Part shown: positions 1 through 64,000 of the stretch, piece by piece | Position numbering within the stretch: the first letter of the stretch is position 1 | How the letters are laid out: every line of letters begins with the position of its first letter | NCBI GenBank assembly: GCA_947570175.1 | Contig: CANOTJ010000001.1 | Location: forward strand, 133,027 to 197,026 | DNA: 64,000 nucleotides | Direction of reading: 5' to 3' | Origin: an uncultured Mycoplasmatota bacterium | GTDB lineage: Bacteria > Bacillota_I > Bacilli_A > RF39 > UBA660 | The notes under the pieces: model-generated | Databases searched by the model: none | Told to the model about the DNA's origin: nothing | Seen by the model: the letters and a program-made list of their open reading frames with translations, nothing else | Translations under genes and position numbers: made by a program

Positions 1-534
1 GAGATCTTAAATCGCTTATTAAATACCGATATAGAACCATCTCATTTGGATGAAGATATTCCAAAAGAATTATTTGATATGAGTCATTCCCTTGACCAAA
101 TTGAAATAAAAGAAGAACCTTCAAAATTAAAAAGGAAGTCTAATCAGCAATTTTCGTCAGTTTTTATAACTAAAGAAAAGAAAGATATACAGTTTTTAAA
201 GGATCATGAAATCGATGTTGATCAGGCAATAGAATTACTTGGTGATATTCCAATGTATGAAGATAGCTTAAAAGATTTCTTAAAAAATAAGAACCACCGA
301 CTAGAATTATTAAAAAATTATTTAGAAAAAAAAGATATGAAAAATTATGCAATAGAAGTTCATTCTTTAAAAAGTGATTCGAAATATTTAGGATTTCATA
401 AACTTGCAGATATTGCATTCAATCATGAGTTAAAGAGTAAGGCAGATAATTTAGATTTTATTCAAGAACATTATTTGGAATTAGAACAAGAGTTTCAACA
501 TATTGTGGAAATTATTCAAGAATATTTTGCATAA
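1..534 (+). CDS. 3' part of a gene ending in an HPt (histidine phosphotransfer) domain; 5' end lies outside the window
   Basis: The frame is open from nt 1, with no stop before the listed TTG at 46. The C-terminal helical region carries the HPt signature H-S-L-K-S-D-S-K-Y-L-G (EVHSLKSDSKYLGF). Confidence 0.55.
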   Translation, partial: EILNRLLNTDIEPSHLDEDIPKELFDMSHSLDQIEIKEEPSKLKRKSNQQFSSVFITKEKKDIQFLKDHEIDVDQAIELLGDIPMYEDSLKDFLKNKNHRLELLKNYLEKKDMKNYAIEVHSLKSDSKYLGFHKLADIAFNHELKSKADNLDFIQEHYLELEQEFQHIVEIIQEYFA

Positions 535-566
535 AAAAAAAGAGTTTTTTACAACTCTTTTTTGGA
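535..566. terminator. bidirectional rho-independent terminator between convergent genes
   Basis: Stem AAAGAGTT (539-546) / AACTCTTT (553-560) with a 6-nt loop, flanked by an A-run upstream and a T-run downstream. Confidence 0.6.
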
Positions 567-570
567 TGCG

Positions 571-732
571 TTATACATTCCAAGCTCTAGCGCCTATTAT
601 GATTACTAATAAAATAAATAGAACTAGAATAATAGCAGCACCGTATCCAGCTCCATAGCCGTATCCTCCGCCATTTCCAGTATTGCAGCAGCATCCATTA
701 CCATATCCTTGGTATCCACCATAGTAATACAT
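571..732 (-). CDS. 53-aa Gly/Tyr/Cys-rich mini-protein with a C-terminal hydrophobic helix, YjcZ-type sporulation peptide family
   Basis: Hand translation gives MYYYGGYQGYGNGCCCNTGNGGGYGYGAGYGAAIILVLFILLVIIIGARAWNV. ATG is at 732-730 and TAA at 573-571. A strong SD, AGGAGGGTG, ends 3 nt before the ATG. The ORF is below the length cutoff of the ORF track. Confidence 0.6.
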   Translation of the reverse strand: MYYYGGYQGYGNGCCCNTGNGGGYGYGAGYGAAIILVLFILLVIIIGARAWNV

Positions 733-897
733 AAACACCCTCCTATCTAGGTCTAATATATTTTATTATCCAATCTTATTTTGGTTAATATAAAAAACCT
801 AATTTTTAAAAAAACTTGAATTTATTTGAGCGATATAAAAATATATGATATGATATAACTAGTATAGTATATGATAAATTTTATTTAAGGTGATGAA

Positions 898-2055
898 ATG
901 ATCAAAAAACTAAAAAAGGATATAAGAGATATGGATAAACCTTTGTTGATAGTAAGTATTTTACTATTTGTTTTTGGGTTGTTAAATATTGTGAATGCTT
1001 CTTCAAAAGCAGTCGTTTTACGATATAACACTTCATTATATATTTATTTTTATAAGCAAGGTGTTTTTTTAATCGTTGGACTTATTCTCACTCTCTTTAT
1101 TATCCATATACCAAGTAAGAAATATTATGCTTGGAGTCCAATTGCTTTTATTGGAGTCACTTTGATGTTGGTATATTTGTCGTTGTATGGAACTGTTCAT
1201 AAAGGATCCAATAACTGGATCGATTTGGGAGTATTTTCACTACAACCAAGTGAGTTTTCGAAACCAATTATGATTGTATGTTTATCTTTTTTATTTGAAC
1301 GTTTCCTATCTAGATTGCGTAATAAGAAATTGAATCATTACGATTTTATTGGAATTATCCTTTTTGTCGGTTGTCTTTTCCCGGCCATTGTTTTTTTTCA
1401 AAAAGATTTGGGGACAACTATCATTTTATTTTTAATTTTTGGAATGATGTTTTTAGCTAGCCCTATTCTTAGAATTGATAAACTAAAGACGATTGGTTTA
1501 TGTATTGTGCTATTAATAGTGGCGTGTGGTATTATTATTTCTAGAAATGGATCTCTATTAACAAAAACCCAATTAAGTCGGTTTGACTTTTTTGATCCAT
1601 GTTCAGATTATGAAGAAGGAGGATACCAAATTTGTAATGGTTTTATTGCTATTAATGATGGAGGACTTTTTGGAGTGGGCATTGGGAATAGTAAACAGAT
1701 TTCTTATATCCCAGAATCTCATACAGATAGTGTATTTGCCATTATTGCTGAGGAATATGGATTTATAGTATCCTCTTTTATCTTTTTTGCTTATATTATT
1801 ATTTTATATCGCATCTTAAAAATTAGTGCGAATGCGAATACTGTTCGAGGAAGATATATCGCATTTGGTGTTGCTGTATATATTTTTTTACATATTTTAA
1901 TTAATCTAGGAGGGTTATTTGGGGTAATGCCTCTTACAGGCGTACCTCTTCCTTTTTTGAGCTATGGAGGATCTTTTACGATTGCGTTAATCGTTTCTCT
2001 TGCGATTGTTCAAAGAATACATATTGAAATGCGAAATCAAAAAATTAAGGTTTGA
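898..2055 (+). CDS. SEDS-family peptidoglycan glycosyltransferase (FtsW/RodA/SpoVE family)
   Basis: Polytopic membrane protein with family motifs PSEFSKP, GGLFGVGIGNS, PESHTDSVFAIIAEEYGF and PLTGVPLPFLSYGGS. Confidence 0.9.
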   Translation: MIKKLKKDIRDMDKPLLIVSILLFVFGLLNIVNASSKAVVLRYNTSLYIYFYKQGVFLIVGLILTLFIIHIPSKKYYAWSPIAFIGVTLMLVYLSLYGTVHKGSNNWIDLGVFSLQPSEFSKPIMIVCLSFLFERFLSRLRNKKLNHYDFIGIILFVGCLFPAIVFFQKDLGTTIILFLIFGMMFLASPILRIDKLKTIGLCIVLLIVACGIIISRNGSLLTKTQLSRFDFFDPCSDYEEGGYQICNGFIAINDGGLFGVGIGNSKQISYIPESHTDSVFAIIAEEYGFIVSSFIFFAYIIILYRILKISANANTVRGRYIAFGVAVYIFLHILINLGGLFGVMPLTGVPLPFLSYGGSFTIALIVSLAIVQRIHIEMRNQKIKV

Positions 2056-2112
2056 GATAATTGACTTTATGTTAAAAATGGACTAAACTAATAATGGATA
2101 TAGAAAAGAGGT

Positions 2113-2667
2113 ATGAAGATGAATTTAGAAAATTTACCAGGAACAGAAACAGAGAAAAACTTAATGACTGCTTTTGCAGGGGAGAGTCAGGCAAGAAATA
2201 AATATACTTATTTTGCAAGTAAAGCTAAAAAAGAAGGATTAGAACAATATAGTGAAATTTTTCTAGAGACTGCTGATAATGAGAAAGAACATGCCAAAAT
2301 ATGGTTTAAATTATTAAACGGTGGTGAAATTAAATCTACTGAAGAAAATCTACTTGAAGCAGCTGAGGGAGAAAACTCTGAATGGACAGATATGTATGAT
2401 CGTTTTGCTAAGGTAGCTAAAGAAGAAGGTTTTGACCATATTGCATTTTTATTTGAAAGTGTTGGAAAAATTGAAAAAGAACATGAAGAGAGATATCGTA
2501 AGTTGTTAGATAACTTAAAAGCAGATAAAGTATTTCATAGAGAGACCCCAGTAATGTGGATTTGTCGTAATTGTGGACACATTCATTTTGGTGAAAGTGC
2601 ACCTGAAGTATGTCCAGTATGTGCACATCCAAAAGCTTATTTTGAAGAAAAGATAACCAATTATTAA
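2113..2667 (+). CDS. rbr: rubrerythrin
   Basis: N-terminal ferritin-like diiron domain (E..EH pairs: [20 protein letters not shown]) plus a C-terminal rubredoxin-like CRNCGH...CPVCAHP. The SD AAAGAGG (2105-2111) fits the second ATG at 2119 better, so the start may be 2119. Confidence 0.9.
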
Positions 2668-2675
2668 TTTTTTAG

Positions 2676-2699
2676 AGTAGACATGGGTCTACTTTTTGT
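2676..2699 (+). terminator. rho-independent terminator after rbr
   Basis: Stem AGTAGAC / GTCTACT, loop ATGG, followed by TTTTT. Confidence 0.7.
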
Positions 2700-2757
2700 T
2701 TATCGATCAGTGAATCAAAAAGATGATATTCATCTTTTTAATTTTGTTACACATTAT

Positions 2758-2784
2758 TTAGCACTCATTCTTGACAAGTGCTAA
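2758..2784. promoter_or_regulatory. CIRCE operator (HrcA binding site)
   Basis: TTAGCACTC-N9-AAGTGCTAA matches 17 of 18 positions of the consensus TTAGCACTC-N9-GAGTGCTAA. It overlaps the -35 box of the htpG promoter. Confidence 0.8.
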
Positions 2785-2799
2785 ATAATGTGATATAAC
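2771..2799 (+). promoter_or_regulatory. sigma-A type promoter of htpG-hsp20
   Basis: TTGACA (2771-2776), 17-nt spacer, TATAAC (2794-2799). SD AAGGAGGA lies at 2809-2816 ahead of the ATG at 2822. Confidence 0.6.
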
Positions 2800-2821
2800 T
2801 ATAATTGTAAGGAGGATCAAA

Positions 2822-4699
2822 ATGAAGAAAAAACAATTTAAAGCAGAATCAAAGAAGCTGCTAAACTTGATGGTAAATTCTATTTATACCAATAAAGATA
2901 TTTTCTTAAGAGAATTAATATCAAATGCCAGTGACGCGATTGATAAATTATACTACCAATCTTTAACAGATAAAAAAACAAATATCGATCAGAATGAGTT
3001 ACAAATTCGAATTGATGTAGACAAAGATAATAGAACTTTAACGATATCTGATAATGGTTGTGGAATGGATGAGGAAGAATTAGAAACAAATTTGGGGACA
3101 ATAGCGAAAAGTGGATCTTTATCATTCAAAGAGGAGAATGCCAATCAAAAGGATGTAGATATCATTGGTCAATTCGGAGTTGGTTTTTATTCCGCTTTTA
3201 TGGTTAGTGATAAAGTAGAAGTATTATCAAAAAAGATAGGAAATAAAGCTTATTTATGGAAATCTAGTGGAGAAGAAGGATATACTTTAGAGGAGTCTGC
3301 AAAAGAGCAAATCGGAACTAAAATTACTTTATATTTAAAAGAAGATAGTGAGGATGTACGATATAGTGACTATTTAGAGGAATATAAAATAAGAAGTATT
3401 ATTAAAAAGTATTCCGATTATATTCGTTATCCAATTATCATGAAAGTTGAAAACAGAGTATTAAAAAAGGATAGTCAAGACGAATACGAAACAGTTATAG
3501 AAGATGCAACTTTAAATAGTATGTTACCACTTTGGAAGAAAAATAAAAGTAAAATTACAGAAGAAGAATATAATAATTTCTATATGGAGCGCTTTTATGA
3601 TTATGAAAAACCAATGAAAGTTATCCATACATCTGTAGAGGGATTATGTAGTTATCATGCCATTTTATACATTCCTAGTCATGCTCCTTATGACTTATAT
3701 TCTAAAGAATATGAAAAAGGATTACAATTGTATGCAAATGATGTTTTGATTCAAGATAAATGTTCTGAATTATTGCCAGATTATTTCAATTTTGTGAAAG
3801 GGGTAGTCAATAGTCAAGATTTATCTTTAAATATTTCAAGAGAATTATTACAACAAGATAAGAATGTTAGTATGATTGCTAAAAATATTGAAAGCAAAAT
3901 AAAGAGCGAGTTAGAAAAAATGTTAAAGAATAATCGAGAAGAATATGAAAAATTCTTTAATATATTTGGACGACAAATAAAATTTGGCGTATATGATAAT
4001 TATGGAATGAATAAAGATAAATTGAAGGATTTATTATTGTTCCATTCTTCAAAAGAGAATAAAATAATTACATTACAAGAATATGTAGAAAATATGGGAG
4101 AGGATCAAAAAAATATTTACTATGCATGTGGAGAAACCATTGATAAAATTGATTTACTTCCACAAGTAGAATTAGTAAAAGATAAAGGATATGATATCTT
4201 ATACTTGACAGACTACATTGATGAATTTGTAATGAAAACGCTTATGAATTATTCCGATAAAGAATTTATGAATATATGTTCTAAAGATTTAGATTTAACA
4301 ACTGAGGAAGAAAAGAAAAAATTAAAAAAGATTAATGACAAATCTAAAAAAATGTTTGATTTTATGAAAGAAACAATTTCAGAAGTAGAGGAAATTCGGT
4401 ATACTGATCGATTAAAGAATCATCCAGTTTGTTTAACAAATGAAGGAGAAATTTCTGTTGAAATGGAAAAAGTAATGAATGCTATGCCAACAGATGATAA
4501 GGTAAAAGCAAAAACTATTCTTGAAATCAATCAAAAACACCCACTTGCTAAAAAAATAGAAGAACTATATAAAAACGATCAAGAACAATTAAAAGAGTAT
4601 ACAAAAATTATTTATGCACAAGCTAAATTAATAGAGGGACTATCTATTGATAATCCAACTGAAATATCCAATTTAGTATGTGATTTAATATCAAAATAG
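2822..4699 (+). CDS. htpG: molecular chaperone HtpG (Hsp90)
   Basis: The N-terminus FKAESKKLLNLMVNSIYTNKDIFLRELISNASDAIDKL is the Hsp90 ATPase signature. GQFGVGFYSAF and the 625-aa length also fit. Confidence 0.95.
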   Translation: MKKKQFKAESKKLLNLMVNSIYTNKDIFLRELISNASDAIDKLYYQSLTDKKTNIDQNELQIRIDVDKDNRTLTISDNGCGMDEEELETNLGTIAKSGSLSFKEENANQKDVDIIGQFGVGFYSAFMVSDKVEVLSKKIGNKAYLWKSSGEEGYTLEESAKEQIGTKITLYLKEDSEDVRYSDYLEEYKIRSIIKKYSDYIRYPIIMKVENRVLKKDSQDEYETVIEDATLNSMLPLWKKNKSKITEEEYNNFYMERFYDYEKPMKVIHTSVEGLCSYHAILYIPSHAPYDLYSKEYEKGLQLYANDVLIQDKCSELLPDYFNFVKGVVNSQDLSLNISRELLQQDKNVSMIAKNIESKIKSELEKMLKNNREEYEKFFNIFGRQIKFGVYDNYGMNKDKLKDLLLFHSSKENKIITLQEYVENMGEDQKNIYYACGETIDKIDLLPQVELVKDKGYDILYLTDYIDEFVMKTLMNYSDKEFMNICSKDLDLTTEEEKKKLKKINDKSKKMFDFMKETISEVEEIRYTDRLKNHPVCLTNEGEISVEMEKVMNAMPTDDKVKAKTILEINQKHPLAKKIEELYKNDQEQLKEYTKIIYAQAKLIEGLSIDNPTEISNLVCDLISK

Positions 4700-4712
4700 A
4701 AAGGAAGATTAT

Positions 4713-5087
4713 ATGTTACCAAGTGAAATATTTTTTAATAATTTTTTAGATAATATAGATAATGATAAAAAAATGCAATGTGATATTTATGAAAAAGAGG
4801 ATACTATTCATATTGAGATGGATATCCCAGGGTTTAAAAAAGAAGATATTAATATTGAAATAAATAAAGGAAACTTAGTAATTTCTGCAGAAAAGAAAGA
4901 AGAAGAAAGTGATGATAAAAAGTATTTACGTCGTGAAAGAAAATTTTATGGGAAATATCAAAGATCATTTTATTTGGGAGATGTTGATGAGAACCATGTA
5001 GAAGCTTCTTTTGAAAATGGAATTTTAAAAATATCGGTTCCTAAGAAAACAGAGGAAGAATCAAAAAGAATGATAGAAATCAAATAA
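4713..5087 (+). CDS. small heat-shock protein, Hsp20/alpha-crystallin family
   Basis: 124 aa with an alpha-crystallin-type core (IHIEMDIPGFKKEDINIEI...GILKISVPK). Starts 13 nt after htpG. Confidence 0.85.
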   Translation: MLPSEIFFNNFLDNIDNDKKMQCDIYEKEDTIHIEMDIPGFKKEDINIEINKGNLVISAEKKEEESDDKKYLRRERKFYGKYQRSFYLGDVDENHVEASFENGILKISVPKKTEEESKRMIEIK

Positions 5088-5116
5088 TATGTTTTATAGC
5101 ATATTATTTTTTATTA

Positions 5117-5670
5117 TTAAGAAATAATATCAACATTGCATAGTATCAAAATATGTCTCTTATGAGCGGGACTAGTGGCATAACCACCATTTCCGAATTT
5201 TTCTAGTGTATGTTTATAACATTCCTCAATTGTTTCTTCTTCACTAACTTTATCAAAATGTGTAATGCTATAAAGATAAATTCTTTTTAGTGAATCATCA
5301 ACATCAATATTTCTATCTGCAGACGATAATATTTTTCCATAAATACTTCTAGGTTCTCTAGCTAATGAGGCTCTGTGATCTTCTATTGCTTCTTTCATTA
5401 TTATTAAATTATCATCACTAAAAAATTTATTTAAGTTCGTATCATTATACATAATTTGTGCAGAAACTTTTTCATGATTTTTATAATCTATATGGTAACC
5501 TATATCATGATATGCTGCTATTGCATATAGCATGTTAATGTCAACATTAATTTATAACATCTGCTAATAACATATTTAACATGCTCTATTTGATGTCCTT
5601 TATCATTTAATTTATATTGTGAAAATATATTTTGTTCAATATACCTTTTTAATTCTTTATTCACATTCAT
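5117..5670 (-). pseudogene. HD-domain phosphohydrolase gene interrupted by a frameshift
   Basis: An ATG at 5670 opens MNVNKELKRYIEQNIFSQYKLNDKGHQIEHVKYVISRCYKL, the N-terminal His region. That frame stops at 5523-5521. The listed ORF 5117-5533 (MLYAIAAYHDIGY..., containing the HD dyad) continues in another frame, in which INVDIN precedes MLYAIAAYHD. The frame switch falls at about 5545-5565, where there is no homopolymer run. Confidence 0.5.
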
Positions 5671-5734
5671 TAACTCATCTCTAATAATAATTGTAATAGG
5701 CGACTAGATAAGTTTATAAAATTAGCATGTTCGC

Positions 5735-5763
5735 TTGTTTTTATCTATTACTAATAGTATGAT
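5735..5763 (+). promoter_or_regulatory. candidate promoter of the small-peptide mRNA
   Basis: TTGTTT (5735-5740), 17-nt spacer, TATGAT (5758-5763). Confidence 0.4.
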
Positions 5764-5833
5764 ATTTTTAGGAATATTTAGTTAGTTTGGGTACTATTCT
5801 CCTTTACTTTTAAAAGTGGAAGGAGGTGAAATT

Positions 5834-5926
5834 ATGAGAAAGAAAGACGAATATCTTTGTACTATCATAATACTCCTTATTATTGTGATTTTAGTCATTT
5901 TAATAAAAATAGTACCAACTGTATAA
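5834..5926 (+). CDS. 30-aa hydrophobic peptide, candidate type I toxin
   Basis: MRKKDEYLCTIIILLIIVILVILIKIVPTV. SD AGGAGGTG ends 5 nt before the ATG. That SD can be sequestered by CTCCTT (5799-5804). Not in the ORF track because it is too short. Confidence 0.4.
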   Translation: MRKKDEYLCTIIILLIIVILVILIKIVPTV

Positions 5927-6013
5927 GTCGGTACTAGACAAAATTATTTTGGAATAGTACCTAACTTAGCAAAACTAGGTATTCCTCTTTTATTTTATGC
6001 AAGTTTCCTTGAC
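5903..6013 (-). ncRNA. candidate antisense RNA convergent with the small-peptide gene (antitoxin-like)
   Basis: Minus-strand promoter TTGACA (complement of 6043-6048), 17-nt spacer, TACTAT (complement of 6020-6025), with an upstream TG (extended -10). A hairpin AGTACC/GGTACT (5911-5935) plus a U-run ends the transcript at about 5903. The RNA overlaps the last 8 codons and the 3' UTR of the peptide mRNA. Transcript ends are predicted, not measured. Confidence 0.3.
5951..5997 (+). terminator. rho-independent terminator of the small-peptide mRNA
   Basis: GGAATA/TATTCC and CCTA/TAGG stems with a 3-nt bulge, followed by TCTTTTATTTTAT. Confidence 0.5.
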
Positions 6014-6217
6014 ATATTCATAGTAACATATTTTTTAATTCTTGTCAAAAATTCATATTAGAAAATTTATGTTTTTATATATATATATAATTAATGGTAT
6101 GAAAATTTTATATAAAGTAGTAAATTAGTAGTAAAATAGATATTAAATCATTCATACATTGTTTAAGATAAAGGGCTAGTAGTGAAAACTAATATTTTTA
6201 TATAAAAAAGTCTTTAG

Positions 6218-6814
6218 TCAAGACTCTTTCAAATTTGTTAAAATTAAACTTTCAACTTCATGAAATAGTTTTTGGTTTGCCTCTTCTAAAGTCATATTTC
6301 CAACTTTAAAGGGTTTCCCATATCGAATGGTCAGATTTTTATTTTTAAATTTGTAATCACCACTAATTCCAAAAGGAATAATAGTTGCATTTGTTTTTTT
6401 AGCCATTGCTACAGTACCAAATTTGAAAGGAAGAAGTAGTTCTTCTGTTTTGTTTCTAGTACCTTCAGGAAAAAGACCAATTGCTCCTTTGTGATTTAGG
6501 ATATCTATGGCATAGTTCTTTGCTGTTTCGTCATTTCCATTTCGATTGACACAGATACAACCAACAAATTTGAAAAACCAAGCCATTTTTCCTTCAAAGT
6601 ACTCTTTTTTTGCCATATAATGAATAGCTCTTTTCGTTGCCAGAATAGTTAAGCATTGATCATAAATATGTTTATGATTCCCAACAATTAAGATTGGACC
6701 TTCCTTTGGAATATAGTCTTTATGAATAATCGTGGGGTGATAATAAATATGAAAGAGTAATCGCATAATAGGAGTTAACAGTTGATATCCAAATTCACCT
6801 TTAAATTTTTTCAT
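6218..6814 (-). CDS. PlsC-family (lysophospholipid) acyltransferase
   Basis: HX4D catalytic motif NHKHIYD and the FPEGTRN block, 198 aa. Its start overlaps the stop of the upstream ligase gene by 14 nt. Confidence 0.8.
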   Translation of the reverse strand: MKKFKGEFGYQLLTPIMRLLFHIYYHPTIIHKDYIPKEGPILIVGNHKHIYDQCLTILATKRAIHYMAKKEYFEGKMAWFFKFVGCICVNRNGNDETAKNYAIDILNHKGAIGLFPEGTRNKTEELLLPFKFGTVAMAKKTNATIIPFGISGDYKFKNKNLTIRYGKPFKVGNMTLEEANQKLFHEVESLILTNLKES

Positions 6815-8570
6815 TTTTTTCCTTCAATCTTTTTTCCATATTTTCTTTTTGTAAACGTCTAAAGTCTACTTTTCCCACCATTGTGCGAGGAAGTGATCTT
6901 CTAAACTCGTATTCATATACCTGAGCATATTTTGGCAAATTTTTTTTACACATCTCTTTTAATTCATTCATTAATTCTTCACTTTTTTTATATCCTTTGT
7001 TTAAAACGATAAAGGCCTTTGGGACTTCCATTTTATAAGGGTGAGCAATTCCTACCACACTACATAGCATGATGGCTGGATGTGTTTCCAATAAGGCTTC
7101 TATTTGATTGGGATAAACATTGTATCCAGAGGAAATGATTAGACGTTTTAAGCGACTTGTATATTTGATAAAACCATTACTATCCATCACTCCTAAATCT
7201 CCAGAGTGCAACCAAATATTTCCATCATCATGAATATGAAGAGCTAAATTGGTTTCTTTTTCGTTATTGTAATATCCTAACATTACATTGGGACCACTGA
7301 TACAAATTTCTCCTTCTTCTCCATAGGGGACCTCTTTATCATCGGGTGAGAATATACCGATATAACATCCAGGAAAAGGAATCCCTATATATCCCTTTTT
7401 AGGTGTATTTTTAAATCCTAAGGCGACTGCCGCAAGGGATTCACTCATTCCATATCCTTGGATGATTCTGGTATTAGAACCATGATCCATTAGAAACTGG
7501 TTGACTTTTCTTTCCATCGTAATTTTTAGTGTATCTCCACCAGAAATGGCATATTTTAAATAGTTTAATTTCATTTTTTCAGATTTCTCAGTTTTCAATA
7601 GAGCTTCAAATAAGGTGGGAACTCCAATTACAAATTCTGGTTTATACTTATTTAGTAATTTTCCAAATTCATTTGGCTTAAATTGTGGAAGGATAATGCA
7701 CTGAGCGCCTACACATAAAGGAGTGTAGATACAGACACCTAATCCAAATCCATGAAAGATAGGCATAATGGATAAACATTTATCACCTATTTCTAGTTCA
7801 TCAAAAACAATTTTAGCCTGTTCAACCAAAGTAATAAAGTTTCCATTTGATAGAACAATTGCCTTTGGATTACCTGTAGATCCACCACTATGGAGCATAA
7901 CAGCAGGTGTATTCTTTTTGCCAATATAGTTATAATTCTTTTTGTTATAACTTTTTCCATCAGAAATGAAATGATTCCAAAGAATGTATTTTTTATCATT
8001 TTTTGGAAGTTCAGTTTTGTATCCCATTGTTACTGTATATCCTAAATTCATCCAGAAAGGCATAGAGTTATTTGGCCTTACGATGATAATTTTATAAACA
8101 TTTGTCTCATCAATAATATTTTTTATTTTGATATAATCGATATCGATTAATACAAGCATGACACTAGAGGTTTCCATTAATGTCTGTTTTATTTCATTTT
8201 CACTAGATAGTGGATGAAACATATTAGAAATGGCCCCAATCTTATTTAATGCAAAAAAGGAAATAATTCCCTCTGGGGTATTTGGCATACAGATTGTTAC
8301 AACATCATTTTTTCGAATTCCATAACTTAAGAATGCATTCGCACATTCATCAATCTTTTCAGATAGTTGTTTATATGTTAGTTTAGTCCCATAGTAGTCG
8401 ATGGCATTTTTATTTGGGTATTTCTGCATATTATCTATAAAATATTGATAAAGAGAAGTATTTGGAATTTGCAGGTCTATATCATTTTTATTATAGTATT
8501 TGCTCCAAGGGGCATTTGGCTTTTGTTTAAATCCAAAGAAACGGAAAAATTTCATATTAAATAGGCTCAT
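6801..8570 (-). CDS. AMP-forming acyl-CoA/acyl-ACP synthetase (FadD/Aas-like adenylating enzyme)
   Basis: ANL-superfamily cores are present: HSGGSTGNPKA, GYGMSES, SGDLG, RLKRLIISSGYNVYPNQIE and PRTMVGKVDFRRL. Confidence 0.85.
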   Translation of the reverse strand: MSLFNMKFFRFFGFKQKPNAPWSKYYNKNDIDLQIPNTSLYQYFIDNMQKYPNKNAIDYYGTKLTYKQLSEKIDECANAFLSYGIRKNDVVTICMPNTPEGIISFFALNKIGAISNMFHPLSSENEIKQTLMETSSVMLVLIDIDYIKIKNIIDETNVYKIIIVRPNNSMPFWMNLGYTVTMGYKTELPKNDKKYILWNHFISDGKSYNKKNYNYIGKKNTPAVMLHSGGSTGNPKAIVLSNGNFITLVEQAKIVFDELEIGDKCLSIMPIFHGFGLGVCIYTPLCVGAQCIILPQFKPNEFGKLLNKYKPEFVIGVPTLFEALLKTEKSEKMKLNYLKYAISGGDTLKITMERKVNQFLMDHGSNTRIIQGYGMSESLAAVALGFKNTPKKGYIGIPFPGCYIGIFSPDDKEVPYGEEGEICISGPNVMLGYYNNEKETNLALHIHDDGNIWLHSGDLGVMDSNGFIKYTSRLKRLIISSGYNVYPNQIEALLETHPAIMLCSVVGIAHPYKMEVPKAFIVLNKGYKKSEELMNELKEMCKKNLPKYAQVYEYEFRRSLPRTMVGKVDFRRLQKENMEKRLKEKNEKI

Positions 8571-9147
8571 TTTTAACCTTCTTTTCTAGTTCTAATCTTA
8601 TTTTTTTCATTAATTTTTGATTTTCTTTTTCTAAATCTTTCGTTACTAAGTAAGGTTTATATACTTCGAGAACAACACCTTTTTTAAAAATTTTGTATTT
8701 TCCTTTAATAGAAAAGGGAATTAAATAGGAATTTGTTTCACTTGTCATTTTTACAGCTCCTATTTTAAATGGCATAATAGTATCTTTCGTTCGGTTGATA
8801 GTTCCCTCTGGAAATATACCGATTAATTTATTTTTTTGCAATTGTTGCTTTGCTATTGTTAAAGAAGATCCATCATGTTTTTTTCGATTAACAGGAATAA
8901 TTCCCATATTTTTAAAAATGATTTTCTTACTACCTTTTATTAAATCATCTTTCGCTAGGAAATGAATTGTTCTTTTTGTTGATGAAATTAATAATAAGCA
9001 ATCTAAGTAGTTAGTATGATTTCCTGCTAGTACACATGGTTTGTCCATAGGAATATTCTCTAATCCAATATATGTGGGGCGATATAAAATATGAAATAAA
9101 GTTTTGATAAGTGGACGAGTGATTCGATATAAAGTAGGTTCTTTCAT
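8557..9147 (-). CDS. PlsC-family acyltransferase (second copy)
   Basis: HX4D motif NHTNYLD and the FPEGTINR block, 196 aa, with SD AAGGAGGT upstream. Confidence 0.8.
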   Translation of the reverse strand: MKEPTLYRITRPLIKTLFHILYRPTYIGLENIPMDKPCVLAGNHTNYLDCLLLISSTKRTIHFLAKDDLIKGSKKIIFKNMGIIPVNRKKHDGSSLTIAKQQLQKNKLIGIFPEGTINRTKDTIMPFKIGAVKMTSETNSYLIPFSIKGKYKIFKKGVVLEVYKPYLVTKDLEKENQKLMKKIRLELEKKVKNEPI

Positions 9148-9172
9148 GGATACCTCCTTATTTTCTATTTAT

Positions 9173-9181
9173 ATTATAGCA
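9173..9181 (-). promoter_or_regulatory. extended -10 promoter element of the acyltransferase-ligase-acyltransferase operon
   Basis: The minus strand reads TGCTATAAT about 25 nt upstream of the SD of the 8557-9147 gene. Confidence 0.45.
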
Positions 9182-9225
9182 TGAATGATTTCAAATATAA
9201 AGTATTCATATGTTAAAAAAACATC

Positions 9226-11370
9226 CTAAGATGTTTTTCGTTTATAGATAGGAAGATCATTTATTTTTTCATAGTAATTATGGAAATATTCTTGTAATGG
9301 TATATTATAGTTTTTGGCTCCCCATACACCATTTTTAGCGTATTTTTCCTCATAAACAACAATTTTAGGTCGGTACTTAGTTAACTCTTCTATTTGATCT
9401 TGTTGGTATTTTTCCATATACCAGGGCAGTACAAATAATTCTTTATTTATAATATTTCGGTTTTTATAAGTAGGATATAGTGAAGGATTAGAATATAAAT
9501 CCATATATATATTTTCTCCTTCTTTTGTTTGTTCTATGATTTCTTTGTCTATTTCAGAGATTCTATCTTCTTTTTCAATATATACATATTTAAAGTGAAT
9601 CCCATATGGAAGAATTAGTAGAAGGATTGTAATGATCATTGCCATTATAGTAATCTGATTTTTTAAAAATAATTTTAAATCAAGATTATAAATTAAGATA
9701 GTAGTAATCAATGCATAACCAGGCGTCGCATGGAATTCATTATTTGTTCTTTGAAATAGAAAGCTGATAAAAAAGAAGAGAATAATTGTTTTTACTTTTT
9801 CATTCTTAAAATGCCTAATGGAAGTATAAATAAATGAGAATATCAATATCAACATGATTAGGTATTGACTTGTTAATTTCTCATAGCCAATCATTTCAAT
9901 TGCTTTAGGAATTAGTTTTAACATATTCCAGATACCTAAATAAAATGGAGCAAAGATATTTTGACCATAATTCTTCGTAGTCATATATACATTATAATAA
10001 GGATAGATTTTTCTATTGAATGTATAAGTTTGATCAATGAAAGGAAATAGAGATTCTGTCATTATTAAATAGATTAAAAAGAGGATAAAAGGAATAAAAA
10101 TCCAAAGTAATTTTATATATCGTCTTATTCTAATTTTTTTTCGCATTTGTATTTCTTTTATTAAAAAGCCAATGAATATTACGAGGATATTGAAAATACT
10201 GGCAAATATAGAAGTAAAACTAGTAAAAATACAAATACTAATTAAGATCATTCGTTGGTTGGTTATTTCCCCATCTTTCCAATAATTTAAAAATTCTAAA
10301 AGTAGAATGGTCATTCCTAGTAATTGAATGGTATCAGCTAAGAAAAATGAGGAATTAATATGAGATAGACTAAACGATATAAATATATGGACGAATGGGA
10401 TTAAGAATGTTTTTAATTTTCCAATAGTTCGATGATATCTAAAATATATAAATGTATAAGTACTAGATAACATAAGATACCAGCATAGTCTAAGTTGATT
10501 TATCGCAAATGCGTTAAATATTTTATTAAAAATAGCTATTAAAATAGAGGGGAAAGGCATGTGTTGTGTTATATAATCCATGTATAAAGTCTTTCCTTGT
10601 GCCATATATAGTCCACTTAACATATAATCTGTTTCATCCCAAAATACATAACCATATTGAAATATATATAGAAGAAGGAATATCAGAATTCCTAGTAAAA
10701 ATGCTTGAACTTTGGAATTTTGAAAAGGATTTTTTCCTTTTAAAAGTAGAATATATATATAAGTTAAAATGAAAATTATTATAAATGATATAGTAATTGG
10801 AAATATGGTCCAGAATCCCTTTGAACTACCTCCATATATATCTATGTTGAGTGTTTGAGAAATTTTAACATTATTGATTGTTAAAGGTATTTTTCCATGT
10901 TGATTGGAGGAGATATTTAATATGTTATTGGATGAATCATCTTTTATAATTTGAATCAATAAGGTATTATTTTTCGGAACCTTTATAGCTTTGTGAAAGT
11001 GGATATAGACGGTATTATTGATCTTATTATTTTTATCAAATGTTTGTTTTATTAATGTTTTCTTTGTTGATTGGTTTATTATCTCTATTTTATATTCACT
11101 AGCTATTTTGCTATCTGTAAAGAAATTTATACCAGTTAAAATGGAATAAGGAGTATTAAATTTTTGAGAAATTATATTTTGATTATTTGATAAAGTTATG
11201 GATGAGTTGTATTCTTTTGAAAGTGATGCGTATTCTATGTAGTCTGGCTTATAACTAGATTGATATATCCAAACTCCTAATAAAGTTATTATCATTATTA
11301 GTAAGAAAGTGAAAATTGGGATTTTGAACTTTTTCATAAATTTTTGAATTTGATTACTTACTTTTTTCAT
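9226..11370 (-). CDS. large polytopic membrane protein, possibly a GT-C fold (ArnT/PMT-like) glycosyltransferase
   Basis: 714 aa: an N-terminal TM, a ~170-aa extracytoplasmic domain, then more than 10 TM segments. The first loop after the TM bundle starts carries WDETDY, which resembles the DE motif of GT39/GT83 enzymes. The stop codon lies inside a terminator hairpin, AAACATC/GATGTTT. The functional call is weak. Confidence 0.5.
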   Translation of the reverse strand: MKKVSNQIQKFMKKFKIPIFTFLLIMIITLLGVWIYQSSYKPDYIEYASLSKEYNSSITLSNNQNIISQKFNTPYSILTGINFFTDSKIASEYKIEIINQSTKKTLIKQTFDKNNKINNTVYIHFHKAIKVPKNNTLLIQIIKDDSSNNILNISSNQHGKIPLTINNVKISQTLNIDIYGGSSKGFWTIFPITISFIIIFILTYIYILLLKGKNPFQNSKVQAFLLGILIFLLLYIFQYGYVFWDETDYMLSGLYMAQGKTLYMDYITQHMPFPSILIAIFNKIFNAFAINQLRLCWYLMLSSTYTFIYFRYHRTIGKLKTFLIPFVHIFISFSLSHINSSFFLADTIQLLGMTILLLEFLNYWKDGEITNQRMILISICIFTSFTSIFASIFNILVIFIGFLIKEIQMRKKIRIRRYIKLLWIFIPFILFLIYLIMTESLFPFIDQTYTFNRKIYPYYNVYMTTKNYGQNIFAPFYLGIWNMLKLIPKAIEMIGYEKLTSQYLIMLILIFSFIYTSIRHFKNEKVKTIILFFFISFLFQRTNNEFHATPGYALITTILIYNLDLKLFLKNQITIMAMIITILLLILPYGIHFKYVYIEKEDRISEIDKEIIEQTKEGENIYMDLYSNPSLYPTYKNRNIINKELFVLPWYMEKYQQDQIEELTKYRPKIVVYEEKYAKNGVWGAKNYNIPLQEYFHNYYEKINDLPIYKRKTS

Positions 11371-11605
11371 AGATTTTTCCTTTTCTATTTATAAGATATC
11401 ATAAATGATAAGAAAATTTCAAGATTACTTTTAATAACAGATTGACACATTTCAAAAAATGGTATTCTAAATGGATTCAAAAAGAAGAGAAAATATTAGA
11501 CTGTGAGAGAATTGGTAGAATAAATTAGTAATTTTGATATTTATAGGGGGACTATGTATCTAGAAAACTAACCAAAACTTCTTTCAAAAAGAGAATCTTT
11601 ATAAA

Positions 11606-12862
11606 TTAACACTGTTTTTTAAAAATGTATCCAAAGATAAGACAAATAATAGTCCATAAAATTCCAATGATAATAATGGAATAATCGTTTTTGTCTATTG
11701 GTAGCTTGATGTCTAGATAATTGTTTAAATTATAGTATATTTTAATTATGAACTTTTTTCCTTTTTGGAATTGTTCATATTGTTCATAATCCATAAGTGG
11801 TGTGATATCTATATTGGATTTATATATTTTTTCATCTATGGTATATTCTACATCACAAAAATAAGATATTGTATCGTTTTCTCCGCTAGTATTATCAATT
11901 CTTTCAATATCTATAACATTAGCAGTAGTTATTTTTGCATTTTTAAAAAATTGAGTATTTTTGTATTGTTTATAAAATCCTAATCCGATGATAAATATAC
12001 CCAATAGAATAAAAATAACCATTATAATAGGAAATCTGTGGTTCCTGATTGGAGTAGAAAAATGATTTGTTATATTATGGTTATCTGTTGTAGTAGATGT
12101 ATTTGTACTTTGTATTTTTTCTATTATGACAATATCATCAGGTTTTATAACTCCCTTTTTTAAATTTTCTTTTGATATTTTTACGGTATCTCCCTCTTGA
12201 ATTTCTTGGTTATTCAATTCTTTTATTAGATATTCTTTATTACCAATATGAATGTATAGTAAGGATTTGTTTTGATAAACTATACATTTTTTATTAATGA
12301 TTTGCTTTAAATTTACTATATTTATTTTTTTGTTGTTATAATATTGATAATCATAATTATGAAAGTGCCAAAAAGATTTATAAATATAGACAGTATCTTC
12401 GTCAGAAAATTCATCAGGATTATAGGTTTTTGTTACATTTATGAATAAAGGAATAGAACGAATATCTGAAAAAAGTATCCATAGTACAGAAACAATCAAT
12501 ATATGTAGCCCAATATTCTTATTGAATATCGGAATATTAAATTGTGAGAATATTAATAGATAAGATCCAAGTAATATAATAATTATGCCCACTAGATTTG
12601 CTATTTTAATTAATACATTAGACTTGGTATCAAAAATATCTGTTTTTATATGTTGGAATACAATGTAAGAGATAATCATACATAATATCCATAGGATGAT
12701 AATCCATATGATTGATAATTGAAAAGCATAGGCAATCAATGCGCCTATACAACCAAAAAACATATTTTGGGAGTTTTCCCATACTCTTATTTTATTTTGT
12801 AAGACTGTTCCTATTAAACTAATTCCGAGGAAAACAAGAATAATAGATCGTAATGAACTCAT
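11606..12862 (-). CDS. membrane protein with a C-terminal DUF3592-like module
   Basis: 418 aa: four N-terminal TM helices and a soluble middle, followed by a TM, a beta-rich segment (TTANVIDIERID...YFCDVEYTIDEKIYKS) and a second TM, as in DUF3592 proteins. The family was recalled from memory. Confidence 0.5.
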   Translation of the reverse strand: MSSLRSIILVFLGISLIGTVLQNKIRVWENSQNMFFGCIGALIAYAFQLSIIWIIILWILCMIISYIVFQHIKTDIFDTKSNVLIKIANLVGIIIILLGSYLLIFSQFNIPIFNKNIGLHILIVSVLWILFSDIRSIPLFINVTKTYNPDEFSDEDTVYIYKSFWHFHNYDYQYYNNKKINIVNLKQIINKKCIVYQNKSLLYIHIGNKEYLIKELNNQEIQEGDTVKISKENLKKGVIKPDDIVIIEKIQSTNTSTTTDNHNITNHFSTPIRNHRFPIIMVIFILLGIFIIGLGFYKQYKNTQFFKNAKITTANVIDIERIDNTSGENDTISYFCDVEYTIDEKIYKSNIDITPLMDYEQYEQFQKGKKFIIKIYYNLNNYLDIKLPIDKNDYSIIIIGILWTIICLIFGYIFKKQC

Positions 12863-12951
12863 GATATTCCTTCTTTCTATTTTTATCTTATCATGTCCTT
12901 ATTTTTTGTCTAATTTATTATAACTTATTCACCTTGACATATTCACTACAA

Positions 12952-13076
12952 TATAAAAAAGGACTTTTGGCAAGTCCTCTATATTCTACTCGAAAAGTTC
13001 TAGTTTCCTATCAATCTGGTACTATTATGAATAGGGTTATACATACCGAGTATTAAACCGCTCATTTGCATTTGAT
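12952..13076 (-). ncRNA. promoter-to-terminator unit: cis-regulatory leader of the 11606-12862 gene or an independent sRNA
   Basis: Minus-strand TTGTAA (complement of 13106-13111), 17-nt spacer, TATGAT (complement of 13083-13088). The terminator is AGGACTT/AAGTCCT (12960-12978) followed by a U6 run. It lies about 90 nt upstream of the ATG at 12862. Confidence 0.3.
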
Positions 13077-13161
13077 GTATAAATCATACCGTAAAAGTTA
13101 GTTATTTACAATACATATTTTAAATTTTCATTTTAATTTTTTGTATATTTTTACAAATACA

Positions 13162-14376
13162 TTAGATATTATAGTTTCCTTTTTTAAATATCAATTTTTT
13201 TCCTTTACATGTTTCTGCTTCTATTTGTAAATCGTTAGTGCCTATCATAAAATCAACATGGTTTTTTGAGGGATTCACACCAATATTCAATAATTCTTCT
13301 TCACTTAATTGTTTATTATTTACAATACATTCTGGAAAACCATTTCCTAAAGCAAGATGGCATGATGCATTTTCATCAAAAGTTGTATTTCCATAAACTA
13401 TATTAGTATTGGATATAGGAGAATCATCTGGAATTAAAGCAATTTCCCCTAAGTATGATGAATAATAGTCACTTTCAATGATACCTTTTAGTAATTCTTT
13501 TCCTTCCTTTGCCCCGTAATTAATTACTTTTCCATCTTTAAATTCTAAATAGAAATCTCTTATAAACATTCCATTATAACATAGTGGTTTTGAACTATAT
13601 ACAATACCATTTGTTTTACGAAAATCAGGATTAGTAAAAATCTCATATGTTGGTAAATTTACTAACATATCTTCTCCTAAGCTTCCAGCACTATGCCATA
13701 TAGTATTAGGTGTAATCTCCAATCTAAGATCTGTGCCAAGATTGTTTTTATAATGCAATTTCGAAATTTTTAAAGAATTAAGTTTTTCTTTAACAACTTC
13801 TTGTTCTTTTAAGAAGTTGTTCCAACTTTCAATTGGATTGACTGTTTTTACCATGCACATTTCACAAATTAAATCAAATAATTTATTGTATGCATCATTT
13901 TCTTCTAAATTTGGGAAAAGTTTTATTGCCCAAGTTTTGGATGGCAATACAGCTATGCACCATGGAATTTTAAATTCTAATTGAAGTTTTTTATAAATAG
14001 GTCTTGTTATTCTATCAATATATCGAGCTTTAGCTAATTTTTCTGGACTAATATCATCCATTAAGCCAGGATACTCTGATTCTAAAATTAAGAATGATGC
14101 TCCTTTTAGAGCGTATTCATCCCATATCTTTTTGTTAAAAAATGAGTGCTTTTCAATTTCGTTAACTGAAATTTTTTTTAATATTTCGTGCTTTTCATAA
14201 ATACTTTCATCATAAAGATAGATATCGCTGATACCATATTCTTTTGCTCTATTTACAAGTTTATTAATAAAAGCAATATTTTCAGGTTGATAACTAATCA
14301 ACAAAGATTTGGAATGATTAAAATTAACACATCTTTTTAATAATAAATCAATATACTTATTTTCTAATTCCGTCAT
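13162..14376 (-). CDS. M29-family aminopeptidase (AmpS/PepS type)
   Basis: 404 aa. The N-terminus (LLKRCVNF...LLISYQPENIAF) and the C-terminal NHVDFMIGT block are typical of thermophilic-metalloprotease (M29) aminopeptidases. Confidence 0.8.
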   Translation of the reverse strand: MTELENKYIDLLLKRCVNFNHSKSLLISYQPENIAFINKLVNRAKEYGISDIYLYDESIYEKHEILKKISVNEIEKHSFFNKKIWDEYALKGASFLILESEYPGLMDDISPEKLAKARYIDRITRPIYKKLQLEFKIPWCIAVLPSKTWAIKLFPNLEENDAYNKLFDLICEMCMVKTVNPIESWNNFLKEQEVVKEKLNSLKISKLHYKNNLGTDLRLEITPNTIWHSAGSLGEDMLVNLPTYEIFTNPDFRKTNGIVYSSKPLCYNGMFIRDFYLEFKDGKVINYGAKEGKELLKGIIESDYYSSYLGEIALIPDDSPISNTNIVYGNTTFDENASCHLALGNGFPECIVNNKQLSEEELLNIGVNPSKNHVDFMIGTNDLQIEAETCKGKKLIFKKGNYNI

Positions 14377-14436
14377 AGAAATCTTTCCTCCTTATTTTCT
14401 ATATCGTGATTAATTGAATTTTTAGACGCTGAGGGT

Positions 14437-14796
14437 TTATAAGTAAGTCCTAAGCTTTTTATCTTTTCTAAGTACTTTCATTGCTCTTCTTCTAATAGTA
14501 GAAATTTTTTTGACATCAATTCCCAAATAATCTGCAATTTCTCTGTTTGAAAGACCACGATATCCATTCGCATCAAATGATAATTGCATCACCATTTTAG
14601 CAATATCATCGAGTTTTTCTAAAGCCATATTATAGTCAATCATAAATTCATTAGATGATATGTTTTTTATATAATTTGTATTATAATAGTCATTTTTTAA
14701 TCGATAATATATTTTTGATGGTTTTTCTGGTTCTTCTTTTTCTACACGATCAAAAAGGGATTTTAAATTTTTATCTAGTTTTTTTAACATAGTCAA
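14437..14796 (-). CDS. small protein consisting essentially of a sigma-70 region-4-like HTH
   Basis: The C-terminus LSNREIADYLGIDVKKISTIRRRAMKVLRK resembles sigma region 4.2. No region 2 is present. There is no clear SD, and the start is either TTG 14796 or ATG 14790. Confidence 0.45.
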   Translation of the reverse strand: MTMLKKLDKNLKSLFDRVEKEEPEKPSKIYYRLKNDYYNTNYIKNISSNEFMIDYNMALEKLDDIAKMVMQLSFDANGYRGLSNREIADYLGIDVKKISTIRRRAMKVLRKDKKLRTYL

Positions 14797-14992
14797 CTAT
14801 TGATATATAATCACTAATTTCCATTTTATATATATTATTTTCTTTAGCGATTGTAATATCAAAATTAGTTTTTTCTTCAATGGATATATTATTTAAATTT
14901 TGTAATTTTTGTTTTTTCTTTTTTAATTTATTGATAATTTGAATAAACATGATATAGTCCTCTTTTCATAATATTCAGATAATTAAAATTTT

Positions 14993-15829
14993 TCAAAATA
15001 TTTCTTTAGTTTTTTTCACACTTGCTGATTTAACTAAGGTATTTTGATTACATTTGTTTATAATGTTTGTTAACACATTAACAAGTGCTAGTCTTTTTTC
15101 TTTTATTTCCTCTTCTTTAAAAGCTTCATAATTGGTTATTATTTCAGTGCCATTATAAATTGTATAAGGAGAATCTACATTATAGAATCCAACTTCTGTG
15201 TCACATTCACAATTTTCATTTTCTATTATAATACCATTTTCAGCTTTTAATAGACTATTACCAAAAAATATACTATCTGAATCTAAATAAATTTCAGGAG
15301 CAATTATATTAGAATACTGGGAAACTGTTTCATTTGCTCTGATATTAATTTGACCATTATTTCCAGCTTGAATATTAGAACATATTATAGCTATTTTATT
15401 AGTTTCTACATTAATACCAAAATTATTATCAAAACTATGAAAATTAGAATTATTGACAAATTGATCATGTTCAATTCTTAAATTATTTATTTTTCCATAT
15501 AAAAATGCATTTCCATAATCTTTAGATTCAGTCCAACAATTATACTTATTATTTTCAAAAGTAATATTATCTGCAATGAAACATCTAATACCTATAGTAA
15601 ATGTACAATTTTTAAATATAATATTAGCAAATAATGATGAAATATTTACAACAGTATCAAAAATTATTCCGTCAAAAACATAATATACGGGTTTATTAAG
15701 ATTAAAATATTCAACTAATTTTTTTGATTTGTCATATGCAGTATTCATGCCATTACATTGTAATTCATAAAATACTCTTTTTCCATTTTTTTTGAAATAT
15801 TCATAATATACCCCCAAACAATCACTCAA
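14993..15829 (-). CDS. hypothetical Asn-rich protein with a beta-helix-like repeat character
   Basis: 278-aa ORF with repeated short hydrophobic/Asn ladders (NIIFKNCTFTI, NITFENN, INNLRIEHD, INIRANE, IIIENEN). It has no signal peptide. Only a TTG start is available and no SD precedes it. Confidence 0.35.
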   Translation of the reverse strand: MSDCLGVYYEYFKKNGKRVFYELQCNGMNTAYDKSKKLVEYFNLNKPVYYVFDGIIFDTVVNISSLFANIIFKNCTFTIGIRCFIADNITFENNKYNCWTESKDYGNAFLYGKINNLRIEHDQFVNNSNFHSFDNNFGINVETNKIAIICSNIQAGNNGQINIRANETVSQYSNIIAPEIYLDSDSIFFGNSLLKAENGIIIENENCECDTEVGFYNVDSPYTIYNGTEIITNYEAFKEEEIKEKRLALVNVLTNIINKCNQNTLVKSASVKKTKEIF

Positions 15830-15836
15830 GTGAGTA

Positions 15837-15918
15837 TTATTATAACATATATAATCTTAAACATAAAGATTTCAAGATTAAGAATTTGATTTCTTTATGT
15901 TTTTTGTTATTATAACAT
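15837..15918. repeat. 12-bp perfect direct repeat flanking a long AT-rich hairpin
   Basis: TTATTATAACAT occurs at 15837-15848 and 15907-15918. Between the copies, AACATAAAGA...TCTTTATGTT forms a hairpin followed by TTTTTTG on the plus strand. Confidence 0.5.
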
Positions 15919-16185
15919 TTTTAATTAAATTATGTTTAATTTGTAAAAATATCTCTATATTCATTGTTTCTAATTAAAAATTCTTGATAACATCTATCAT
16001 TTTTAATGAAATATTTTTGGCAAAGCCCATATTAACAAGGAATTGTGCAAGTAACTTTTATGTTCCTGTTTTATAGATACTTTCTTCTTCTTGGCATCTC
16101 TAGAATACTATTACTAAAGTTTTTTGTGTCTATATATCTATACTAGCACCACTATGATATAATGAAACACAGGAGGAATAAATAT

Positions 16186-17100
16186 ATGTTAGCAAATAGA
16201 TTAAGAATTGGCGATACAATAGGTGTAATAGCTCCTGATAAAGCATTAAAAAGTTATGATAGAATAAATTTAGAAAAATCAACTAAATACTTTGAAAGCA
16301 TAGGATTAAATATTAAATATGGAAGATATTTATTTTCAGATGATAATTACTGTGCAGGTACTCCAAAGGAAAGAGCAGAAGACTTAAATAATATGTTTAA
16401 AGATAAAGATGTAAAAGCAATTTTTACTGTAAAAGGTGGAGAGATGGCAAATGGAATTTTACCATTTATTGATTTCGATATCATTCAAAACAATCCTAAA
16501 ATTTTTCTGGGAATGAGTGATAATACTCTATTACTTTGTGCAATCAATAAAATGACAGGATTAGTAACTTTTCATTGTCAAGATTATATCTGGTTTGGGA
16601 AAGAAGAAGTGACTAAGTACGATAAAGACGAGATAATAGATAGATTATTCCAGTGTAATAAAATTATAAAACCCTATAAAAAAAGGAAATTTATAAACTT
16701 TAAAAACCAAGTAATTAAGGGTAAAATATATGGAACTAATATAGAAGGTTTATTAAAACTAGCTGGAACACCATATATGCCAGAATTAAAGGATGCAATA
16801 CTATTTCTTGAAAATTATAGATCTAATATTGTAAGGTGGAATACAATGCTAGAACAATGTAATCAAATGGGAATACTAAATAAAGCGGTTGTATTTGGTT
16901 ATATATATCAGTTACAATATGTTGAAAAAAATAGGTACAGTATTTTAGATGAATTAAAAACTCTAAATCCAGATATTCCTATAGTTAAAACTAATGATTT
17001 TGGTCATGAACATGGAAATTCTATTATTCCTATTGGAGTGAATGTAGAAATTAATCCTATAGATGGGAGTATGTACCTAATAGAAGACTATTTAATGTAG
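16186..17100 (+). CDS. S66-family LD-carboxypeptidase (LdcA/MccF-like)
   Basis: IGVIAPD N-terminus, nucleophile block GMSDNT and a C-terminal FGHEHGN. The start was moved to ATG 16186 because AGGAGG (16171-16176) lies inside the longer listed ORF. Confidence 0.8.
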   Translation: MLANRLRIGDTIGVIAPDKALKSYDRINLEKSTKYFESIGLNIKYGRYLFSDDNYCAGTPKERAEDLNNMFKDKDVKAIFTVKGGEMANGILPFIDFDIIQNNPKIFLGMSDNTLLLCAINKMTGLVTFHCQDYIWFGKEEVTKYDKDEIIDRLFQCNKIIKPYKKRKFINFKNQVIKGKIYGTNIEGLLKLAGTPYMPELKDAILFLENYRSNIVRWNTMLEQCNQMGILNKAVVFGYIYQLQYVEKNRYSILDELKTLNPDIPIVKTNDFGHEHGNSIIPIGVNVEINPIDGSMYLIEDYLM

Positions 17101-17346
17101 ACAATAGAGTAACCCACTACGATATTGGAAGAGCTAATATGCTTCCACAATACTTAAATTTGTTTTATTAAATTTAATAATATATCCATTTATAAATTGA
17201 ATATTCAAATTACCAAAACTGACTTTCATTTTAAGTTTTTCTTAAATTCACAAGGGAATTTTAAATTTTCTATGGTTGTTTTCATATAATTTAATCTCTC
17301 CTTTAAGTAATGAAAAAATCCCATAATATCAAATACAATGAGCTAT

Positions 17347-17389
17347 AAAAAATAAAAAACTCGCAAACCATATTTCAGGTGTGCGAGAA
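17347..17389 (-). terminator. rho-independent terminator downstream of tRNA-Met
   Basis: On the minus strand, CTCGCA...TGCGAG forms a hairpin followed by TTTTTTATTTTTT. Confidence 0.7.
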
Positions 17390-17399
17390 TTAATCTTAA

Positions 17400-17476
17400 T
17401 GGTAGCGAGAGGGGGATTTGAACCCTCGACCTATCGGGTATGAACCGATTGCTCTAGCCAACTGAGCTATCTCGCC
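17400..17476 (-). tRNA. tRNA with CAU anticodon, most likely elongator tRNA-Met; CCA is encoded
   Basis: The reverse complement is GGCGAGATAGCTCAGTTGGCTAGAGCAATCGGTTCATACCCGATAGGTCGAGGGTTCAAATCCCCCTCTCGCTACCA. It folds as a cloverleaf with a 7-bp acceptor stem (G1-U72 wobble), GCTC/GAGC D stem, ATCGG/CCGAT anticodon stem, loop TTCATAC and T loop TTCAAAT. An Ile2 (lysidine) identity cannot be excluded by eye. Confidence 0.85.
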
Positions 17477-17489
17477 ATAAAGCAATATA

Positions 17490-17518
17490 ATGATATCAAA
17501 AATACTTTTTAAAATCAA
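17490..17518 (-). promoter_or_regulatory. candidate promoter of tRNA-Met
   Basis: Minus strand TTGATT, 17-nt spacer, TATCAT, ending 13 nt before the tRNA 5' end. Confidence 0.45.
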
Positions 17519-17625
17519 GTGTTTTTAATTATTTTGGTAAAAAATGTGAATTTTATACTAAATACTTTATAAAACAAAAAAAATCCTATATACTAGTAAT
17601 AGCTTATAAGGAAAAGGATGATTCT

Positions 17626-20600
17626 ATGAAAAAAATAATAACGGTAGATGGAAATGAAGCTTGTAGTTATACTGCTTATATGTTTACGGAGGTTGCTGGT
17701 ATTTACCCTATTACCCCTTCCAGTCCTATGGCAGAACATATTGATGAGTGGAGTAATCAACACCGTTTAAATCTTTTCCAAGATGAGGTAAAAGTGGTGG
17801 AGATGCAAAGTGAACTTGGAGCAGCAGGAATGGTTCATGGTTCTTTGCAAGCCGGTCTTTTAACCACCACATTTACAGCTAGTCAAGGATTACTTTTAAT
17901 GTTGCCAAATATGTATAAAATAGCAGGAGAAATGTTACCTGGAGTCATCCATGTTGCAGCAAGAAGTCTTTCTACTCATGCTTTATCTATTTTAGGAGAT
18001 CATCAAGATATTTATGCAACTCGTATGACAGGTTTTGCCTTGCTTGCTTCTTCCTCTGTTCAAGATGCTGCTTATTTATCTGGAATTGCCCATTTATCCG
18101 CAGTTGATTCTAGCATACCCTTTTTACATTTTTTTGATGGTTTTCGTACTAGCCATGAAATTAATAAAATAGAAGTGTTGGAAAAAGAGGATTTTAAGAA
18201 GTTATTAAATGCGGAAGCTCTAAAAAGATTTAGAAATAGAGCTTTAAATCTACTAAATCCTTTTACTAGAGGAGTCAATCAAAATGATGATACCTACTTT
18301 CAAAATATGGAAGCTAGAAATTTAGAATATGATCAACTTCCAGATATTGTGAATTCCTATATGGAGAAACTAAACAAAATAGCTGGAACAGATTATAAAC
18401 CATTTAATTATTATGGTAAGAGTCATGCTAAAAAGGTAATTGTTGCTATGGGGTCTGTAACAGATACTATAAAAGAGTATATTGATGGTACTGATGAAGA
18501 AATTGGCTTGATTGAAGTGCATTTATATCGCCCTTTTAGTGCGAAATATTTAAACAATGTATTACCTAATACAGTGGAAAAAATAGCAGTGTTAGATCGC
18601 ACAAAGGAAGCAGGAAGCAGAGAACCCCTATATTTAGATGTAGTCAATGCTTTAAAGGATCGTTCTACTCAGGTTGTTGGTGGACGTTATGGGCTTGCTA
18701 GTAAGAATACAACTCCAGCTCAAATTAAGGCTGTATATGATATGTTGGATCACCCAAAAGAAAATTTTACAATTGGAATCGAAGATGATATTACTCATTT
18801 AAGTTTAGAAATTCCAAACTTTCAAATGGCTGATACCGATGAGATGTTAATTTATGGCTATGGCAGTGATGGAATGGTTAGTGCTTCTAAATCGCTCATT
18901 CAATTAATTGGAAACTCTACTAATAAATATGTGCAAGGGTATTTTGAATACGACTCTAAAAAATCGGGTGGAGTAACAGTCAGTCATCTTCGTTTTTCTA
19001 ATAAAAAAATAAGAAAACCTTATTATGTAGAAAATCCTAAAATTGTAGTAGTTTCTAAAGAAAGTTATTTAAAAGAGTTTGAATTATTTTCTAATATGAA
19101 GGAAAATGGAATTTGTATTATTAATACTATTTTTAATCAACAAGAATTAAATGAGGTAATCAATGAAAAAAATAAGAAGGATTTAAGAGAAAAAAATATT
19201 CGAATTTATACAGCGAATGCATATCTTTTAGCCAGACAAACAGGTTTAGATAATAAAATTAGTATGATTATGGAAACCATTATTTTAAATTTAACAGATT
19301 TTATGGATTTTGAAAAGGCAAAGGAAAAATTAAATGAATACGTAACCAAAAAATTTGAAAAAAAAGGAATTAGTGTTGTCAAAAATAATCAGGAAGCTAT
19401 CCGCCGATCAATAGAGATTATCCAAGAAATAGAAATAAATAATAGTGATTTAAATTTTAATCCAGAAGATGAAACCTTTTATGAAATGTTACAAAAAAGA
19501 AAGGGAAATCAACTTCCAGTATCCTCTTTCTTAGAGCATAAAGATGGAACATTTTATCCAGAAAAAATTTCAAAACATGCTATTAGTGATACCGTCCCAA
19601 AATGGATTTCTAGTCATTGTATCCGTTGTAATCGGTGTTCCTTTGTTTGTCCGCATAGCGTGATTAGAACATTTTTAATCAATGAAGAAGAATATTTACA
19701 ACTTCCAAAAAAGATAAAGGAAAGATGTATTAGGCCACTTGATAAAAACTTAATGGAATATTATTTTATTGTTAGTATATCCATTCAAAATTGTACAGGG
19801 TGTGGGTTATGTTTTAATACTTGTCCAGGCTTTAAGCAACAAAAAGCTTTAATTATAGAGGATATTCACAAACAAAAAGAGGAACAGGATATTTTTAATT
19901 ATTTAGAACAGCATATTTCTGATAAAGATATTTCGATTCCAAATGAGGTAATAAAGAGCCAATTTAGAAAACCGAAAATAGAATTTCCAGGAGCCTGCCT
20001 CGGGTGTGGGCAACCAGCTTATATTAAGGTGTTAACGCAAATTTGTGGAGAAAATATGATCATTGCGAATGCCACTGGTTGTTCATCTATTTATGGGGGA
20101 AGTATTCCAGATTTGCCATATCATCTTCCTTGGGCATCATCCCTTTTTGAAGATAATGCAGAATATGGTTATGGGATTGTTTTAGCCAATCAAACAATGA
20201 AAAATCGTATTCGTAAAATTATGATGGAAAATATGGATAATTCAAATAATCAATTATTTCAAGAATGGTTAAAAAATCCAGATGATTTTAAAACTGCTCA
20301 ATTTGTTTATGAAAATTTAGATGACCATACACTTCCTAAAGAGCTTCTTGAGATTAAAAATTATATTCTTCCAAAAAATATTTGGATGGTTGGAGGAGAT
20401 GGCTGGGCCTATGATATTGGCTTTAGTGGAATTGATCATGTATTAGCTAGTAATGATAATGTTAATATATTAGTTTTAAACACAGAAGTTTATTCCAATA
20501 CTGGGGGACAGTCTTCAAAAGCTAGCCAAAAAGGATCTTTAGCTTCCTTTACAACTAGTGGAAAAAGGTCTAATGCCAAAGATTTGGCTCGAATTTGTCT

Positions 20601-21009
20601 ATCTTATCCACACGTTTATGTTGCTCAAGTAAATTTAGCCTCTAATATGAATCAACTTGTAAGAGTATTCAAAGAGGCAAATGAATATCAGGGACCTTCT
20701 ATTATTATTGCTTATACACCTTGTATTTCTCATGGAATAAAAGGTGGAATGAACCATAGTTTAGAAATGGAAATACTGGCCTCTAAATGCGGATATTTTC
20801 CAATCTTTCATTATCATCCATTAGAAAATAAATTCTATTTGGATAGTAAAAATCCTGATTTTGATTTATATGAAGAATTTTTAATGAATCAAACTAGATA
20901 TCGAATGTTGAAAAAAGTAAACCCAACTCAGGCCAATTTATTACTAGAAGAAAATAAAACATTTGCTAAAGAACGATTTGAATATTATAAAATGTTGAGT
21001 GAAAGATAA
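17626..21009 (+). CDS. nifJ: pyruvate:ferredoxin (flavodoxin) oxidoreductase
   Basis: 1127-aa single-chain PFOR. The N-terminus is DGNEACSYTAYMFTEVAGIYPITPSSPMAE. Two ferredoxin-type clusters are present (CIRCNRCSFVCPH, CTGCGLCFNTCP), along with the TPP-binding block GGDGWAYDIGFSG. Confidence 0.95.
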   Translation: MKKIITVDGNEACSYTAYMFTEVAGIYPITPSSPMAEHIDEWSNQHRLNLFQDEVKVVEMQSELGAAGMVHGSLQAGLLTTTFTASQGLLLMLPNMYKIAGEMLPGVIHVAARSLSTHALSILGDHQDIYATRMTGFALLASSSVQDAAYLSGIAHLSAVDSSIPFLHFFDGFRTSHEINKIEVLEKEDFKKLLNAEALKRFRNRALNLLNPFTRGVNQNDDTYFQNMEARNLEYDQLPDIVNSYMEKLNKIAGTDYKPFNYYGKSHAKKVIVAMGSVTDTIKEYIDGTDEEIGLIEVHLYRPFSAKYLNNVLPNTVEKIAVLDRTKEAGSREPLYLDVVNALKDRSTQVVGGRYGLASKNTTPAQIKAVYDMLDHPKENFTIGIEDDITHLSLEIPNFQMADTDEMLIYGYGSDGMVSASKSLIQLIGNSTNKYVQGYFEYDSKKSGGVTVSHLRFSNKKIRKPYYVENPKIVVVSKESYLKEFELFSNMKENGICIINTIFNQQELNEVINEKNKKDLREKNIRIYTANAYLLARQTGLDNKISMIMETIILNLTDFMDFEKAKEKLNEYVTKKFEKKGISVVKNNQEAIRRSIEIIQEIEINNSDLNFNPEDETFYEMLQKRKGNQLPVSSFLEHKDGTFYPEKISKHAISDTVPKWISSHCIRCNRCSFVCPHSVIRTFLINEEEYLQLPKKIKERCIRPLDKNLMEYYFIVSISIQNCTGCGLCFNTCPGFKQQKALIIEDIHKQKEEQDIFNYLEQHISDKDISIPNEVIKSQFRKPKIEFPGACLGCGQPAYIKVLTQICGENMIIANATGCSSIYGGSIPDLPYHLPWASSLFEDNAEYGYGIVLANQTMKNRIRKIMMENMDNSNNQLFQEWLKNPDDFKTAQFVYENLDDHTLPKELLEIKNYILPKNIWMVGGDGWAYDIGFSGIDHVLASNDNVNILVLNTEVYSNTGGQSSKASQKGSLASFTTSGKRSNAKDLARICLSYPHVYVAQVNLASNMNQLVRVFKEANEYQGPSIIIAYTPCISHGIKGGMNHSLEMEILASKCGYFPIFHYHPLENKFYLDSKNPDFDLYEEFLMNQTRYRMLKKVNPTQANLLLEENKTFAKERFEYYKMLSER

Positions 21010-21055
21010 ATCCTATTTGATAAAGTAGTCAAATTGTGTAAAGTTCATTAAAATA

Positions 21056-21086
21056 GCAAAAAAACATGTATTCATGTTTTTTTTTC
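21056..21086 (+). terminator. rho-independent terminator after nifJ
   Basis: AACATG / CATGTT stem with loop TATT, followed by a T-run of about 9. Confidence 0.65.
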
Positions 21087-21103
21087 TATGCTATACTTTT
21101 ATC

Positions 21104-21288
21104 ACAGGTTAGTATGGTTCGTAATGGAGAACAGACATAAAAGAATAAAAAAAGAAACTGTCCCCCTGAGAACAGTTTCATAAAAGAATAAAAAGGGGTT
21201 GGCTAGTGTGATACTAGCACCAATCCGGATTACCGAACTGGTGCTTTATATACTAACCTGAAAAGTTTGAAAAGTCAAGCTTTTTTTT
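21104..21288 (+). ncRNA. ~185-nt structured RNA with its own promoter and terminator; 6S RNA (ssrS) is the leading hypothesis
   Basis: Extended -10 TGcTATACT (21089-21097). An 11-bp perfect closing stem pairs CAGGTTAGTAT (21105-21115) with ATACTAACCTG (21250-21260). Internal hairpins include GAAACTGT/ACAGTTTC and GCTAGT/ACTAGC. The terminator AGTTTGA/TCAAGCT is followed by T8 (21264-21288). The segment GUCCCCCUGAG...UUUCAUA..AAGAAU resembles the central region of E. coli 6S RNA as I remember it. Confidence 0.4.
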
Positions 21289-21407
21289 ATTAATTTGTAA
21301 AAAAATGTAATTTCCTATCAGATTTTGAAATTTTAAAACTTCTTATAAAACAATTGACGAACAATCGTTTGTTGTGTATGATAAAATTAGTAATAGTTGG
21401 TGGTAAT

Positions 21408-23402
21408 ATGAAATTAGATAGTATAAAGGGGCTTGGATCTAAGACAATCGAAAAACTAAATAGACTTGGAATTTATGATATGAATAGTCTACTTACTTAT
21501 TATCCATTTCGTTATGATATTATCGAGAGAAGTGATTTCTCTAAGGTAGAAGATCAAGGAAAAATCATAATAGATGGCATTATAGAAAAAGAACCAAATA
21601 TTTTTTATTTCAATAAAAAAATGGAGCGGATGACATTTCGTATTCATACAGGAGAAAGAATATTTCAAATTATTATTTTCAACCGAGGTTTTCTAAAAAA
21701 TAAATTATCTATTGGAACGAAGATTACCGTTAGTGGAAAATTGGATAAGAAAAGACAAATTATTATAGTCTCTAATCTTTACTTTGGACTTATGACCGAA
21801 AAAAGAATAGAACCTATTTATCATAAAGTATCGGGATTAAGTAATAAGCAGATTCGAAAATATATTTCGCAAGCTATTTCTTTGGGATACCATTTAGAAG
21901 ATTATATTCCAAATGAGTTTCTTGATAAATACCATTTATTAGATAAAGAAACTGCCACTTTGTGTCTTCATAATCCTATGAATGAAGAGAGATTAAAACG
22001 AAGTATTCAAAGAACAAAATATGAAGAGTTATTTATTTATATGTTAAAGATGAACTATTTGAAAAATAATAAAAAAAATCACCCAGGATTAGAAAGAAAG
22101 ATTGATTTTAATCTAATAAATCATTTTATAGAAACCCTTCCATTTGAGTTAACAAAAGATCAACGAAATAGTATTAAAGAGATTTACCATGATCTTACTA
22201 GTTCGATTAAGATGAACCGTTTATTACAAGGTGATGTAGGAAGTGGAAAAACAATTGTTGCCTTTATCAGTATGTATATGAATTACCTTTCAGGATATCA
22301 AAGCGCTTTAATGGCACCAACAGAAATTTTGGCAATACAACATTATCAAAATATTCAAGTTCTATTCAAAGATTATCCTATTCAAATCACTTTATTAACA
22401 GGAAAATTAAAAGCAAAGGAGAAACGAGAAATCTATGAAAAAATAAAATCAGGAGAAGTTGATTTTATTATTGGGACACATGCTTTATTTACAGATGATT
22501 TAGTTTATAAAAATTTGGGCCTTGTAATTACGGATGAGCAACATAGATTTGGAGTAAATCAACGAAGTAATTTAAAAAATAAAGGGTTTACTCCAGATAT
22601 TTTGTATATGAGTGCGACGCCTATTCCTAGAACCTACGCCCTTACTTTATATGGAGATATGGATGTTTCTAATATTAAAACTCTTCCTAGTGGAAAAAAG
22701 GATATTATTACCACTTTAAAAACAGAAAAAGAAATGAAAGATGTTTTAACTAGTATGTATGAAGAACTAAAAAAGAATCATCAAATTTATGTGATTGCGC
22801 CCTTGATTGAAGAAAGTGATAAAATTGATTTACAAAATATTTATGATTTAGAGGAAAAATTTAATAAAGCATTTGGTAAACTATATCAAATTGGTATTTT
22901 ACATGGGAAAATGAAATCGAAAGAAAAAGATGAAGTAATGCAGAAATTTCAAAATAATGAAATTCAGATTTTAATTAGTACTACTGTTATTGAGGTTGGA
23001 GTGGATGTAAAAAATGCCACTATGATAGTGATATTTGACGCTGAACGTTTTGGATTATCTGCTCTCCATCAATTACGTGGAAGAGTTGGACGAAATGAAT
23101 TACAATCTTATTGTATTTTAATTAGTAATTATGAGAAGGAACGTCTGCGTATTCTTACACAAACTTGTGATGGTTTTAAGATTAGTGAAGAAGACTTTCT
23201 ACTACGTGGAAGTGGAGATATTTTTGGACTTCGACAAAGTGGAGATATGGTTTTTAAAATGGCTGATTTAAAACAAGATTTTCATATTCTAGTAAAAGCC
23301 AAGGAAGATAGTTTTGAATTTCTGAAAAAGCTTCCTTCTTTGCCAAAAGAAGAACAAGTAAAATATAAAAATTTAATGGATCGGGCGTCTAGTTTAGACT
23401 AG
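21408..23402 (+). CDS. recG: ATP-dependent DNA helicase RecG
   Basis: Wedge/OB N-terminal domain, then helicase motifs GDVGSGKT, DEQHRFG and QLRGRVGR. The start was set at ATG 21408 (MKLDSIKGLG), which follows GGTGGT. Confidence 0.9.
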   Translation: MKLDSIKGLGSKTIEKLNRLGIYDMNSLLTYYPFRYDIIERSDFSKVEDQGKIIIDGIIEKEPNIFYFNKKMERMTFRIHTGERIFQIIIFNRGFLKNKLSIGTKITVSGKLDKKRQIIIVSNLYFGLMTEKRIEPIYHKVSGLSNKQIRKYISQAISLGYHLEDYIPNEFLDKYHLLDKETATLCLHNPMNEERLKRSIQRTKYEELFIYMLKMNYLKNNKKNHPGLERKIDFNLINHFIETLPFELTKDQRNSIKEIYHDLTSSIKMNRLLQGDVGSGKTIVAFISMYMNYLSGYQSALMAPTEILAIQHYQNIQVLFKDYPIQITLLTGKLKAKEKREIYEKIKSGEVDFIIGTHALFTDDLVYKNLGLVITDEQHRFGVNQRSNLKNKGFTPDILYMSATPIPRTYALTLYGDMDVSNIKTLPSGKKDIITTLKTEKEMKDVLTSMYEELKKNHQIYVIAPLIEESDKIDLQNIYDLEEKFNKAFGKLYQIGILHGKMKSKEKDEVMQKFQNNEIQILISTTVIEVGVDVKNATMIVIFDAERFGLSALHQLRGRVGRNELQSYCILISNYEKERLRILTQTCDGFKISEEDFLLRGSGDIFGLRQSGDMVFKMADLKQDFHILVKAKEDSFEFLKKLPSLPKEEQVKYKNLMDRASSLD

Positions 23403-23431
23403 CAATTTTAAAACTATAATACAATGTAAGA

Positions 23432-26400
23432 ATGGGTGATGATATGGGGAAAATCGTTAGAATTGAAGATATTACCGAAATTGTAGGCTTAAAAAATTAT
23501 ATAGATGCTCTATCTTTAAATCAAGAAGATGTGTGTTATAAGAAGGCAAAAAGGCAAAATAATGAGGTTATCTTTCAATTTCAATATAAGAATTATCATA
23601 TTGAAATTTCAATAGATAGGAAAGAACAAATTAAACGATTAATATGTGATTGTGAACATCAAGATTCTTACTGTAAACATATGGCAGTCTGTCTAATTTT
23701 TCTGTTTTCTAATTCTATCATTTCAAAGGAACTAGAAAAGATAAGTTATGAGTATGATGCAGAATTTAATACATTATTGTTTCAAAAATTGTCTTATCAA
23801 AACCCAAATAGAATTCCCCTTAAATTAGAGGTGATTTTAAAACTATTAGATTATAGTGAAAATGAATATGAACTTCAAGTAAAAATCGGTGAGAATAAAA
23901 CATATGTCTTAAAACGTTATATAAAGGAGTTTTATGAAGTCTATAATTCCCAAAAGGGAGATCTAGAATTTGGAAAGAACTTTATCTATAATCCTAAAAT
24001 TCATTATTTTAATGAAGTTGATAATAGGATTATTGAATTTTTAAATATTTATTTGGATAGCCAAATTCCCCGAACTGGATATTATAGCTATTATCAAAAT
24101 ATTTCTATGATTCGTTTAACCAATAAAAGCTTAAAGAGTTTTTTGAAATTATTAGATCAAAAAGATTTTTATGTAGATTATCAAAATCATCTTTATCTAT
24201 TTCATGGAATTAAAAATATGAAGTTAAATGTTCGAATTTTTAAACAAGATGAACAAGTCCAAGTTCAAATACAAAAAGATGATTTTATCCCGCTACTAAA
24301 TGATTATAGTTATGTTGTAGATAATCAAAATATGTATTATTTAAATAAAGGTGACAGAGACTTTTTAAAAATTTTAAATGAAAATAAAAAGAAACAACTA
24401 ATCTTTCAAAAAAAAGAAATCGGTATGTTTTCTAATTATATCTATCCAATTTTAAAGAAATTAGATCAAGAAATGGAGATAGAAGAAGATTTAAGGAAGG
24501 AATTTACTATAGAACCTGCTATCTTAAAATTTTATTTTGATTACGACCATGATCAATTAATTTGTACTATTAAACTTCATACGAATCATCAGAATATCAA
24601 TATTTTAGAGAATAAAAGTATGATAGATGGTGTATGGATTAAAAGAGATTTTAAAGAAGAAGGACATTATAAGAAAGTAATTACGGATTGTGGATTTATG
24701 TTAGATAATAGAAAAAAGGTATATTATTTAATGGGGGATGCTATTCCTGAATTTTTAGAAAATCATTTACAAGAGATTAGTAATCAGTATGAAACTTATA
24801 TTTCTTCTAAAGTTAAAAATGCGAATGTGATTAAAAAAACAGATATGGTAAATACCTTTAAAATTGGGAAAGATCAAATCTTGAGTTATGAATTTTATAG
24901 TAAAGATATTCCAAAAGAGGAAATTTTAGATTTATTAAATAGTTATGTTCAAAAGAAAAAATATCATCGATTAAAAAGCGGTGATTATATTACATTAGAA
25001 AATGGACAACTAGAAAATATGAATCAACTTTTCATTCATTTAAATATTCAAAGGCAAGATTTATTAAAAGAACAGATCCCACTTCCTGTTTATCAAAGTA
25101 TTTATATTAATCAATTTCTTCATGATGAAAGAAATTCTTCGATTCAAGTAAATCAAGAGTTTCATAATTTTATAGACCAGTTTCAGCAGTATAAAAATAT
25201 AGAGCCTAATATTCCTGAGGAGGATTTGCATATTCTTAGGGATTATCAAGTTACTGGGGTAAAATGGATGAATATTATTTCTAAATGTGGATTTGGTGGT
25301 ATTCTAGCTGATGAAATGGGACTCGGAAAATCAATTCAAACAATTGAATTTATAAAGAGTAATCCTAGTAGTAAAACGTTAATTGTAGTTCCTACTTCGC
25401 TCATTTATAATTGGGAAAATGAGTTTCAAAAGTTTGGACAGGGCCTATCCTATTTTATTATGAATGGAAATCCCGTAGAACGTAAGAAGGCTTTTCAAAA
25501 TATTTTCAAATATGATGTTGTAATTACAACCTATGGTCTTCTTAGAAACGATATTGAAAGTTATTTACAGTATTCGTTTGATTATTGTATGATCGATGAA
25601 GCTCAAAATATAAAAAATATATCATCTGATACAACAGGAGTTGTTAAGAGGATAAAAGCTAGGACAAAATTTGCCTTAACAGGAACACCAATTGAGAATT
25701 CTATTTTAGAACTTTGGAGTATTTTTGATTTTATTATGCCAGGTTATTTACCTTCTTTATCTATTTTTAAACAGATGTATAACATTAAAAATATGGAAGA
25801 AGACGCAGAACTTTTGACTCATCTCAATAAAATGATTACCCCATTTATTCTTCGAAGAAGAAAAATAGAAGTTTTAAAAGATTTACCAGAGAAAATAGAG
25901 AATAATATCGTTGTAGAGTTAAATGAAGAACAAAAAAAATTATATCTAGGACAACTAGAAAAAACAAAGGAAGAAATTGATTTTATTATTCGAAATGGCG
26001 ATGTAAAAAAATCTAGTATTTTAATTTTATCATTACTAACAAAATTAAGACAATTATGCATTGACCCTAGATTATTATTTGAAGGAGATTTTGAAAGTAG
26101 TAAGCTTACTACGGTATTAGAAATTTTAAAACAGGTAAAAAAACATCATAAAGTATTATTATTTTCTGCGTTTCCTTCTGCTTTAAAATTACTGATACCA
26201 GATCTTGAAAAGAATAATATTCATTATTATTATTTAGATGGTGGGACTAAAAGTAAACAGAGAATGGAAATGGTAGAAAAGTTTAATCGAGATGATACCA
26301 ACGTTTTTCTTATTTCTTTAAAGGCGGGAGGAACTGGATTAAACTTAACCAGTGCGGATATTGTGATTCATTTGGATCCTTGGTGGAATCCACAGGTGGA

Positions 26401-26614
26401 AAATCAAGCTACTGATCGAACACATAGAATCGGTCAAAAAAAGGTAGTAGAAGTAATTAAATTAATTGCCAAAGGAACGATTGAAGAAAAAATTATTGAT
26501 CTTCAAAAGAGAAAACAAAATTTAAGTAATCAAATTATTGAAGGGGACAATCGTTCTATTATTAATTTATCTAAAATGGAAGTAGATGAATTAAAAGAGT
26601 TAATAGGAATTTAG
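23432..26614 (+). CDS. SNF2-family helicase with an N-terminal SWIM zinc finger (YwqA-like)
   Basis: SWIM motif CDCEHQDSYCKHMAVC. SNF2 motifs DEMGLGKS and DEAQNIKN, and a C-terminal helicase block DPWWNPQVENQATDRTHRIGQ. Confidence 0.85.
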   Translation: MGDDMGKIVRIEDITEIVGLKNYIDALSLNQEDVCYKKAKRQNNEVIFQFQYKNYHIEISIDRKEQIKRLICDCEHQDSYCKHMAVCLIFLFSNSIISKELEKISYEYDAEFNTLLFQKLSYQNPNRIPLKLEVILKLLDYSENEYELQVKIGENKTYVLKRYIKEFYEVYNSQKGDLEFGKNFIYNPKIHYFNEVDNRIIEFLNIYLDSQIPRTGYYSYYQNISMIRLTNKSLKSFLKLLDQKDFYVDYQNHLYLFHGIKNMKLNVRIFKQDEQVQVQIQKDDFIPLLNDYSYVVDNQNMYYLNKGDRDFLKILNENKKKQLIFQKKEIGMFSNYIYPILKKLDQEMEIEEDLRKEFTIEPAILKFYFDYDHDQLICTIKLHTNHQNINILENKSMIDGVWIKRDFKEEGHYKKVITDCGFMLDNRKKVYYLMGDAIPEFLENHLQEISNQYETYISSKVKNANVIKKTDMVNTFKIGKDQILSYEFYSKDIPKEEILDLLNSYVQKKKYHRLKSGDYITLENGQLENMNQLFIHLNIQRQDLLKEQIPLPVYQSIYINQFLHDERNSSIQVNQEFHNFIDQFQQYKNIEPNIPEEDLHILRDYQVTGVKWMNIISKCGFGGILADEMGLGKSIQTIEFIKSNPSSKTLIVVPTSLIYNWENEFQKFGQGLSYFIMNGNPVERKKAFQNIFKYDVVITTYGLLRNDIESYLQYSFDYCMIDEAQNIKNISSDTTGVVKRIKARTKFALTGTPIENSILELWSIFDFIMPGYLPSLSIFKQMYNIKNMEEDAELLTHLNKMITPFILRRRKIEVLKDLPEKIENNIVVELNEEQKKLYLGQLEKTKEEIDFIIRNGDVKKSSILILSLLTKLRQLCIDPRLLFEGDFESSKLTTVLEILKQVKKHHKVLLFSAFPSALKLLIPDLEKNNIHYYYLDGGTKSKQRMEMVEKFNRDDTNVFLISLKAGGTGLNLTSADIVIHLDPWWNPQVENQATDRTHRIGQKKVVEVIKLIAKGTIEEKIIDLQKRKQNLSNQIIEGDNRSIINLSKMEVDELKELIGI

Positions 26615-26630
26615 TATATATTTACAAAAT

Positions 26631-26652
26631 AAAAACAGATTTAGTCTGTTTT
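26631..26652. terminator. bidirectional terminator between convergent genes
   Basis: AAAACAGA / TCTGTTTT stem with loop TTTAG. The stop codon of the minus-strand gene lies in the loop. Confidence 0.6.
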
Positions 26653-27915
26653 CATTTTATCTCTTAATAATTGAATTTCTTTCATTTCACTAATGGTAAT
26701 TAATTCAAATCCTTGATTTTGTAGAATTGGAATAATTTTATCTAAAGCTTTTACTGTCCTTTGATGAATATCATGCATTAAAATAATATTACCATCTTTT
26801 GGGTTCTTTGTAGCTCTACTCACAATACGATCTATGCTTTTATATTTCCAATCTAAAGTATCTACATTCCAAAGAATAATCTCAAATTGATCTAAATTTC
26901 TAATTTTTTGATTAACTGATCCATAAGTTGGTCTTAATAGTTTTGGCGTATATCCTGTTGTTTCTTGAATGATATCTTGTGTTTTATCAATTTGCTCCTT
27001 TAAACTTTCTTCATCTAACTTAATTAACCATTTATGACTATAGGAATGATTGCCAAGTTCATTTCCATTTTTTAAACTTTCACGAATCGTCTCTTGATAT
27101 ATTTCTACCTTATTTCCTAATACGAAGAAGGTTGCGTTACAATTATATTTTTTTAAAATATTAATAACCTCTTTCGTATAGATACTAGGGCCATCATCAA
27201 AGGTTAATGCAATAAATTTTTTGTTAGGATCTAATATTTTATTTGGAATTTTAACTTTTGTATTTGCTGTTTTAATAATCTGTTGTTCAGTGTCTATTTT
27301 GGGGTTTAGATTTTCTAATGGTATTTGAATTTTAATTATATTTTTTATATTTTGAAATTGATCAAAATATAAATATAAATAATCTTGATCAAAAGTAAAA
27401 TTAGAATAAGCGGAGTGATTATTTTTGATATATTTTTGAATATTTTTGTTAGAGATATTATATTTTTGTTGTAATATATGTTTGACATATTTTGTAATGT
27501 AAGAAAGATCCTCTTTTGGAATGACATCTTTTAAAGAAATTAGTCGTTTCTTTTTCTTATGATATACATATGTTTTAATATAGTTTTGGGGTTGATAAAA
27601 CTTTGAACTATTTAAATAAGTATGAATAGTTACTATATCATATTCTTTTACTTTATCGAATGAATAATCGATGTTCAGTTCTGATTTTTGATTTAACGAA
27701 TTAAAATTCATATATTTTTCTTTAAAGCTATTATACTGTGTATGTACTTCTTTTTGAATGATTTTATTTAACTTTTTACTTTTGGTAACTGGATAATTAA
27801 TTCCTATTAATATATTTTGCTCTTCTTCAATAATTGTTCTTACACTTTGATTTTCTTTTTTTTGGCATCCAATACTCAGTAAGATAGTAAAGAAAATAAT
27901 GCCTAATTTCTTCAT
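26641..27915 (-). CDS. lipoprotein with a C-terminal NodB-type polysaccharide deacetylase domain
   Basis: Lipobox LLSIGC, NodB motifs ALTFDDGPS and HSYSH, and a ~200-aa N-terminal accessory domain. Confidence 0.8.
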   Translation of the reverse strand: MKKLGIIFFTILLSIGCQKKENQSVRTIIEEEQNILIGINYPVTKSKKLNKIIQKEVHTQYNSFKEKYMNFNSLNQKSELNIDYSFDKVKEYDIVTIHTYLNSSKFYQPQNYIKTYVYHKKKKRLISLKDVIPKEDLSYITKYVKHILQQKYNISNKNIQKYIKNNHSAYSNFTFDQDYLYLYFDQFQNIKNIIKIQIPLENLNPKIDTEQQIIKTANTKVKIPNKILDPNKKFIALTFDDGPSIYTKEVINILKKYNCNATFFVLGNKVEIYQETIRESLKNGNELGNHSYSHKWLIKLDEESLKEQIDKTQDIIQETTGYTPKLLRPTYGSVNQKIRNLDQFEIILWNVDTLDWKYKSIDRIVSRATKNPKDGNIILMHDIHQRTVKALDKIIPILQNQGFELITISEMKEIQLLRDKMKTD

Positions 27916-28009
27916 TGTATCACCAATTCATTATATTCTAAATAAGAAAATATAGTATTTTTTAATGTTCAAATAAAAGGTTTGTTCATATAACATAGTA
28001 GGTGGTATT

Positions 28010-28330
28010 ATGCTAGAATTTATTTTAAAATATTGGACACAATTCCTTTTTGGAGTAATGGCAAGTTCTATCTTTTTTCTATATAGAAAAATTATTCGTC
28101 ATTATCGAGTCATGAATTATACAAAAAATGGAGTAAAAGTATTATTAAAAGGAGAAATTGTTAGACGATACCAAGAATATAAAAAATTAGGTTGTATCTC
28201 TATTTTTGATCGGGAGATTATCAATGATTTGTACCAGGAATATAAAAATTTAGGTGGAAATGGGATGATTGAAGATATGATTGAGGATATATCAGATATT
28301 TCGCTTGATACAGAATGTGGGGGTGGTTAG
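28010..28330 (+). CDS. small N-terminally membrane-anchored protein, first gene of a lysis-type cassette
   Basis: 106 aa with one N-terminal TM (WTQFLFGVMASSIFFLY) and SD AGGTGG. Its stop directly abuts the next ATG. Confidence 0.4.
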   Translation: MLEFILKYWTQFLFGVMASSIFFLYRKIIRHYRVMNYTKNGVKVLLKGEIVRRYQEYKKLGCISIFDREIINDLYQEYKNLGGNGMIEDMIEDISDISLDTECGGG

Positions 28331-28681
28331 ATGGAGGAATTTTTTCCAACAAAGTTACTAGATTTATTAGTAATCAGTATTACTTTTGGTATTATCTTAA
28401 TGGCTTTTATTCAAAAAGTGAAATCTCTTTCTTTTATTAGTAAGTCTTGGCAAGTTTGGGTTTTGAATTTAATATTTTCCTTTTTTATCGGAATTCCTTT
28501 TGCTATGACATTTTATAATATATCTTTAGAAGATAGTTTGTGGGTTGGTTTGTTTAGCTTTATCGGGGCATCTGGTATTTATCAGGCATTAAAAAATCAA
28601 AAAATTATTAATTATACACCATCATCTATCTCTGATAAAATTTCCATTTCTAAAACCAATGAGATTAAGAGGGTATCATGA
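28331..28681 (+). CDS. holin-like membrane protein (A118/Hol118-type architecture)
   Basis: 116 aa with three hydrophobic segments and a polar C-terminus. The pattern FIQKVKSLSFISKSWQVWVLNLIFSFFIG...GASGIYQALKN parallels the Listeria phage A118 holin as I remember it. Confidence 0.5.
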   Translation: MEEFFPTKLLDLLVISITFGIILMAFIQKVKSLSFISKSWQVWVLNLIFSFFIGIPFAMTFYNISLEDSLWVGLFSFIGASGIYQALKNQKIINYTPSSISDKISISKTNEIKRVS

Positions 28682-29445
28682 TATATTTAGGAAGTGAAAG
28701 AATTGTTACCAATTCATTTCAAAATCATAAAACGGCAGAAGATTACGCAGGAAACCATCAATCGATCATAAAAATGAATGGAACAGGTAAGGTCGTAAAA
28801 GTAATCAATCGTTTTGAGTCTCACGAAGATAGTATTCCTTATACAGATTTTATTCATAATAAGGATAATTGGAAGAAAGGCGATTATTATAATTGTATTT
28901 CTATTACTGGTAAACAGTTGCTTATGGATGACAGTGAATTAGGCGGAAACCAAGTTTGGATTAAAACTTATCAAGATCATAAAAAACTTATCTTTCTTTT
29001 TGCCCATTTAGATAGTGTTGCTGTAAAAAAAGGCGATATTGTTGACTCTAATACTGAAATTGGTAAACAAGGCAATACTGGACTAGTTTTATCTAATAAA
29101 AGCAAAAAAGATGTTACTTATGGAAGTCATGTACATCTACAAGTAACAGACCAAAGTGGAAATTATATAGATCCTAGGGCGTTTGCAACTGGAGAGATTC
29201 AAACAACTTATTTAGAACAAGAAAGTGGACTAGATGAAAAGGAAAACGCATCTCTTATAGATGAAACTCTTGCGGTGCAAGATTCTAATGAAAACCAAGA
29301 TACTATTTTAGAGAAAACTAGCGATAATACACCATCTATTCCAAATGAAAAGGTACAGGAGAAAGAATTAATTTTTACTTGTGAAAAAGAAGATTATTAT
29401 TATATTAAATTATATGAAGGTGAAAAATTATATTTGGAAAAATAA
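28678..29445 (+). CDS. M23-family (LytM-type) peptidoglycan endopeptidase without a signal peptide
   Basis: HxxxD (HLDSVAVKKGD) and HxH (SHVHLQV) zinc motifs. The start overlaps the holin stop (ATGA). The tail is acidic and low in complexity. Confidence 0.75.
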   Translation: MIYLGSERIVTNSFQNHKTAEDYAGNHQSIIKMNGTGKVVKVINRFESHEDSIPYTDFIHNKDNWKKGDYYNCISITGKQLLMDDSELGGNQVWIKTYQDHKKLIFLFAHLDSVAVKKGDIVDSNTEIGKQGNTGLVLSNKSKKDVTYGSHVHLQVTDQSGNYIDPRAFATGEIQTTYLEQESGLDEKENASLIDETLAVQDSNENQDTILEKTSDNTPSIPNEKVQEKELIFTCEKEDYYYIKLYEGEKLYLEK

Positions 29446-29446
29446 A

Positions 29447-29470
29447 GGACTTAGGATTTCTAAGTCTTTT
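29447..29470 (+). terminator. terminator after the lysis-type cassette
   Basis: GACTTAG / CTAAGTC stem with loop GATTT, followed by TTTT. Confidence 0.55.
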
Positions 29471-29570
29471 GTCTTGTTTGAAACTTTCTAGTAAAAGTTG
29501 CAGTCTTTATATATTTTATATCATCAATCATACTATCAAAAATATAATTCAAATCTTTATTTCTTTTCAT
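29460..29570 (-). CDS. 36-aa basic peptide (hypothetical)
   Basis: Hand translation gives MKRNKDLNYIFDSMIDDIKYIKTATFTRKFQTRQKT, preceded by GAGGTGAAAT. No family was recognised. Confidence 0.25.
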   Translation of the reverse strand: MKRNKDLNYIFDSMIDDIKYIKTATFTRKFQTRQKT

Positions 29571-29679
29571 ATTTCACCTCTTATGGATACCATATCAAAG
29601 TGTTTGATTTTCGTCTATCAATTCGACAAAAATAGAATTAAATTTCATTGTTTTTCTAACATATTTATGATATTATAAG

Positions 29680-29904
29680 TTATAGAATTTTTATTGTAAA
29701 AAACGGATTAATCTGTTTCATTTTTTGAATAAGTTCCTGTTTTGTCTTTACATCCTCAATATGAACAATAATACTGGATAATTTATATAGGGAAGTAATT
29801 GTTGTAATTTTCTGAATAATTCTTTTTTGATATTCTTCATTAATTTTACGACTAATCTCTATGTATAGTTGATCATTTAGTAGATAAATTTTTTCATTGT
29901 TCAT
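29680..29904 (-). CDS. hypothetical 74-aa protein
   Basis: The start was set at ATG 29904 (MNNEKIYLL), which follows AGGTGA. No family was recognised. Confidence 0.35.
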   Translation of the reverse strand: MNNEKIYLLNDQLYIEISRKINEEYQKRIIQKITTITSLYKLSSIIVHIEDVKTKQELIQKMKQINPFFTIKIL

Positions 29905-29990
29905 AAAATCACCTGTGAATATAGTAGCACACAATATATAAAAAATAAGGAAAATGACAAAACTAGATGATTTTTTTAGGAGTTGGTTTT

Positions 29991-31307
29991 ATGAAATATA
30001 TCGCAATTTTTATTTCCAAAATTTGTTTATTTATTTTAGAAAAAATAGGAAGAGGAACTTCTTTACCAGGACAAATAGCACGCAAAATAGATCCTAATAT
30101 TTTAAAAAAAATAGATCGACCAAAAACGATGATTGCAGTAACAGGATCTAGTGGGAAAACTTCTACCGCTTATATGATTTATCAAGTTTTAAAAGAGAAT
30201 GGGTATAGAGTTGCAAATAACAGCAAAGGAAGTAATTTGCTAGATGGTGTGATTTCTTTATTCTTAAAACATTGTACATTTCTGGGTAAAAATAAATTAG
30301 ACGCTATGGTATTAGAAGTAGATGAGAGATATACAAAACAAGTATTTGATCAAGTTCATCCTACTCATGTGGTGTTGTCTAATATTACGAGAGATCAACC
30401 TCCAAGACATGGAGATTATAAAACGGTTTACCATGTAATTGAAAGTGCAGTAGAAAAAGATGCAATACTCATTGTAAATGCAGATGATCCAATTGCGACA
30501 ACGTTATCTTTTGGTCATCTTGGGGAAAATATATATTATGGAATGACAAAAAATAAGGAGTCCTATAATGGATTGGTTTCCAATTGTTTAGATATGGTAT
30601 ATTGTCCAAAGTGTAACCGTAAATTAGATTATGATTATGTTCAATTTAGTAATGTAGGGGCTTATCATTGTTCTAATTGCGATTTTGAAAGACCAAAACG
30701 GCATTATGAGATTACAGAGTTTGGAAAAAATAAAATTCAAATTAATCATAAATTTTCTATTCAAACGAATTATCAAATGTTATATTTTTTCTATAATATA
30801 TTAGCCGCATTTTCTTGTTGTTCTTATCTGGGAATAGAAGAGAAGAAAATTACAAAATGTTTAAATAATATTGAACTATTGAACCAAAGATTTGAAGAAT
30901 TTTATTTTAAAAAAAGAAAAGTTCAAATATTAACAGGAAAAAATGAGAATGCAATTTCTTATAATCAGGCAATGAATTATATTCAAAATAAGGAAGAAAT
31001 GAAAACAATTATCTTTGGGTTTGAGTATATTAGTAAAAGATATCCTTATCAAGATATTTCTTGGCTATATGATATTGACTTTGAATTTTTAACAAATGTA
31101 GATAAATTTATTTGTATTGGACCGTTTGCTGCAGATATTGCTAGCAGAATCTCTATTACAGGAATAGGTGAAGAGAATATTTTAATGGAAAGGGAGATTG
31201 GACAAGTGGCAAAACTTCTTCCCAAGACAAAAGGCAATATTTATGCAGTCTTAAATATGGGAACAGAGCAGAAATTCATAGAAGGAATCAATCAATTAAA
31301 TAGGTGA
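29991..31307 (+). CDS. murT: lipid II isoglutaminyl synthase, Mur-ligase-like subunit MurT
   Basis: P-loop AVTGSSGKTST, a Cys4 ribbon CPKCNRK...CSNCDF characteristic of MurT and a C-terminal DUF1727-like domain. It is followed by gatD. The start at 29991 follows TAGGAG. Confidence 0.85.
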   Translation: MKYIAIFISKICLFILEKIGRGTSLPGQIARKIDPNILKKIDRPKTMIAVTGSSGKTSTAYMIYQVLKENGYRVANNSKGSNLLDGVISLFLKHCTFLGKNKLDAMVLEVDERYTKQVFDQVHPTHVVLSNITRDQPPRHGDYKTVYHVIESAVEKDAILIVNADDPIATTLSFGHLGENIYYGMTKNKESYNGLVSNCLDMVYCPKCNRKLDYDYVQFSNVGAYHCSNCDFERPKRHYEITEFGKNKIQINHKFSIQTNYQMLYFFYNILAAFSCCSYLGIEEKKITKCLNNIELLNQRFEEFYFKKRKVQILTGKNENAISYNQAMNYIQNKEEMKTIIFGFEYISKRYPYQDISWLYDIDFEFLTNVDKFICIGPFAADIASRISITGIGEENILMEREIGQVAKLLPKTKGNIYAVLNMGTEQKFIEGINQLNR

Positions 31308-31311
31308 TAAT

Positions 31312-32013
31312 ATGACAGTAACAATAGCACATTTATATTACGATTTACTAAATTTATATGGGGAAGTTGGAAATGTAAGAATATTAAAAAAAGTTTTAGA
31401 AGAGCAAGGAATTCAAGTGAGAGTTGAGTTTTTAACAATTGGAGATCCTTTAGAGTTTAAAAACTATGACTTTGTATACATGGGGATGGGAATTGAGGAA
31501 AACTTAATTCTTGTAAATGAGCATTTGAAGCCTTATAAAAAAGATATTGAAAAATATATTGAAAGTGGTAAATGTATGTTATGTAGTGGAAATTCCTATG
31601 AATTATTTGGAAAATTTATTCGATTTCCAAAACAAAAAATAGAAACTCTAGGAATCTTCTCTTTTACTAGTAAACAATTAGAACAAAGAAAAGTCTTAGA
31701 AGTTAGTGCAAAATCAAAGTATTTTGATAAAAAAATTATAGGTTTTATGAATACGAGAAGTTTTAACAACAATAAGAAAAATTTCTTTTTAACAATTCAG
31801 AGTGAAAGTTCTTCTTTTAAGGAAGGAATATTGTATCATAATTTTATAGGAACTTATACCATTGGACCTCTTTTAATTCGCAATCCAGATTTACTTAAAA
31901 AGATTGTTTCTATGATTTTAGCAAAGAAAAGAAAGAATTATAAATTGAAAGAATTTCATTTAAATTTTCTAGAACAAGCTTATCAAGATTGTTTGAAAAG
32001 AAGGACAATATAA
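31312..32013 (+). CDS. gatD: glutamine amidotransferase subunit GatD (CobQ/CobB-type GATase) of the MurT/GatD complex
   Basis: 233 aa, N-terminus IAHLYYDLLNLYGEVGN. It starts 4 nt after murT and has a Cys-containing block, LCSGNSYELFG. Confidence 0.75.
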   Translation: MTVTIAHLYYDLLNLYGEVGNVRILKKVLEEQGIQVRVEFLTIGDPLEFKNYDFVYMGMGIEENLILVNEHLKPYKKDIEKYIESGKCMLCSGNSYELFGKFIRFPKQKIETLGIFSFTSKQLEQRKVLEVSAKSKYFDKKIIGFMNTRSFNNNKKNFFLTIQSESSSFKEGILYHNFIGTYTIGPLLIRNPDLLKKIVSMILAKKRKNYKLKEFHLNFLEQAYQDCLKRRTI

Positions 32014-32083
32014 GTAAAACAAAATTCGTGAATTTGAGGTAGAAAAAACTACTTTTTTATAGTATAATATTTTTGGTGATTGT

Positions 32084-32656
32084 ATGAGCCATTTAGGTCA
32101 AACGTTTAGAAGAAATAGTGGCTTTCAAAATCATGCGAATCGTGGAATGGTTTTGGAAAGTGATTTAAATATTACTAATGAGTATTATTTATTACATGAT
32201 GTTGCTGTGATTTATAAAAAACCAACTCCAGTAACAATCAATCATGTAGATTATCCCTCTAGAAAAGATGCGGTTATTAAGGAAGCTTACTTTAATACCC
32301 CTTCTACAACAGACTATAATGGATTATACAGAGGTAAATATATTGATTTTGAAGCTAAGGAAACAAAATTAAAATGTTTTCCACTATCTAATATACATCA
32401 ACATCAAATTGAACATTTAAAAAAAATTATTCAACATGGAGGTATTGCTTTTTTGATTGTAAGATTTACCTCTACAGATGAAATATTTTATTTAGATGGA
32501 CATGATTTTTTTGAATTTTTAAAAACAAATAGTAGAAAATCAATTCCACTTGAATATTTTCATGAAAAAGGATATAGAATTAAAGTGAAATTTAATCCAA
32601 GAATTGATTATTTAAAAATAGTTGATCAAATATATTTTAAAGGAGAAGTGTTATGA
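32084..32656 (+). CDS. recU: Holliday junction resolvase RecU
   Basis: NRGMVLESDLN, IYKKPTPV and YIDFEAKET blocks. The conserved recU-ponA gene pair is present. Confidence 0.9.
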   Translation: MSHLGQTFRRNSGFQNHANRGMVLESDLNITNEYYLLHDVAVIYKKPTPVTINHVDYPSRKDAVIKEAYFNTPSTTDYNGLYRGKYIDFEAKETKLKCFPLSNIHQHQIEHLKKIIQHGGIAFLIVRFTSTDEIFYLDGHDFFEFLKTNSRKSIPLEYFHEKGYRIKVKFNPRIDYLKIVDQIYFKGEVL

Positions 32657-35598
32657 AAAAGTTTTTAAGCGATAAAGAAAATATTACTATATTAACAGTA
32701 AGTGTGATAGCGTTTATTATTGGTTGTTTAACAATCCACCCGTTACTTGCCTTCTTAATTATTGCCCTTGCCGATTTTTTCTTATTTTTGCCAGATTTAA
32801 TGAAGAAATTCAAAAATAGAGAAAAGAAGAGAAAAGTAGATTCAATAAAAACAGAAAAGAAACCAAATACAAGAAGAAAGGCAAAAAATCAAAAACAAGG
32901 TCAAGATTCTAAGAAGAAGAGTAAGAAAAAAATTATATTATTAATTTTTATTGGTATTATTATTTTCTTTATTTTGGTAGGAATTGCCTTTATGGTTTAT
33001 ATTGCAGTAACTGCTCCAAAATTTGATCCTGATAAGTTATATAAGAAGGAAGCTACTATTATCTATGATAAGAATGGAAAACAAATTGCTAGTTTAGGAT
33101 CAGAAAAGAGAGAAAAAGTTACTTATGATCAACTACCTAAAGTATTGGTTAATGCTATTGTAGCAACAGAAGATTCTAGATTTTTCAAACATAATGGATT
33201 TGATTTACCAAGATTTTTAAAAGCTAGTATTGCCCAAGTTACAACAGGAGGGGGAGGCGGTGCTTCTACTTTAACAATGCAGGTCTCTAAAAATCACTAC
33301 ACTTCTACTATTGCTAGTGGATTTGAGGGAATAAAACGTAAATTTACAGATATTTATTTATCCATTTTTCAAATTGAAAGAAAATATACAAAAAAAGAAA
33401 TTATGGAATTTTATGTGAATGCTCCATATTTAGGTGGAGGAGCCTATGGTGTAGAACAGGCTTGTCAAACTTATTTTGGAAAATCGGTTAGTGATATTAA
33501 TTTAGCAGAAGCCTCTTTAATTGCTGGATTATTCCAAGCCCCAAATGCTTATGATCCTAAAAATCATCCAGATCAAGCTGAAAAAAGAAGAAATAATGTT
33601 TTAAGCTTAATGGTTCGTCATGGATATATTACAGAAAAGGAAAAGAAGGAAGCCCAAAAAACCAAAGTAGAAGATTTGATTGTGAATAAGACAGCAGCTG
33701 GAGCTCCTTCAGAAAATAAATATCAAGGATTTATTGATACAGTAACAGAAGAAGTGGAGGATGTTACAGGGAATAATCCTTATACTGTTCCAATGATTAT
33801 TTATTCAACAATGGATCCAGAGAAACAAGACTATCTTAATTCTATTATGAATGGAGAAGCATTTTCTTGGGAAAATGATGTGGTTAATGCTGGTATTTCA
33901 GTTGTAGATGTTAAAAATGGAGAAATTACAGCAATTGGAGCAGGAAGAAATAGAAGTGGGGAAAAACAATTTAATACAGCTACTATGATCAATCGTCAAA
34001 TTGGATCGACTTCAAAACCAATTTATGATTATGCTCCAGGAATTGAATATGAAAATTGGTCTACTTATACTCCGTTTGTGGATGAGCAATATAGTTATTC
34101 AGATGGAACAGAAATTAATAACTGGGATCGTAAATATAATGGATATATGACTATGCGTACAGCACTTGCTCAATCTAGAAATATTCCGGCTTTAAAAGCT
34201 TTTCAACGAAACAAAAATTCTAACATTAAAAAATTTGCCAAATCTTTGGGATTACATCCAGAGGTTGCTAGTAATGGAGCACTTCATGAGGCTCACTCCA
34301 TTGGAGGATATACTGGCGAATCACCACTTAGTATGTCTGGGGCATATGCAGCTTTTGGAAATGGTGGATATTATATTGAACCACATAGTTACACTAAAAT
34401 AGTTTATCGTGAGGATGAGGAAGAAGAGGAACGTAAAGTAGAAAAAAATCGTGTTATGAGCGAGGAAACGGCTTATATTATGACTAGTTTACTTCAATCA
34501 TCTGCTCAAGGAGGACTTGGCGCACAAGCAAATATTGGTGGTGCCGTATTTGGAGCAAAAACAGGTACTTCTAACTATGATTCTGCAACATTAAAAAAAT
34601 ACAATATGCGTGATAGTGCAATTAATGATTTATGGGTAAACTCCGTGTCTCCAGATTATGCGATTTCTATTTGGTATGGTTATGAAAAAGCAAATTCACA
34701 ATACCAAAATACTTCTTATACCATTGCCCATAGAAGATTGTTTCAAACTGTCGCAGGGGGCATCTTCAAAAAAGGAAGTAATTGGACTAGACCTGCTGGA
34801 GTTATTGATGTAACTGTTGAACAAGAAACCTGGCCAGCAAAATTACCAAGTGCTTATACTCCAGATGATTTGAAAGTAACAGAGTTATTTAAAAAAGGAT
34901 CAGAACCAACTGAAGTATCAGAAAGATTTAGTAAATTAGAAAATGTTACAAATTTAAAAGGAACTGTGAGTGGAAATCAATTGACTCTTTCTTGGACAGC
35001 TATTAAAACACCAAAGGCCTTAGATCAGGCTTGGATTAGTGAATCATTAAAATCTTTATATTCCAATATAGGGGTTGGAGTTGGTGCTAGAAACAGTTAT
35101 AATAGTAGTCATATAGGAAATGTAGTATATGAAGTTTATGCAAAGAAAAATGGTAATTTAACTTTAGTTAATACAACTACAGATAGTAAAATATCTATCA
35201 ATATTAACACCACCTCGGCAGATACTTACGTAGTAAAAACATCTTATTCGATTTTTAAAACTGCTACTAGTGATGGGGTAGAAACAAAAGTTTCTATGTC
35301 TGGAGTAAAAGCTAGTATTGATGCTACTTTAAGGGGGAAAAGTCAAATAGAACTTGCCCAAAATGAGAGATATGTAGAAAGTGGTATTGTTGTAACTTCA
35401 GATGGAACCGATGTCACATCAAAAGCAAAATATACAACCACTATTACTGATAGTACAGGTCAAGAAGTAGATAGTGTGGATACTACTATTCCTGGAATAT
35501 ATACTGTTACCTACCATGTTACTTATGATTCATTTACTAAAACATTAAAGCGTACAGTTATTGTTGGAGCAGTTGATTCGGGAACTGATGGAAATTAA
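32653..35598 (+). CDS. ponA: class A penicillin-binding protein (PBP1A/1B type) with an extended N-terminus and an Ig-like C-terminal extension
   Basis: GT51 motifs (ATEDSRFFKHNGFD, RKFTDIYLS), transpeptidase motifs STSKP, SRN and KTGTS, and an ATGA overlap with recU. Confidence 0.9.
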   Translation: MKKFLSDKENITILTVSVIAFIIGCLTIHPLLAFLIIALADFFLFLPDLMKKFKNREKKRKVDSIKTEKKPNTRRKAKNQKQGQDSKKKSKKKIILLIFIGIIIFFILVGIAFMVYIAVTAPKFDPDKLYKKEATIIYDKNGKQIASLGSEKREKVTYDQLPKVLVNAIVATEDSRFFKHNGFDLPRFLKASIAQVTTGGGGGASTLTMQVSKNHYTSTIASGFEGIKRKFTDIYLSIFQIERKYTKKEIMEFYVNAPYLGGGAYGVEQACQTYFGKSVSDINLAEASLIAGLFQAPNAYDPKNHPDQAEKRRNNVLSLMVRHGYITEKEKKEAQKTKVEDLIVNKTAAGAPSENKYQGFIDTVTEEVEDVTGNNPYTVPMIIYSTMDPEKQDYLNSIMNGEAFSWENDVVNAGISVVDVKNGEITAIGAGRNRSGEKQFNTATMINRQIGSTSKPIYDYAPGIEYENWSTYTPFVDEQYSYSDGTEINNWDRKYNGYMTMRTALAQSRNIPALKAFQRNKNSNIKKFAKSLGLHPEVASNGALHEAHSIGGYTGESPLSMSGAYAAFGNGGYYIEPHSYTKIVYREDEEEEERKVEKNRVMSEETAYIMTSLLQSSAQGGLGAQANIGGAVFGAKTGTSNYDSATLKKYNMRDSAINDLWVNSVSPDYAISIWYGYEKANSQYQNTSYTIAHRRLFQTVAGGIFKKGSNWTRPAGVIDVTVEQETWPAKLPSAYTPDDLKVTELFKKGSEPTEVSERFSKLENVTNLKGTVSGNQLTLSWTAIKTPKALDQAWISESLKSLYSNIGVGVGARNSYNSSHIGNVVYEVYAKKNGNLTLVNTTTDSKISININTTSADTYVVKTSYSIFKTATSDGVETKVSMSGVKASIDATLRGKSQIELAQNERYVESGIVVTSDGTDVTSKAKYTTTITDSTGQEVDSVDTTIPGIYTVTYHVTYDSFTKTLKRTVIVGAVDSGTDGN

Positions 35599-35604
35599 TG
35601 AAAT

Positions 35605-35641
35605 AAAAACTGTTTTGAGAATTAAATCAAGCAGTTTTTTT
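35605..35641 (+). terminator. terminator after ponA
   Basis: AAAACTG...CAGTTTT hairpin with an inner TTGA/TCAA pair, followed by T7. Confidence 0.6.
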
Positions 35642-35732
35642 ATGTAAAAAAACGCTACGTTAGCTAATAGAAAACAATTTATTTTTTAATGTAATAAAAA
35701 TGTCAAAAAAAGGAAAAAATAGTAGAAATTTG

Positions 35733-35761
35733 TTGAATTTATTTTTTAATAATGTTAGAAT
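35733..35761 (+). promoter_or_regulatory. candidate promoter of the surface-protein operon
   Basis: TTGAAT, 17-nt spacer, TAGAAT, with TG at -15/-14. A 15-nt direct repeat AATTTATTTTTTAAT overlaps the spacer and recurs about 60 nt upstream. Confidence 0.5.
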
Positions 35762-35785
35762 TCTAATATAGAATAGGAGCGGATT

Positions 35786-36745
35786 ATGAAAAAGAGATTA
35801 TTGTTATCAATAGTGGGAGTTATTGGTTTTTTGACAATGGGAAGTGTTGGAGCATCTAGTTTAAAATTAGAATGTCCAACAAATATGAAAATAGGATATC
35901 GTCGTTGTCAATTGGTATTAAATTCGGATTCTACAGAAGTAGAGAAAATTTCTATAGACTATCAATTGAGTAATCAGATAAAAATTGAAAATATTATTTC
36001 CAATGAAAAGGAAGGATGGACACTTGTAGCCCCAACTTCTTCCTTAAATAATGGAACTTGGACATACGAAAACAGTTCTAAAACGACTGGAAAAACAACC
36101 CTTGGAGAAGTTGAATTTCAAGTGGCAACAGCAGGAAATTATACATTTGAGGTTAAAAATGCTGTTTATTTACAGAAGAATTCAGGGACAAGTGGTACTT
36201 CAGATACCAATTTGTTAGGAAGTCATTCATTAGTATTTGCTGATCATGTTGCGATTGAAAATCCATCAAATCCTGATTTAAGTTTAAAGTATTTAGAAAT
36301 AGATGGAATAGAATTGGGTTCTTTGAATGGTGTAGCTACTATTAGTACTAAAAAAGATTCAGTTACAATTCGTGCGATGGCAAAAGAGGGTGTTGTCATT
36401 AATATCGGAAAATATGGTATAGAACTTGGAGGAATTAATCATATAGCTGATGGTACTTTGTTTTTAGAAGAAGGAAAAAATGAATTTTTAATTTATGTTT
36501 CTAAGAAAGATGGTAATGGTGAATCCACATCATATCAATTGATTATGGATAAAAAATCTGAAACAACTACTACAGTGGATACAAATAAAACAACAACGAA
36601 AAATAATAATCAAATAAAAACATCCGCTAATACAGTTGTAAAGAATCCAGCAACTGGAGATAACTTTATTCAATATGGATTTGCTATCGTTTTATTACTA
36701 ACAACTATAATAATAATTAAAAAGAAAATTACAAAGTTAAATTAA
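35786..36745 (+). CDS. secreted cell-surface protein with a sortase-type C-terminal sorting signal (NPATG variant)
   Basis: Signal peptide, then beta-rich domains. The C-terminus has NPATGD, a hydrophobic helix (FIQYGFAIVLLLTTIIII) and a KKKITK tail. Confidence 0.65.
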   Translation: MKKRLLLSIVGVIGFLTMGSVGASSLKLECPTNMKIGYRRCQLVLNSDSTEVEKISIDYQLSNQIKIENIISNEKEGWTLVAPTSSLNNGTWTYENSSKTTGKTTLGEVEFQVATAGNYTFEVKNAVYLQKNSGTSGTSDTNLLGSHSLVFADHVAIENPSNPDLSLKYLEIDGIELGSLNGVATISTKKDSVTIRAMAKEGVVINIGKYGIELGGINHIADGTLFLEEGKNEFLIYVSKKDGNGESTSYQLIMDKKSETTTTVDTNKTTTKNNNQIKTSANTVVKNPATGDNFIQYGFAIVLLLTTIIIIKKKITKLN

Positions 36746-36764
36746 TAAAGGGAGCAAATAACAT

Positions 36765-38363
36765 ATGAAAGAGTTTTTAATAAAACAACATAAAAAAATT
36801 ATAATAGTGCTCGTTTTACTAGTATTTGTGGTAGGGCTAATCTATGTTATTATAAATAGAAATAGTATTAGTTTCTTAAAGATAATGGGAAATAGTTTAG
36901 CGGATTTAGAAGCACAATACATGTGTGAAGAAGGATATGCACAAAAAGGAACTGAATGTATTAAAGAAGAGTCTATTGAAGCTAACAGTATAGCTAGTTG
37001 TGAAGCAGGGTTTAATTTAAATTCTAGTACTGGAAAATGTGAAAAACAGGAGGAAACTGTAGTTTCTACTCAATATAAATGCCCAGATGGATATAAAAAT
37101 AATGCTGGTAGATGTGAACAAATTATTCAAAAGGAAGCTACTTCATCTAAACAATGTCCTACTGGATACACATATAAAAAAGAAAAGGATGAATGTGAAA
37201 CAACTGTTTCACAGCCATTGTACTCAAGAAATACGATCTATACTTGTGAAGGTGACTATACTTTAAAAGATGGAGTTTGTGTAAAATTCAAAACAAGGAA
37301 AGCTGTTAAAGTTAATAGTTGTGAGTCGGGGTATAAATATAATAGTTCGACAAAATTATGCGAGAAAAAAGATTCAATAGCTCCAACTACGGTTCCAAAT
37401 CAATGTGATGCTCCTGGTAGTTATGATGGACATCCAGGTAGTCCAACAGAAGGTTCATGTGTGTATTCTGCATGTTCAGATGGCTATGTTGGAATAGGCG
37501 AAAAATGTTATAAATTATCTGGAACTTTAAAATTTAATGGTAATTCAACAGGAACGAATGTTTCACCAGTTACAGTGTCCAAAGGAAGTATTACAACTTT
37601 AACTCCTAGTCAAGCAACTTTTGGTAAAACAACAATTAGTTGTTCTAATGGAAGAAAATTGAAGAAGACCAATGTAGAAAGTGTTGATGCTTTTCACAAT
37701 AAGTTTCCTTATTTAAGACTTTTTACTACTTATAAATCTTCAGGAATGAATAATTGGGCAATTGTTGCATGTACAGATGGTAGTACGCAAAATTTAAAAA
37801 CGGTCAAAAATGGTTACAGTAGATTTAAAGGTTATTATATAAAGAAACCATTTACTAGTTATACCTGTAAAGAAGGATATAAATATAATAGTCAAAAGAA
37901 AAAATGTGAACGAACAAGAACTTCTAAGCCGGTTGAGACTTATAGTTGTAGTACAACTTATTCTGCCTATGATGGATATGTATATAATGCTAAATCAAAT
38001 CGATGTGAAAAAAATATCACTAAAAAACCAAAAGTAGAGTTACAAAAGAATTCATGTGCTGGAGAAGAAAAAGATGGAGCATGTATTATTAAACAAATAG
38101 CAAAGCCTCAAATGGGAGGGGATTGTAGTCAATATCCAAATGCTACTTATAATTCAAAAACATCGAAATGTGATCAAATAGTTACAGTGAATGCAACTAC
38201 AGAATATGGGTGCCCAGAAGGGTATACCCAAGCCGGAAATCGTTGTATAAAAAATACAGAGAAAGATAAGACTGTAACTTATAGTTGTCCAGAAGGATAT
38301 ACATTGGATGGAAACATGTGTAAAAGAGAGATTATTAAAACAGGAATATTACAAGAAGGCTAA
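36765..38363 (+). CDS. N-terminally membrane-anchored protein built of paired-cysteine C-x2-G-Y-x(n)-C mini-repeats
   Basis: One TM (IIIVLVLLVFVVGLIYVII) followed by 30 cysteines, 28 in 14 close pairs (e.g. CPDGYKNNAGRC, CESGYKYNSSTKLC, CPEGYTQAGNRC) plus 2 isolated in the middle. No family was recognised. Confidence 0.6.
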   Translation: MKEFLIKQHKKIIIVLVLLVFVVGLIYVIINRNSISFLKIMGNSLADLEAQYMCEEGYAQKGTECIKEESIEANSIASCEAGFNLNSSTGKCEKQEETVVSTQYKCPDGYKNNAGRCEQIIQKEATSSKQCPTGYTYKKEKDECETTVSQPLYSRNTIYTCEGDYTLKDGVCVKFKTRKAVKVNSCESGYKYNSSTKLCEKKDSIAPTTVPNQCDAPGSYDGHPGSPTEGSCVYSACSDGYVGIGEKCYKLSGTLKFNGNSTGTNVSPVTVSKGSITTLTPSQATFGKTTISCSNGRKLKKTNVESVDAFHNKFPYLRLFTTYKSSGMNNWAIVACTDGSTQNLKTVKNGYSRFKGYYIKKPFTSYTCKEGYKYNSQKKKCERTRTSKPVETYSCSTTYSAYDGYVYNAKSNRCEKNITKKPKVELQKNSCAGEEKDGACIIKQIAKPQMGGDCSQYPNATYNSKTSKCDQIVTVNATTEYGCPEGYTQAGNRCIKNTEKDKTVTYSCPEGYTLDGNMCKREIIKTGILQEG

Positions 38364-38396
38364 TCATTTGATTAGCTTTTATAAAAGGAAGATAAT

Positions 38397-39083
38397 ATGC
38401 AAAATATAATAATTATACTATTTGTTTTAATACCAGTATTATTACTGATGTATTATGTAAATCAAAGAGATACCGTTGAAAAAGAACCAATTCTTTTAAT
38501 TATTATTATGATGATACTTGGAATGGCAAGTGTATATTTTAGTAAACAGATTTGGAATTTTATTCTTTCTAAACTTCCAGAAATTGAGGAAGAATTAACC
38601 AATCGAAATTGGTATGCTCGAATTCTTACTAGTTATGGCGAAATTGCTTTTGTAGAAGAGATGATAAAATATCTTCTTTTAAATATTATTATTTATCGCA
38701 ATAGAAATTATGACTATATGTATGATGGGATTGTATATTCTGTTGCAATTAGTTTGGGATTTGCCTTAGTAGAGGGGTTAGAATATGGAATGGGAAATGA
38801 TGTTGCTATTAGTTTATTTAGAAGTATTTTAACAATTCCTATGCATATGTCCTATGGAGTAATTATGGGATATTATTTAAGCAAGTCTAAGAATAGTTAT
38901 GAAAATCGTTTAATGTATTATCGTTATACAGCACTATTATTTCCAATTGTATTACATGGTACGAGTGATTATCTATTATCTACTGTTGATAATCCTATTA
39001 TTTATATTGTTTATGCTTTGTTTGTTTATATAATTGCTTTAAAAAGGATTAATGAGTTATCTCGATTGGATAAACGGATTTAA
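38397..39083 (+). CDS. PrsW-family intramembrane protease
   Basis: Multi-TM protein with an EExxK-type motif (FVEEMIKY) and a second His motif (HGTSDY), as in PrsW. Confidence 0.65.
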   Translation: MQNIIIILFVLIPVLLLMYYVNQRDTVEKEPILLIIIMMILGMASVYFSKQIWNFILSKLPEIEEELTNRNWYARILTSYGEIAFVEEMIKYLLLNIIIYRNRNYDYMYDGIVYSVAISLGFALVEGLEYGMGNDVAISLFRSILTIPMHMSYGVIMGYYLSKSKNSYENRLMYYRYTALLFPIVLHGTSDYLLSTVDNPIIYIVYALFVYIIALKRINELSRLDKRI

Positions 39084-39095
39084 TCCTTTTTTAGA

Positions 39096-40127
39096 TTGAA
39101 AAAAATAGATATTTATAATATAATGAAAATGGTGATTCAATTGTTTAAAATTGGAAATATAGAAATGAAAAACCAGGTTGTATTAGCTCCTATGGCAGGA
39201 ATATCCAATCCATCTTTTATGGGTATTGTAACTCAAATGGGATGTGGACTTGCCTATACAGAACTGATTAGTGCGGAAGCAATTGTTAGAAATAACAAGA
39301 AAACTTTTGATATGTTAAAGGGAATAGAAACTTTAACAATACCAGTAGGGGTCCAAATATTTGGAGCTAATAAAGAGGTTTTATCAAAAGCTGCCCAAAT
39401 TATTACAGAGATATATAAAAATGTTTTTATTGATATTAATATGGGGTGTCCAGTTCCTAAAGTTGCACTAAAATCACAAGCAGGGAGTGCATTACTAAAA
39501 GAACCAAGCAAAGTTTATGAAATAGTAAAATCGATTGTAGAATCTGTATCTGTTCCAGTAACAGTGAAAATTAGAAGTGGCTGGGATTCTAATCACATCA
39601 ATGCGGTTGAGATTGCAAAAATGATAGAGAAAGCAGGAGCACAAGCCGTAACGATTCACCCCAGAACCAGAAGTCAGGGATATAGTGGCAATGCGAATTG
39701 GAATATTATCAAACAAGTTAAGGAGAATACTTCAATTTCTGTAATTGGAAATGGGGATATAAGAAGTTGTTATGATGCTAAAAAAATGCTAGAAGAAACT
39801 GGTTGTGATGCAGTGATGATTGGAAGAGGTGTTTTAGGAAATCCCTGGTTAATAAAGGAATGTGTAGAATATATTGCAGAGGGAATTTTACCAAAAACAG
39901 TAAGTGATTTAGAAAAATTACAGATGATTTTACACCATTTGGATCAATTATCTATGTGGAAGGAAGAGAAAATAGTAGTATTGGAAATGCGTAGCCATGC
40001 AGCATGGTATTTAAAAAGGATTCCTGGTACAAGTGAACTAAAAAAGGAAATTTTTAAAGTGAAAACAACTCAGGAATTTAAGAATTTAATTCAAAATTTT
40101 ATAAAGGAGAATTGTTATGAGTGTTAA
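39096..40127 (+). CDS. dusB: tRNA-dihydrouridine synthase
   Basis: Motifs VVLAPMAGISN, DINMGCP and IGRG. The true start is probably internal (ATG 39123 or 39129), judging from the usual M-x-FKIG N-terminus. Confidence 0.85.
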   Translation: MKKIDIYNIMKMVIQLFKIGNIEMKNQVVLAPMAGISNPSFMGIVTQMGCGLAYTELISAEAIVRNNKKTFDMLKGIETLTIPVGVQIFGANKEVLSKAAQIITEIYKNVFIDINMGCPVPKVALKSQAGSALLKEPSKVYEIVKSIVESVSVPVTVKIRSGWDSNHINAVEIAKMIEKAGAQAVTIHPRTRSQGYSGNANWNIIKQVKENTSISVIGNGDIRSCYDAKKMLEETGCDAVMIGRGVLGNPWLIKECVEYIAEGILPKTVSDLEKLQMILHHLDQLSMWKEEKIVVLEMRSHAAWYLKRIPGTSELKKEIFKVKTTQEFKNLIQNFIKENCYEC

Positions 40128-40701
40128 TTTTACAAAAAGAATACTTGCTTATCTAATTGATCTACTTTTCTTAGGTTCAATTATTATATTTATTTATCAG
40201 TTTATTCCAGAACTCAAGGCAGTTACTGATTTACAAACAGATATAGCGGTTTTAAATGAGGAATATTTAAATAGGCAAATAGAGACATCAAATTATTTAC
40301 AAAACTATTCTAATTTGATATATGATGTAGATCAAGAACAAGTCATTTTTCCAATTATCAATTTTATTACTCTCTTTCTTTATTTTGTAATAGTGCCTTT
40401 TCTTTTACAAGGTCAAACTATCGGAAAATATATTATGAAAATTAAGATTGAATCTAAGAAAGAAAAATTATCTATATTTAGTTTAATTGTTCGTAATTTA
40501 ATTGTAAATGGATTAGGTTATTTAATTTTATCCTTTTTAGCATTACTATTTGTTCCAAAAAATATGTATTTATATGTGATAAGTATTTTAGGAATTATTC
40601 AACTAGGACTAGTAATTGCAAGTGCTTTTATGATAATATATAGAAAGGACAAAAGAGGAATACAAGATATTTTAACAAATACAAAAGTTGTAAAAAAATA
40701 G
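40117..40701 (+). CDS. RDD-family membrane protein
   Basis: ILAYLIDLLF N-terminus, three TM segments and a C-terminal KRGIQDILTNTKVV typical of RDD domains. Confidence 0.6.
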   Translation: MSVNFTKRILAYLIDLLFLGSIIIFIYQFIPELKAVTDLQTDIAVLNEEYLNRQIETSNYLQNYSNLIYDVDQEQVIFPIINFITLFLYFVIVPFLLQGQTIGKYIMKIKIESKKEKLSIFSLIVRNLIVNGLGYLILSFLALLFVPKNMYLYVISILGIIQLGLVIASAFMIIYRKDKRGIQDILTNTKVVKK

Positions 40702-40711
40702 AGGTGAAAAA

Positions 40712-42190
40712 ATGAAAGAATATACAGAACAAGAGCAAGTTCGTAGACAAAAAATTGAAAATATTAGATCTATTACAAATCCCTATCCTGAAAAATATGA
40801 AACAAATTATGAATTAAAGGATGTTAAAAATTTGGAAGATGGTACAAAGGATATTCGCGTTGCTGGTCGTATTGTTTTAATGCGCAAGATGGGAAAGTTA
40901 AGTTTTTTAACTATTCGTGATATAGAGGGTTCTATTCAGTTATCTATTAAAGTAGATATGATTGGTGAAGAGAATTACAAATTTTTTAAAGAAAATTTTG
41001 ATTTAGGGGACTTCATTGGAGCGGAGGGAGAACTTTTTACAACCCATACAGGAGAAAAGACAATTCGAGTAGATCAGTTTCAATTTTTAGGGAAGGCATT
41101 AAAACCTCTTCCAGAAAAATTCCATGGACTTACAGATGTAGAATCGTGTTATAGAAATCGTTATATTGATTTAATTATGAATGAAGATACGAGACAAAGA
41201 TTTTTATTAAAGTACAAATTTATAAAAGAAATTAGAAGATACTTAGAAGATAAAAATTATATTGAAGTAGAAACACCAGTTCTTATTAATAAACCAAGTG
41301 GAGCTTTAGCTAAACCATTTATTTCGCATCATAATGCATTAGATATGGATGTATATCTTCGTATTGCACCAGAAACATATCTAAAGAGGGCTGTAGTTGG
41401 AGGGTTTACCAAAGTCTTTGAATTCGCAAGATGTTTTAGAAATGAAGGTATGGATACAACTCATCTACAAGATTTTACCATGCTAGAGTGTTATGTAAGT
41501 TATTATAATTATAAGGATAATATGAATTTCATTGAAAATATGTTGAAAACAGTAATTGAAAATGTTTATGGAAGTTTACAAATTTCAATCGGGGAAAATG
41601 TAATTGATTTTTCAAAACATTGGGAAACAGTATCTTTCCGTGAATTGATTTTGAAATATATTGATATTGATATCAATGTATTTAACACTAAAGAGAAATT
41701 ATTAACAGAAATTCAAAATCAAAAAATTGAACTTGAAAGTGAAGAAAGTATTGAAACTATTGGATATGGGAAACTAGTAGACTTACTATATAAAAAGGTG
41801 GCTAGACCATATATGATAGAACCAGTCTTTTTAGTAGATCATCCAATTGAATTATCTCCACTTGCACGTGCAAATGATGAAAATTCCAATATTACAGATC
41901 GTTTTCAATTAGTTATTAATGGAGCAGAAATTATTAATGGGTATTCTGAATTAGTAGATCCTGTCGAACAACAAAAGAGACTTGAAGAACAGTCAAAACT
42001 AAATGCGGATGGTGATGATGAAGCAATGGTTATGGATTATGATTATATTGAAGCTATGGAATATGGAATGCCACCTATCTCTGGTTGGGGAATGGGGATT
42101 GATCGAGTTGTTCAGGTATTAACCGATTCTCCTAATATTCGAGATAATGTGTTATTCCCTACTATGAAACCAATTCATAAAGATTCATGA
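40712..42190 (+). CDS. lysS: lysine--tRNA ligase, class II
   Basis: OB-fold N-terminus (VAGRIVLMRKMGKLSFLTIRD). Class II motifs FRNEG and GWGMGIDR. Confidence 0.95.
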   Translation: MKEYTEQEQVRRQKIENIRSITNPYPEKYETNYELKDVKNLEDGTKDIRVAGRIVLMRKMGKLSFLTIRDIEGSIQLSIKVDMIGEENYKFFKENFDLGDFIGAEGELFTTHTGEKTIRVDQFQFLGKALKPLPEKFHGLTDVESCYRNRYIDLIMNEDTRQRFLLKYKFIKEIRRYLEDKNYIEVETPVLINKPSGALAKPFISHHNALDMDVYLRIAPETYLKRAVVGGFTKVFEFARCFRNEGMDTTHLQDFTMLECYVSYYNYKDNMNFIENMLKTVIENVYGSLQISIGENVIDFSKHWETVSFRELILKYIDIDINVFNTKEKLLTEIQNQKIELESEESIETIGYGKLVDLLYKKVARPYMIEPVFLVDHPIELSPLARANDENSNITDRFQLVINGAEIINGYSELVDPVEQQKRLEEQSKLNADGDDEAMVMDYDYIEAMEYGMPPISGWGMGIDRVVQVLTDSPNIRDNVLFPTMKPIHKDS

Positions 42191-42702
42191 GATTATATTT
42201 AGTTAGACATGGTCAGACGAAGTGGAATGAAGAGGGAATTTATCAGGGACATACGGATATTCCTTTGAATCAATATGGAATGTCTGAGGCCTTATTATTA
42301 AAAAAACAAATAAGAAATAAAGAAATCGATGTATGTATTTCTAGTCCTCTAAAGAGGGCTATTCAAACAGCGGCAATTATTACAGAAAATAAAATGAATA
42401 TTATAACAGATTCCCTTTTGATAGAGCAAAACTTAGGGATTTATGAAGGAACAAAGTATAACACCAATACTAGTATTGCCTATTCGCCTAATAATGGAGT
42501 AGAGTCCATGGCTCATCTATTTATTAGAGCTGAAAAGTTTTTAAATTCTATTTACCAAAAATATGAAGACAAAACAGTATTAGTAGTTTCACATGGTTCA
42601 CTTATTCGAGCACTTCATTTTCAAATTATAGGGTATAGCGAAGATGAAAATTTATTAAAGTTTGATGTTCCAAATTGTTGTTTATTAGAATATGATTTAT
42701 AG
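42187..42702 (+). CDS. histidine phosphatase (phosphoglycerate mutase) family protein
   Basis: RHGQTKWN catalytic motif and a later SHG block. ATGA overlap with lysS. Confidence 0.8.
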   Translation: MRLYLVRHGQTKWNEEGIYQGHTDIPLNQYGMSEALLLKKQIRNKEIDVCISSPLKRAIQTAAIITENKMNIITDSLLIEQNLGIYEGTKYNTNTSIAYSPNNGVESMAHLFIRAEKFLNSIYQKYEDKTVLVVSHGSLIRALHFQIIGYSEDENLLKFDVPNCCLLEYDL

Positions 42703-42718
42703 GAAAAGAGGAAAATAA

Positions 42719-43900
42719 ATGAAAGTATTATCAGTAAATGCAGGTAGTTCATCTTTAAAATTTCAAATGTATGAGATGCCCGAGGAGAAAGTTTTAATTT
42801 CTGGGACTTTTGAAAGAATTGGACTAGAAAATAGCTTTTACACAATTAAAATAAATGAAGATAAAATAAAAAAAGAAAGTAATTTGTCAAATCATGAGGT
42901 AGCTGTTCAAATCCTTATCCGTGAACTTTTAGAAAATCAGGTAATTGATAATTTGGATGAAATTAAAGCAGTTGGACACCGAGTGGTACATGGGGCAAGT
43001 AAATATGCTAGTTCGGTTGTTATAACAGAAGAAGTCATTCAAGATATTAAATCATTTTCAGATTTGGCACCACTTCATAATCCTGCTAATGTTATGGGAA
43101 TTTGTGCTTTTATAGAGGCTATTCCAAATGCTATTCAAGTAGCATGTTTTGATACGGCATTTCATCAAACAATGAAAGAGGAAAGATTTTTATATGCAGT
43201 TCCTTATGAATGGTATACCAAATATGGTATTCGTAAATATGGATTTCACGGAATGAGTCATAAGTATGTATCCGAATATACAAGGGAATTACTAGATAAA
43301 GAATTTTGTAATATTATTGTATGTCATTTAGGAAATGGTGGTTCTATTAGTGCTGTTCGCGATGGTCGTTGTATTGATACTACAATGGGATTTACTCCCA
43401 ATGCAGGAATCGTAATGGGATCTCGCTCTGGTGATATTGATTATAGCATAATCCCTTATTTAATGAAAAAAACCGGAAAATCTATCGATGAAATTGATCA
43501 AGAATTGAATAAAAAAAGTGGAATGTTAGGACTTAGCGGTGTTAGTAGTGACTTTCGAGATATCGATGCTAAAATAGCTGAGAAAGATAAACAAAGTATC
43601 ATGGCTCATTATTTATATGTAAATTCTATTGTTGGATATATTGCTAAATACTATGTAGAACTTGGGGGCGTAGATGCTATTTGTTTTACAGCTGGCGTTG
43701 GAGAAAATGCACCTCATGTAAGACGTATGGTTATTGATAGATTAAATTGTTTGGGAATTAAGGTAGACCGTTCTAAAAATGATGAAATTCGTTTTGGAAA
43801 AGAAGGAATTATTTCAACAGAAGATTCTACTGTTCCTTGTTTTGTAATTCCAACAAATGAAGAAGTTATGATTGCAAGAGATGCTTATTCATTTATTTAG
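42719..43900 (+). CDS. ackA: acetate kinase
   Basis: VLSVNAGSSSLKFQ N-terminus, VGHRVVHG, and GFHGMSH. Confidence 0.95.
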   Translation: MKVLSVNAGSSSLKFQMYEMPEEKVLISGTFERIGLENSFYTIKINEDKIKKESNLSNHEVAVQILIRELLENQVIDNLDEIKAVGHRVVHGASKYASSVVITEEVIQDIKSFSDLAPLHNPANVMGICAFIEAIPNAIQVACFDTAFHQTMKEERFLYAVPYEWYTKYGIRKYGFHGMSHKYVSEYTRELLDKEFCNIIVCHLGNGGSISAVRDGRCIDTTMGFTPNAGIVMGSRSGDIDYSIIPYLMKKTGKSIDEIDQELNKKSGMLGLSGVSSDFRDIDAKIAEKDKQSIMAHYLYVNSIVGYIAKYYVELGGVDAICFTAGVGENAPHVRRMVIDRLNCLGIKVDRSKNDEIRFGKEGIISTEDSTVPCFVIPTNEEVMIARDAYSFI

Positions 43901-43917
43901 TAGAAAGTTGTGATATC

Positions 43918-44880
43918 ATGTCTCACAATATATATAAAAAAATATATAAAAAAATTAAAAATAATAAAAAGATTATTATTGCTAGGCATATTGGACCGGA
44001 TCCAGATGCTTTAGGCAGTAGTATAGGATTAAAAGAGATTATACAAAATACATTTCCAGAAAAAGAGGTTTATGTCGTTGGATGTCCTGCTAATAAGTTT
44101 AAATATATAGGAGAAGTTGATCATTTCACAGAAGATATGTATGTAGATTCTCTTTTAATTGTAACAGATACACCAGATAAAAAAAGAGTGGATGGAGTAG
44201 AAGTTGACAAATTTAAAGAGATTATTAAAATAGATCATCATCCTTTTATTGAATCTTTTCATGGTATAGAACTTGTTGATACTACTGCGAGTAGTGCTTC
44301 TCAATTAATTATGGAATTGACCTTTCAAACAAAATTAAAAATGACAAAAGAAGCTGCTGAAAAATTATATATTGGATTAATTGCAGATACAGATCGTTAT
44401 TTGTTTCGAGGGACAACACCAAAGACTTTTGATTTAGTCTCTAGACTGATTAAGGAAACTAATATTGAGTTTACAAAGTTATATGAAAAATTATATTTAA
44501 AACCCATTAAAGAGGTAAAATTTAGTGGTTATATTGCAAACAATCTAGTTATTACAGAACACGGATTTGCTTATATTTGTCTTCCGCAATCTATTTTAGA
44601 TGAGTATCGTGTAGATGCTGCAACAGCAGGAAAAATAGTAAATGATTTTTATTACATATCTGAAATTATAGCTTGGGGAGTTTTTTCAGAAGATCAAAAT
44701 AATCATAATATTCGTGGTTCTATTCGTTCTAGAGGGCCTATTATTAATGAAGTTGCTACTCAATATGGTGGTGGAGGACACATATATGCTAGTGGAGTAC
44801 GTCTTTCTAATTTTGAATTAGTAGAAGATATTGTAAAAGATTTGGATCAAGTATGTATGCATTATCAAGAAACAAGTTGA
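43918..44880 (+). CDS. nrnA: DHH/DHHA1 phosphoesterase (NrnA-type oligoribonuclease/pAp phosphatase)
   Basis: HIGPDPDALGS, DHH (KIDHHP) and GGGH motifs. Confidence 0.8.
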   Translation: MSHNIYKKIYKKIKNNKKIIIARHIGPDPDALGSSIGLKEIIQNTFPEKEVYVVGCPANKFKYIGEVDHFTEDMYVDSLLIVTDTPDKKRVDGVEVDKFKEIIKIDHHPFIESFHGIELVDTTASSASQLIMELTFQTKLKMTKEAAEKLYIGLIADTDRYLFRGTTPKTFDLVSRLIKETNIEFTKLYEKLYLKPIKEVKFSGYIANNLVITEHGFAYICLPQSILDEYRVDAATAGKIVNDFYYISEIIAWGVFSEDQNNHNIRGSIRSRGPIINEVATQYGGGGHIYASGVRLSNFELVEDIVKDLDQVCMHYQETS

Positions 44881-44892
44881 ACTTGTTTTTTT
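44869..44892 (+). terminator. terminator overlapping the nrnA stop codon
   Basis: AACAAGT / ACTTGTT stem with loop TGA, followed by T-run. Confidence 0.65.
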
Positions 44893-44999
44893 AATGTTTT
44901 TATCCCAATTGAAATAAAAATAATAAATTCTTATTTTTTCATAGACTTTTCGATTTCTTTGTACTATAATAAAAAACAATTATTTTGGGAGGTGTTATT

Positions 45000-47336
45000 T
45001 TGAAAACAAATCTACCAGTGATTATTCTAAGAAGAATAATATTACTTCCTAATAATGATATTCGTTTAGAGTTTGAAAACGATGATAGTAAAAGTATTGT
45101 AGATGTATCAGAATTATTTCATGACAATCATGTTTTGGTTGTTAGTCAAATTAATTTATTAGAAGAAAGACCAAATATTAATCAATTAGAAAAATATGGA
45201 GTAGTATCTAAGATTAGTCATAAAATGGAACTACCAAATGGAAAGGTAAGAGTAACGATTACTGGGCTTTATCGAGCAAAAGTTCATGAATATTTGAATA
45301 AGAATCGAGAGGATGATATTTTAGAGTCTATTATTTCTAAGTCTGAAATCGATGTTATTTCTGAAAAAGAAGAGGAAGCCTTTACTAGAAAATTGTATCG
45401 CGAAATGGAGAGTTATATTAAAAATTTGCCTTATGTTAGTAATAGTGTATTATCACTTATTCATAATGTAACTTCATTAAATAAAATGACAGATATTATT
45501 GTTCCTTATCTACAGATTGATAATTTTAGAACAATTGAGTATCTAAGACAAACTAGTTCTTTAAAACGATTAGAGATGATATTAGAAGATATTTATCGTG
45601 AAAAAGAGATGTTTCAAATTGAAAAGAAATTAGATACAAAAGTTCGAAAAGAAATGGAAGATAATCAAAAGGAATATCTTTTAAGAGAAAAAATGAAAGC
45701 TATTAAAGAAGAATTAGGAGATACTTCTTTAAAGGATATCGAGGTTGAACAAATTAAGGAACGTATAGAGAAAATTCAAGCCCCAGAACAAATTAGAGAT
45801 AAATTAAAAAATGAATTGAAACGCTATGAAATTTTAAGTAATACTTCTCCAGAAATTAACACTGCTAGAACTTATATAGAGTGGCTATTAGATCTTCCAT
45901 GGGGGAAATATACAGTAGATAATAATCAATTAGAAGACGTTCGTAAACAATTAGATGGTTCACACGATGGCTTAGAGAAAGTTAAGACGAGAATTATAGA
46001 GTATTTGGCAGTAAAACAAATGACTAGTAGCCTTCGTTCTCCTATTATTTGTCTGGTTGGTCCACCAGGAGTTGGAAAAACAACTTTAGCATTTAGTATT
46101 GCGAAAGCAATGAATCGCAATTTTGTTAAAATATCGGTTGGAGGAATTACAGATGAAGCTGAGTTAATTGGACATCGCCGAACTTATATTGGAGCCAGTC
46201 CAGGAAGAATTATTCAATCGATGAAAAAAGCCAAAAGTATGAATCCTGTTTTCTTAATTGACGAAATTGATAAGATGACTTATGGATATAGGGGAGATCC
46301 TGCAAGCACTATGTTAGAAATTTTAGATCCTGAACAAAATCAATATTTTAGTGATAATTATATAGAAGAGGAATTCGATTTATCTAAAGTAATGTTTATA
46401 GCGACCGCCAATAATATAGAGGATATTCCAGAAGCATTAAAAGATCGTCTGGAAATTGTCATGTTATCTGGATATACAGAATATGAAAAATTGGATATTT
46501 CAAGAAAGTATTTGTTGCCAAAGATTTGTAAAGAACATGGTGTTAATGTAAAGGGAATTGACATAAAGGATGAGGTGTTACTTTACATTATTCGATATTA
46601 TACAAAGGAGTCAGGGGTTCGTGATTTAGAAAGAAATTTATCAACAATTATTCGAAAAATTGTAACATCGATCGTTTTTAGTCATGTTTTGGTAAATAAA
46701 GTAATCATTGACAAGAAAAAAATAGAAGAATACCTAGGAAAACAAAAGTACAGTTTTATTGGAAGTAATAAACAGACAGAGATTGGAGTAGTAAATGGGC
46801 TTGCCTATACAAAATTTGGAGGAGATGTTTTACCAATTGAGGCCAATTATTTTAAAGGAAATGGGAATTTAGTGTTAACTGGATCACTGGGAGACGTTAT
46901 GAAAGAAAGTGCGATTATTGCCCTTAATTATATCAAATCTAATTGTAAATATTTTCATGTAGATTATTCACTAATTACAGAAAATGATATTCATATTCAT
47001 GTTCCAGAGGGGGCAATACCTAAAGATGGCCCTAGCGCTGGAATTACATTAGTAACAACGATGATTAGCCTATTTACGGGTTTTAAAGTTCCTAGTGATA
47101 TGGCTATGACAGGAGAGATTACTCTTCGAGGAAAAGTTTTACCAATTGGTGGTTTAAAGGAAAAATCGATAGGAGCTCATCGAAATGGAATTCGAACTAT
47201 TATTATTCCTCAAGAGAATGTTAAAGATTTAGAAGATATTCCAGATGAGGTGAAAGAGGAAATAGAATATATTTCAGTAAAAAATTATAAAGATGTTATG
47301 AGATTTTTAAAAAAGAAAGATTTGGTGAAAGTATGA
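45000..47336 (+). CDS. lon: ATP-dependent protease Lon (LonA)
   Basis: Lon N-domain, AAA+ motif GPPGVGKTT and protease motif PKDGPSAG. The start was placed at TTG 45000, 5 nt after GGGAGGTG. A TAGACT-17-TATAAT promoter lies at 44942-44970. Confidence 0.95.
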   Translation: MKTNLPVIILRRIILLPNNDIRLEFENDDSKSIVDVSELFHDNHVLVVSQINLLEERPNINQLEKYGVVSKISHKMELPNGKVRVTITGLYRAKVHEYLNKNREDDILESIISKSEIDVISEKEEEAFTRKLYREMESYIKNLPYVSNSVLSLIHNVTSLNKMTDIIVPYLQIDNFRTIEYLRQTSSLKRLEMILEDIYREKEMFQIEKKLDTKVRKEMEDNQKEYLLREKMKAIKEELGDTSLKDIEVEQIKERIEKIQAPEQIRDKLKNELKRYEILSNTSPEINTARTYIEWLLDLPWGKYTVDNNQLEDVRKQLDGSHDGLEKVKTRIIEYLAVKQMTSSLRSPIICLVGPPGVGKTTLAFSIAKAMNRNFVKISVGGITDEAELIGHRRTYIGASPGRIIQSMKKAKSMNPVFLIDEIDKMTYGYRGDPASTMLEILDPEQNQYFSDNYIEEEFDLSKVMFIATANNIEDIPEALKDRLEIVMLSGYTEYEKLDISRKYLLPKICKEHGVNVKGIDIKDEVLLYIIRYYTKESGVRDLERNLSTIIRKIVTSIVFSHVLVNKVIIDKKKIEEYLGKQKYSFIGSNKQTEIGVVNGLAYTKFGGDVLPIEANYFKGNGNLVLTGSLGDVMKESAIIALNYIKSNCKYFHVDYSLITENDIHIHVPEGAIPKDGPSAGITLVTTMISLFTGFKVPSDMAMTGEITLRGKVLPIGGLKEKSIGAHRNGIRTIIIPQENVKDLEDIPDEVKEEIEYISVKNYKDVMRFLKKKDLVKV

Positions 47337-48052
47337 AAAAAACAGAAGATATACTTCGAGAATACAAAGTAAAATTAATTATAGAGAATATGCTTTTAGA
47401 TGATAAAGTGATAGAGTTGAATGGAAATATTCATAATCAAAATTTGTATTTATCCCCCTTTTTCTTGATTTTTTTAAAATCCTTTATTATAAAGGGAAAT
47501 CAAAATGGTTTTATAGATTTTTCTATTAAAGCAAAACTTTTAAATTATTTAAATCAATTTCGAGATTTTAATCACCGTTCTAATCTAGAACATAAGGTAT
47601 GTATTGGAAACCTAATTAATGAATGCATTATAGAATGTAATTCAATAAATCCTAAATTGGATTCAGATTTTTATTATGCTGAACAGGTAAGTATTCGAAC
47701 GGCGGGGGTTTATGATTTGAATTATAGTTACCAATTGATTAAGTTTGTTGATGGATATAAAAATCTTACCAAGAATTCCTGCCTCAGTGATTTATATTAT
47801 TTTAATGCTTATACTTCTAAAGCGATTACAGGTAAAGAAGAGGATTTGGTTTCAGAATGGGCTATGTGGAGTGTGAATCGTTTTCTATATGATTTAAAAG
47901 ATTTATCAAAACATCCTATTTTCCTAGAAAATTGTAAATGTTTAGTAAAAGTAGGAAAGAAATCTATTGTAAGAAATTATTTGCATAACGGAATGATGGT
48001 AGGAAATAGGATACGTAAAGAGCGAAAAGAGCTAACAAAAAAGATAAGATAG
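47333..48052 (+). CDS. hypothetical protein translationally coupled to lon
   Basis: 239-aa ORF whose start overlaps the lon stop (ATGA). No motif was recognised and there is no P-loop. Confidence 0.5.
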   Translation: MKKTEDILREYKVKLIIENMLLDDKVIELNGNIHNQNLYLSPFFLIFLKSFIIKGNQNGFIDFSIKAKLLNYLNQFRDFNHRSNLEHKVCIGNLINECIIECNSINPKLDSDFYYAEQVSIRTAGVYDLNYSYQLIKFVDGYKNLTKNSCLSDLYYFNAYTSKAITGKEEDLVSEWAMWSVNRFLYDLKDLSKHPIFLENCKCLVKVGKKSIVRNYLHNGMMVGNRIRKERKELTKKIR

Positions 48053-48107
48053 GTATATTTATCTTTTTTTTTAATATATTTTTATTGATAGGAAGGGAGA
48101 GAGTAGA

Positions 48108-48758
48108 ATGGATAAAATAATTCCTTTTAAAAAAGATATTATTTTTCAAACAAATTTATCAGAAGTAACGAGCATTTCTTTAGAACATAATTTAAATACT
48201 GTAGGAGATAATGAAATTAGTGGCAACTTCATGGTAAGTGGAGAATATAAAATTGCGGATACTAGTCAGAATGTAGAAACATTTTCTTATGATTTACCAT
48301 TTCATATTCACTTGGATGATAAATATATTTTAGATCATGTTGAAATTGATATTGATGATTTTTATTATGAGATTATTAACGATAGTGTATTATCAGTTAA
48401 TATAGATGTGTTAGTAACGAAATTGGAGGAAAGATTAGTGGAAGAAGAAGTTCGAAAAGAAGATGTTATAGAAGTAATGGAGGAAGAGGAAACAAAAAAT
48501 ATTGATGTCATACCACCATTACAAATTGAGGAGGAGGAAACTCCAAGATGTATTGAAGAAGAAGAGACGTCTAATACTATTTTTAGTAATATGGAGTCTT
48601 TTGGGGAAACTTATAAAAGTTATAAAGTATATATTGTTCGAGATGGTGATAGTATAGAAACAGTATTAGAAAAATATGGAGTATCGAAAGAACAATTAGA
48701 TGAGTATAATGACTTAAAAGAAATTAAAAGTGGAGACAAAATTATAATTCCATCTTAG
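48108..48758 (+). CDS. spoVID: stage VI sporulation protein D-like (SpoVID): N-terminal SpoVID domain, acidic linker, C-terminal LysM
   Basis: The N-terminal pattern (SISLEHNL...ISGNFMVSGEYKI...FSYDLPFHIHL...IDIDDFYYEI) parallels B. subtilis SpoVID as I remember it. The C-terminal LysM is YIVRDGDSIETVLEKYGVSKEQLDEYNDLKEIKSGDKIIIP. A YsxE-like gene follows. Confidence 0.6.
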   Translation: MDKIIPFKKDIIFQTNLSEVTSISLEHNLNTVGDNEISGNFMVSGEYKIADTSQNVETFSYDLPFHIHLDDKYILDHVEIDIDDFYYEIINDSVLSVNIDVLVTKLEERLVEEEVRKEDVIEVMEEEETKNIDVIPPLQIEEEETPRCIEEEETSNTIFSNMESFGETYKSYKVYIVRDGDSIETVLEKYGVSKEQLDEYNDLKEIKSGDKIIIPS

Positions 48759-48759
48759 T

Positions 48760-49659
48760 ATGAAGGAGATTAATGATACTTTAAAAGAGTATGATTTACG
48801 GCCTAATTTTTATAAAAAAATGGGAAAGGCTGTTTTAGTTGGAACAAATGAAGGAAATAAATATATTGTAAAAGAAAAAGTAAGGGATCAAAATACAAAT
48901 ATCTATAAATATTTGGAATCTAGAAGCTTTGGATATTATCCTAAAATACTTAGTAGTGAATTAGATGATTATGAGATTACAGAGTATATTGAGGAAATAC
49001 CGATGCCTGAGGAACAAAAAATGGTGGATATGATTGAACTTTTAGCCCTTTTGCACAGCAAAACTACTTTTTATCAGGAAGTAGATGAGGCTGATTATAA
49101 AAAAATATATGAAGATGTTAGTAATAATATTGAATATTTGAATTCGTATTATTATGATCTTATTACAGTCATTGATAGTAAAGTATATATGAGCCCCTCA
49201 GAGTACCTACTTGCCCGTAATATTTCTAAAATCTTTGCAGCGTTAGCTTTTTGTAAGGAAGAAATTGACAGATGGTTTGAACTAGTAAAAGATAAAAAAA
49301 AACAACGTTTTGTTGTTCTTCATAATAATTTAGGACTTGATCATTTTTTAAAAAATAAGAATTCTTATTTTATCAGTTGGAATAAATCTAGAATTGATTT
49401 ACCTATTTTTGACTTATATAAACTATATAAATTACATGGAGTAGATTATGAATTTGAAACTATATTAAGAAAATATGAAGCACATTATCCACTCTTGGAG
49501 GAAGAAAGAAAATTATTTTTTATCTTAGTATCTCTTCCTAGTAAAATAGAATTCAATCAATCCGAGTATGAGATGTGTAAGTATATTAGTAGAGAGATTG
49601 ATTTACTTTATAAAACAGAGAAATTAATGTTACCATATAATACGAAAAATAAAGAATAA
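48760..49659 (+). CDS. ysxE: CotS/YsxE-family spore coat protein (kinase-like fold)
   Basis: 299 aa, starting 1 nt after the spoVID-like gene, as in the B. subtilis spoVID-ysxE operon. Contains a HNNLGLDHF block resembling the CotS-family catalytic-loop region. Confidence 0.5.
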   Translation: MKEINDTLKEYDLRPNFYKKMGKAVLVGTNEGNKYIVKEKVRDQNTNIYKYLESRSFGYYPKILSSELDDYEITEYIEEIPMPEEQKMVDMIELLALLHSKTTFYQEVDEADYKKIYEDVSNNIEYLNSYYYDLITVIDSKVYMSPSEYLLARNISKIFAALAFCKEEIDRWFELVKDKKKQRFVVLHNNLGLDHFLKNKNSYFISWNKSRIDLPIFDLYKLYKLHGVDYEFETILRKYEAHYPLLEEERKLFFILVSLPSKIEFNQSEYEMCKYISREIDLLYKTEKLMLPYNTKNKE

Positions 49660-49806
49660 AACAAGTATAGCAAATAGCCAAAGTAAAAACAAATTAAATC
49701 TAGTTATAATAATGAATGTTATAATGAACTGATAAAAAAGTAAAATAGAAAAAGAAAATAATAAAATCCACCATTTTCCTCGACCACACCACCATCTATT
49801 TGGCAT
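49630..49806 (-). CDS. possible 58-aa Trp-rich hydrophobic peptide
   Basis: ATG 49806 lies 5 nt after AGGTGA, and the peptide starts MPNRWWCGRGKWWILLFSF. It overlaps the ysxE 3' end by 30 nt. It could be a chance ORF in AT-rich DNA. Confidence 0.2.
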   Translation of the reverse strand: MPNRWWCGRGKWWILLFSFSILLFYQFIITFIIITRFNLFLLWLFAILVLFFIFRIIW

Positions 49807-49878
49807 AATAATCACCTAGTTTATTGTATTCAAAGGATTCCAGTGGAGGTGTGTGAATGTCTAGGATTTAGGAAATTG

Positions 49879-49907
49879 TTGATAATCCTTTTGATCTATG
49901 TTAAAAT
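49879..49907 (+). promoter_or_regulatory. candidate promoter of yqeG-yqeH
   Basis: TTGATA, 17-nt spacer, TAAAAT, with an upstream TG (extended -10). Confidence 0.55.
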
Positions 49908-49932
49908 ATCTGTATGATAAGGAGTAACAGAT

Positions 49933-50454
49933 ATGGAGAAATATGTACCAGATATCTATCAAAAAAGTATATATACCATCGATTATGATAAATTAAAAAA
50001 AATGGGGATTACATGTTTATTATTTGATTTGGATAATACATTGGTTCCTTTTGATGTGAAAGAAGCAAATGAAAAAATTAAAAACCTTTTTGAACTTTTA
50101 AAAGAGAAGGGATTTCAAGTTGTTATTTTTTCCAATAGTCCGAAGTCGAGATTAGAACCATTTAAAAATTATTTGGAAGTGGATTGCTCAGCAAGTTCTA
50201 AAAAGCCATTGAAAACTGGATTTTTAAAAATATTATCGGAATATAAAGTAGATGAAAATCAAGTTGCCATTATTGGTGATCAAATACTCACAGATATTAT
50301 TGGTGGGAACCGAATTGGAATTACTACAATACTGGTGAACCCCATCAGTACTCATGACGCGTTTTGGACAAAATTCAATCGCTTTAGGGAAAAAATTATA
50401 ATAAAAAAATTAAGAAATCGGAATTTATTTGTACAAGGAAGATATTATGAGTAA
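49933..50454 (+). CDS. yqeG: YqeG-family HAD-IIIA phosphatase
   Basis: DLDNTL and GDQILTDI motifs, with conserved pairing to yqeH. Confidence 0.8.
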   Translation: MEKYVPDIYQKSIYTIDYDKLKKMGITCLLFDLDNTLVPFDVKEANEKIKNLFELLKEKGFQVVIFSNSPKSRLEPFKNYLEVDCSASSKKPLKTGFLKILSEYKVDENQVAIIGDQILTDIIGGNRIGITTILVNPISTHDAFWTKFNRFREKIIIKKLRNRNLFVQGRYYE

Positions 50455-51442
50455 GTGTATAGGATGTGGAGCTATTCTTCAAACAAAAAATATGGAAGAG
50501 GAAGGCTATATAAAGGGAGATAATGATGTTAAGAGATTATGTGAAAGATGTTTTCGTATTCGTAATTATGGAGATTATAAAATAATTTTTAAAAGTAATG
50601 CGGATTTTGAACCAATCTTAAAAAAAATTGGAACTACTAATGATTTAGTAGTTTTTGTTGTGGATTTAATGATGATGAATAAGGATTTTAAATCTATTAT
50701 TCAATATTTTAATCAAAATATTCTGTTAGTATTTACAAAAAGAGATGTTTTACCAAAATCGATTAATGATCAAAAATTTATAGATTATGCTAAAAATTTA
50801 GGAATTCCGTTTGTAGATTGTTTAGTAGTTAGTAGTTATAAGAATTACGGATTAGATGTGTTGATGGATAAGATAGAGTACTATAAGACAAGTAATCAAG
50901 TATATATAGTTGGCTATACAAATGCAGGAAAGTCTACTTTAATCAATAAAATTATTTATAATTATTCTGATTTAAAAGATACTATTACTACGAGTATTTT
51001 ACCCTCTACTACTCTGAACTCTGTAGAGATTCCTTTAAGAGAAGATCTTACTTTTATTGATACTCCAGGGCTTATTGATTCTAATAGTTTTATTAATCTA
51101 GTAGATGCTAAATTATTAAAAAAAATATTCCCTAAAAAAGAGATTAAACCGATTACTTATCAAATCAAAGAAAAACAAACAATATTTGTTGAAGATATTC
51201 TTCGAATAGATGTAAACAATCGCAATAATTTTACATTTTATTTTTCTAATTCATTATCTATGAAAAGAACTTTTAAAAAGAAAAACAAATTATTACATTT
51301 AAAGGAACATATCATTCGAGTAAGACCACAAGAAGATATTGTAATATCAGGATTAGGATTTATTCGAGTTTCTAATAGTGATGTTATTAAATTATATATT
51401 AGGGATTTGGTAGATGTTTATACAAGAAAAAGTTTGATATAA
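50447..51442 (+). CDS. yqeH: ribosome biogenesis GTPase YqeH (circularly permuted GTPase)
   Basis: N-terminal zinc finger CIGCGA...CERCFRIRNYG, TKRD (G4) preceding GYTNAGKST (G1) and DTPG. The start at ATG 50447 overlaps the yqeG end by 8 nt. Confidence 0.85.
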   Translation: MSKCIGCGAILQTKNMEEEGYIKGDNDVKRLCERCFRIRNYGDYKIIFKSNADFEPILKKIGTTNDLVVFVVDLMMMNKDFKSIIQYFNQNILLVFTKRDVLPKSINDQKFIDYAKNLGIPFVDCLVVSSYKNYGLDVLMDKIEYYKTSNQVYIVGYTNAGKSTLINKIIYNYSDLKDTITTSILPSTTLNSVEIPLREDLTFIDTPGLIDSNSFINLVDAKLLKKIFPKKEIKPITYQIKEKQTIFVEDILRIDVNNRNNFTFYFSNSLSMKRTFKKKNKLLHLKEHIIRVRPQEDIVISGLGFIRVSNSDVIKLYIRDLVDVYTRKSLI

Positions 51443-51507
51443 ATTTCATTCTTTTTTTTTACTTCAAAAACATGTATAATATAAATAGATTAAATAGGAG
51501 GCTGAAT

Positions 51508-53280
51508 ATGCTAGGAAAAATTGTAGAAATGGAAGCAAATCGTGTTGCGGTGGCAACAGATTTAGAATTTCATGAGTTAGAGGATTTAATAGGGAAGTAT
51601 GTCTCTATGGAAAGTGGCACCAGAAATATTATTGGGGAAATCATGAATGTTCGAAAAAGTTTCATTTTGATAAATTTACTTGGTGAGGTAAAGGATGATG
51701 AATTTATTTTCGGAATTATTCAAAAGCCTTCTTTCTCTTCTAAAGTATTTTTATTAGATGATGAAATGACTAAAAAGATTATTGGAATTTCCAATTACGA
51801 AGAACGAAAGCATTTATATATAGGGACAAGTCTTATTTATGATAAAATTCCAGTAGGATTTCATATTGACCATTTTTTTAATGGACATATAGCAATTTTT
51901 GGCTCAACTGGTAGTGGTAAGTCATGTGGAGTGGCTAATATTTTTCAAAAATTATTTGGGAAGAAGAAAGAAATTCCTTATCAGGCTAGTATTTTTATGT
52001 TTGATGCCTATGGAGAGTATCATAATGCTTTTAAAGAATTAAATAAAAAAGTTCCTGAGATTAATTTTAAGTCTTATACAACAGATTTAAAAAATTCTTC
52101 TATAGAGACATTAAAAATTCCATTGTGGCTATTAAAGTCAGACGATATTGCTCTTTTATTGGAAGCAGAAAAGCATACTCAACTGCCTTTAATTGAAAAG
52201 GCATTAAAATTAGTTACGGTTTTTTCTTTACACGATGTGGATCATATTAAAATTAAGAATGATATTATTGCACGTGCTATTTTGGATATTTTATCAAGAG
52301 GGGGGCAACCCGCACAAATTAGAGATCAAATTTTTTCCGTGTTATCCTATTATAGAACAGATGAGTTGAATTTGGATACTATTATTCATCAACCAGGATA
52401 TGATCGCACTTTAAAACAATGTTTACTAATTGATTCTACAGGTAAAATTCGAGAGATGGAATTGGTTATGAATTTTATGAGAAGGTTTCTAACGAATGAC
52501 TATGAGTTGTCTTTACCAGATGGATCTTTTTCTTATACTTTAAATGATTTAAAAGATGCTTTCGATTTTGCTTTAATTTCAGAAGGAATTTTAAATAGTG
52601 ATAAGGTATATGATGAAATGAATATTTTAAAGGTACGTTTAAATACACTTTTAAATAGCGACTATAGTGTTTTCTTTGATTATCCAGAGTACATTACAGA
52701 GGAAGATTATATTCGTTTGTTACTAACTGCTAAAAATGGGAAAAAGGCTCAAATTGTTAATTTTAATATTAATTATATTGATGATCGTTTAGCGAAGAAT
52801 ATTACAAAAATATTTTCTAGAATGTTATTTGATTTTTCAAAGAATATGGATCGTAGAGCCTCTATGCCATTTCATATTATGTTAGAGGAGGCTCATCGTT
52901 ATGTTCAAAATGATAATGATAAATTTTTGTTAGGATATAATATTTTTGAAAGAATTAGCAAAGAGGGAAGAAAATATGGTGTTCTTTTAGGATTAATTTC
53001 TCAACGCCCATCTGAATTGTCTGAAACTTGTTTGTCACAATGTAATAATTTTATTATTTTTAAAATGTTGCATCCAACAGATATTCGATATATTAGGGAA
53101 TTAATTCCTAATATTACAGAGGATGTAGTAAAACAGATTAAGATATTGCAGCCTGGAACCTGTATGGTGTTTGGGACTGCTTTTAAGCTTCCTATTTTAG
53201 TTAAGATGGATATGCCAAATCCTGCCCCATCTAGTGGAAGTACTGACATAGAATCTACATGGTTTATTACACAGGCGTAA
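51508..53280 (+). CDS. HerA/DUF87-like P-loop ATPase (FtsK-HerA superfamily)
   Basis: N-terminal barrel-like segment (GKIVEMEANRVAVA...IIGEIMNV), Walker A GSTGSGKS, Walker B-like HIMLEEAHRYV and a C-terminal QRPSELS block. The start at ATG 51508 follows TAGGAGG. Confidence 0.65.
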   Translation: MLGKIVEMEANRVAVATDLEFHELEDLIGKYVSMESGTRNIIGEIMNVRKSFILINLLGEVKDDEFIFGIIQKPSFSSKVFLLDDEMTKKIIGISNYEERKHLYIGTSLIYDKIPVGFHIDHFFNGHIAIFGSTGSGKSCGVANIFQKLFGKKKEIPYQASIFMFDAYGEYHNAFKELNKKVPEINFKSYTTDLKNSSIETLKIPLWLLKSDDIALLLEAEKHTQLPLIEKALKLVTVFSLHDVDHIKIKNDIIARAILDILSRGGQPAQIRDQIFSVLSYYRTDELNLDTIIHQPGYDRTLKQCLLIDSTGKIREMELVMNFMRRFLTNDYELSLPDGSFSYTLNDLKDAFDFALISEGILNSDKVYDEMNILKVRLNTLLNSDYSVFFDYPEYITEEDYIRLLLTAKNGKKAQIVNFNINYIDDRLAKNITKIFSRMLFDFSKNMDRRASMPFHIMLEEAHRYVQNDNDKFLLGYNIFERISKEGRKYGVLLGLISQRPSELSETCLSQCNNFIIFKMLHPTDIRYIRELIPNITEDVVKQIKILQPGTCMVFGTAFKLPILVKMDMPNPAPSSGSTDIESTWFITQA

Positions 53281-53337
53281 TTGTAAAGTTTTATAAATTG
53301 TATTGACTTTTCAAATTAAACAATTTATAATTATCAT

Positions 53338-53430
53338 AGCGTGATAATATTCACGCCAACACTCTTACGGTTTTATAGATGAGAGTGTAACCAAAACCCC
53401 CTGAAGAGCCCATTTTGGGCTCATTTTTGT
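53338..53430 (+). ncRNA. candidate ~93-nt sRNA with a consensus promoter and an intrinsic terminator
   Basis: TTGACT (53303-53308), 17-nt spacer, TATAAT (53326-53331). Hairpins are GCGTGA/TCACGC and ACACTCT/AGAGTGT, followed by an unpaired AAAACCCCCUGAA. The terminator GAGCCCA/TGGGCTC (53406-53422) is followed by ATTTTTGTTT. Confidence 0.4.
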
Positions 53431-53528
53431 TTGATTTAAAGGGCTCTAGTTTAATTTATTTAGTTTCAACCACCATTCAACTACCCAAAATAGTATTTTT
53501 TGAAAAGTTTAAGGTGGTTTAATTTAGT

Positions 53529-54641
53529 TTAAGTTAAATTATTTATGGTATTTACAATATCATTTAATTTATTTTTATACATATGTGAATATGTGTTTAA
53601 TGTTTCATCAATTTTAGTATGACCTAGATATTTAGCAACTATTGTAATGTTTGCTCCATTATTTATTAAAAGTGATGCACAACTATGTCTAAAATCATGG
53701 ATTCTTATTTGTTTAAGTCCTGCTTTTTTACATAGTGAATTTTTATGACATCTAACTTTTGAATTAGTAATAGGATCATCTTTGCCAAATAGAAACCATT
53801 TAGTATTAAATCCATATACCTTTTTATCACTTTCTAATAGAGTTTTAAGGTCATTTAAGAGTATATCTGGTATTGGTATAGTTCTTATACTAGATTTAGT
53901 TTTTGGAGTTGTAAGAGAGTAGTATTTAGATGATTCACTACCTATTGATACAACATTTTTATTTACCTTTAACTCCTTTTCTTCAAAATCTATATCTTCC
54001 CAAGTAAGTGCTCTTGCTTCACCTTTACGAAGCCCACAATAATATAGGGTTTCATATAGACATTTAAATTTTATATCATTTTCATTAGATATAAATTGTT
54101 TGAATTCATCAAGTGTATAAAAATCCATTTCTTTTTCAATTTCATTATGATCAACGAATTTAGTTATTTTGTTGTAGAATAACCTAAAATCAAATCCATA
54201 CATTTTAGTTCCCCAATTAAGAACAATTTTAATAAATTTTTGAATATCGTTTTTAGTGCTAGTTTTAATATCTACCTTTGCTAATTCTTTTCTCCATAGT
54301 TCGTAATGTGTAACATTTAAATCTTTCAATTTTACCTTATCTAGTAATTGCATATATTTGATTCTATCTCTATAAGTTTTTAAAGTAGTCATTTTTACTT
54401 TATCTTCTTGATATTCATAATATGCAGTATATAAGTCTTTAAATGTCATACCTTTATCTTCAGTAAAGACAGTTAATTTTGAAACATATTCACGTTCTGC
54501 TTCTAGAGCTTCCTTTTTAGTATGATATGCTTTAGAAGTATATTTTTTTCTTTTACCATCTAAAGATGTAGTCCAAGTATAAAATACCCATTTACGACCA
54601 TCTTTAGTCCATTTGTACTTTTCTAATAGTCTTGTAGCCAT
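53529..54641 (-). CDS. int: tyrosine-type site-specific integrase
   Basis: SAM-like N-domain and catalytic-domain residues in GLRKGEARAL, HDFRHSCASLL and GHTKIDETLNTYSHMY (R..HxxR..H..Y). Confidence 0.9.
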   Translation of the reverse strand: MATRLLEKYKWTKDGRKWVFYTWTTSLDGKRKKYTSKAYHTKKEALEAEREYVSKLTVFTEDKGMTFKDLYTAYYEYQEDKVKMTTLKTYRDRIKYMQLLDKVKLKDLNVTHYELWRKELAKVDIKTSTKNDIQKFIKIVLNWGTKMYGFDFRLFYNKITKFVDHNEIEKEMDFYTLDEFKQFISNENDIKFKCLYETLYYCGLRKGEARALTWEDIDFEEKELKVNKNVVSIGSESSKYYSLTTPKTKSSIRTIPIPDILLNDLKTLLESDKKVYGFNTKWFLFGKDDPITNSKVRCHKNSLCKKAGLKQIRIHDFRHSCASLLINNGANITIVAKYLGHTKIDETLNTYSHMYKNKLNDIVNTINNLT

Positions 54642-54745
54642 ATTATCTTAACCTCCTTTGCTTACAAAACTATCACGTACTCCAAATTCATTTTACCATG
54701 ATCTAAAACTTTTATAAACGAATCTGGAGCACTTTGATAGATTTC

Positions 54746-56203
54746 TTATAGACCTAAATCAAAATCATCTGATTTATCTTTGTCTTTATCATATTTTTTA
54801 TTTATCTGATTTGCATGATATTCAAATTCATCGTAGTTAATTTCTTCTTCTTTTAAATCGTGTACACCAAGTTTATGAGCAAGTGCTTTGCATAATTTAT
54901 CACATAAGTTAAACATTTTTTCTTTGAAACTATTAAATTTCTCTTGAAGATTATTTATTTGTTTTTGAAGAGTATCAATAAGATTGTCTTTTTCCTTAAT
55001 TACCATCTTTTGATTTTTAATTTTAAGATCTTGTTCATAAATTTTAGTATCTCGTTCTTTGATAGCGCGACCATCTTTTAACTTATTATTTTCAGTAGTT
55101 AATTTTTTAATAGTAGTGGTTAAATCTTCAATTTGAATATCTTTCTTTTTCAAATTACTCTTATCTTGAGTATTTTCTTTTTTTATTTGTTTAGAATAGT
55201 TGATTAATTCCTCAACATCATTTTCGTTATATCCTATGATTTTCCTTTTTACAGGATTTAAAATTTCATTTTCATCAATACTTTTCAAATCATTAAGTGT
55301 TTCAAGTTCTACTTCATTAAGTTTTTGATTCTTACTTATTGTTTGTTTTATATCATTTATTTGAGCATTTAATTCATCAATTTCTTGCTGTGCTTTAGTT
55401 TTATGCTGTACATTATCTCCAATATTTCCACGATATAAATTAAAACCTTTTTCTGTAATATATTTATTATAGTTATCTTGGATTTTAGCATAGGATGTTT
55501 TACCACCTTTATCTTTCCAAAACTGATCACAATTTAGGAATTTTCCTTTTTCAGTGGTGTACATATTTTTGCCATTTTCATCTTTCTTTTGAATAGAAAC
55601 TAATCTTGTAATTCCATCTTTTCCAACTACGTCATGCTTAATAATTATTCCATTACTATCAGTTTCAAAAACTTTTCTTCTAACCTCATTTACAACTGGA
55701 AGAAAGTAGAAATGCATATGTGGAGTATCCTCATCATAATGAACTTCTGCATAAACTATATTTTCTTTACCAACAAGTTGCTCTAAAAATGTATATCCTT
55801 CATCAAAAAACTTTTTAACTTTATCTGGAATATCATCAGTAGTTTTTATATCAGGAACTAATACAGGTTGTCCTTTTTTCTTACCAACTTGATAAACTCT
55901 ATCTGATTCTTTAAATTTCATTCCTAGACTTTTAAAGAACTCTGGACCACTTGTTATAATCGCTCCATTTAGTAAATTTACGTTCTTTCCTGTATTGTAA
56001 TAAATGTTATTTTTATTTAGAGTAGAGTAAACTTTAGACTGAAGTGTAGGACTATTTAATGGCACATAACTAGCATTGAATTTAGTTCTTTCTTTGTCAT
56101 AATTACCTGTACCTTTTCTTTCAGTAAGTTCTTTACCAAGTCCTACTAAATCACTTGATTTAAATTTATTTTCAAATCTTAATACTTGATTGCCATCATA
56201 CAT
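54746..56203 (-). CDS. mob: MobV-family relaxase (Mob/Pre plasmid recombination enzyme)
   Basis: HxDExxPHxH motif in VHYDEDTPHMHFYFLPV, with a long coiled-coil C-terminus. Confidence 0.85.
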   Translation of the reverse strand: MYDGNQVLRFENKFKSSDLVGLGKELTERKGTGNYDKERTKFNASYVPLNSPTLQSKVYSTLNKNNIYYNTGKNVNLLNGAIITSGPEFFKSLGMKFKESDRVYQVGKKKGQPVLVPDIKTTDDIPDKVKKFFDEGYTFLEQLVGKENIVYAEVHYDEDTPHMHFYFLPVVNEVRRKVFETDSNGIIIKHDVVGKDGITRLVSIQKKDENGKNMYTTEKGKFLNCDQFWKDKGGKTSYAKIQDNYNKYITEKGFNLYRGNIGDNVQHKTKAQQEIDELNAQINDIKQTISKNQKLNEVELETLNDLKSIDENEILNPVKRKIIGYNENDVEELINYSKQIKKENTQDKSNLKKKDIQIEDLTTTIKKLTTENNKLKDGRAIKERDTKIYEQDLKIKNQKMVIKEKDNLIDTLQKQINNLQEKFNSFKEKMFNLCDKLCKALAHKLGVHDLKEEEINYDEFEYHANQINKKYDKDKDKSDDFDLGL

Positions 56204-56238
56204 TTAAAACCTCCTTTTTCTTGCTTCTTTAGAGAATA

Positions 56239-56300
56239 AGGTCAAATATTGACCTATCTCACTAGGGCATAGCCCACGTGAGATTAGGGTGATCCCTAAT
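56239..56300. other. candidate oriT: three adjacent inverted repeats upstream of mob
   Basis: AGGTCAAatatTGACCT (56239-56255), TCTCAC..GGGCataGCCC..GTGAGA (56257-56283) and ATTAGGGtgatCCCTAAT (56283-56300). The segment is locally GC-rich within AT-rich DNA and lies 36-97 nt upstream of the mob start. Confidence 0.4.
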
Positions 56301-56522
56301 AACCCCTTGCTTGTTTAAACGCGGGATGCCTAAACTTATCGTAAAGGCAAATGCTTATAAACAAGATTAAATAATAACTATCTACCAGATACTTATTATT
56401 TAATGAATTATAAAAGGATAGTGCCTTTTATAATTGTAAAAATATTCACTATCGCTACTTACAAAATTACTATGTAATTTCATAACGTACCTCGTTCATT
56501 TTTTACTTAACTTTGATGAAAA

Positions 56523-57473
56523 TTATTCATTTTCATCAATTGGTTCCTCATAATGTGCTATATAATTTCTAGAATTACCTTGTCTATCTTTCGTAATTAT
56601 GAGTCCCTCTTTTTTTAATAAATCTAAATTTGAATTTAATAATCTTCCAAATCTTTTAGGAGTAGTAATCAAATTTAATTTATTAATTATATCTGTACAA
56701 GTAAATTCAAAATCTTTTTGATTACTTGCATATTTTATTAGTTGAATTAAATTATAATCTATTTCATCATCTTCAACAGAATTTATCACATTAAATATTT
56801 GATTATTAGATTTCTTTAATTGAATATTTAATTCAGAAAAATCTCTGTTGATAATATTTAGTCTAACTAGAGATTTATCGTTTTTATTTTCTATTAATGT
56901 TAATTTACCATCAACAACTGCATCAAATGCTGTACTACCAAGAGTAGTTCCTCGTTTGTTTAAGTGATGAGTAAACAAAATTGTTACATTATATTTTTCA
57001 CAAATACTTCTAAGTTTAGGTAGTAGTTTTTGACCTACATCTTGATAACTATTTATATCGTAATCAATACCTAAATTCGTATCTTTTAACATATCTATAA
57101 TTACAAATCTTCCATTTTTATATTTAGAAAATTCTAACAAATCAACTTCAAAATCAAATATACTAACTTCTCCTTTACCATCTCGATCAATGATAAAAAA
57201 TGAATCTTTTGGGAATGTTAGACCCAGTGTTTTTATTCGCTCCATTATTTGACCTGAATCTGATTCTGTGCTAATATATAAAACAGGAGAGGGCATTGTA
57301 TCGTGCCCTAAAAATTGTTTACCACATGTGAGTGAGTTAGAAAGTTGCAGTGCCAACATAGACTTTCCAACTTTAGCATTTGATACTAAACAATATAATC
57401 CTTTTGACTTCATTATATTATCTATAATGTTGTCTTTTTTTATGTTTGTATTTATTTCTTCTAATGCTTTCAT
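56523..57473 (-). CDS. RecA-fold (AAA_25/RepA-like) ATPase with a C-terminal winged-helix-like domain, putative element replication protein
   Basis: Walker A NAKVGKS and Walker B-like VIIDML. The position between the small DNA-binding gene and mob fits this role. Confidence 0.55.
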   Translation of the reverse strand: MKALEEINTNIKKDNIIDNIMKSKGLYCLVSNAKVGKSMLALQLSNSLTCGKQFLGHDTMPSPVLYISTESDSGQIMERIKTLGLTFPKDSFFIIDRDGKGEVSIFDFEVDLLEFSKYKNGRFVIIDMLKDTNLGIDYDINSYQDVGQKLLPKLRSICEKYNVTILFTHHLNKRGTTLGSTAFDAVVDGKLTLIENKNDKSLVRLNIINRDFSELNIQLKKSNNQIFNVINSVEDDEIDYNLIQLIKYASNQKDFEFTCTDIINKLNLITTPKRFGRLLNSNLDLLKKEGLIITKDRQGNSRNYIAHYEEPIDENE

Positions 57474-57475
57474 TT

Positions 57476-57712
57476 TTACCTCCTTGCTTGAACTCTTGAT
57501 TCTAAATAATTAATATTAATATTTAAATAGTCTACAACTTCTTTCATTGGTATAACATGACTTGGAATTTTGTATCCTTGATTTATTAATTTGTTTTTAA
57601 TTTCTCTTTTTACTTTTAAAGCAGAGTTTCTACCAAATTCTCCTAAAGCCATTAAATCTTCAAGTGTACACCATTGTTTTGATATTAAATTTAGTGTTTC
57701 TTGTGCTTCCAT
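57476..57712 (-). CDS. small DNA-binding-type protein (DUF3173-like / excisionase-like)
   Basis: 78 aa. The pattern TLEDLMALGEFGRNSALKVKREIKNKLINQGYKI...VIPMKEVVDYL resembles small proteins of streptococcal integrative mobilizable elements as I remember them. SD GGAGG. Confidence 0.35.
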   Translation of the reverse strand: MEAQETLNLISKQWCTLEDLMALGEFGRNSALKVKREIKNKLINQGYKIPSHVIPMKEVVDYLNININYLESRVQARR

Positions 57713-57931
57713 ATCTCGACCTCCATTTCTATTTTTTATTTTAGTTTTTAGTTAAACTAGAACTCCCGTACCAATAGGGGCTTTGCCTTGTACTTATTTA
57801 ACGAGTCAGCATATCGGCGATTTCTGGCTCTATTTAATTTTCAAAGAACTATTTTAAACTTTTTATTTCTTCATTTGACCACCTCATTTCATTTTTGTTT
57901 CAAATTGCTTTTTCTGTTGCAATTTAACATC

Positions 57932-58016
57932 ATTATAACATCAAAATTGCAAATGTCAACTATTTTTGCAAAAATAAATTAAAAATGTTGCGAAAAAGCA
58001 ATATATGTGTTATAAT
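57932..58016. promoter_or_regulatory. divergent near-consensus promoters with TTGCAA-type repeats (element genetic switch)
   Basis: Minus strand: TTGACA (complement of 57954-57959), 16-nt spacer, TATAAT (complement of 57932-57937). Plus strand: TTGCGA (57988-57993), 17-nt spacer, TATAAT (58011-58016), with TG extension. ATTGC/GCAAT-type half-sites recur between 57894 and 58001. Confidence 0.55.
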
Positions 58017-58039
58017 CAATTAAGAAAGGACGTGAAAGC

Positions 58040-58531
58040 ATGGCTAAAACTAAAGTTGGGGAGTTAATTCAACAAGGTAGAGAGGAAAATAATTTGTCAA
58101 TGCGTCAACTTGCAGAACTTGCAAATATTAGTTCTTCTGATATATCTAGAATAGAATCTGGAGAACGTGAAGTACCTAATCCTAAATTATTAAGAAAGAT
58201 AAGTAAATATATTGGTGTTAATTATAATGATTTAATGTATGCTTCTGGTTTAGGAGCACAGGTTAGTCCACTTAATCCATATTTACTTGAACATTACTCT
58301 AAATTAAGAGGAAAAGAATTGAAAGAAGCAATGGATAGTATTGAAAGTTCCACTGCCAATAATAAAGTAGTTATTGAATCATTAAAAAAATCATCTGAAA
58401 GTGCAGATGAAGAAAAGAAAAATGTATTATTAGAAACAATTGAAGATCTTGAATATCAAAATGAAACAAATGAAGAAATTATGAAACTATTAAATAGTAT
58501 TGCTATTAAGGAGTTTAGAAATGGTAAATAG
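58040..58531 (+). CDS. XRE-family HTH repressor with a coiled-coil C-terminal extension
   Basis: HTH_3 signature LSMRQLAELANISSSDISRIESGEREVPNPKLLRKISKYIGV. Confidence 0.85.
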   Translation: MAKTKVGELIQQGREENNLSMRQLAELANISSSDISRIESGEREVPNPKLLRKISKYIGVNYNDLMYASGLGAQVSPLNPYLLEHYSKLRGKELKEAMDSIESSTANNKVVIESLKKSSESADEEKKNVLLETIEDLEYQNETNEEIMKLLNSIAIKEFRNGK

Positions 58532-58976
58532 TTTAAAAAGATTAAATAAGATTCAGGTTGTTAGTTTAATATTATTAGTTGCTTCATTTATTTTAGTTTG
58601 TTGTGGTATAAATAATAGTACAAATTTCTTTTGGGTATCTTTAGGATTAAATATGCTTGGATATTTAATGTTTATTACTAAATGGTCTAAAGAGGGAAAA
58701 ACAGGAAATAGAAAAATAGATAAGAGTTATGATAAAAACTTAACTAGAAAATCATCAGAATTTATATTCTTTATGGTAGTAGCATATTATTTAGTTATAT
58801 GTATTTGTGTAATTGCTGATATATGGATTAAAGATTTTATGTATCAATTTGGAACAATTTTAGGCTTATTTAGTATGGCATTTATATGGAACTTTTTATC
58901 ATTAGCAATTGTTTATAGAACTTCAAAAGAAGTAGAATTAATATTAAAAGGAGGCAAGAAAAATGGAAATAAGTAA
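58521..58976 (+). CDS. four-TM membrane protein (hypothetical)
   Basis: The start at ATG 58521, after AAGGAG, overlaps the xre end by 11 nt. The stop overlaps the fic start by 14 nt. Confidence 0.5.
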   Translation: MVNSLKRLNKIQVVSLILLVASFILVCCGINNSTNFFWVSLGLNMLGYLMFITKWSKEGKTGNRKIDKSYDKNLTRKSSEFIFFMVVAYYLVICICVIADIWIKDFMYQFGTILGLFSMAFIWNFLSLAIVYRTSKEVELILKGGKKNGNK

Positions 58977-59703
58977 AATAAAAAAGGCTTTAATTGAACA
59001 AAAAAATATTGGTTTATCTGGAAATCTTTATCACAAAACTCAATTAGATTTTTCATATAATACCAATCATATTGAAGGTTCTACAATAACACCTGATGAA
59101 ACTGCAAGTATTTATGATACAGGAACTATTTTAACAAGTGGTGATAAAGTTATTGTACTTAAAGATGCTACTGAAACAAAAAATCATTTTACTTTATTTA
59201 AATATATGTTAGATACAATTGATGATAAACTTTCTGAAACTATGATAAAAAAATTTCATTTCATATTGAAAGATGGGACTCTAACAGATAGTGAAAAAGA
59301 ATGGTTTAATGTTGGAGAATATAAAAAGAAAAAGAACTTTGTTGGTAATATTACAACATCACTTCCTAATGATGTGGAAAGTGATATGAAAGATTTATTA
59401 GAGTGGTATGATAAAATATCCAATAAAACTATTGAAGATATTATTGAATTTCATGTTAGATTTGAGAAAATTCATCCTTTCCAAGATGGAAATGGTCGTG
59501 TGGGAAGAATGATAATGTTTAGAGAATGTTTATATAATGATATAATGCCATTTTTTATTGAAGACAGAAATAAGGATTTTTATATAAGGGGTATTAAAGA
59601 ATATCAAACTAATAATGAAAAAAGTTATTTAATAGATACTTGTTTAAATAGTCAAGATAATTATGAAAAATTAGTAAATTATTTTTTAGAAGATAATAAG
59701 TAA
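58963..59703 (+). CDS. fic: Fic-family protein (AMPylase-type Fido domain) with an N-terminal inhibitory motif
   Basis: Fic motif HPFQDGNGRVGR and a (S/T)xxxE(G/N) inhibitory-helix motif, TNHIEG. Confidence 0.9.
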   Translation: MEISKIKKALIEQKNIGLSGNLYHKTQLDFSYNTNHIEGSTITPDETASIYDTGTILTSGDKVIVLKDATETKNHFTLFKYMLDTIDDKLSETMIKKFHFILKDGTLTDSEKEWFNVGEYKKKKNFVGNITTSLPNDVESDMKDLLEWYDKISNKTIEDIIEFHVRFEKIHPFQDGNGRVGRMIMFRECLYNDIMPFFIEDRNKDFYIRGIKEYQTNNEKSYLIDTCLNSQDNYEKLVNYFLEDNK

Positions 59704-59728
59704 TATAATTACTAACTAATATGAGGAG

Positions 59729-60307
59729 TTGATAAAATTGGATATTACAGAACTTATAAAAGAAGAATTATTAAAAAGATGCAAAGAGTCAAAAGATAGT
59801 GATGGATTTGATTTTTGGGAAGATCATATTAAATATGTTGTAGAGAATGCTGTTACTTTAGCAAAAGAATATGATGCAGATGTTGAAATAGTTGAACTTG
59901 GAGCATTACTTCATGATATAGCCATGCCATCTAATATTGGACCACGAGAAGAACATCATATCTATGGTGCAAAAATAGCAGAAGAGTTATTAACAAAATA
60001 TAATTATCCACAGGATAAAATAGAAAGAGTAAAGCAGTGTGTTTTAAATCATAGAGGGAGTCAAGATTTACCTCGAAAGACAATTGAAGAGGAAATAATT
60101 GCAGATGCTGATGTTATTGCACACTTTGATACAATACCAGCTTTATTTAGTTTAGCTTTCAAAGAACTTAATCTTAGTTTAAATGAGGGTACAGAATTTG
60201 TTAAAAAGAAATTGGAGAGAGATTATAATAAATTAAGTGATAGAACTAGAGATTTTTTAGAGGAAAGATATAGTAATATAAGAAAAGTATTGTTTAATGA
60301 ACAATAA
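59729..60307 (+). CDS. HD-domain phosphohydrolase
   Basis: LLHDIAMP HD dyad with upstream and downstream His/Asp (EEHHIYG, NHRG, ADADVIAHFD). The start is TTG 59729 or TTG 59738, after GAGGAG. Confidence 0.7.
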   Translation: MIKLDITELIKEELLKRCKESKDSDGFDFWEDHIKYVVENAVTLAKEYDADVEIVELGALLHDIAMPSNIGPREEHHIYGAKIAEELLTKYNYPQDKIERVKQCVLNHRGSQDLPRKTIEEEIIADADVIAHFDTIPALFSLAFKELNLSLNEGTEFVKKKLERDYNKLSDRTRDFLEERYSNIRKVLFNEQ

Positions 60308-60314
60308 TTATTAA

Positions 60315-60375
60315 ATGACATTATGACATTAAATTCTGCTAGGGGTATAGTAAAAACAAATGTCATTAATGTCAT
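60315..60375. repeat. four copies of the octamer ATGACATT arranged as a 16-nt inverted repeat
   Basis: ATGACATTATGACATT (60315-60330) faces AATGTCATTAATGTCAT (60359-60375), separated by 28 nt. Confidence 0.6.
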
Positions 60376-60413
60376 AGTAATAGTAAATTAAATATATAAG
60401 GAGAAAAGGAAAT

Positions 60414-61178
60414 ATGATAGTTTGTGAAAAGAAGATTGACAAATTAGTAAAAAAAATGCATGAATACTATAGTAGTAAAGACTCTAATACTTTAGCAACT
60501 GTTGATTTTCCAAATTTAATAGAATATAAAAGCAATGATTGGTTAATATATATTTTTTATTCTTGTTTATTAGATTATGGGATGAGATCACAAAACTATC
60601 ATAATAATTTAATAAATACTTATCATATATATCCACAGGTATTTAACCCAAAGTCTGTTATAGCAAATTTTACTAATAATAAGGAAAATTTATTAAGTCT
60701 AATGAAAAATAATATTCATCCAAGATATCCTAATGTTGCAGTAGATAAGTGGTTAAATTTGTCAATAGAGTTATCCAAATATGATAATTTGTTAGATAAA
60801 ATTAAAGAATTTAACAATTTCAATGAACTTAATTTGTTTATAAGAAATATTAAAGGCTATGGTCAAAAGACAGGTGGATTATTACTCAGATTAATATATG
60901 AATCTGGTGTGTGTAATTTTAATGATAAATTAGGTTATATTCCATTAGATAGACATGATATTGAAATTAGCTATTTAAATAATATTATTGATAGCCAAAA
61001 GCTAAATAGTAAACAAATAGAAGAATTATCTAGTTTGTATATAGAAAGTGGAGAAAAAATAGGAATTGATGCTAATTTGGTAGATAAATATTTATGGAAT
61101 ATTGGTAATGATTTTTGTAATAGAAAAAATTGTGTTAATTGTCCATTACATGATGATTGTAAAACAAAAATAGATTAG
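60414..61178 (+). CDS. HhH-type DNA-glycosylase-like protein with a C-terminal Cys4 (Fe-S cluster loop-like) motif
   Basis: Helix-hairpin-helix-like IKGYGQKTGGLLLR. The C-terminal CNRKNCVNCPLHDDC has C-x4-C-x2-C-x5-C spacing, close to the endonuclease III Fe-S loop. The family assignment is tentative. Confidence 0.45.
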   Translation: MIVCEKKIDKLVKKMHEYYSSKDSNTLATVDFPNLIEYKSNDWLIYIFYSCLLDYGMRSQNYHNNLINTYHIYPQVFNPKSVIANFTNNKENLLSLMKNNIHPRYPNVAVDKWLNLSIELSKYDNLLDKIKEFNNFNELNLFIRNIKGYGQKTGGLLLRLIYESGVCNFNDKLGYIPLDRHDIEISYLNNIIDSQKLNSKQIEELSSLYIESGEKIGIDANLVDKYLWNIGNDFCNRKNCVNCPLHDDCKTKID

Positions 61179-61258
61179 GTATTATATCAAGTATGGAATT
61201 GATTGATTTAATTCTAAATGGTATAGAAGAATAAAGTAGTGTGAAAGGAGAAAAGATT

Positions 61259-61657
61259 ATGTTTAATTTTAATCATATTGCAATAAGTGTAACAAATGCT
61301 GAAGAAAGCATAGAATTTTATAAAAAGTTCGGATTTGAAGAGTTTAAATCGTGGAAAGCAGAAGATGAAAGTATAAAAATAAATATGCTAAAGTTAAATA
61401 GTATAGTTTTAGAAATATTTTGTTATAAAGAATACACAAAATTACCAGAAACAGCAAAGACAACAGCGACAGATTTACCAGTATTAGGAACAAAACACTT
61501 TGCATTAGGAGTAGAAAATATTGAACAAGCGAAAGAATTTGTAATTAAAAATGAAATTGCAAATGATATAGAAATAAAAGTTGGAAGATTAGGAAAACCT
61601 TATTTCTTTATTAAAGATCCAAATGGAATTTTAATGGAAATTATAGAGGAAGATTAA
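61259..61657 (+). CDS. VOC-family (glyoxalase/bleomycin-resistance/dioxygenase fold) protein
   Basis: FNHIAISVTNAEESIEFYKKFGF N-terminus and a C-terminal FIKDPNGILMEI block. Starts at ATG 61259 after AAAGGAGA. Confidence 0.7.
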   Translation: MFNFNHIAISVTNAEESIEFYKKFGFEEFKSWKAEDESIKINMLKLNSIVLEIFCYKEYTKLPETAKTTATDLPVLGTKHFALGVENIEQAKEFVIKNEIANDIEIKVGRLGKPYFFIKDPNGILMEIIEED

Positions 61658-61658
61658 T

Positions 61659-62108
61659 ATGCTTTTTGATATAATTGAAAAAAATTTAAATAGGATTGAA
61701 CAAGATTTGAAAGAAATAGAGGGATTAAAAAATATTGATTTTATTGATATATTTCCAACAAGTGATAAACATAAACTACAATTAGAAGATGAAATTGAGG
61801 GTATAGCAAATTTAGAAATAAAAACAGAAAGAGGAAACATATATACTTTAACTAAACCTTTAGATACTAAATATGGTAAATTAAAGTGGATTAAAATTCG
61901 TTATTTTGATGAAAGTAGATTAGATTGGGAGGCAGCAGCTGATTTTGTTGTGGATGATAGAAATGTTTTACTTAATAAAGTTGGTAAAGATAAAAGATTT
62001 ACTTATATAAAAAGAGATGAATGGGATGCAGTAGAATTTAAAACTGATAATACATTAATATATTTTTTAAATCCATTGGCATCAGAGGTATATAGTAAAA
62101 AGAAATAG
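61659..62108 (+). CDS. hypothetical protein
   Basis: 149-aa ORF starting 1 nt after the VOC gene stop. No family was recognised. Confidence 0.45.
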   Translation: MLFDIIEKNLNRIEQDLKEIEGLKNIDFIDIFPTSDKHKLQLEDEIEGIANLEIKTERGNIYTLTKPLDTKYGKLKWIKIRYFDESRLDWEAAADFVVDDRNVLLNKVGKDKRFTYIKRDEWDAVEFKTDNTLIYFLNPLASEVYSKKK

Positions 62109-62126
62109 AAAAAGGAAAAAAGGAAT

Positions 62127-62468
62127 ATGAATATAGATATAAAAAGAGTAAAAATTTTTGTAACAATTCCATTAGAAAATGTAGAAGAAGTTAGAAATGC
62201 AGTATGTGATGCAGGAGCTGGAATAATTGGAGAGTATGCTTACTGTACTTCATCAACAAAATCCATTGGAACTTTTAAACCAAATGAAAATGCTAATCCA
62301 TATATTGGAGAAAAAAACAATTTAGAGTTTGTAGAAGAAGAAAAATTAGAAGTTGTATGTGATGTTGACAATGTTAAAAAGGTGATAACAAAATTAAGAG
62401 AAATACACCCATATGAAGAACCTGCAATAGATATTGTTCCATTAATAGATGAAAAGTTTTTTAAATAA
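62127..62468 (+). CDS. small PII-like / NIF3-insert-like domain protein (tentative)
   Basis: 113 aa. The pattern VKIFVTIPLENVEEVRNAVCDAGAG..G.Y..C...GTF.P...A.P.IG...........E.KLEVVC resembles the ferredoxin-like insert of NIF3/YqfO proteins as I remember them. Confidence 0.3.
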   Translation: MNIDIKRVKIFVTIPLENVEEVRNAVCDAGAGIIGEYAYCTSSTKSIGTFKPNENANPYIGEKNNLEFVEEEKLEVVCDVDNVKKVITKLREIHPYEEPAIDIVPLIDEKFFK

Positions 62469-62485
62469 GTTTGAGGAGGAAAAAA

Positions 62486-62857
62486 ATGAAGATAATAAAG
62501 GAAGAAAATGCAGAAAAATTCATATACGCTGATACTAGTTCTGTTTTAGAATATGGGATTGCTTTAAATGAAAAGAATATGGATTTTTGTACAAATAAAA
62601 TTACTGGAAGATATCCTATGGAAGGGTATTGTTCTAATTTAGAAGTTGAAGAACTATGTTATATTTTAGAGGGAGAGGGAACTATATATAAAAGAGATAG
62701 CAAACCTATTGATTTTAAAAAAGGAGATATTATCTTTATAAATAAAAAAGATATATATTATTGGAATGGTGATTTTAAACTTGCAATTGTTTGCTCTCCA
62801 GCGTGGTCTAAAGAACAATGTAAATTATATAGCGAGGAAGATTTAAATGAAAAATAA
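62486..62857 (+). CDS. cupin-fold protein (tentative)
   Basis: About 120 aa, beta-rich (EELCYILEGEGTIY...GDIIFI). Starts at ATG 62486 after GAGGAGG. Confidence 0.45.
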   Translation: MKIIKEENAEKFIYADTSSVLEYGIALNEKNMDFCTNKITGRYPMEGYCSNLEVEELCYILEGEGTIYKRDSKPIDFKKGDIIFINKKDIYYWNGDFKLAIVCSPAWSKEQCKLYSEEDLNEK

Positions 62858-63401
62858 TTATTTGTTAATTCATGGGAGTTTTGGAAACCCATTTGTTAAT
62901 TGGCTTCCATATTTAAGAAAAGAAATTGAAAATAGAAATTTAGAAGTGTATACTCCAGACTTTCCAACAGGAGTAGGTTATCAAAATTATGAAAATTGGA
63001 GTAGGTTGTTAAAAACTTATATAACATCTGGAATTTTAAATGAAAATACAACTATATTTGCTCATTCAATTGCACCTGTATTTATTTGTAAGTTTTTAAT
63101 AGAAAATAAGATTAAAGTTAAGAGATTAGTATTTGTATGTGGTTTCAATAATTTTTTAGGTATTGATGATGATTATGATGCTGTTAATAAAAGTATGTTT
63201 TTGGATAATTTACATGATATAAAAAATTATTGTGATGATATTATTTGTTATTATTCTGAAAATGATCCATATGTTAAATATGATGTAGAAAGAGAATTTG
63301 CTAATACAATAACAAATAATCAAGTAGTAATAAAAGATGGTGGACATCTTAATTCTGAATCTGGATATACAGAATTTGAGGAACTATTAAAATATTTGTA
63401 A
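62847..63401 (+). CDS. YdeN/RBBP9-type alpha/beta serine hydrolase
   Basis: LLIHGSFGNP N-terminus, nucleophile elbow variant AHSIA, then a later DPYV and GGH. Overlaps the cupin gene end by 11 nt. Confidence 0.55.
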   Translation: MKNNYLLIHGSFGNPFVNWLPYLRKEIENRNLEVYTPDFPTGVGYQNYENWSRLLKTYITSGILNENTTIFAHSIAPVFICKFLIENKIKVKRLVFVCGFNNFLGIDDDYDAVNKSMFLDNLHDIKNYCDDIICYYSENDPYVKYDVEREFANTITNNQVVIKDGGHLNSESGYTEFEELLKYL

Positions 63402-63758
63402 AAAATGAGGCATAATGGAATCAGAAGAGGAAATATTTAATGAGTATTTTGAAAAATTTAAAATTCTATAATTAAGTAAAACTAATATAAAATATAACTA
63501 CTCATATAATTACAAATGCATAAAACTTTTTTGAAAATAAAAAGTTTAATTAAATAATAGTTAGATAAAACGAGCATACACTTTAATAGGTGATGATATA
63601 TAAAAACAACAAAAATAAAAGAAACAATTTCTTCTATAGCTAGTGAATTATTAGTCTTATTTGTACCTGAATTATTAAGTCCATTACATCTTGCTAGTTA
63701 TTGTTCTTATAAAAAAGTTAAAGAACGAGAGAAAAATTTAAATGGCTTATCGAAAAAA

Positions 63759-64000
63759 ATGATTCTAATAGCAAATCGTTTTGAAATAAAAGAAGAGGAA
63801 AAGATAAATTCATTAGATGATATTAATAATGTAGAATTATTTTATAAAGTATACAATAAACTAGATTATTTAACATTAAAGGAGTTAAAAGTGTTAAGAA
63901 ATTTTTGTTATACACTATATAATCCTTATGATTTAACAATAGTAAGAGAACATAATATAGAAACTGAAGATGATATATATAATAAATATAGAAGTATATT
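63759..64000 (+). CDS. 5' part of a hypothetical ORF running off the window
   Basis: The frame is open from an upstream TGA to the window end, and its first ATG is at 63759 (MILIANRFEIKEEEK...). No SD or family was recognised. Confidence 0.2.
   Translation, partial: MILIANRFEIKEEEKINSLDDINNVELFYKVYNKLDYLTLKELKVLRNFCYTLYNPYDLTIVREHNIETEDDIYNKYRSI

What the first reader, a model, noticed from the sequence alone, without database searches (positions are those of the whole stretch)
5735..6048. Hidden convergent small-toxin/antisense-RNA module (type I toxin-antitoxin architecture)
The apparently empty 5.7-6.2 kb gap contains a complete small-peptide expression unit.
1. A promoter, TTGTTT-17-TATGAT (5735-5763).
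2. A 30-codon ORF (5834-5926) encoding MRKKDEYLCTIIILLIIVILVILIKIVPTV, a charged head followed by one about 20-residue hydrophobic helix. It has SD AGGAGGTG.
3. An SD-sequestering hairpin: CTCCTT (5799-5804) and ACTTTT (5806-5811) pair with AAAAGT (5812-5817) and AAGGAG (5820-5825).
4. A 5'-3' fold-back. The 5' UTR segments GGAATATTTAGTT (5771-5783) and GGTACTATTC (5790-5799) are complementary, with two G-U pairs, to AACTAGGTATTCC (5973-5985) and GAATAGTACC (5952-5961) in the mRNA's own terminator. This resembles hok-type mRNAs.
5. A convergent minus-strand promoter of near-consensus quality, TTGACA-17-TACTAT with TG extension (6048-6020). Its predicted ~110-nt RNA ends at an AGTACC/GGTACT hairpin plus U-run and is fully complementary to the last 8 codons and the 3' UTR.
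Taken together this is the logic of txpA/RatA, bsrG/SR4 and fst-like loci. The peptide matches none of those toxins that I can recall.
Basis: partly seen in the sequence, partly recalled or inferred. Interest (0 to 1): 0.7.

Follow-up and report, generated by a model that had tools for sequence, protein, structure and literature searches.

The report
Undescribed type I toxin–antisense RNA cassette
The "empty" gap holds a compact, conserved cassette: a tightly silenced 30-residue membrane peptide gene and a convergent antisense RNA. It has the layout of a Gram-positive type I toxin-antitoxin system but matches no described family, and it appears to move between uncultured gut bacteria.

Summary
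Window 5735-6048 is a promoter-to-promoter cassette.

- A weak plus-strand promoter drives a ~229-nt mRNA.
- The mRNA's 5' end pairs with its 3' end (MFE -67.5 kcal/mol, z -6.1).
- The Shine-Dalgarno sequence and the AUG are both sequestered.
- The ORF encodes 30 residues, MRKKDEYLCTIIILLIIVILVILIKIVPTV.
- A near-consensus convergent promoter with a TG extension drives a ~113-nt antisense RNA. Its terminator hairpin lies over the stop codon.

The same cassette occurs in at least 17 loci from other uncultured gut Bacilli or "Tenericutes" assemblies. Every genomic context differs, and three assemblies carry two copies. Homology stops at the two -35 boxes. Promoter hexamers are conserved while their spacers diverge.

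Two sequence-divergent relatives, L106b and L134, keep every architectural element with different nucleotides (z -8.1 and -8.6).

The cassette is 89-90% identical in DNA between genomes whose flanking genes are only 66-73% identical. That points to horizontal spread.

Pfam, NCBIfam, Rfam and a literature string search give no match. The closest analogue is B. subtilis bsrG/SR4. Transcription, toxicity and neutralisation are untested.

The parts
5735..5763 (+). Toxin promoter: -35 TTGTTT (5735-5740), 17-nt spacer, -10 TATGAT (5758-5763). Weak -35.
   Evidence: Read directly. The hexamers are conserved (TTGTTT; TATAAT in most relatives) while the spacer diverges. Homology to other loci begins here.
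5770..5998 (+). Predicted toxin mRNA, about 229 nt. The start is inferred from the -10 box and the end from the U-tract.
   Evidence: MFE -67.5 kcal/mol, z -6.1. In a 16-sequence alignment 94% of cells are paired, against 41-53% when partners are slid. The opposite strand of the same region folds 11.4 kcal/mol less well.
5770..5799 (+). 5' strand of the fold-back helices P1 (5770-5783) and P2 (5784-5799).
   Evidence: Helices 1 and 2 are 96-98% paired across 16 sequences, and most of the changes (14 of 23 changed cells) are G-U/A-U/G-C switches that keep a standard pair.
5800..5824 (+). Anti-SD hairpin: UCCUUUACUU (5800-5809) pairs with AAGUGGAAGGA (5814-5824) and covers the SD.
   Evidence: The arms covary in L133 (CCCUUC/GAAGGG), L106b and L134.
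5820..5828 (+). Shine-Dalgarno sequence AAGGAGGTG.
   Evidence: It is conserved as AAGGAGG, AAGGGAGG or AAGGUGGUG in all family members.
5834..5926 (+). 30-codon ORF MRKKDEYLCTIIILLIIVILVILIKIVPTV, the putative membrane toxin. The AUG region 5831-5837 pairs with 5865-5871.
   Evidence: The ORF keeps 30 codons in 15 of the 16 aligned copies (one has a frameshift extension) and in L106b, and 26 codons in L134. Substitutions in the hydrophobic core are all hydrophobic-to-hydrophobic. The overlapping minus-strand ORF is broken in relatives.
5910..5936 (.). Hairpin across the stop codon. On the minus strand it is the intrinsic terminator of the antisense RNA, followed by UUUUUAUU.
   Evidence: It is the only terminator-like site in 2 kb. 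A hairpin is kept at the same place with different sequence in L106b and L134.
5952..5998 (+). 3' strand of the fold-back (P2 5952-5966, P1 5973-5986), followed directly by the U-tract 5987-5998, which is the mRNA terminator region.
6020..6048 (-). Antitoxin promoter: -35 TTGACA (6048-6043), 17-nt spacer, TG-extended -10 TACTAT (6025-6020).
   Evidence: Joint top-scoring promoter match in 2 kb (10/12) and the only one of those with a TG extension. The hexamers and the TG are conserved while the spacers diverge. Homology to other loci ends here.
5900..6013 (-). Predicted antisense RNA, about 113 nt: the putative antitoxin. It is complementary to mRNA 5900-5998, that is, the last ~8 codons, the 3' UTR and the 3' fold-back strand.
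   Evidence: z -4.2.
5117..6197 (.). Insertion/deletion block relative to a sister lineage. It holds a disrupted HD-domain gene (5117-5670, minus strand), the cassette, and 150 bp of AT-rich DNA.
   Evidence: In L004 and L005 (PlsC 94% identical) Hsp20 and PlsC are 48 bp apart.

Best explanation
The cassette is a chromosomal type I toxin-antitoxin module of an undescribed sequence family.

Proposed mechanism:
- A weak promoter makes a ~229-nt mRNA for a 30-residue single-helix membrane peptide.
- The mRNA folds into one large hairpin. Its first ~30 nt pair with the ~35 nt just before the terminal U-tract.
- A local anti-SD hairpin covers the ribosome-binding site, and the AUG pairs with codons 11-13. 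The full-length transcript should therefore be translationally inert.
- A stronger convergent promoter makes a ~113-nt antisense RNA. It is perfectly complementary to the last ~8 codons, the 3' UTR and the 3' fold-back strand.
- Contact probably starts between the antisense terminator loop and the complementary mRNA loop over the stop codon.
- The resulting ~99-bp duplex strips the 3' strand from the 5' UTR and exposes the mRNA to RNase III-type cleavage. In the predicted fold, nt 5798-5799 freed from the fold-back then pair with 5825-5826, the last two G's of the GGAGG core, extending the anti-SD helix by two pairs.
- If the antisense RNA is lost, peptide would accumulate in the membrane and stop growth.

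Shown here: the sequence elements, their predicted folds, and their conservation and covariation. Inferred: transcription from both promoters, translation, toxicity, neutralisation and nuclease involvement.
For: Anatomy is confirmed.

Comparative evidence:
- The same 30-residue peptide lies in a homologous ~320-bp block in ten species-representative genomes. Further variants came from protein searches.
- Homology in most loci is limited to about window 5730-6050, from one -35 box to the other.
- The hexamers of both promoters are kept while their spacers diverge.
- In 16 sequences, 94% of structure cells are paired against 41-53% when partners are slid. The covariation score was reached by 0 of 500 shuffles.
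- The anti-SD and SD covary.
- The divergent paralogue L106b (MMRKKDMLISVLLLIITLLIITLLVLIIKK) and the L134 subfamily (MKRENKFLKVIILLLILIIVILIFEI) keep the promoter, fold-back, anti-SD hairpin, AUG helix, post-stop hairpin and convergent promoter with different sequence. Their z-scores are -8.1 and -8.6.
- G-U pairs make the fold specific to the plus strand.
- Changes in the hydrophobic core are all conservative, and the ORF on the other strand decays in relatives.

Hallmarks of type I loci:
- Three assemblies carry two copies: L024+L059, L064+L136, and the L106 tandem.
- Every genomic context differs.
- The cassette is absent from a sister lineage.
- It is 89-90% identical in DNA where flanking orthologues are 66-73% identical.

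The layout matches the probed bsrG/SR4 structure: a P1 helix of nt 1-35 with 232-262, the SD in a stem, and a 3'-overlapping antitoxin that frees the 5' strand and lengthens the SD helix. That paper also reports an antitoxin promoter stronger than the toxin promoter (PMC3834814). T1TAdb names SD/anti-SD pairing and 5'-3' long-distance interactions as key determinants of type I toxin mRNAs (PMC8594479).
Against: - There is no transcript, translation or toxicity data. All host genomes are uncultured metagenome assemblies.
- The toxin promoter is weak by consensus, and such matches are at chance frequency in this DNA.
- The peptide matches no known toxin family.
- Its charge cluster is N-terminal. 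From my recollection of their sequences (not verified here), Fst, BsrG, TxpA and SprG carry a C-terminal polar tail.
- The SD and AUG stay sequestered in every modelled state, so how translation is ever activated is not explained.
- Several natural variants have lost the stop codon or carry a frameshift at the 3' end. They have 10-48 extra residues, which might mean relaxed selection on the peptide in some lineages.
- Covariation within the close family rests on few double changes: 7 pairs, against 2.8 +/- 1.3 in shuffles.
Confidence: 0.75

Rival explanations
1. The cassette encodes a non-toxic small membrane protein, for example a modulator of a membrane complex. A cis-antisense RNA and mRNA folding merely tune its expression, so it is not an addiction or toxin module.
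For: Toxicity is untested. Stop-loss and frameshift variants with C-terminal extensions are tolerated. The peptide has no similarity to known toxins. In several lineages it is linked to an HD-domain gene.
Against: Silencing in three layers (fold-back, anti-SD, AUG pairing) plus a stronger antisense promoter is the signature of genes whose product is harmful (PMC3834814, PMC8594479). The cassette is multi-copy, in a different context every time, present or absent between close lineages, and far more conserved than its host genome. That pattern fits a selfish module better than a housekeeping accessory. The linked HD gene is a pseudogene in the window while the cassette is intact.
Confidence: 0.15
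2. The conserved block is a mobile non-coding element: a structured RNA, or a MITE-like DNA repeat with internal inverted repeats. On this view the short ORF is incidental.
For: The block is ~320 bp with sharp boundaries, lies in many unrelated contexts at ~90% identity, has long internal inverted complementarity, and has no mobility gene.
Against: The ORF keeps its length, SD, spacing and a basic-then-hydrophobic pattern in three subfamilies that share little nucleotide sequence. Core substitutions are all hydrophobic-to-hydrophobic. The complementarity uses G-U pairs and is 11 kcal/mol better on the plus strand, so it acts in RNA and not in DNA. The block ends are promoter -35 boxes, not terminal inverted repeats. 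No target-site duplication is seen at the indel junction. No copy was found in viral contigs.
Confidence: 0.06
3. The features are a chance coincidence of promoter-like and hairpin-like sequences in AT-rich intergenic DNA.
For: Promoter-like hexamer pairs occur at chance frequency here.
Against: Fold z-scores of -6 to -8.6 come from three independent sequence versions. The block is conserved across genomes whose flanks are 66-73% identical. Only one such ORF exists in 64 kb.
Confidence: 0.01

Closest known systems
bsrG/SR4 of Bacillus subtilis (SPbeta prophage), a type I toxin-antitoxin system
   Same: The genes are convergent and the antitoxin RNA is complementary to the 3' part of the toxin mRNA, including the end of the ORF. 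The mRNA's 5' ~35 nt pair with its 3' region in a long helix P1, and stem-loops branch from it. The SD sits in a stem. Antitoxin binding must release the 5' strand, and the SD helix is predicted to lengthen (4 to 8 bp in bsrG; +2 bp here). The antitoxin promoter is stronger than the toxin promoter. The antitoxin terminator loop faces a complementary mRNA loop (PMC3834814).
   Different: There is no peptide similarity. From my recollection of the sequence, BsrG is 38 residues with a polar, cationic C-terminus, whereas this peptide is 30 residues with a charged N-terminus. Here the 3' strand of P1 abuts the U-tract directly, with no separate strong terminator hairpin. The overlap is about 99 nt. 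No Rfam family, whichever toxin or antitoxin RNAs it covers, matched. The host is an uncultured gut lineage, not a prophage of Bacillus.
txpA/RatA and sprG/SprF (TxpA family)
   Same: The antisense RNA lies on the 3' side and overlaps the end of the ORF, which is the organisation listed for Gram-positive families in PMC8594479. Decay through an extended duplex is expected.
   Different: From my recollection, TxpA and SprG peptides are longer and have C-terminal polar tails. There is no sequence match.
hok/Sok and aapA1/IsoA1 (Gram-negative type I systems)
   Same: A 5'-3' long-distance interaction makes the full-length mRNA inert. Alternative folding during and after transcription is likely. 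The peptide is 30 residues, the same length as AapA1.
   Different: In those systems the antisense RNA lies inside the 5' part of the mRNA and targets a 3'-processed, activated species. Here the antisense RNA targets the 3' end itself. There is no leader ORF (mok) and no homology to Hok (best NCBIfam E-value 0.73).
Fst/RNAII (par of pAD1) and SprA1/PepA1
   Same: Convergent transcription, a small hydrophobic peptide, and a 5' stem that sequesters the SD.
   Different: The Fst-family model NF033608 detects Fst and PepA1 (E 1e-8 and 5e-16) but none of these peptides. In Fst systems the RNAs interact through repeats outside the overlap, and the overlap does not reach the ORF.

Membership tests
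Type I toxin-antitoxin systems (the general class) | A small (<60 aa) hydrophobic peptide ORF with a predicted transmembrane helix | tested here: met
   The ORF has 30 codons: 7 polar or charged residues followed by about 20 consecutive hydrophobic residues. It is the only ORF in the window to pass the filter. The pattern is conserved.
Type I toxin-antitoxin systems (the general class) | An antisense RNA gene with extended complementarity to the toxin mRNA | tested here: met
   This is shown in silico only. A convergent TTGACA-17-TGnTACTAT promoter and an intrinsic terminator define a ~113-nt RNA that overlaps 99 nt of the mRNA. Both signals are conserved in relatives. Transcription was not observed.
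Type I toxin-antitoxin systems (the general class) | Cis elements that silence the toxin mRNA: SD/anti-SD pairing and a 5'-3' long-distance interaction | tested here: met
   with covariation. PMC8594479 lists these features as key determinants.
Type I toxin-antitoxin systems (the general class) | The peptide is toxic when expressed, and the RNA neutralises it | not testable with these tools
   This needs expression experiments.
Gram-positive 3'-overlap organisation (TxpA/RatA, BsrE-G-H, YonT, SprG) | The antisense RNA lies on the 3' side, partly overlaps the mRNA and reaches into the ORF | tested here: met
   The antisense 3' end at ~5900 lies in codon 23, so the overlap is 5900-5998. The definition is from PMC8594479.
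BsrG / TxpA / SprG toxin sequence families | Peptide sequence homology | tested here: not met
   No Pfam or NCBIfam hit at E <= 10. BsrG recalled from memory gave only a weak, sub-threshold ComI match (20 bits against a 55-bit cut-off), and recalled TxpA hit no toxin model. These peptides hit nothing. Model coverage of these small families is incomplete, so this test is weaker than the Fst test.
Fst/Ldr superfamily | A match to the Fst family profile (NF033608 / PF13955), which includes the APxxxG core motif | tested here: not met
   The positive controls Fst and PepA1 scored E 1e-8 and 5e-16. The window peptide and three variants scored nothing. They have no APxxxG motif.
Hok/Gef family | A match to the Hok profile, a mok leader ORF, and a Sok-type antisense RNA near the 5' end | tested here: not met
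   The best E-value is 0.73 (9.7 bits against a 73-bit cut-off), and only for the paralogue. The antisense RNA is at the 3' end.
Known antitoxin or toxin RNA families in Rfam | A covariance-model match at the gathering score | tested here: not met
   There are no hits in the window or in L106, L134 and L136.

The most novel reading that the evidence does not exclude
The ~320-bp promoter-to-promoter cassette may be a self-sufficient selfish unit. On this reading it spreads horizontally among distantly related gut Bacilli with no mobility gene of its own. Its mRNA would terminate on a stem formed by the transcript's own 5' and 3' ends, so the transcript is one whole-length hairpin. Termination, silencing and the antitoxin target would then be the same ~35 nt. 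That would contradict the view that type I systems are poorly mobile (PMC5367252).
Probability: 0.2. Interest if true: 0.7.

Novelty: new member of a known kind. Interest (0 to 1): 0.5.

Why it matters
[quoted passage not shown] The known families come almost entirely from cultured Proteobacteria and Firmicutes.

This cassette is a well-delimited, comparatively supported candidate family from uncultured, small-genome gut Bacilli. Gene callers either miss it or fuse it to 5'-UTR-derived sequence.

Three sequence-divergent versions share one architecture. That gives a ready-made covariation set for studying how fold-back, anti-SD pairing and a 3' antisense RNA cooperate.

The cassette is about 90% identical across genomes whose flanking genes are about 70% identical. 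That makes it a test case for horizontal mobility of type I modules.

Its small size and self-contained regulation could also suit it as a portable RNA control device or a counter-selection marker for low-GC Firmicutes.

Tried and rejected
An exact look-up of the 30- and 36-residue products found no called gene.
- The peptide-level DNA pattern found nothing in viral contigs and one contig in JGI metagenomes. There is therefore no evidence of phage carriage.
- phmmer of the peptide against 1.84 billion representatives gave only two hits, both mis-called versions of the same gene.
- A profile of the two divergent subfamilies found only itself.
- Rfam gave nothing, at E-value threshold on the locus and at gathering threshold on the window and on three relatives. 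Pfam and NCBIfam gave nothing.
- A literature string search for the peptides found 0 papers.
- No second copy exists in the window by blastn, tblastn or the ORF filter.
- The minus-strand 34-codon ORF (5794-5898) was rejected as coding. It has stops, frameshifts and a lost start in relatives.
- A DNA-level inverted repeat or MITE was rejected on strand asymmetry and the lack of terminal repeats or target-site duplication.
- I did not build a covariance model, because a ~230-position model would probably exceed the calibration limit.
- I could not retrieve literature toxin sequences as text.

Full report
**Observation**

The window is low-GC DNA (27.7% GC). Protein matches and locus titles place it in an uncultured gut "Bacilli/Tenericutes"-type lineage.

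The 5.7-6.2 kb gap lies between a disrupted HD-domain gene (minus strand, 5117-5670) and a PlsC-type acyltransferase (minus strand, 6218-6814).
- TTGTTT-17-TATGAT at 5735-5763.
- SD AAGGAGGTG at 5820-5828.
- A 30-codon ORF at 5834-5926.
- A minus-strand TTGACA-17-TACTAT promoter with a TG extension at 6048-6020.

The consensus scan ranks the minus-strand promoter joint top in 2 kb (10/12) and the only one of those with a TG extension. It finds one terminator-like site, the minus-strand hairpin 5936-5910 followed by TTTTTATT. The plus-strand promoter falls below that scan's threshold because its -35 matches at only 3 of 6 positions. Promoter-like hits as a class are at chance frequency here (13 against 15 +/- 3.7). 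The toxin promoter is therefore credible only because of conservation, described below.

**RNA folds**

The predicted mRNA (5770-5998) has an MFE of -67.5 kcal/mol and z -6.1. The fold contains:
- P1, 5770-5783 with 5973-5986, and P2, 5784-5799 with 5952-5966. Together they close the whole transcript, and the U-tract 5987-5998 follows directly.
- An anti-SD hairpin, 5800-5809 with 5814-5824.
- A helix pairing the AUG region (5831-5837) with codons 11-13.
- A hairpin across the stop codon (5910-5936).

Otherwise the description is accurate.

The same region read on the minus strand folds 11.4 kcal/mol less well. That fits G-U pairs that work only in the plus-strand RNA. The predicted antisense RNA (6013-5900, ~113 nt) folds into three hairpins, the last being its terminator (z -4.2).

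**Relatives**

- Contigs of the same species are identical across the gap.
- A sister lineage with PlsC 94% identical has Hsp20 and PlsC only 48 bp apart. Window ~5117-6197 (HD pseudogene plus cassette) is therefore an insertion/deletion with no target duplication.
Substitutions were conservative only: D5E, C9Y, T10I/S, V21I, V30L/I.
- phmmer and a profile search recovered more variants. All had been mis-called, either with a 5'-UTR-derived N-terminal extension or with a stop-loss C-terminal extension. Examples are MRAQERF..., MRKSEKT..., MTRRENY... and the divergent MKRENKFLKVIILLLILIIVILIFEI.
- Three assemblies carry two copies: L024+L059, L064+L136, and a tandem pair in L106.
- Flanking genes differ in every locus. 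The exception is a subset that shares the HD gene, which is intact at 207 residues in L130-L132.

**What is conserved**

In most loci, homology to the window is confined to about 5730-6050, from the -35 of one promoter to the -35 of the other. Both promoters keep their hexamers, and the antisense promoter keeps its TG extension, while the spacers diverge, sometimes completely.

In a 16-sequence alignment, 94% of structure cells are paired, against 41-53% when partners are slid. Helices P1, P2 and the anti-SD hairpin are 96-98% paired, with many one-sided G-U/A-U/G-C switches. Seven pairs have double changes, against 2.8 +/- 1.3 in shuffles. This alignment is shallow and the structure was taken from the window sequence, so I weight it modestly.

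The stronger evidence comes from divergent versions:
- L133 changes the SD to AAGGGAGG and the anti-SD to CCCUUC.
- The tandem paralogue L106b (MMRKKDMLISVLLLIITLLIITLLVLIIKK) rebuilds the promoter, P1, P2, anti-SD hairpin, AUG helix, post-stop hairpin, U-tract and convergent TG-extended promoter from different nucleotides, with z -8.1.
- The L134 subfamily rebuilds the same elements except the U-tract after P1, with z -8.6.

**Coding evidence**

- The ORF has 30 codons in L106b and in 15 of the 16 aligned window-type copies; L131 carries a 1-nt insertion that extends it to 40. L134 has 26 codons.
- Codons 2-10 vary but stay polar or charged.
- In codons 11-26 every non-synonymous change is hydrophobic to hydrophobic (I/L/V/M/F/A), alongside about seven synonymous changes.
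- The overlapping minus-strand ORF acquires stops, frameshifts or a lost start in relatives.

**Mobility**

L106 and L012 carry orthologues of window genes at 51-74% amino-acid and 66-73% nucleotide identity. Their cassettes are 89-90% identical to the window's and lie at non-orthologous sites. I read this as horizontal spread. Extreme constraint on every position cannot be formally excluded. No copy was found in viral contigs.

**Mechanism**

The free mRNA should be inert, because the SD and the AUG are both paired. The antisense RNA is complementary to the 3' strands of P1 and P2, so it competes with the mRNA's own 5' UTR for that strand.

I modelled the antisense-bound state by blocking nt 131-229. 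The anti-SD hairpin persists and gains two pairs with the last two G's of the GGAGG core. This is the behaviour shown experimentally for bsrG/SR4: P1 of nt 1-35 with 232-262, the SD stem lengthened from 4 to 8 bp on SR4 binding, RNase III-dependent decay, and an antitoxin promoter stronger than the toxin promoter (PMC3834814).

I therefore propose duplex-triggered decay plus reinforced SD occlusion, starting from a contact between the antisense terminator loop and the complementary mRNA loop over the stop codon.

Two points stay open:
- How translation is ever activated.
- Whether P1 itself acts as the terminator stem. The local hairpin before the U-tract is weak in the window (-8.2 kcal/mol) and essentially absent in L106b (-1.7).

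**Comparison with known systems**

The organisation is the Gram-positive 3'-overlap type (PMC8594479). The closest architecture is bsrG/SR4. The fold-back also recalls hok and aapA1, but those antisense RNAs act near the 5' end.

Sequence membership tests failed for all known families:
- No Pfam or NCBIfam hit at E <= 10.
- The Fst model detects the Fst and PepA1 controls but none of these peptides.
- No Rfam match.
- No literature occurrence of the peptide strings.

The charge cluster is N-terminal, with almost no C-terminal tail. By my recollection of their sequences, most Gram-positive toxins have the opposite arrangement.

**Verdict**

This is a new sequence family of a known kind of system, with good comparative support and no functional data.

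Confidence that it is a genuine type I toxin-antitoxin module is about 0.75. The main rival is a non-toxic small membrane protein under antisense control, at about 0.15. Interest is 0.5.

Noticed in passing
window 5117-5670 (minus strand): The HD-domain phosphohydrolase gene next to the cassette is split into two overlapping ORFs of 50 and 138 residues. It is probably a frameshifted pseudogene. Relatives L130-L132 carry an intact 207-residue version in the same divergent arrangement with the toxin gene, and L090 shares the whole HD-plus-cassette block at 87% identity.
   Followed up: partly
L106 544-786 (minus strand); the same sequence is in L129: A second, sequence-divergent toxin/antisense cassette lies in tandem about 415 bp downstream of the first. 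It encodes MMRKKDMLISVLLLIITLLIITLLVLIIKK and has its own promoter pair, fold-back and anti-SD hairpin.
   Followed up: yes
window 53281-53528: This intergenic region lies just past the end of the window's synteny with L106, next to the orthologue of a gene that sits about 250 bp upstream of L106's cassettes. It holds a near-consensus promoter (TTGACT-17-TATAAT), a ~110-nt GC-richer structured stretch and a clean terminator (GAGCCCATTTTGGGCTC followed by TTTTTG). It may be an unannotated small RNA. The only Rfam match is far below threshold (16.4 bits against a gathering score of 100, E 0.14).
   Followed up: partly
P0121 (L130-L132), P0124, P0126, P0130: Several natural variants have lost the stop codon or carry a 1-nt insertion just before it. 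These add 10-48 residues read from the 3' UTR, for example ...KIVPTVISRYLNNFLE. They could be decaying copies, sequencing errors or tolerated extensions.
   Followed up: no
P0122-P0131 (protein database entries): When gene callers annotate this locus at all, they start in the 5' UTR and produce 54-75-residue fusion ORFs, for example ...FSFIKMKGGEI-MRAQERF.... The correct 30-residue product is not on record. The family is therefore effectively invisible in protein databases.
   Followed up: partly
L130 993-1945: An IS-type transposase pair (HTH_Tnp_1 plus rve) lies about 260 bp from the HD-plus-cassette block in one metagenome contig. It is the only mobility gene seen near any copy.
   Followed up: no
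window 6049-6210: About 160 bp of very AT-rich DNA, including a TATATATATATA run, lies upstream of the antisense promoter. It is co-conserved with the cassette in L059 and L090 only. It may be an UP-element or extended promoter region, or a remnant of a larger transferred block.
   Followed up: no

Follow-up and report, generated by a model that had tools for sequence, protein, structure and literature searches.

Closest described systems

EGF domains have six cysteines and three disulfides; besides the disulfide of the C-terminal half, the N-terminal half holds two further ones. In cEGF (PF12662), the C-terminal half of EGF domains of the complement C1r or calcium-binding type, the motif C-x2-G-[YF]-x-[LY]-x(3-6)-C is carried by a one-disulfide beta-hairpin. 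Sushi/CCP modules (PF00084) have four cysteines in about 60 aa. To our knowledge, the only established substrates of the PrsW family are anti-sigma factors. RsiW, the anti-sigma-W factor of Bacillus subtilis, has an extracytoplasmic domain and an N-in single-pass topology. According to passages of PMC3498285, PrsW is the site-1 protease of RsiW. TraN (PF06986) stabilizes mating pairs in F-type conjugation (T4SS). According to passages of PMC9246713, TraN has an extended beta-rich N-terminal domain and a variable 'tip', and all of its cysteines are predicted to be in disulfides.

Organization of the locus

The window (the whole stretch of 64,000 nucleotides that was analysed) belongs to a mouse-gut bacterium with a 1.4-Mb genome, whose habitat is the anoxic gut. 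It includes a gene encoding a membrane protein with cysteine repeats (Cys-repeat protein), located between a wall protein gene and a prsW gene. The features are sorted according to their position. TM, transmembrane.

35786..36745, +: upstream gene; 319-aa secreted protein, NPATG sorting signal, C-terminal TM and KKK tail (sortase-type wall anchor)
36750..36754, +: ribosome-binding site GGGAG, 10 nt 5' of the ATG (sequence read)
36765..38363, +: Cys-repeat protein gene, 532 aa, stop codon included, ATG start (ORF list, 30 Cys, 70%-identical ortholog P0002)
36798..36854, +: signal-anchor or TM helix, N-in, residues 12-30 (four Lys ahead; AF2 helix 2-31; TM position in kinase homologs, ordered cytoplasmic kinase domain-TM-repeats)
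36855..36896, +: conserved juxtamembrane motif NRNSISFLKIMGNS, residues 31-44 ([LIVM]M[GS]NS follows the TM in 8 different cluster representatives)
36909..37523, +: N-terminal array, 8 Cys pairs, residues 49-253; seven motif-bearing units and the atypical C214-C232 (pLDDT 70-88, recurring three-strand pattern)
37524..37850, +: middle alpha/beta domain, residues ~254-362, with invariant C293 and C336 (AF2 model; alignment of 4 orthologs)
37851..38336, +: C-terminal array, 6 Cys pairs, residues 363-524; three canonical units and three with longer or altered loops
38359..38376, no strand: small palindromic hairpin between the Cys-repeat gene and prsW; 7 pairs, 3 of them GC (sequence read)
38397..39083, +: downstream gene; PrsW-family membrane protease, 228 aa (PF13367, 94.3 bits, cut-off 23.5)

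The cysteines of the first array are found at positions 54, 65, 79, 92, 106, 117, 131, 144, 161, 172, 186, 199, 214, 232, 237 and 248, those of the middle domain at 293 and 336, and those of the second array at 368, 381, 395, 414, 431, 440, 454, 469, 483, 494, 508 and 519. Together, these 30 cysteines make 14 neighbouring pairs (9-19 positions apart) plus C293/C336, with eight pairs before and six after the segment ~249-367. The ORF, the cysteine positions and AF2 helix 2-31 bear out the initial annotation, which had described one N-terminal TM helix followed by 30 cysteines in 14 close pairs; the nine peptides that it quoted are all found in the protein. The motif C-x2-[GD]-[YFW] occurs 10 times; when the ectodomain was shuffled 10,000 times, it occurred 0.32 times on average and never more than 4 times. 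This shuffle test and the orthologs rule out a chance pattern or a spurious ORF. Four Lys precede the hydrophobic stretch (residues 12-30), and only 11 residues are located on the cytoplasmic side. Scans for promoters (60 promoter-like sites, 57.8 expected) and for terminators (2 terminator-like sites, 2.5 expected) were at background.

The repeat unit and its relatives

The unit is inferred from the predicted structure to be a beta-hairpin of about 24 aa with a single disulfide and the consensus YTCPSGYTLNGNKC. A pattern recurs in the model (pLDDT 70-88): strand, turn at x-x-G-Y, short strand, turn, long strand. In the whole-protein model, Cys1 directly follows strand 1 and Cys2 is position 2 of strand 3; three-strand examples in the DSSP pattern are 74-78/84-86/91-99, 101-105/111-113/116-124 and 478-482/488-490/493-500. 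This pattern supports the disulfide beta-hairpin look first attributed to the units.

An HMM of the unit (24 positions) has 12 domain matches in the Cys-repeat protein. Among the 1322 crude ORFs of the genome, it matches (E<=1) only this protein and one paralog, which is given below.

C6:40947-42731: paralog; same juxtamembrane motif, no adjoining prsW gene

Residues 8-57 are the best-conserved stretch between the two proteins (50% identity). Elsewhere, the unit recurs in 415 bacterial cluster representatives. It is found, among others, in the N-terminal parts of TraN, in the ectodomains of Ser/Thr kinases from Firmicutes, in giant proteins resembling adhesins and in the stalks of lipoproteins. 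The 28 top matches that were scanned include 7 TraN, 3 kinases, 5 RHS and 4 Big_3_3/PKD proteins. Lipoprotein versions are found in relatives L013 and L015; in L015, three units are followed by a glycoside-hydrolase-like domain (motifs judged by eye). Since the unit is plugged into such varied envelope proteins and its number differs between orthologs, a spacer role is suggested by these sequences.

In Pfam and NCBIfam, the protein has only sub-threshold matches, and the unit has no family of its own in either collection. To this extent, the initial view that no bacterial family covers the protein stands; it does not extend to relatives, which are found in the 415 cluster representatives, including TraN, one ortholog cluster even being labelled 'TraN'. 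Such automatic labels on Gram-positive proteins are due to the hairpin unit. The nearest curated models are of EGF type and below cut-off (cEGF, E=0.03; EGF_Tme5; PBCV1_P7). Among Pfam models, cEGF ranks first or nearly so for the protein (14.6 bits, E 0.03) and for the paralog (21.3 bits, E 2.4e-4); neither reaches its gathering cut-off (26.6 bits), which is passed by two homologs, P0042 with 33.2 and P0023 with 36.7 bits.

The cEGF motif is present in 10 of the 14 pairs. Unlike in cEGF, there are two cysteines per unit, the units abut every ~24-27 residues and the protein comes from a monoderm bacterium. The six cysteines of an EGF domain are not found in the unit, and the N-terminal half is missing. 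The likeness to EGF or furin repeats noticed at first is thus only partly retained: the nearest curated models are indeed of this type, but each unit corresponds to no more than half of an EGF-like domain, the C-terminal half with its single disulfide. TraN has nearly the same unit, C-E-S-G-Y-x-Y-N-x-S-x-x-x-C-E-K, also as tandem Cys-rich repeats; in contrast to TraN, the Cys-repeat protein lacks a PF06986 domain, is not encoded among T4SS genes and is anchored in the cytoplasmic membrane. Firmicute Ser/Thr kinases (P0006, P0064, P0095, P0113) likewise show a TM followed by hairpin units and a mid-array insertion, whereas here there is no kinase domain, the juxtamembrane motif is distinct and the middle domain is another one. 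Sushi/CCP modules and single-disulfide insect cytokine peptides (6ee9, stress-response peptide-1) have Y-x-C-x-x-G-Y-x-L-x-G in common with the unit, at the motif level only; a four-Cys module of ~60 aa differs from two Cys in ~24 aa. No PF00084 match was found for the protein, and the paralog scores 18.2 bits (cut-off 20.7).

Whole-protein sequence search of the PDB found nothing relevant (best E 0.53). A 21-unit profile gave no significant match to PDB sequences, the best ones being factor H Sushi (E 0.017), 6ee9 (E 0.027), thrombomodulin EGF5 and LDLR EGF. The whole-protein model (pLDDT 67.2, pTM 0.29) had no Foldseek match in the PDB at E<=0.001, and only its TM helix was aligned in VIA-wide (Z<=4.6). 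The best score in the ESM Atlas, 0.80, is to an unnamed cluster. No description of the module in Firmicutes was found in the full-text literature that is accessible without subscription. The unit is a compact, uncurated bacterial module, a predicted one-disulfide 'half-EGF' hairpin that serves a wide variety of envelope proteins as a stalk or spacer, and it merits its own family model.

Topology and middle domain

In kinase fusions P0064, P0095 and P0113, an N-terminal Pkinase domain is followed by a TM and then by the repeats. Because of this domain order, the repeats are placed outside the cell. The extracytoplasmic location of the array, previously presumed, is thus supported by homologous arrays located C-terminal to the TM of Ser/Thr kinases. 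The lipoprotein versions in L013 and L015 are in line with this placement.

The middle domain (~110-120 aa) folds with moderate confidence. AF2 modelling of residues 199-372 gave pLDDT 76.3 and pTM 0.68, with confidence in only two of the five models (mean pLDDT 76, 71, 43, 42, 35) and an alignment of 4 sequences. No match to the middle domain was found in the PDB (Foldseek best E 1.1) or BFVD (0.19), a missing match not being equivalent to a new fold, and none among binding domains (VIA-wide best Z 2.8). A homology search with this domain alone retrieved only the protein itself and P0002. C293 and C336, initially described as two isolated cysteines of the middle segment, are indeed located there; they are not isolated in the other sense, since both are invariant in all 4 orthologs and probably form a mutual pair.

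Gene cassette

An unrelated contig has genes for an NPxTG wall protein, a Cys-repeat protein and PrsW in the same order, which is a new finding. The second locus, metagenome contig L025, has gaps of 3 and 25 nt between the genes; the evidence for the cassette comes from these two loci only. Identities between the loci are 29-34% for the wall protein (full-length, NPKTG), about 30-51% for the Cys-repeat protein (local segments) and 65% for PrsW. The flanks differ: PBP1A and dusB in the window; transposase-like ORFs (by reading of the translations) and acyltransferase/ligase genes in L025. Neighbours within ~8 kb of the window's copy are PBP1A, the wall protein, prsW, dusB, an RDD protein and lysS. 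The wall protein has C-terminal matches of IsdC or LPXTG type, below cut-off. The protease matches NF033739 with E 3.8e-37 (128 bits), under the equivalog cut-off of 225.

As in the RsiW-PrsW system, an N-in single-pass protein with an extracytoplasmic domain is here encoded beside a PrsW-family protease. Unlike RsiW, it has no cytoplasmic anti-sigma domain (11 residues before the TM), and there is no sigma factor gene; the link is gene order in two loci, and cleavage is putative. This conserved adjacency provides a concrete candidate substrate for the protease family.

Cysteines and oxidation in the genome

No match to PF13462, PF01323, PF02600 or PF07884 was found in the genome (G000, 90.3% complete); control genomes were matched. 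DsbA, Thioredoxin_4, DsbB and VKOR are therefore all absent from what was scanned, and neither a DsbA/BdbD-DsbB/BdbC pair nor a VKOR pair was found. The DsbA-like thiol-disulfide oxidoreductases that the initial annotation proposed to look for were thus not detected; two exported thioredoxin-fold CxxC proteins were found instead.

C7:52916-53326: exported thioredoxin-fold lipoprotein, CSHC
C18:15117-15635: exported thioredoxin-fold TM-anchored protein, CGYC

Their best NCBIfam matches, both below cut-off, are PedC/BrcD disulfide isomerase and TrbB.

Passages of PMC2823432 give the share of Cys-free exported proteins as 70% in aerobic Firmicutes and 33% in anaerobic ones. In the crude exported set of this genome, 29% (34/118) are Cys-free. 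The premise that exported proteins of Firmicutes are generally depleted of cysteine holds mainly for the aerobic ones. With the second-highest number of cysteines among those 118, the protein is an outlier in its own genome, but exported cysteines as such are not exceptional here. The crude exported set shows no bias towards even counts (42 odd, 42 even non-zero, 34 zero).

Proposed function and alternatives

With a probability put slightly above even, the Cys-repeat protein is a type II (N-in, C-out) cell-surface protein, a disulfide-stapled stalk that carries an orphan domain on display and that PrsW may shed. Each unit would be a beta-hairpin stapled by one disulfide and would correspond to the C-terminal half of an EGF domain of the cEGF type. 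Together, the arrays of hairpins would form a compact, protease-resistant stalk across the wall zone, with the middle domain as displayed binding head. The 15 Cys pairs would be oxidized without DsbA/DsbB, by one or both of the exported thioredoxin-fold CxxC proteins or spontaneously. The juxtamembrane motif NRxxIxFxKLMGNS would be a likely site of recognition or cleavage by PrsW, leading to shedding or turnover of the ectodomain. Judging from gene order, the protein may cooperate with the upstream sortase-anchored wall protein and the downstream PrsW-family protease.

The N- and C-terminal arrays may also pack against each other. Complex prediction of residues 48-252 versus 360-532 gave a score of 0.33 (best of 3 controls, 0.00); the score mark is reached by 116/157 solved complexes and 2/215 mismatched pairs, and scores <=0.60 at the mark concern only 18/157 solved complexes and both mismatches, a class more often wrong unless the contact is likely beforehand. 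With contact agreement of at least 97% between runs and partner pLDDT of at least 81, the models lend weak support to this fold-back.

The first alternative to be weighed is a TraN-like protein of a conjugation system, acting in mating-pair stabilization or cell-cell adhesion, with a hairpin stalk and a variable tip for a recipient surface protein. The tandem units are 35% identical to those of Vibrio TraN P0019 (E 5e-13), PF06986 is present in 7 of the 28 top matches scanned, and the TraN label of ortholog cluster P0033 comes from one source (automatic); the stalk and 'tip' described in passages of PMC9246713 parallel the layout of arrays plus middle domain. This reading is nevertheless very unlikely: the protein has no PF06986 match at E<=1, and the repeats of TraN proteins do not overlap the best PF06986 stretch (repeats ~459-515 and PF06986 1002-1248 in P0032; 330-540 and 703-785 in P0019). 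TraN is moreover an outer-membrane protein, versus a cytoplasmic-membrane signal anchor here, and the genes within ~8 kb include housekeeping ones (PBP1A, dusB, lysS) and no T4SS gene, none being found in L025 either. A role in signalling, either as a kinase-less copy of a repeat ectodomain or as the substrate of a proteolysis cascade started by PrsW in the manner of anti-sigma factors, with a ligand signal relayed inward, is unlikely. It would agree with the match between residues 322-453 of P0064 (kinase ectodomain) and residues 7-138 of the query (TM and first units), with the kinases among the top matches scanned (3/28) and with the adjoining PrsW-family protease in two loci, PrsW being the site-1 protease of RsiW in passages of PMC3498285. 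The 11 cytoplasmic residues leave no anti-sigma or other output domain, and the cassette has no sigma factor gene. A split kinase gene is ruled out, since the genome's own kinase (C9:3659-5587) is complete, with a repeat-free, cysteine-poor ectodomain (3 Cys in 642 aa, by reading).

That the cysteine pairs stay reduced in this DsbA-less anaerobe, as surface metal-binding or redox-buffering thiols, is highly improbable. The lack of detected DsbA, DsbB or VKOR and the gut-dwelling habit of the organism favour it, as does the whole match set, in which whole-protein Cys counts show no even bias (82 even and 94 odd among 176 matches). Against it, a spacing of 9-19 residues across a hairpin is not a metal-binding pattern, and CxxC knuckles and His partners are absent. 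The cysteines are invariant pairwise, and all 7 full-length members of the family with the LMGNS motif have an even number of them in the ectodomain (30, 30, 28, 24, 32, 24, 24). The unit's version in TraN is predicted to be disulfide-bonded (passages of PMC9246713), and the genome encodes the two exported CxxC thioredoxin-fold proteins. The preferred reading, a disulfide-stapled stalk, would make this a predicted 15-disulfide surface protein in a DsbA/DsbB-less 1.4-Mb gut bacterium and the question of the oxidase of anaerobes testable with two named candidates.

The wider proposal that the three genes are a new surface-display and shedding system of monoderm gut bacteria, in which PrsW would release or remodel the half-EGF protein and the wall protein would capture it or cooperate with it, is rather doubtful. 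If true, it would provide the first class of PrsW substrates other than anti-sigma factors, and extensive oxidative folding (15 disulfides per protein) would proceed without DsbA/DsbB, via PedC/TrbB-like exported thioredoxins, in a Firmicute-type anaerobe.

Distribution and variation

P0033 and P0043 have the whole architecture in common with the protein, and all aligned cysteines are invariant; the number of units differs among orthologs. The Cys-repeat protein was not found in G001, a genome of the same genus, and family-level matches were obtained in 3/24 and 0/16 other genomes sampled; it is therefore considered dispensable. A first metagenome scan for related loci gave no match. The sole locus from a scan of genome contigs (L011) was rejected: its match is inside a PBP homolog, which is no relative. 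Strains in two gut metagenome DNA runs differ by <=6 substitutions over 3.5 kb. In two further runs (X18 and X19; RNA by guess, DNA may be present), short contigs, which speak neither for nor against expression, are found on 37144-37326, 37381-37585 and 37807-37969; they are at least 99% alike to the gene, except one X18 piece at 95-99%.

Gene, product and neighbourhood

The most likely function of the 532-aa Cys-repeat membrane protein (the target) is that of a display stalk: the hairpin arrays, stapled by disulfides, would form the stalk, which would display the middle domain, an orphan, and be tied to the products of the two adjoining genes, a wall protein and a PrsW protease. Its ORF is a real gene (ATG start, 532 codons).

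Target gene and its neighbours, in gene order. All are on the same strand as the target.
Class A PBP (PBP1A): 5′ of the wall-protein gene
319-aa secreted protein (wall protein): directly upstream of the target; C-terminal NPATG, TM helix and KKK (sortase-type anchor)
36750-36754, +: ribosome-binding site GGGAG, upstream of the target ORF
36765-38363, +: target ORF
PrsW-family protease: directly downstream of the target; PF13367, 94.3 bits
dusB, RDD protein gene, lysS: downstream of prsW

The gaps flanking the target gene are 19 nt (upstream) and 33 nt (downstream). A palindromic hairpin, GCTAATCA..TGATTAGC then TTTTAT, lies between the target gene and prsW (38359-38376); it could act as a weak attenuator. 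The gene for the RDD-family membrane protein (40117-40701) shares 11 nt with the end of dusB and forms one co-directional string with the cassette (wall protein, target, prsW).

The source assembly has 1.38 Mb in 49 contigs (GC 27.6%, completeness 90.3%); genomes of relatives have 0.8-1.3 Mb. The target gene was found in gut metagenome runs (17 rows with at least half of the sampled words), from 5 studies when possible-source runs are excluded. The entire 3.5-kb stretch is found in a single contig of a mouse-gut DNA run (6 differences) and, with 1 difference, in a second gut DNA run. The L198F difference between the window protein and P0001, its database representative, corresponds to the 37358 A>T variant of sequencing run X8.

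The two-cysteine unit

The array of Cys pairs described in the initial annotation is borne out. The product has 30 cysteines, with 14 adjacent pairs spaced by 9-19 positions, 8 ahead of the middle segment (~249-367) and 6 behind; the only cysteines of this segment are C293 and C336. The motif C-x2-[GD]-[YFW] occurs 10 times, versus a mean of 0.32 and a maximum of 4 when the ectodomain is shuffled 10,000 times. Aligned cysteines are invariant throughout four orthologs. The ectodomain Cys count is even in 7/7 full-length proteins sharing the N-terminal motif; parity of whole-protein Cys is unbiased over 176 matches (82 even, 94 odd).

The first 18 homologs supplied 158 distinct units for a 24-position HMM, whose consensus is ATTTYTCPSGYTLNGNKCYKTTTA. 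With this HMM, the target shows 12 domains; of the 1322 crude ORFs in the genome, only the target and one paralog (C6:40947-42731) match.

Pfam gives only sub-threshold matches to the target (PBCV1_P7, E 0.0067; cEGF, E 0.03, 14.6 bits for a cut-off of 26.6; EGF_Tme5) and NCBIfam no relevant match. The paralog reaches 21.3 bits for cEGF and 18.2 bits for Sushi; two homologs exceed the cEGF cut-off (P0042, 33.2 bits; P0023, 36.7 bits). A 21-unit profile (target and paralog) has no significant match among PDB sequences; the highest-ranking are factor H Sushi (E 0.017), the insect peptide 6ee9 (25 aa, one disulfide; E 0.027), thrombomodulin EGF5 and LDLR EGF. In the AF2 model of the whole target (pLDDT 67.2; arrays 70-88), every unit shows a short strand ending at Cys1, a turn at x-x-G-Y, a 3-residue strand, a second turn and a long strand that has Cys2 at its second position and reaches into the next unit. 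Such an arrangement presumably matches the sub-domain with one disulfide that makes up the C-terminal half of EGF-like domains; the N-terminal half, with two disulfides, is missing. The earlier comparison with EGF repeats thus stands as to likeness, but each unit is only half an EGF domain.

Distribution of the unit

The word-indexed search with the target gave 29 proteins at E≤1e-3. The exhaustive search of representatives gave 415 matches (148 at E≤1e-10, 18 at E≤1e-30); the module, for which no bacterial family had been recognised, is indeed uncurated but is common in bacteria.

Families of the best 28 matches. The family scan covers these matches.
PF06986 (TraN): 7/28
RHS-type: 5/28
Big_3_3 / PKD giants: 4/28
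Ser/Thr kinases: 3/28
cEGF or FOG_N only: 2/28
PPC / phospholipase: 1/28
No family: 6/28

Several tandem units of a Vibrio TraN (P0019) align with the target (35% identity, E 5e-13). They are located at 330-540, outside the best PF06986 stretch of this protein (703-785), and PF06986 does not match the target. The 'TraN' label of the P0033 ortholog cluster (21 members) comes from one source.

The target is patchy among close relatives: 5/41 genomes, its own included, have a match at E≤1e-5, and the same-genus genome has none at this threshold. In a phylum-wide sample, 2/399 scored genomes have a match; 2 further genomes were unscored.

A second family (P0003, P0007, P0009 and P0012 type; loci L012, L014 and, in the source genome, L023, G000:C9:19712-21082) has a conserved N-terminal anchor followed by a ~100-aa domain; its C-terminal tail is conserved as well. 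In relatives, these ends enclose many hairpin units, in L023 none, so the unit behaves like an insert that can be expanded.

Topology and proposed oxidative folding

The N-terminus of the target has 4 lysines followed by a 19-residue hydrophobic stretch; the AF2 model has a helix at residues 2-31. Three homologs (P0064, P0095, P0113) have the order Pkinase (residues ~9-259), TM helix, hairpin units; PF00069 is also found in P0006, P0008 and P0011. The repeats lie outside the cell because the kinase domain of these fusions must be cytoplasmic, which independently supports the extracellular location initially proposed. Lipoprotein signal peptides precede the units in relatives L013 and L015. L015 (G039:C10:22087-25386) encodes a lipoprotein with three units, then a putative glycoside-hydrolase-like domain (motifs, by eye); its match region has one TGA and one TAA, so that it may represent a broken gene or a pair of genes.

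PF13462, PF01323, PF02600 and PF07884 were not found in the source genome (90.3% complete); control genomes matched. Five thioredoxin-fold matches were found, two of them exported.

Exported thioredoxin-fold proteins. Their best NCBIfam rows, PedC/BrcD (bacteriocin-maturation disulfide isomerase) and TrbB, are below cut-off.
G000:C7:52916-53326: lipoprotein, CSHC
G000:C18:15117-15635: TM-anchored protein, CGYC

Both are candidate oxidases in a genome without DsbA, DsbB and VKOR. In a crude split of the proteome, Cys frequency is 0.0106 in 118 'exported' versus 0.0122 in 929 cytoplasmic proteins, and the target ranks 2/118 in the 'exported' set by Cys count. The Cys-free share of this set (34/118) is like that given for anaerobic Firmicutes (33%) and unlike that for aerobic ones (70%) in PMC2823432.

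Cassette and PrsW

A metagenome contig (L025) carries a P0033-type ortholog (395 aa) between the same two neighbours. The upstream gene (3-nt gap) encodes a secreted protein of 283 aa that carries NPKTG, a TM helix and KKK and is homologous over its full length to the wall protein of the window (29% identity by tblastn, 34% by alignment); the downstream gene (25-nt gap) encodes a PrsW 65% identical to that of the window. The flanks differ: PBP1A and dusB in the window, putative transposase-like ORFs (read from translations; upstream) and acyltransferase/ligase genes (downstream, opposite strand) in L025. Gene order at these two loci suggests a link between PrsW and the target. A second PrsW elsewhere in the genome has 34% identity to that of the cassette; none was found at E≤1e-10 in 4 of the 5 family genomes searched, and the PBP homolog of locus L011 has no cassette behind it.

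RsiW is an N-in single-pass protein. Unlike RsiW, the target has no anti-sigma domain, and therefore any cleavage would serve to shed the ectodomain and not to signal. In PMC3498285, site-1 cleavage of the anti-sigma factor RsiW is attributed to PrsW.

Ortholog family and middle domain

P0002 (70% identity), P0033 and P0043 share the entire architecture of the target, with a variable number of units. The best-conserved region is the signal anchor with the juxtamembrane motif NRxxIxFxKLMGNS, found in 8 distinct cluster representatives; target and paralog are 50% identical at residues 8-57. The paralog bears this motif yet does not adjoin prsW; its flanks are putative DNA polymerase genes (from N-terminal sequences). 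It has 594 aa, 28 Cys, 8-9 canonical units and a target-like anchor; its C-terminal part differs from that of the target and contains two ~55-aa repeats (YYxPKTGxxHYxxEGSxAxTKSGM...MYWCEDTTV).

A dedicated search with the middle domain found no relatives beyond P0002. Folded alone (residues 199-372, 4-row alignment; pLDDT 76.3, pTM 0.68; 2/5 models confident), it is predicted to be mixed alpha/beta, with C293 and C336 in model strands 91-95 and 132-145. The model has no match in the PDB (best VIA-wide Z 2.8, best Foldseek E 1.1) or BFVD (best E 0.19).

Co-folding of the two arrays (residues 48-252 and 360-532) scores 0.33, versus 0.00 for the best of 3 controls; contacts agree by at least 97% across runs, with a partner pLDDT of 81 or more. 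The mark is reached by 116/157 solved complexes and 2/215 mismatches; at scores ≤0.60, it is reached by only 18/157 solved complexes and both mismatches. Co-folding thus hints that the arrays may contact each other. The stalk of the target could possibly fold back and hold the middle domain at its tip, as in the TraN models presented in PMC9246713.

Other Cys-rich proteins of the genome

A LytR-CpsA-Psr (LCP) protein (L020, G000:C5:57934-59997; PF03816, 140.6 bits) ends with three 4-Cys EGF-like repeats (C-x12-C-x-C-x2-G-Y-x5-C; hEGF, EGF and cEGF sub-threshold). This EGF-like module of an envelope enzyme is the second in the genome and differs from the hairpin unit. The genome maximum, 35 Cys, is found in a 1047-aa secreted protein (L021, G000:C1:86478-89621; no Pfam match at E≤0.01). 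Two very long proteins of 979 and 879 aa (G000:C10:7743-10682 and G000:C3:61768-64407; 18 and 15 Cys) have prepilin-like N-termini (KRGFTLxELL). L022 (G000:C5:28272-29567), a secreted protein of 431 aa whose N-terminus is rich in Cys (T4SS_pilin near threshold, 25.2 versus 26.6 bits), may point to a conjugative element in another part of the genome. L024 (G000:C7:50536-50970; 144 aa, 17 Cys) matches spore coat protein CotZ (PF10612, 56 bits), unexpected in a 1.4-Mb genome.
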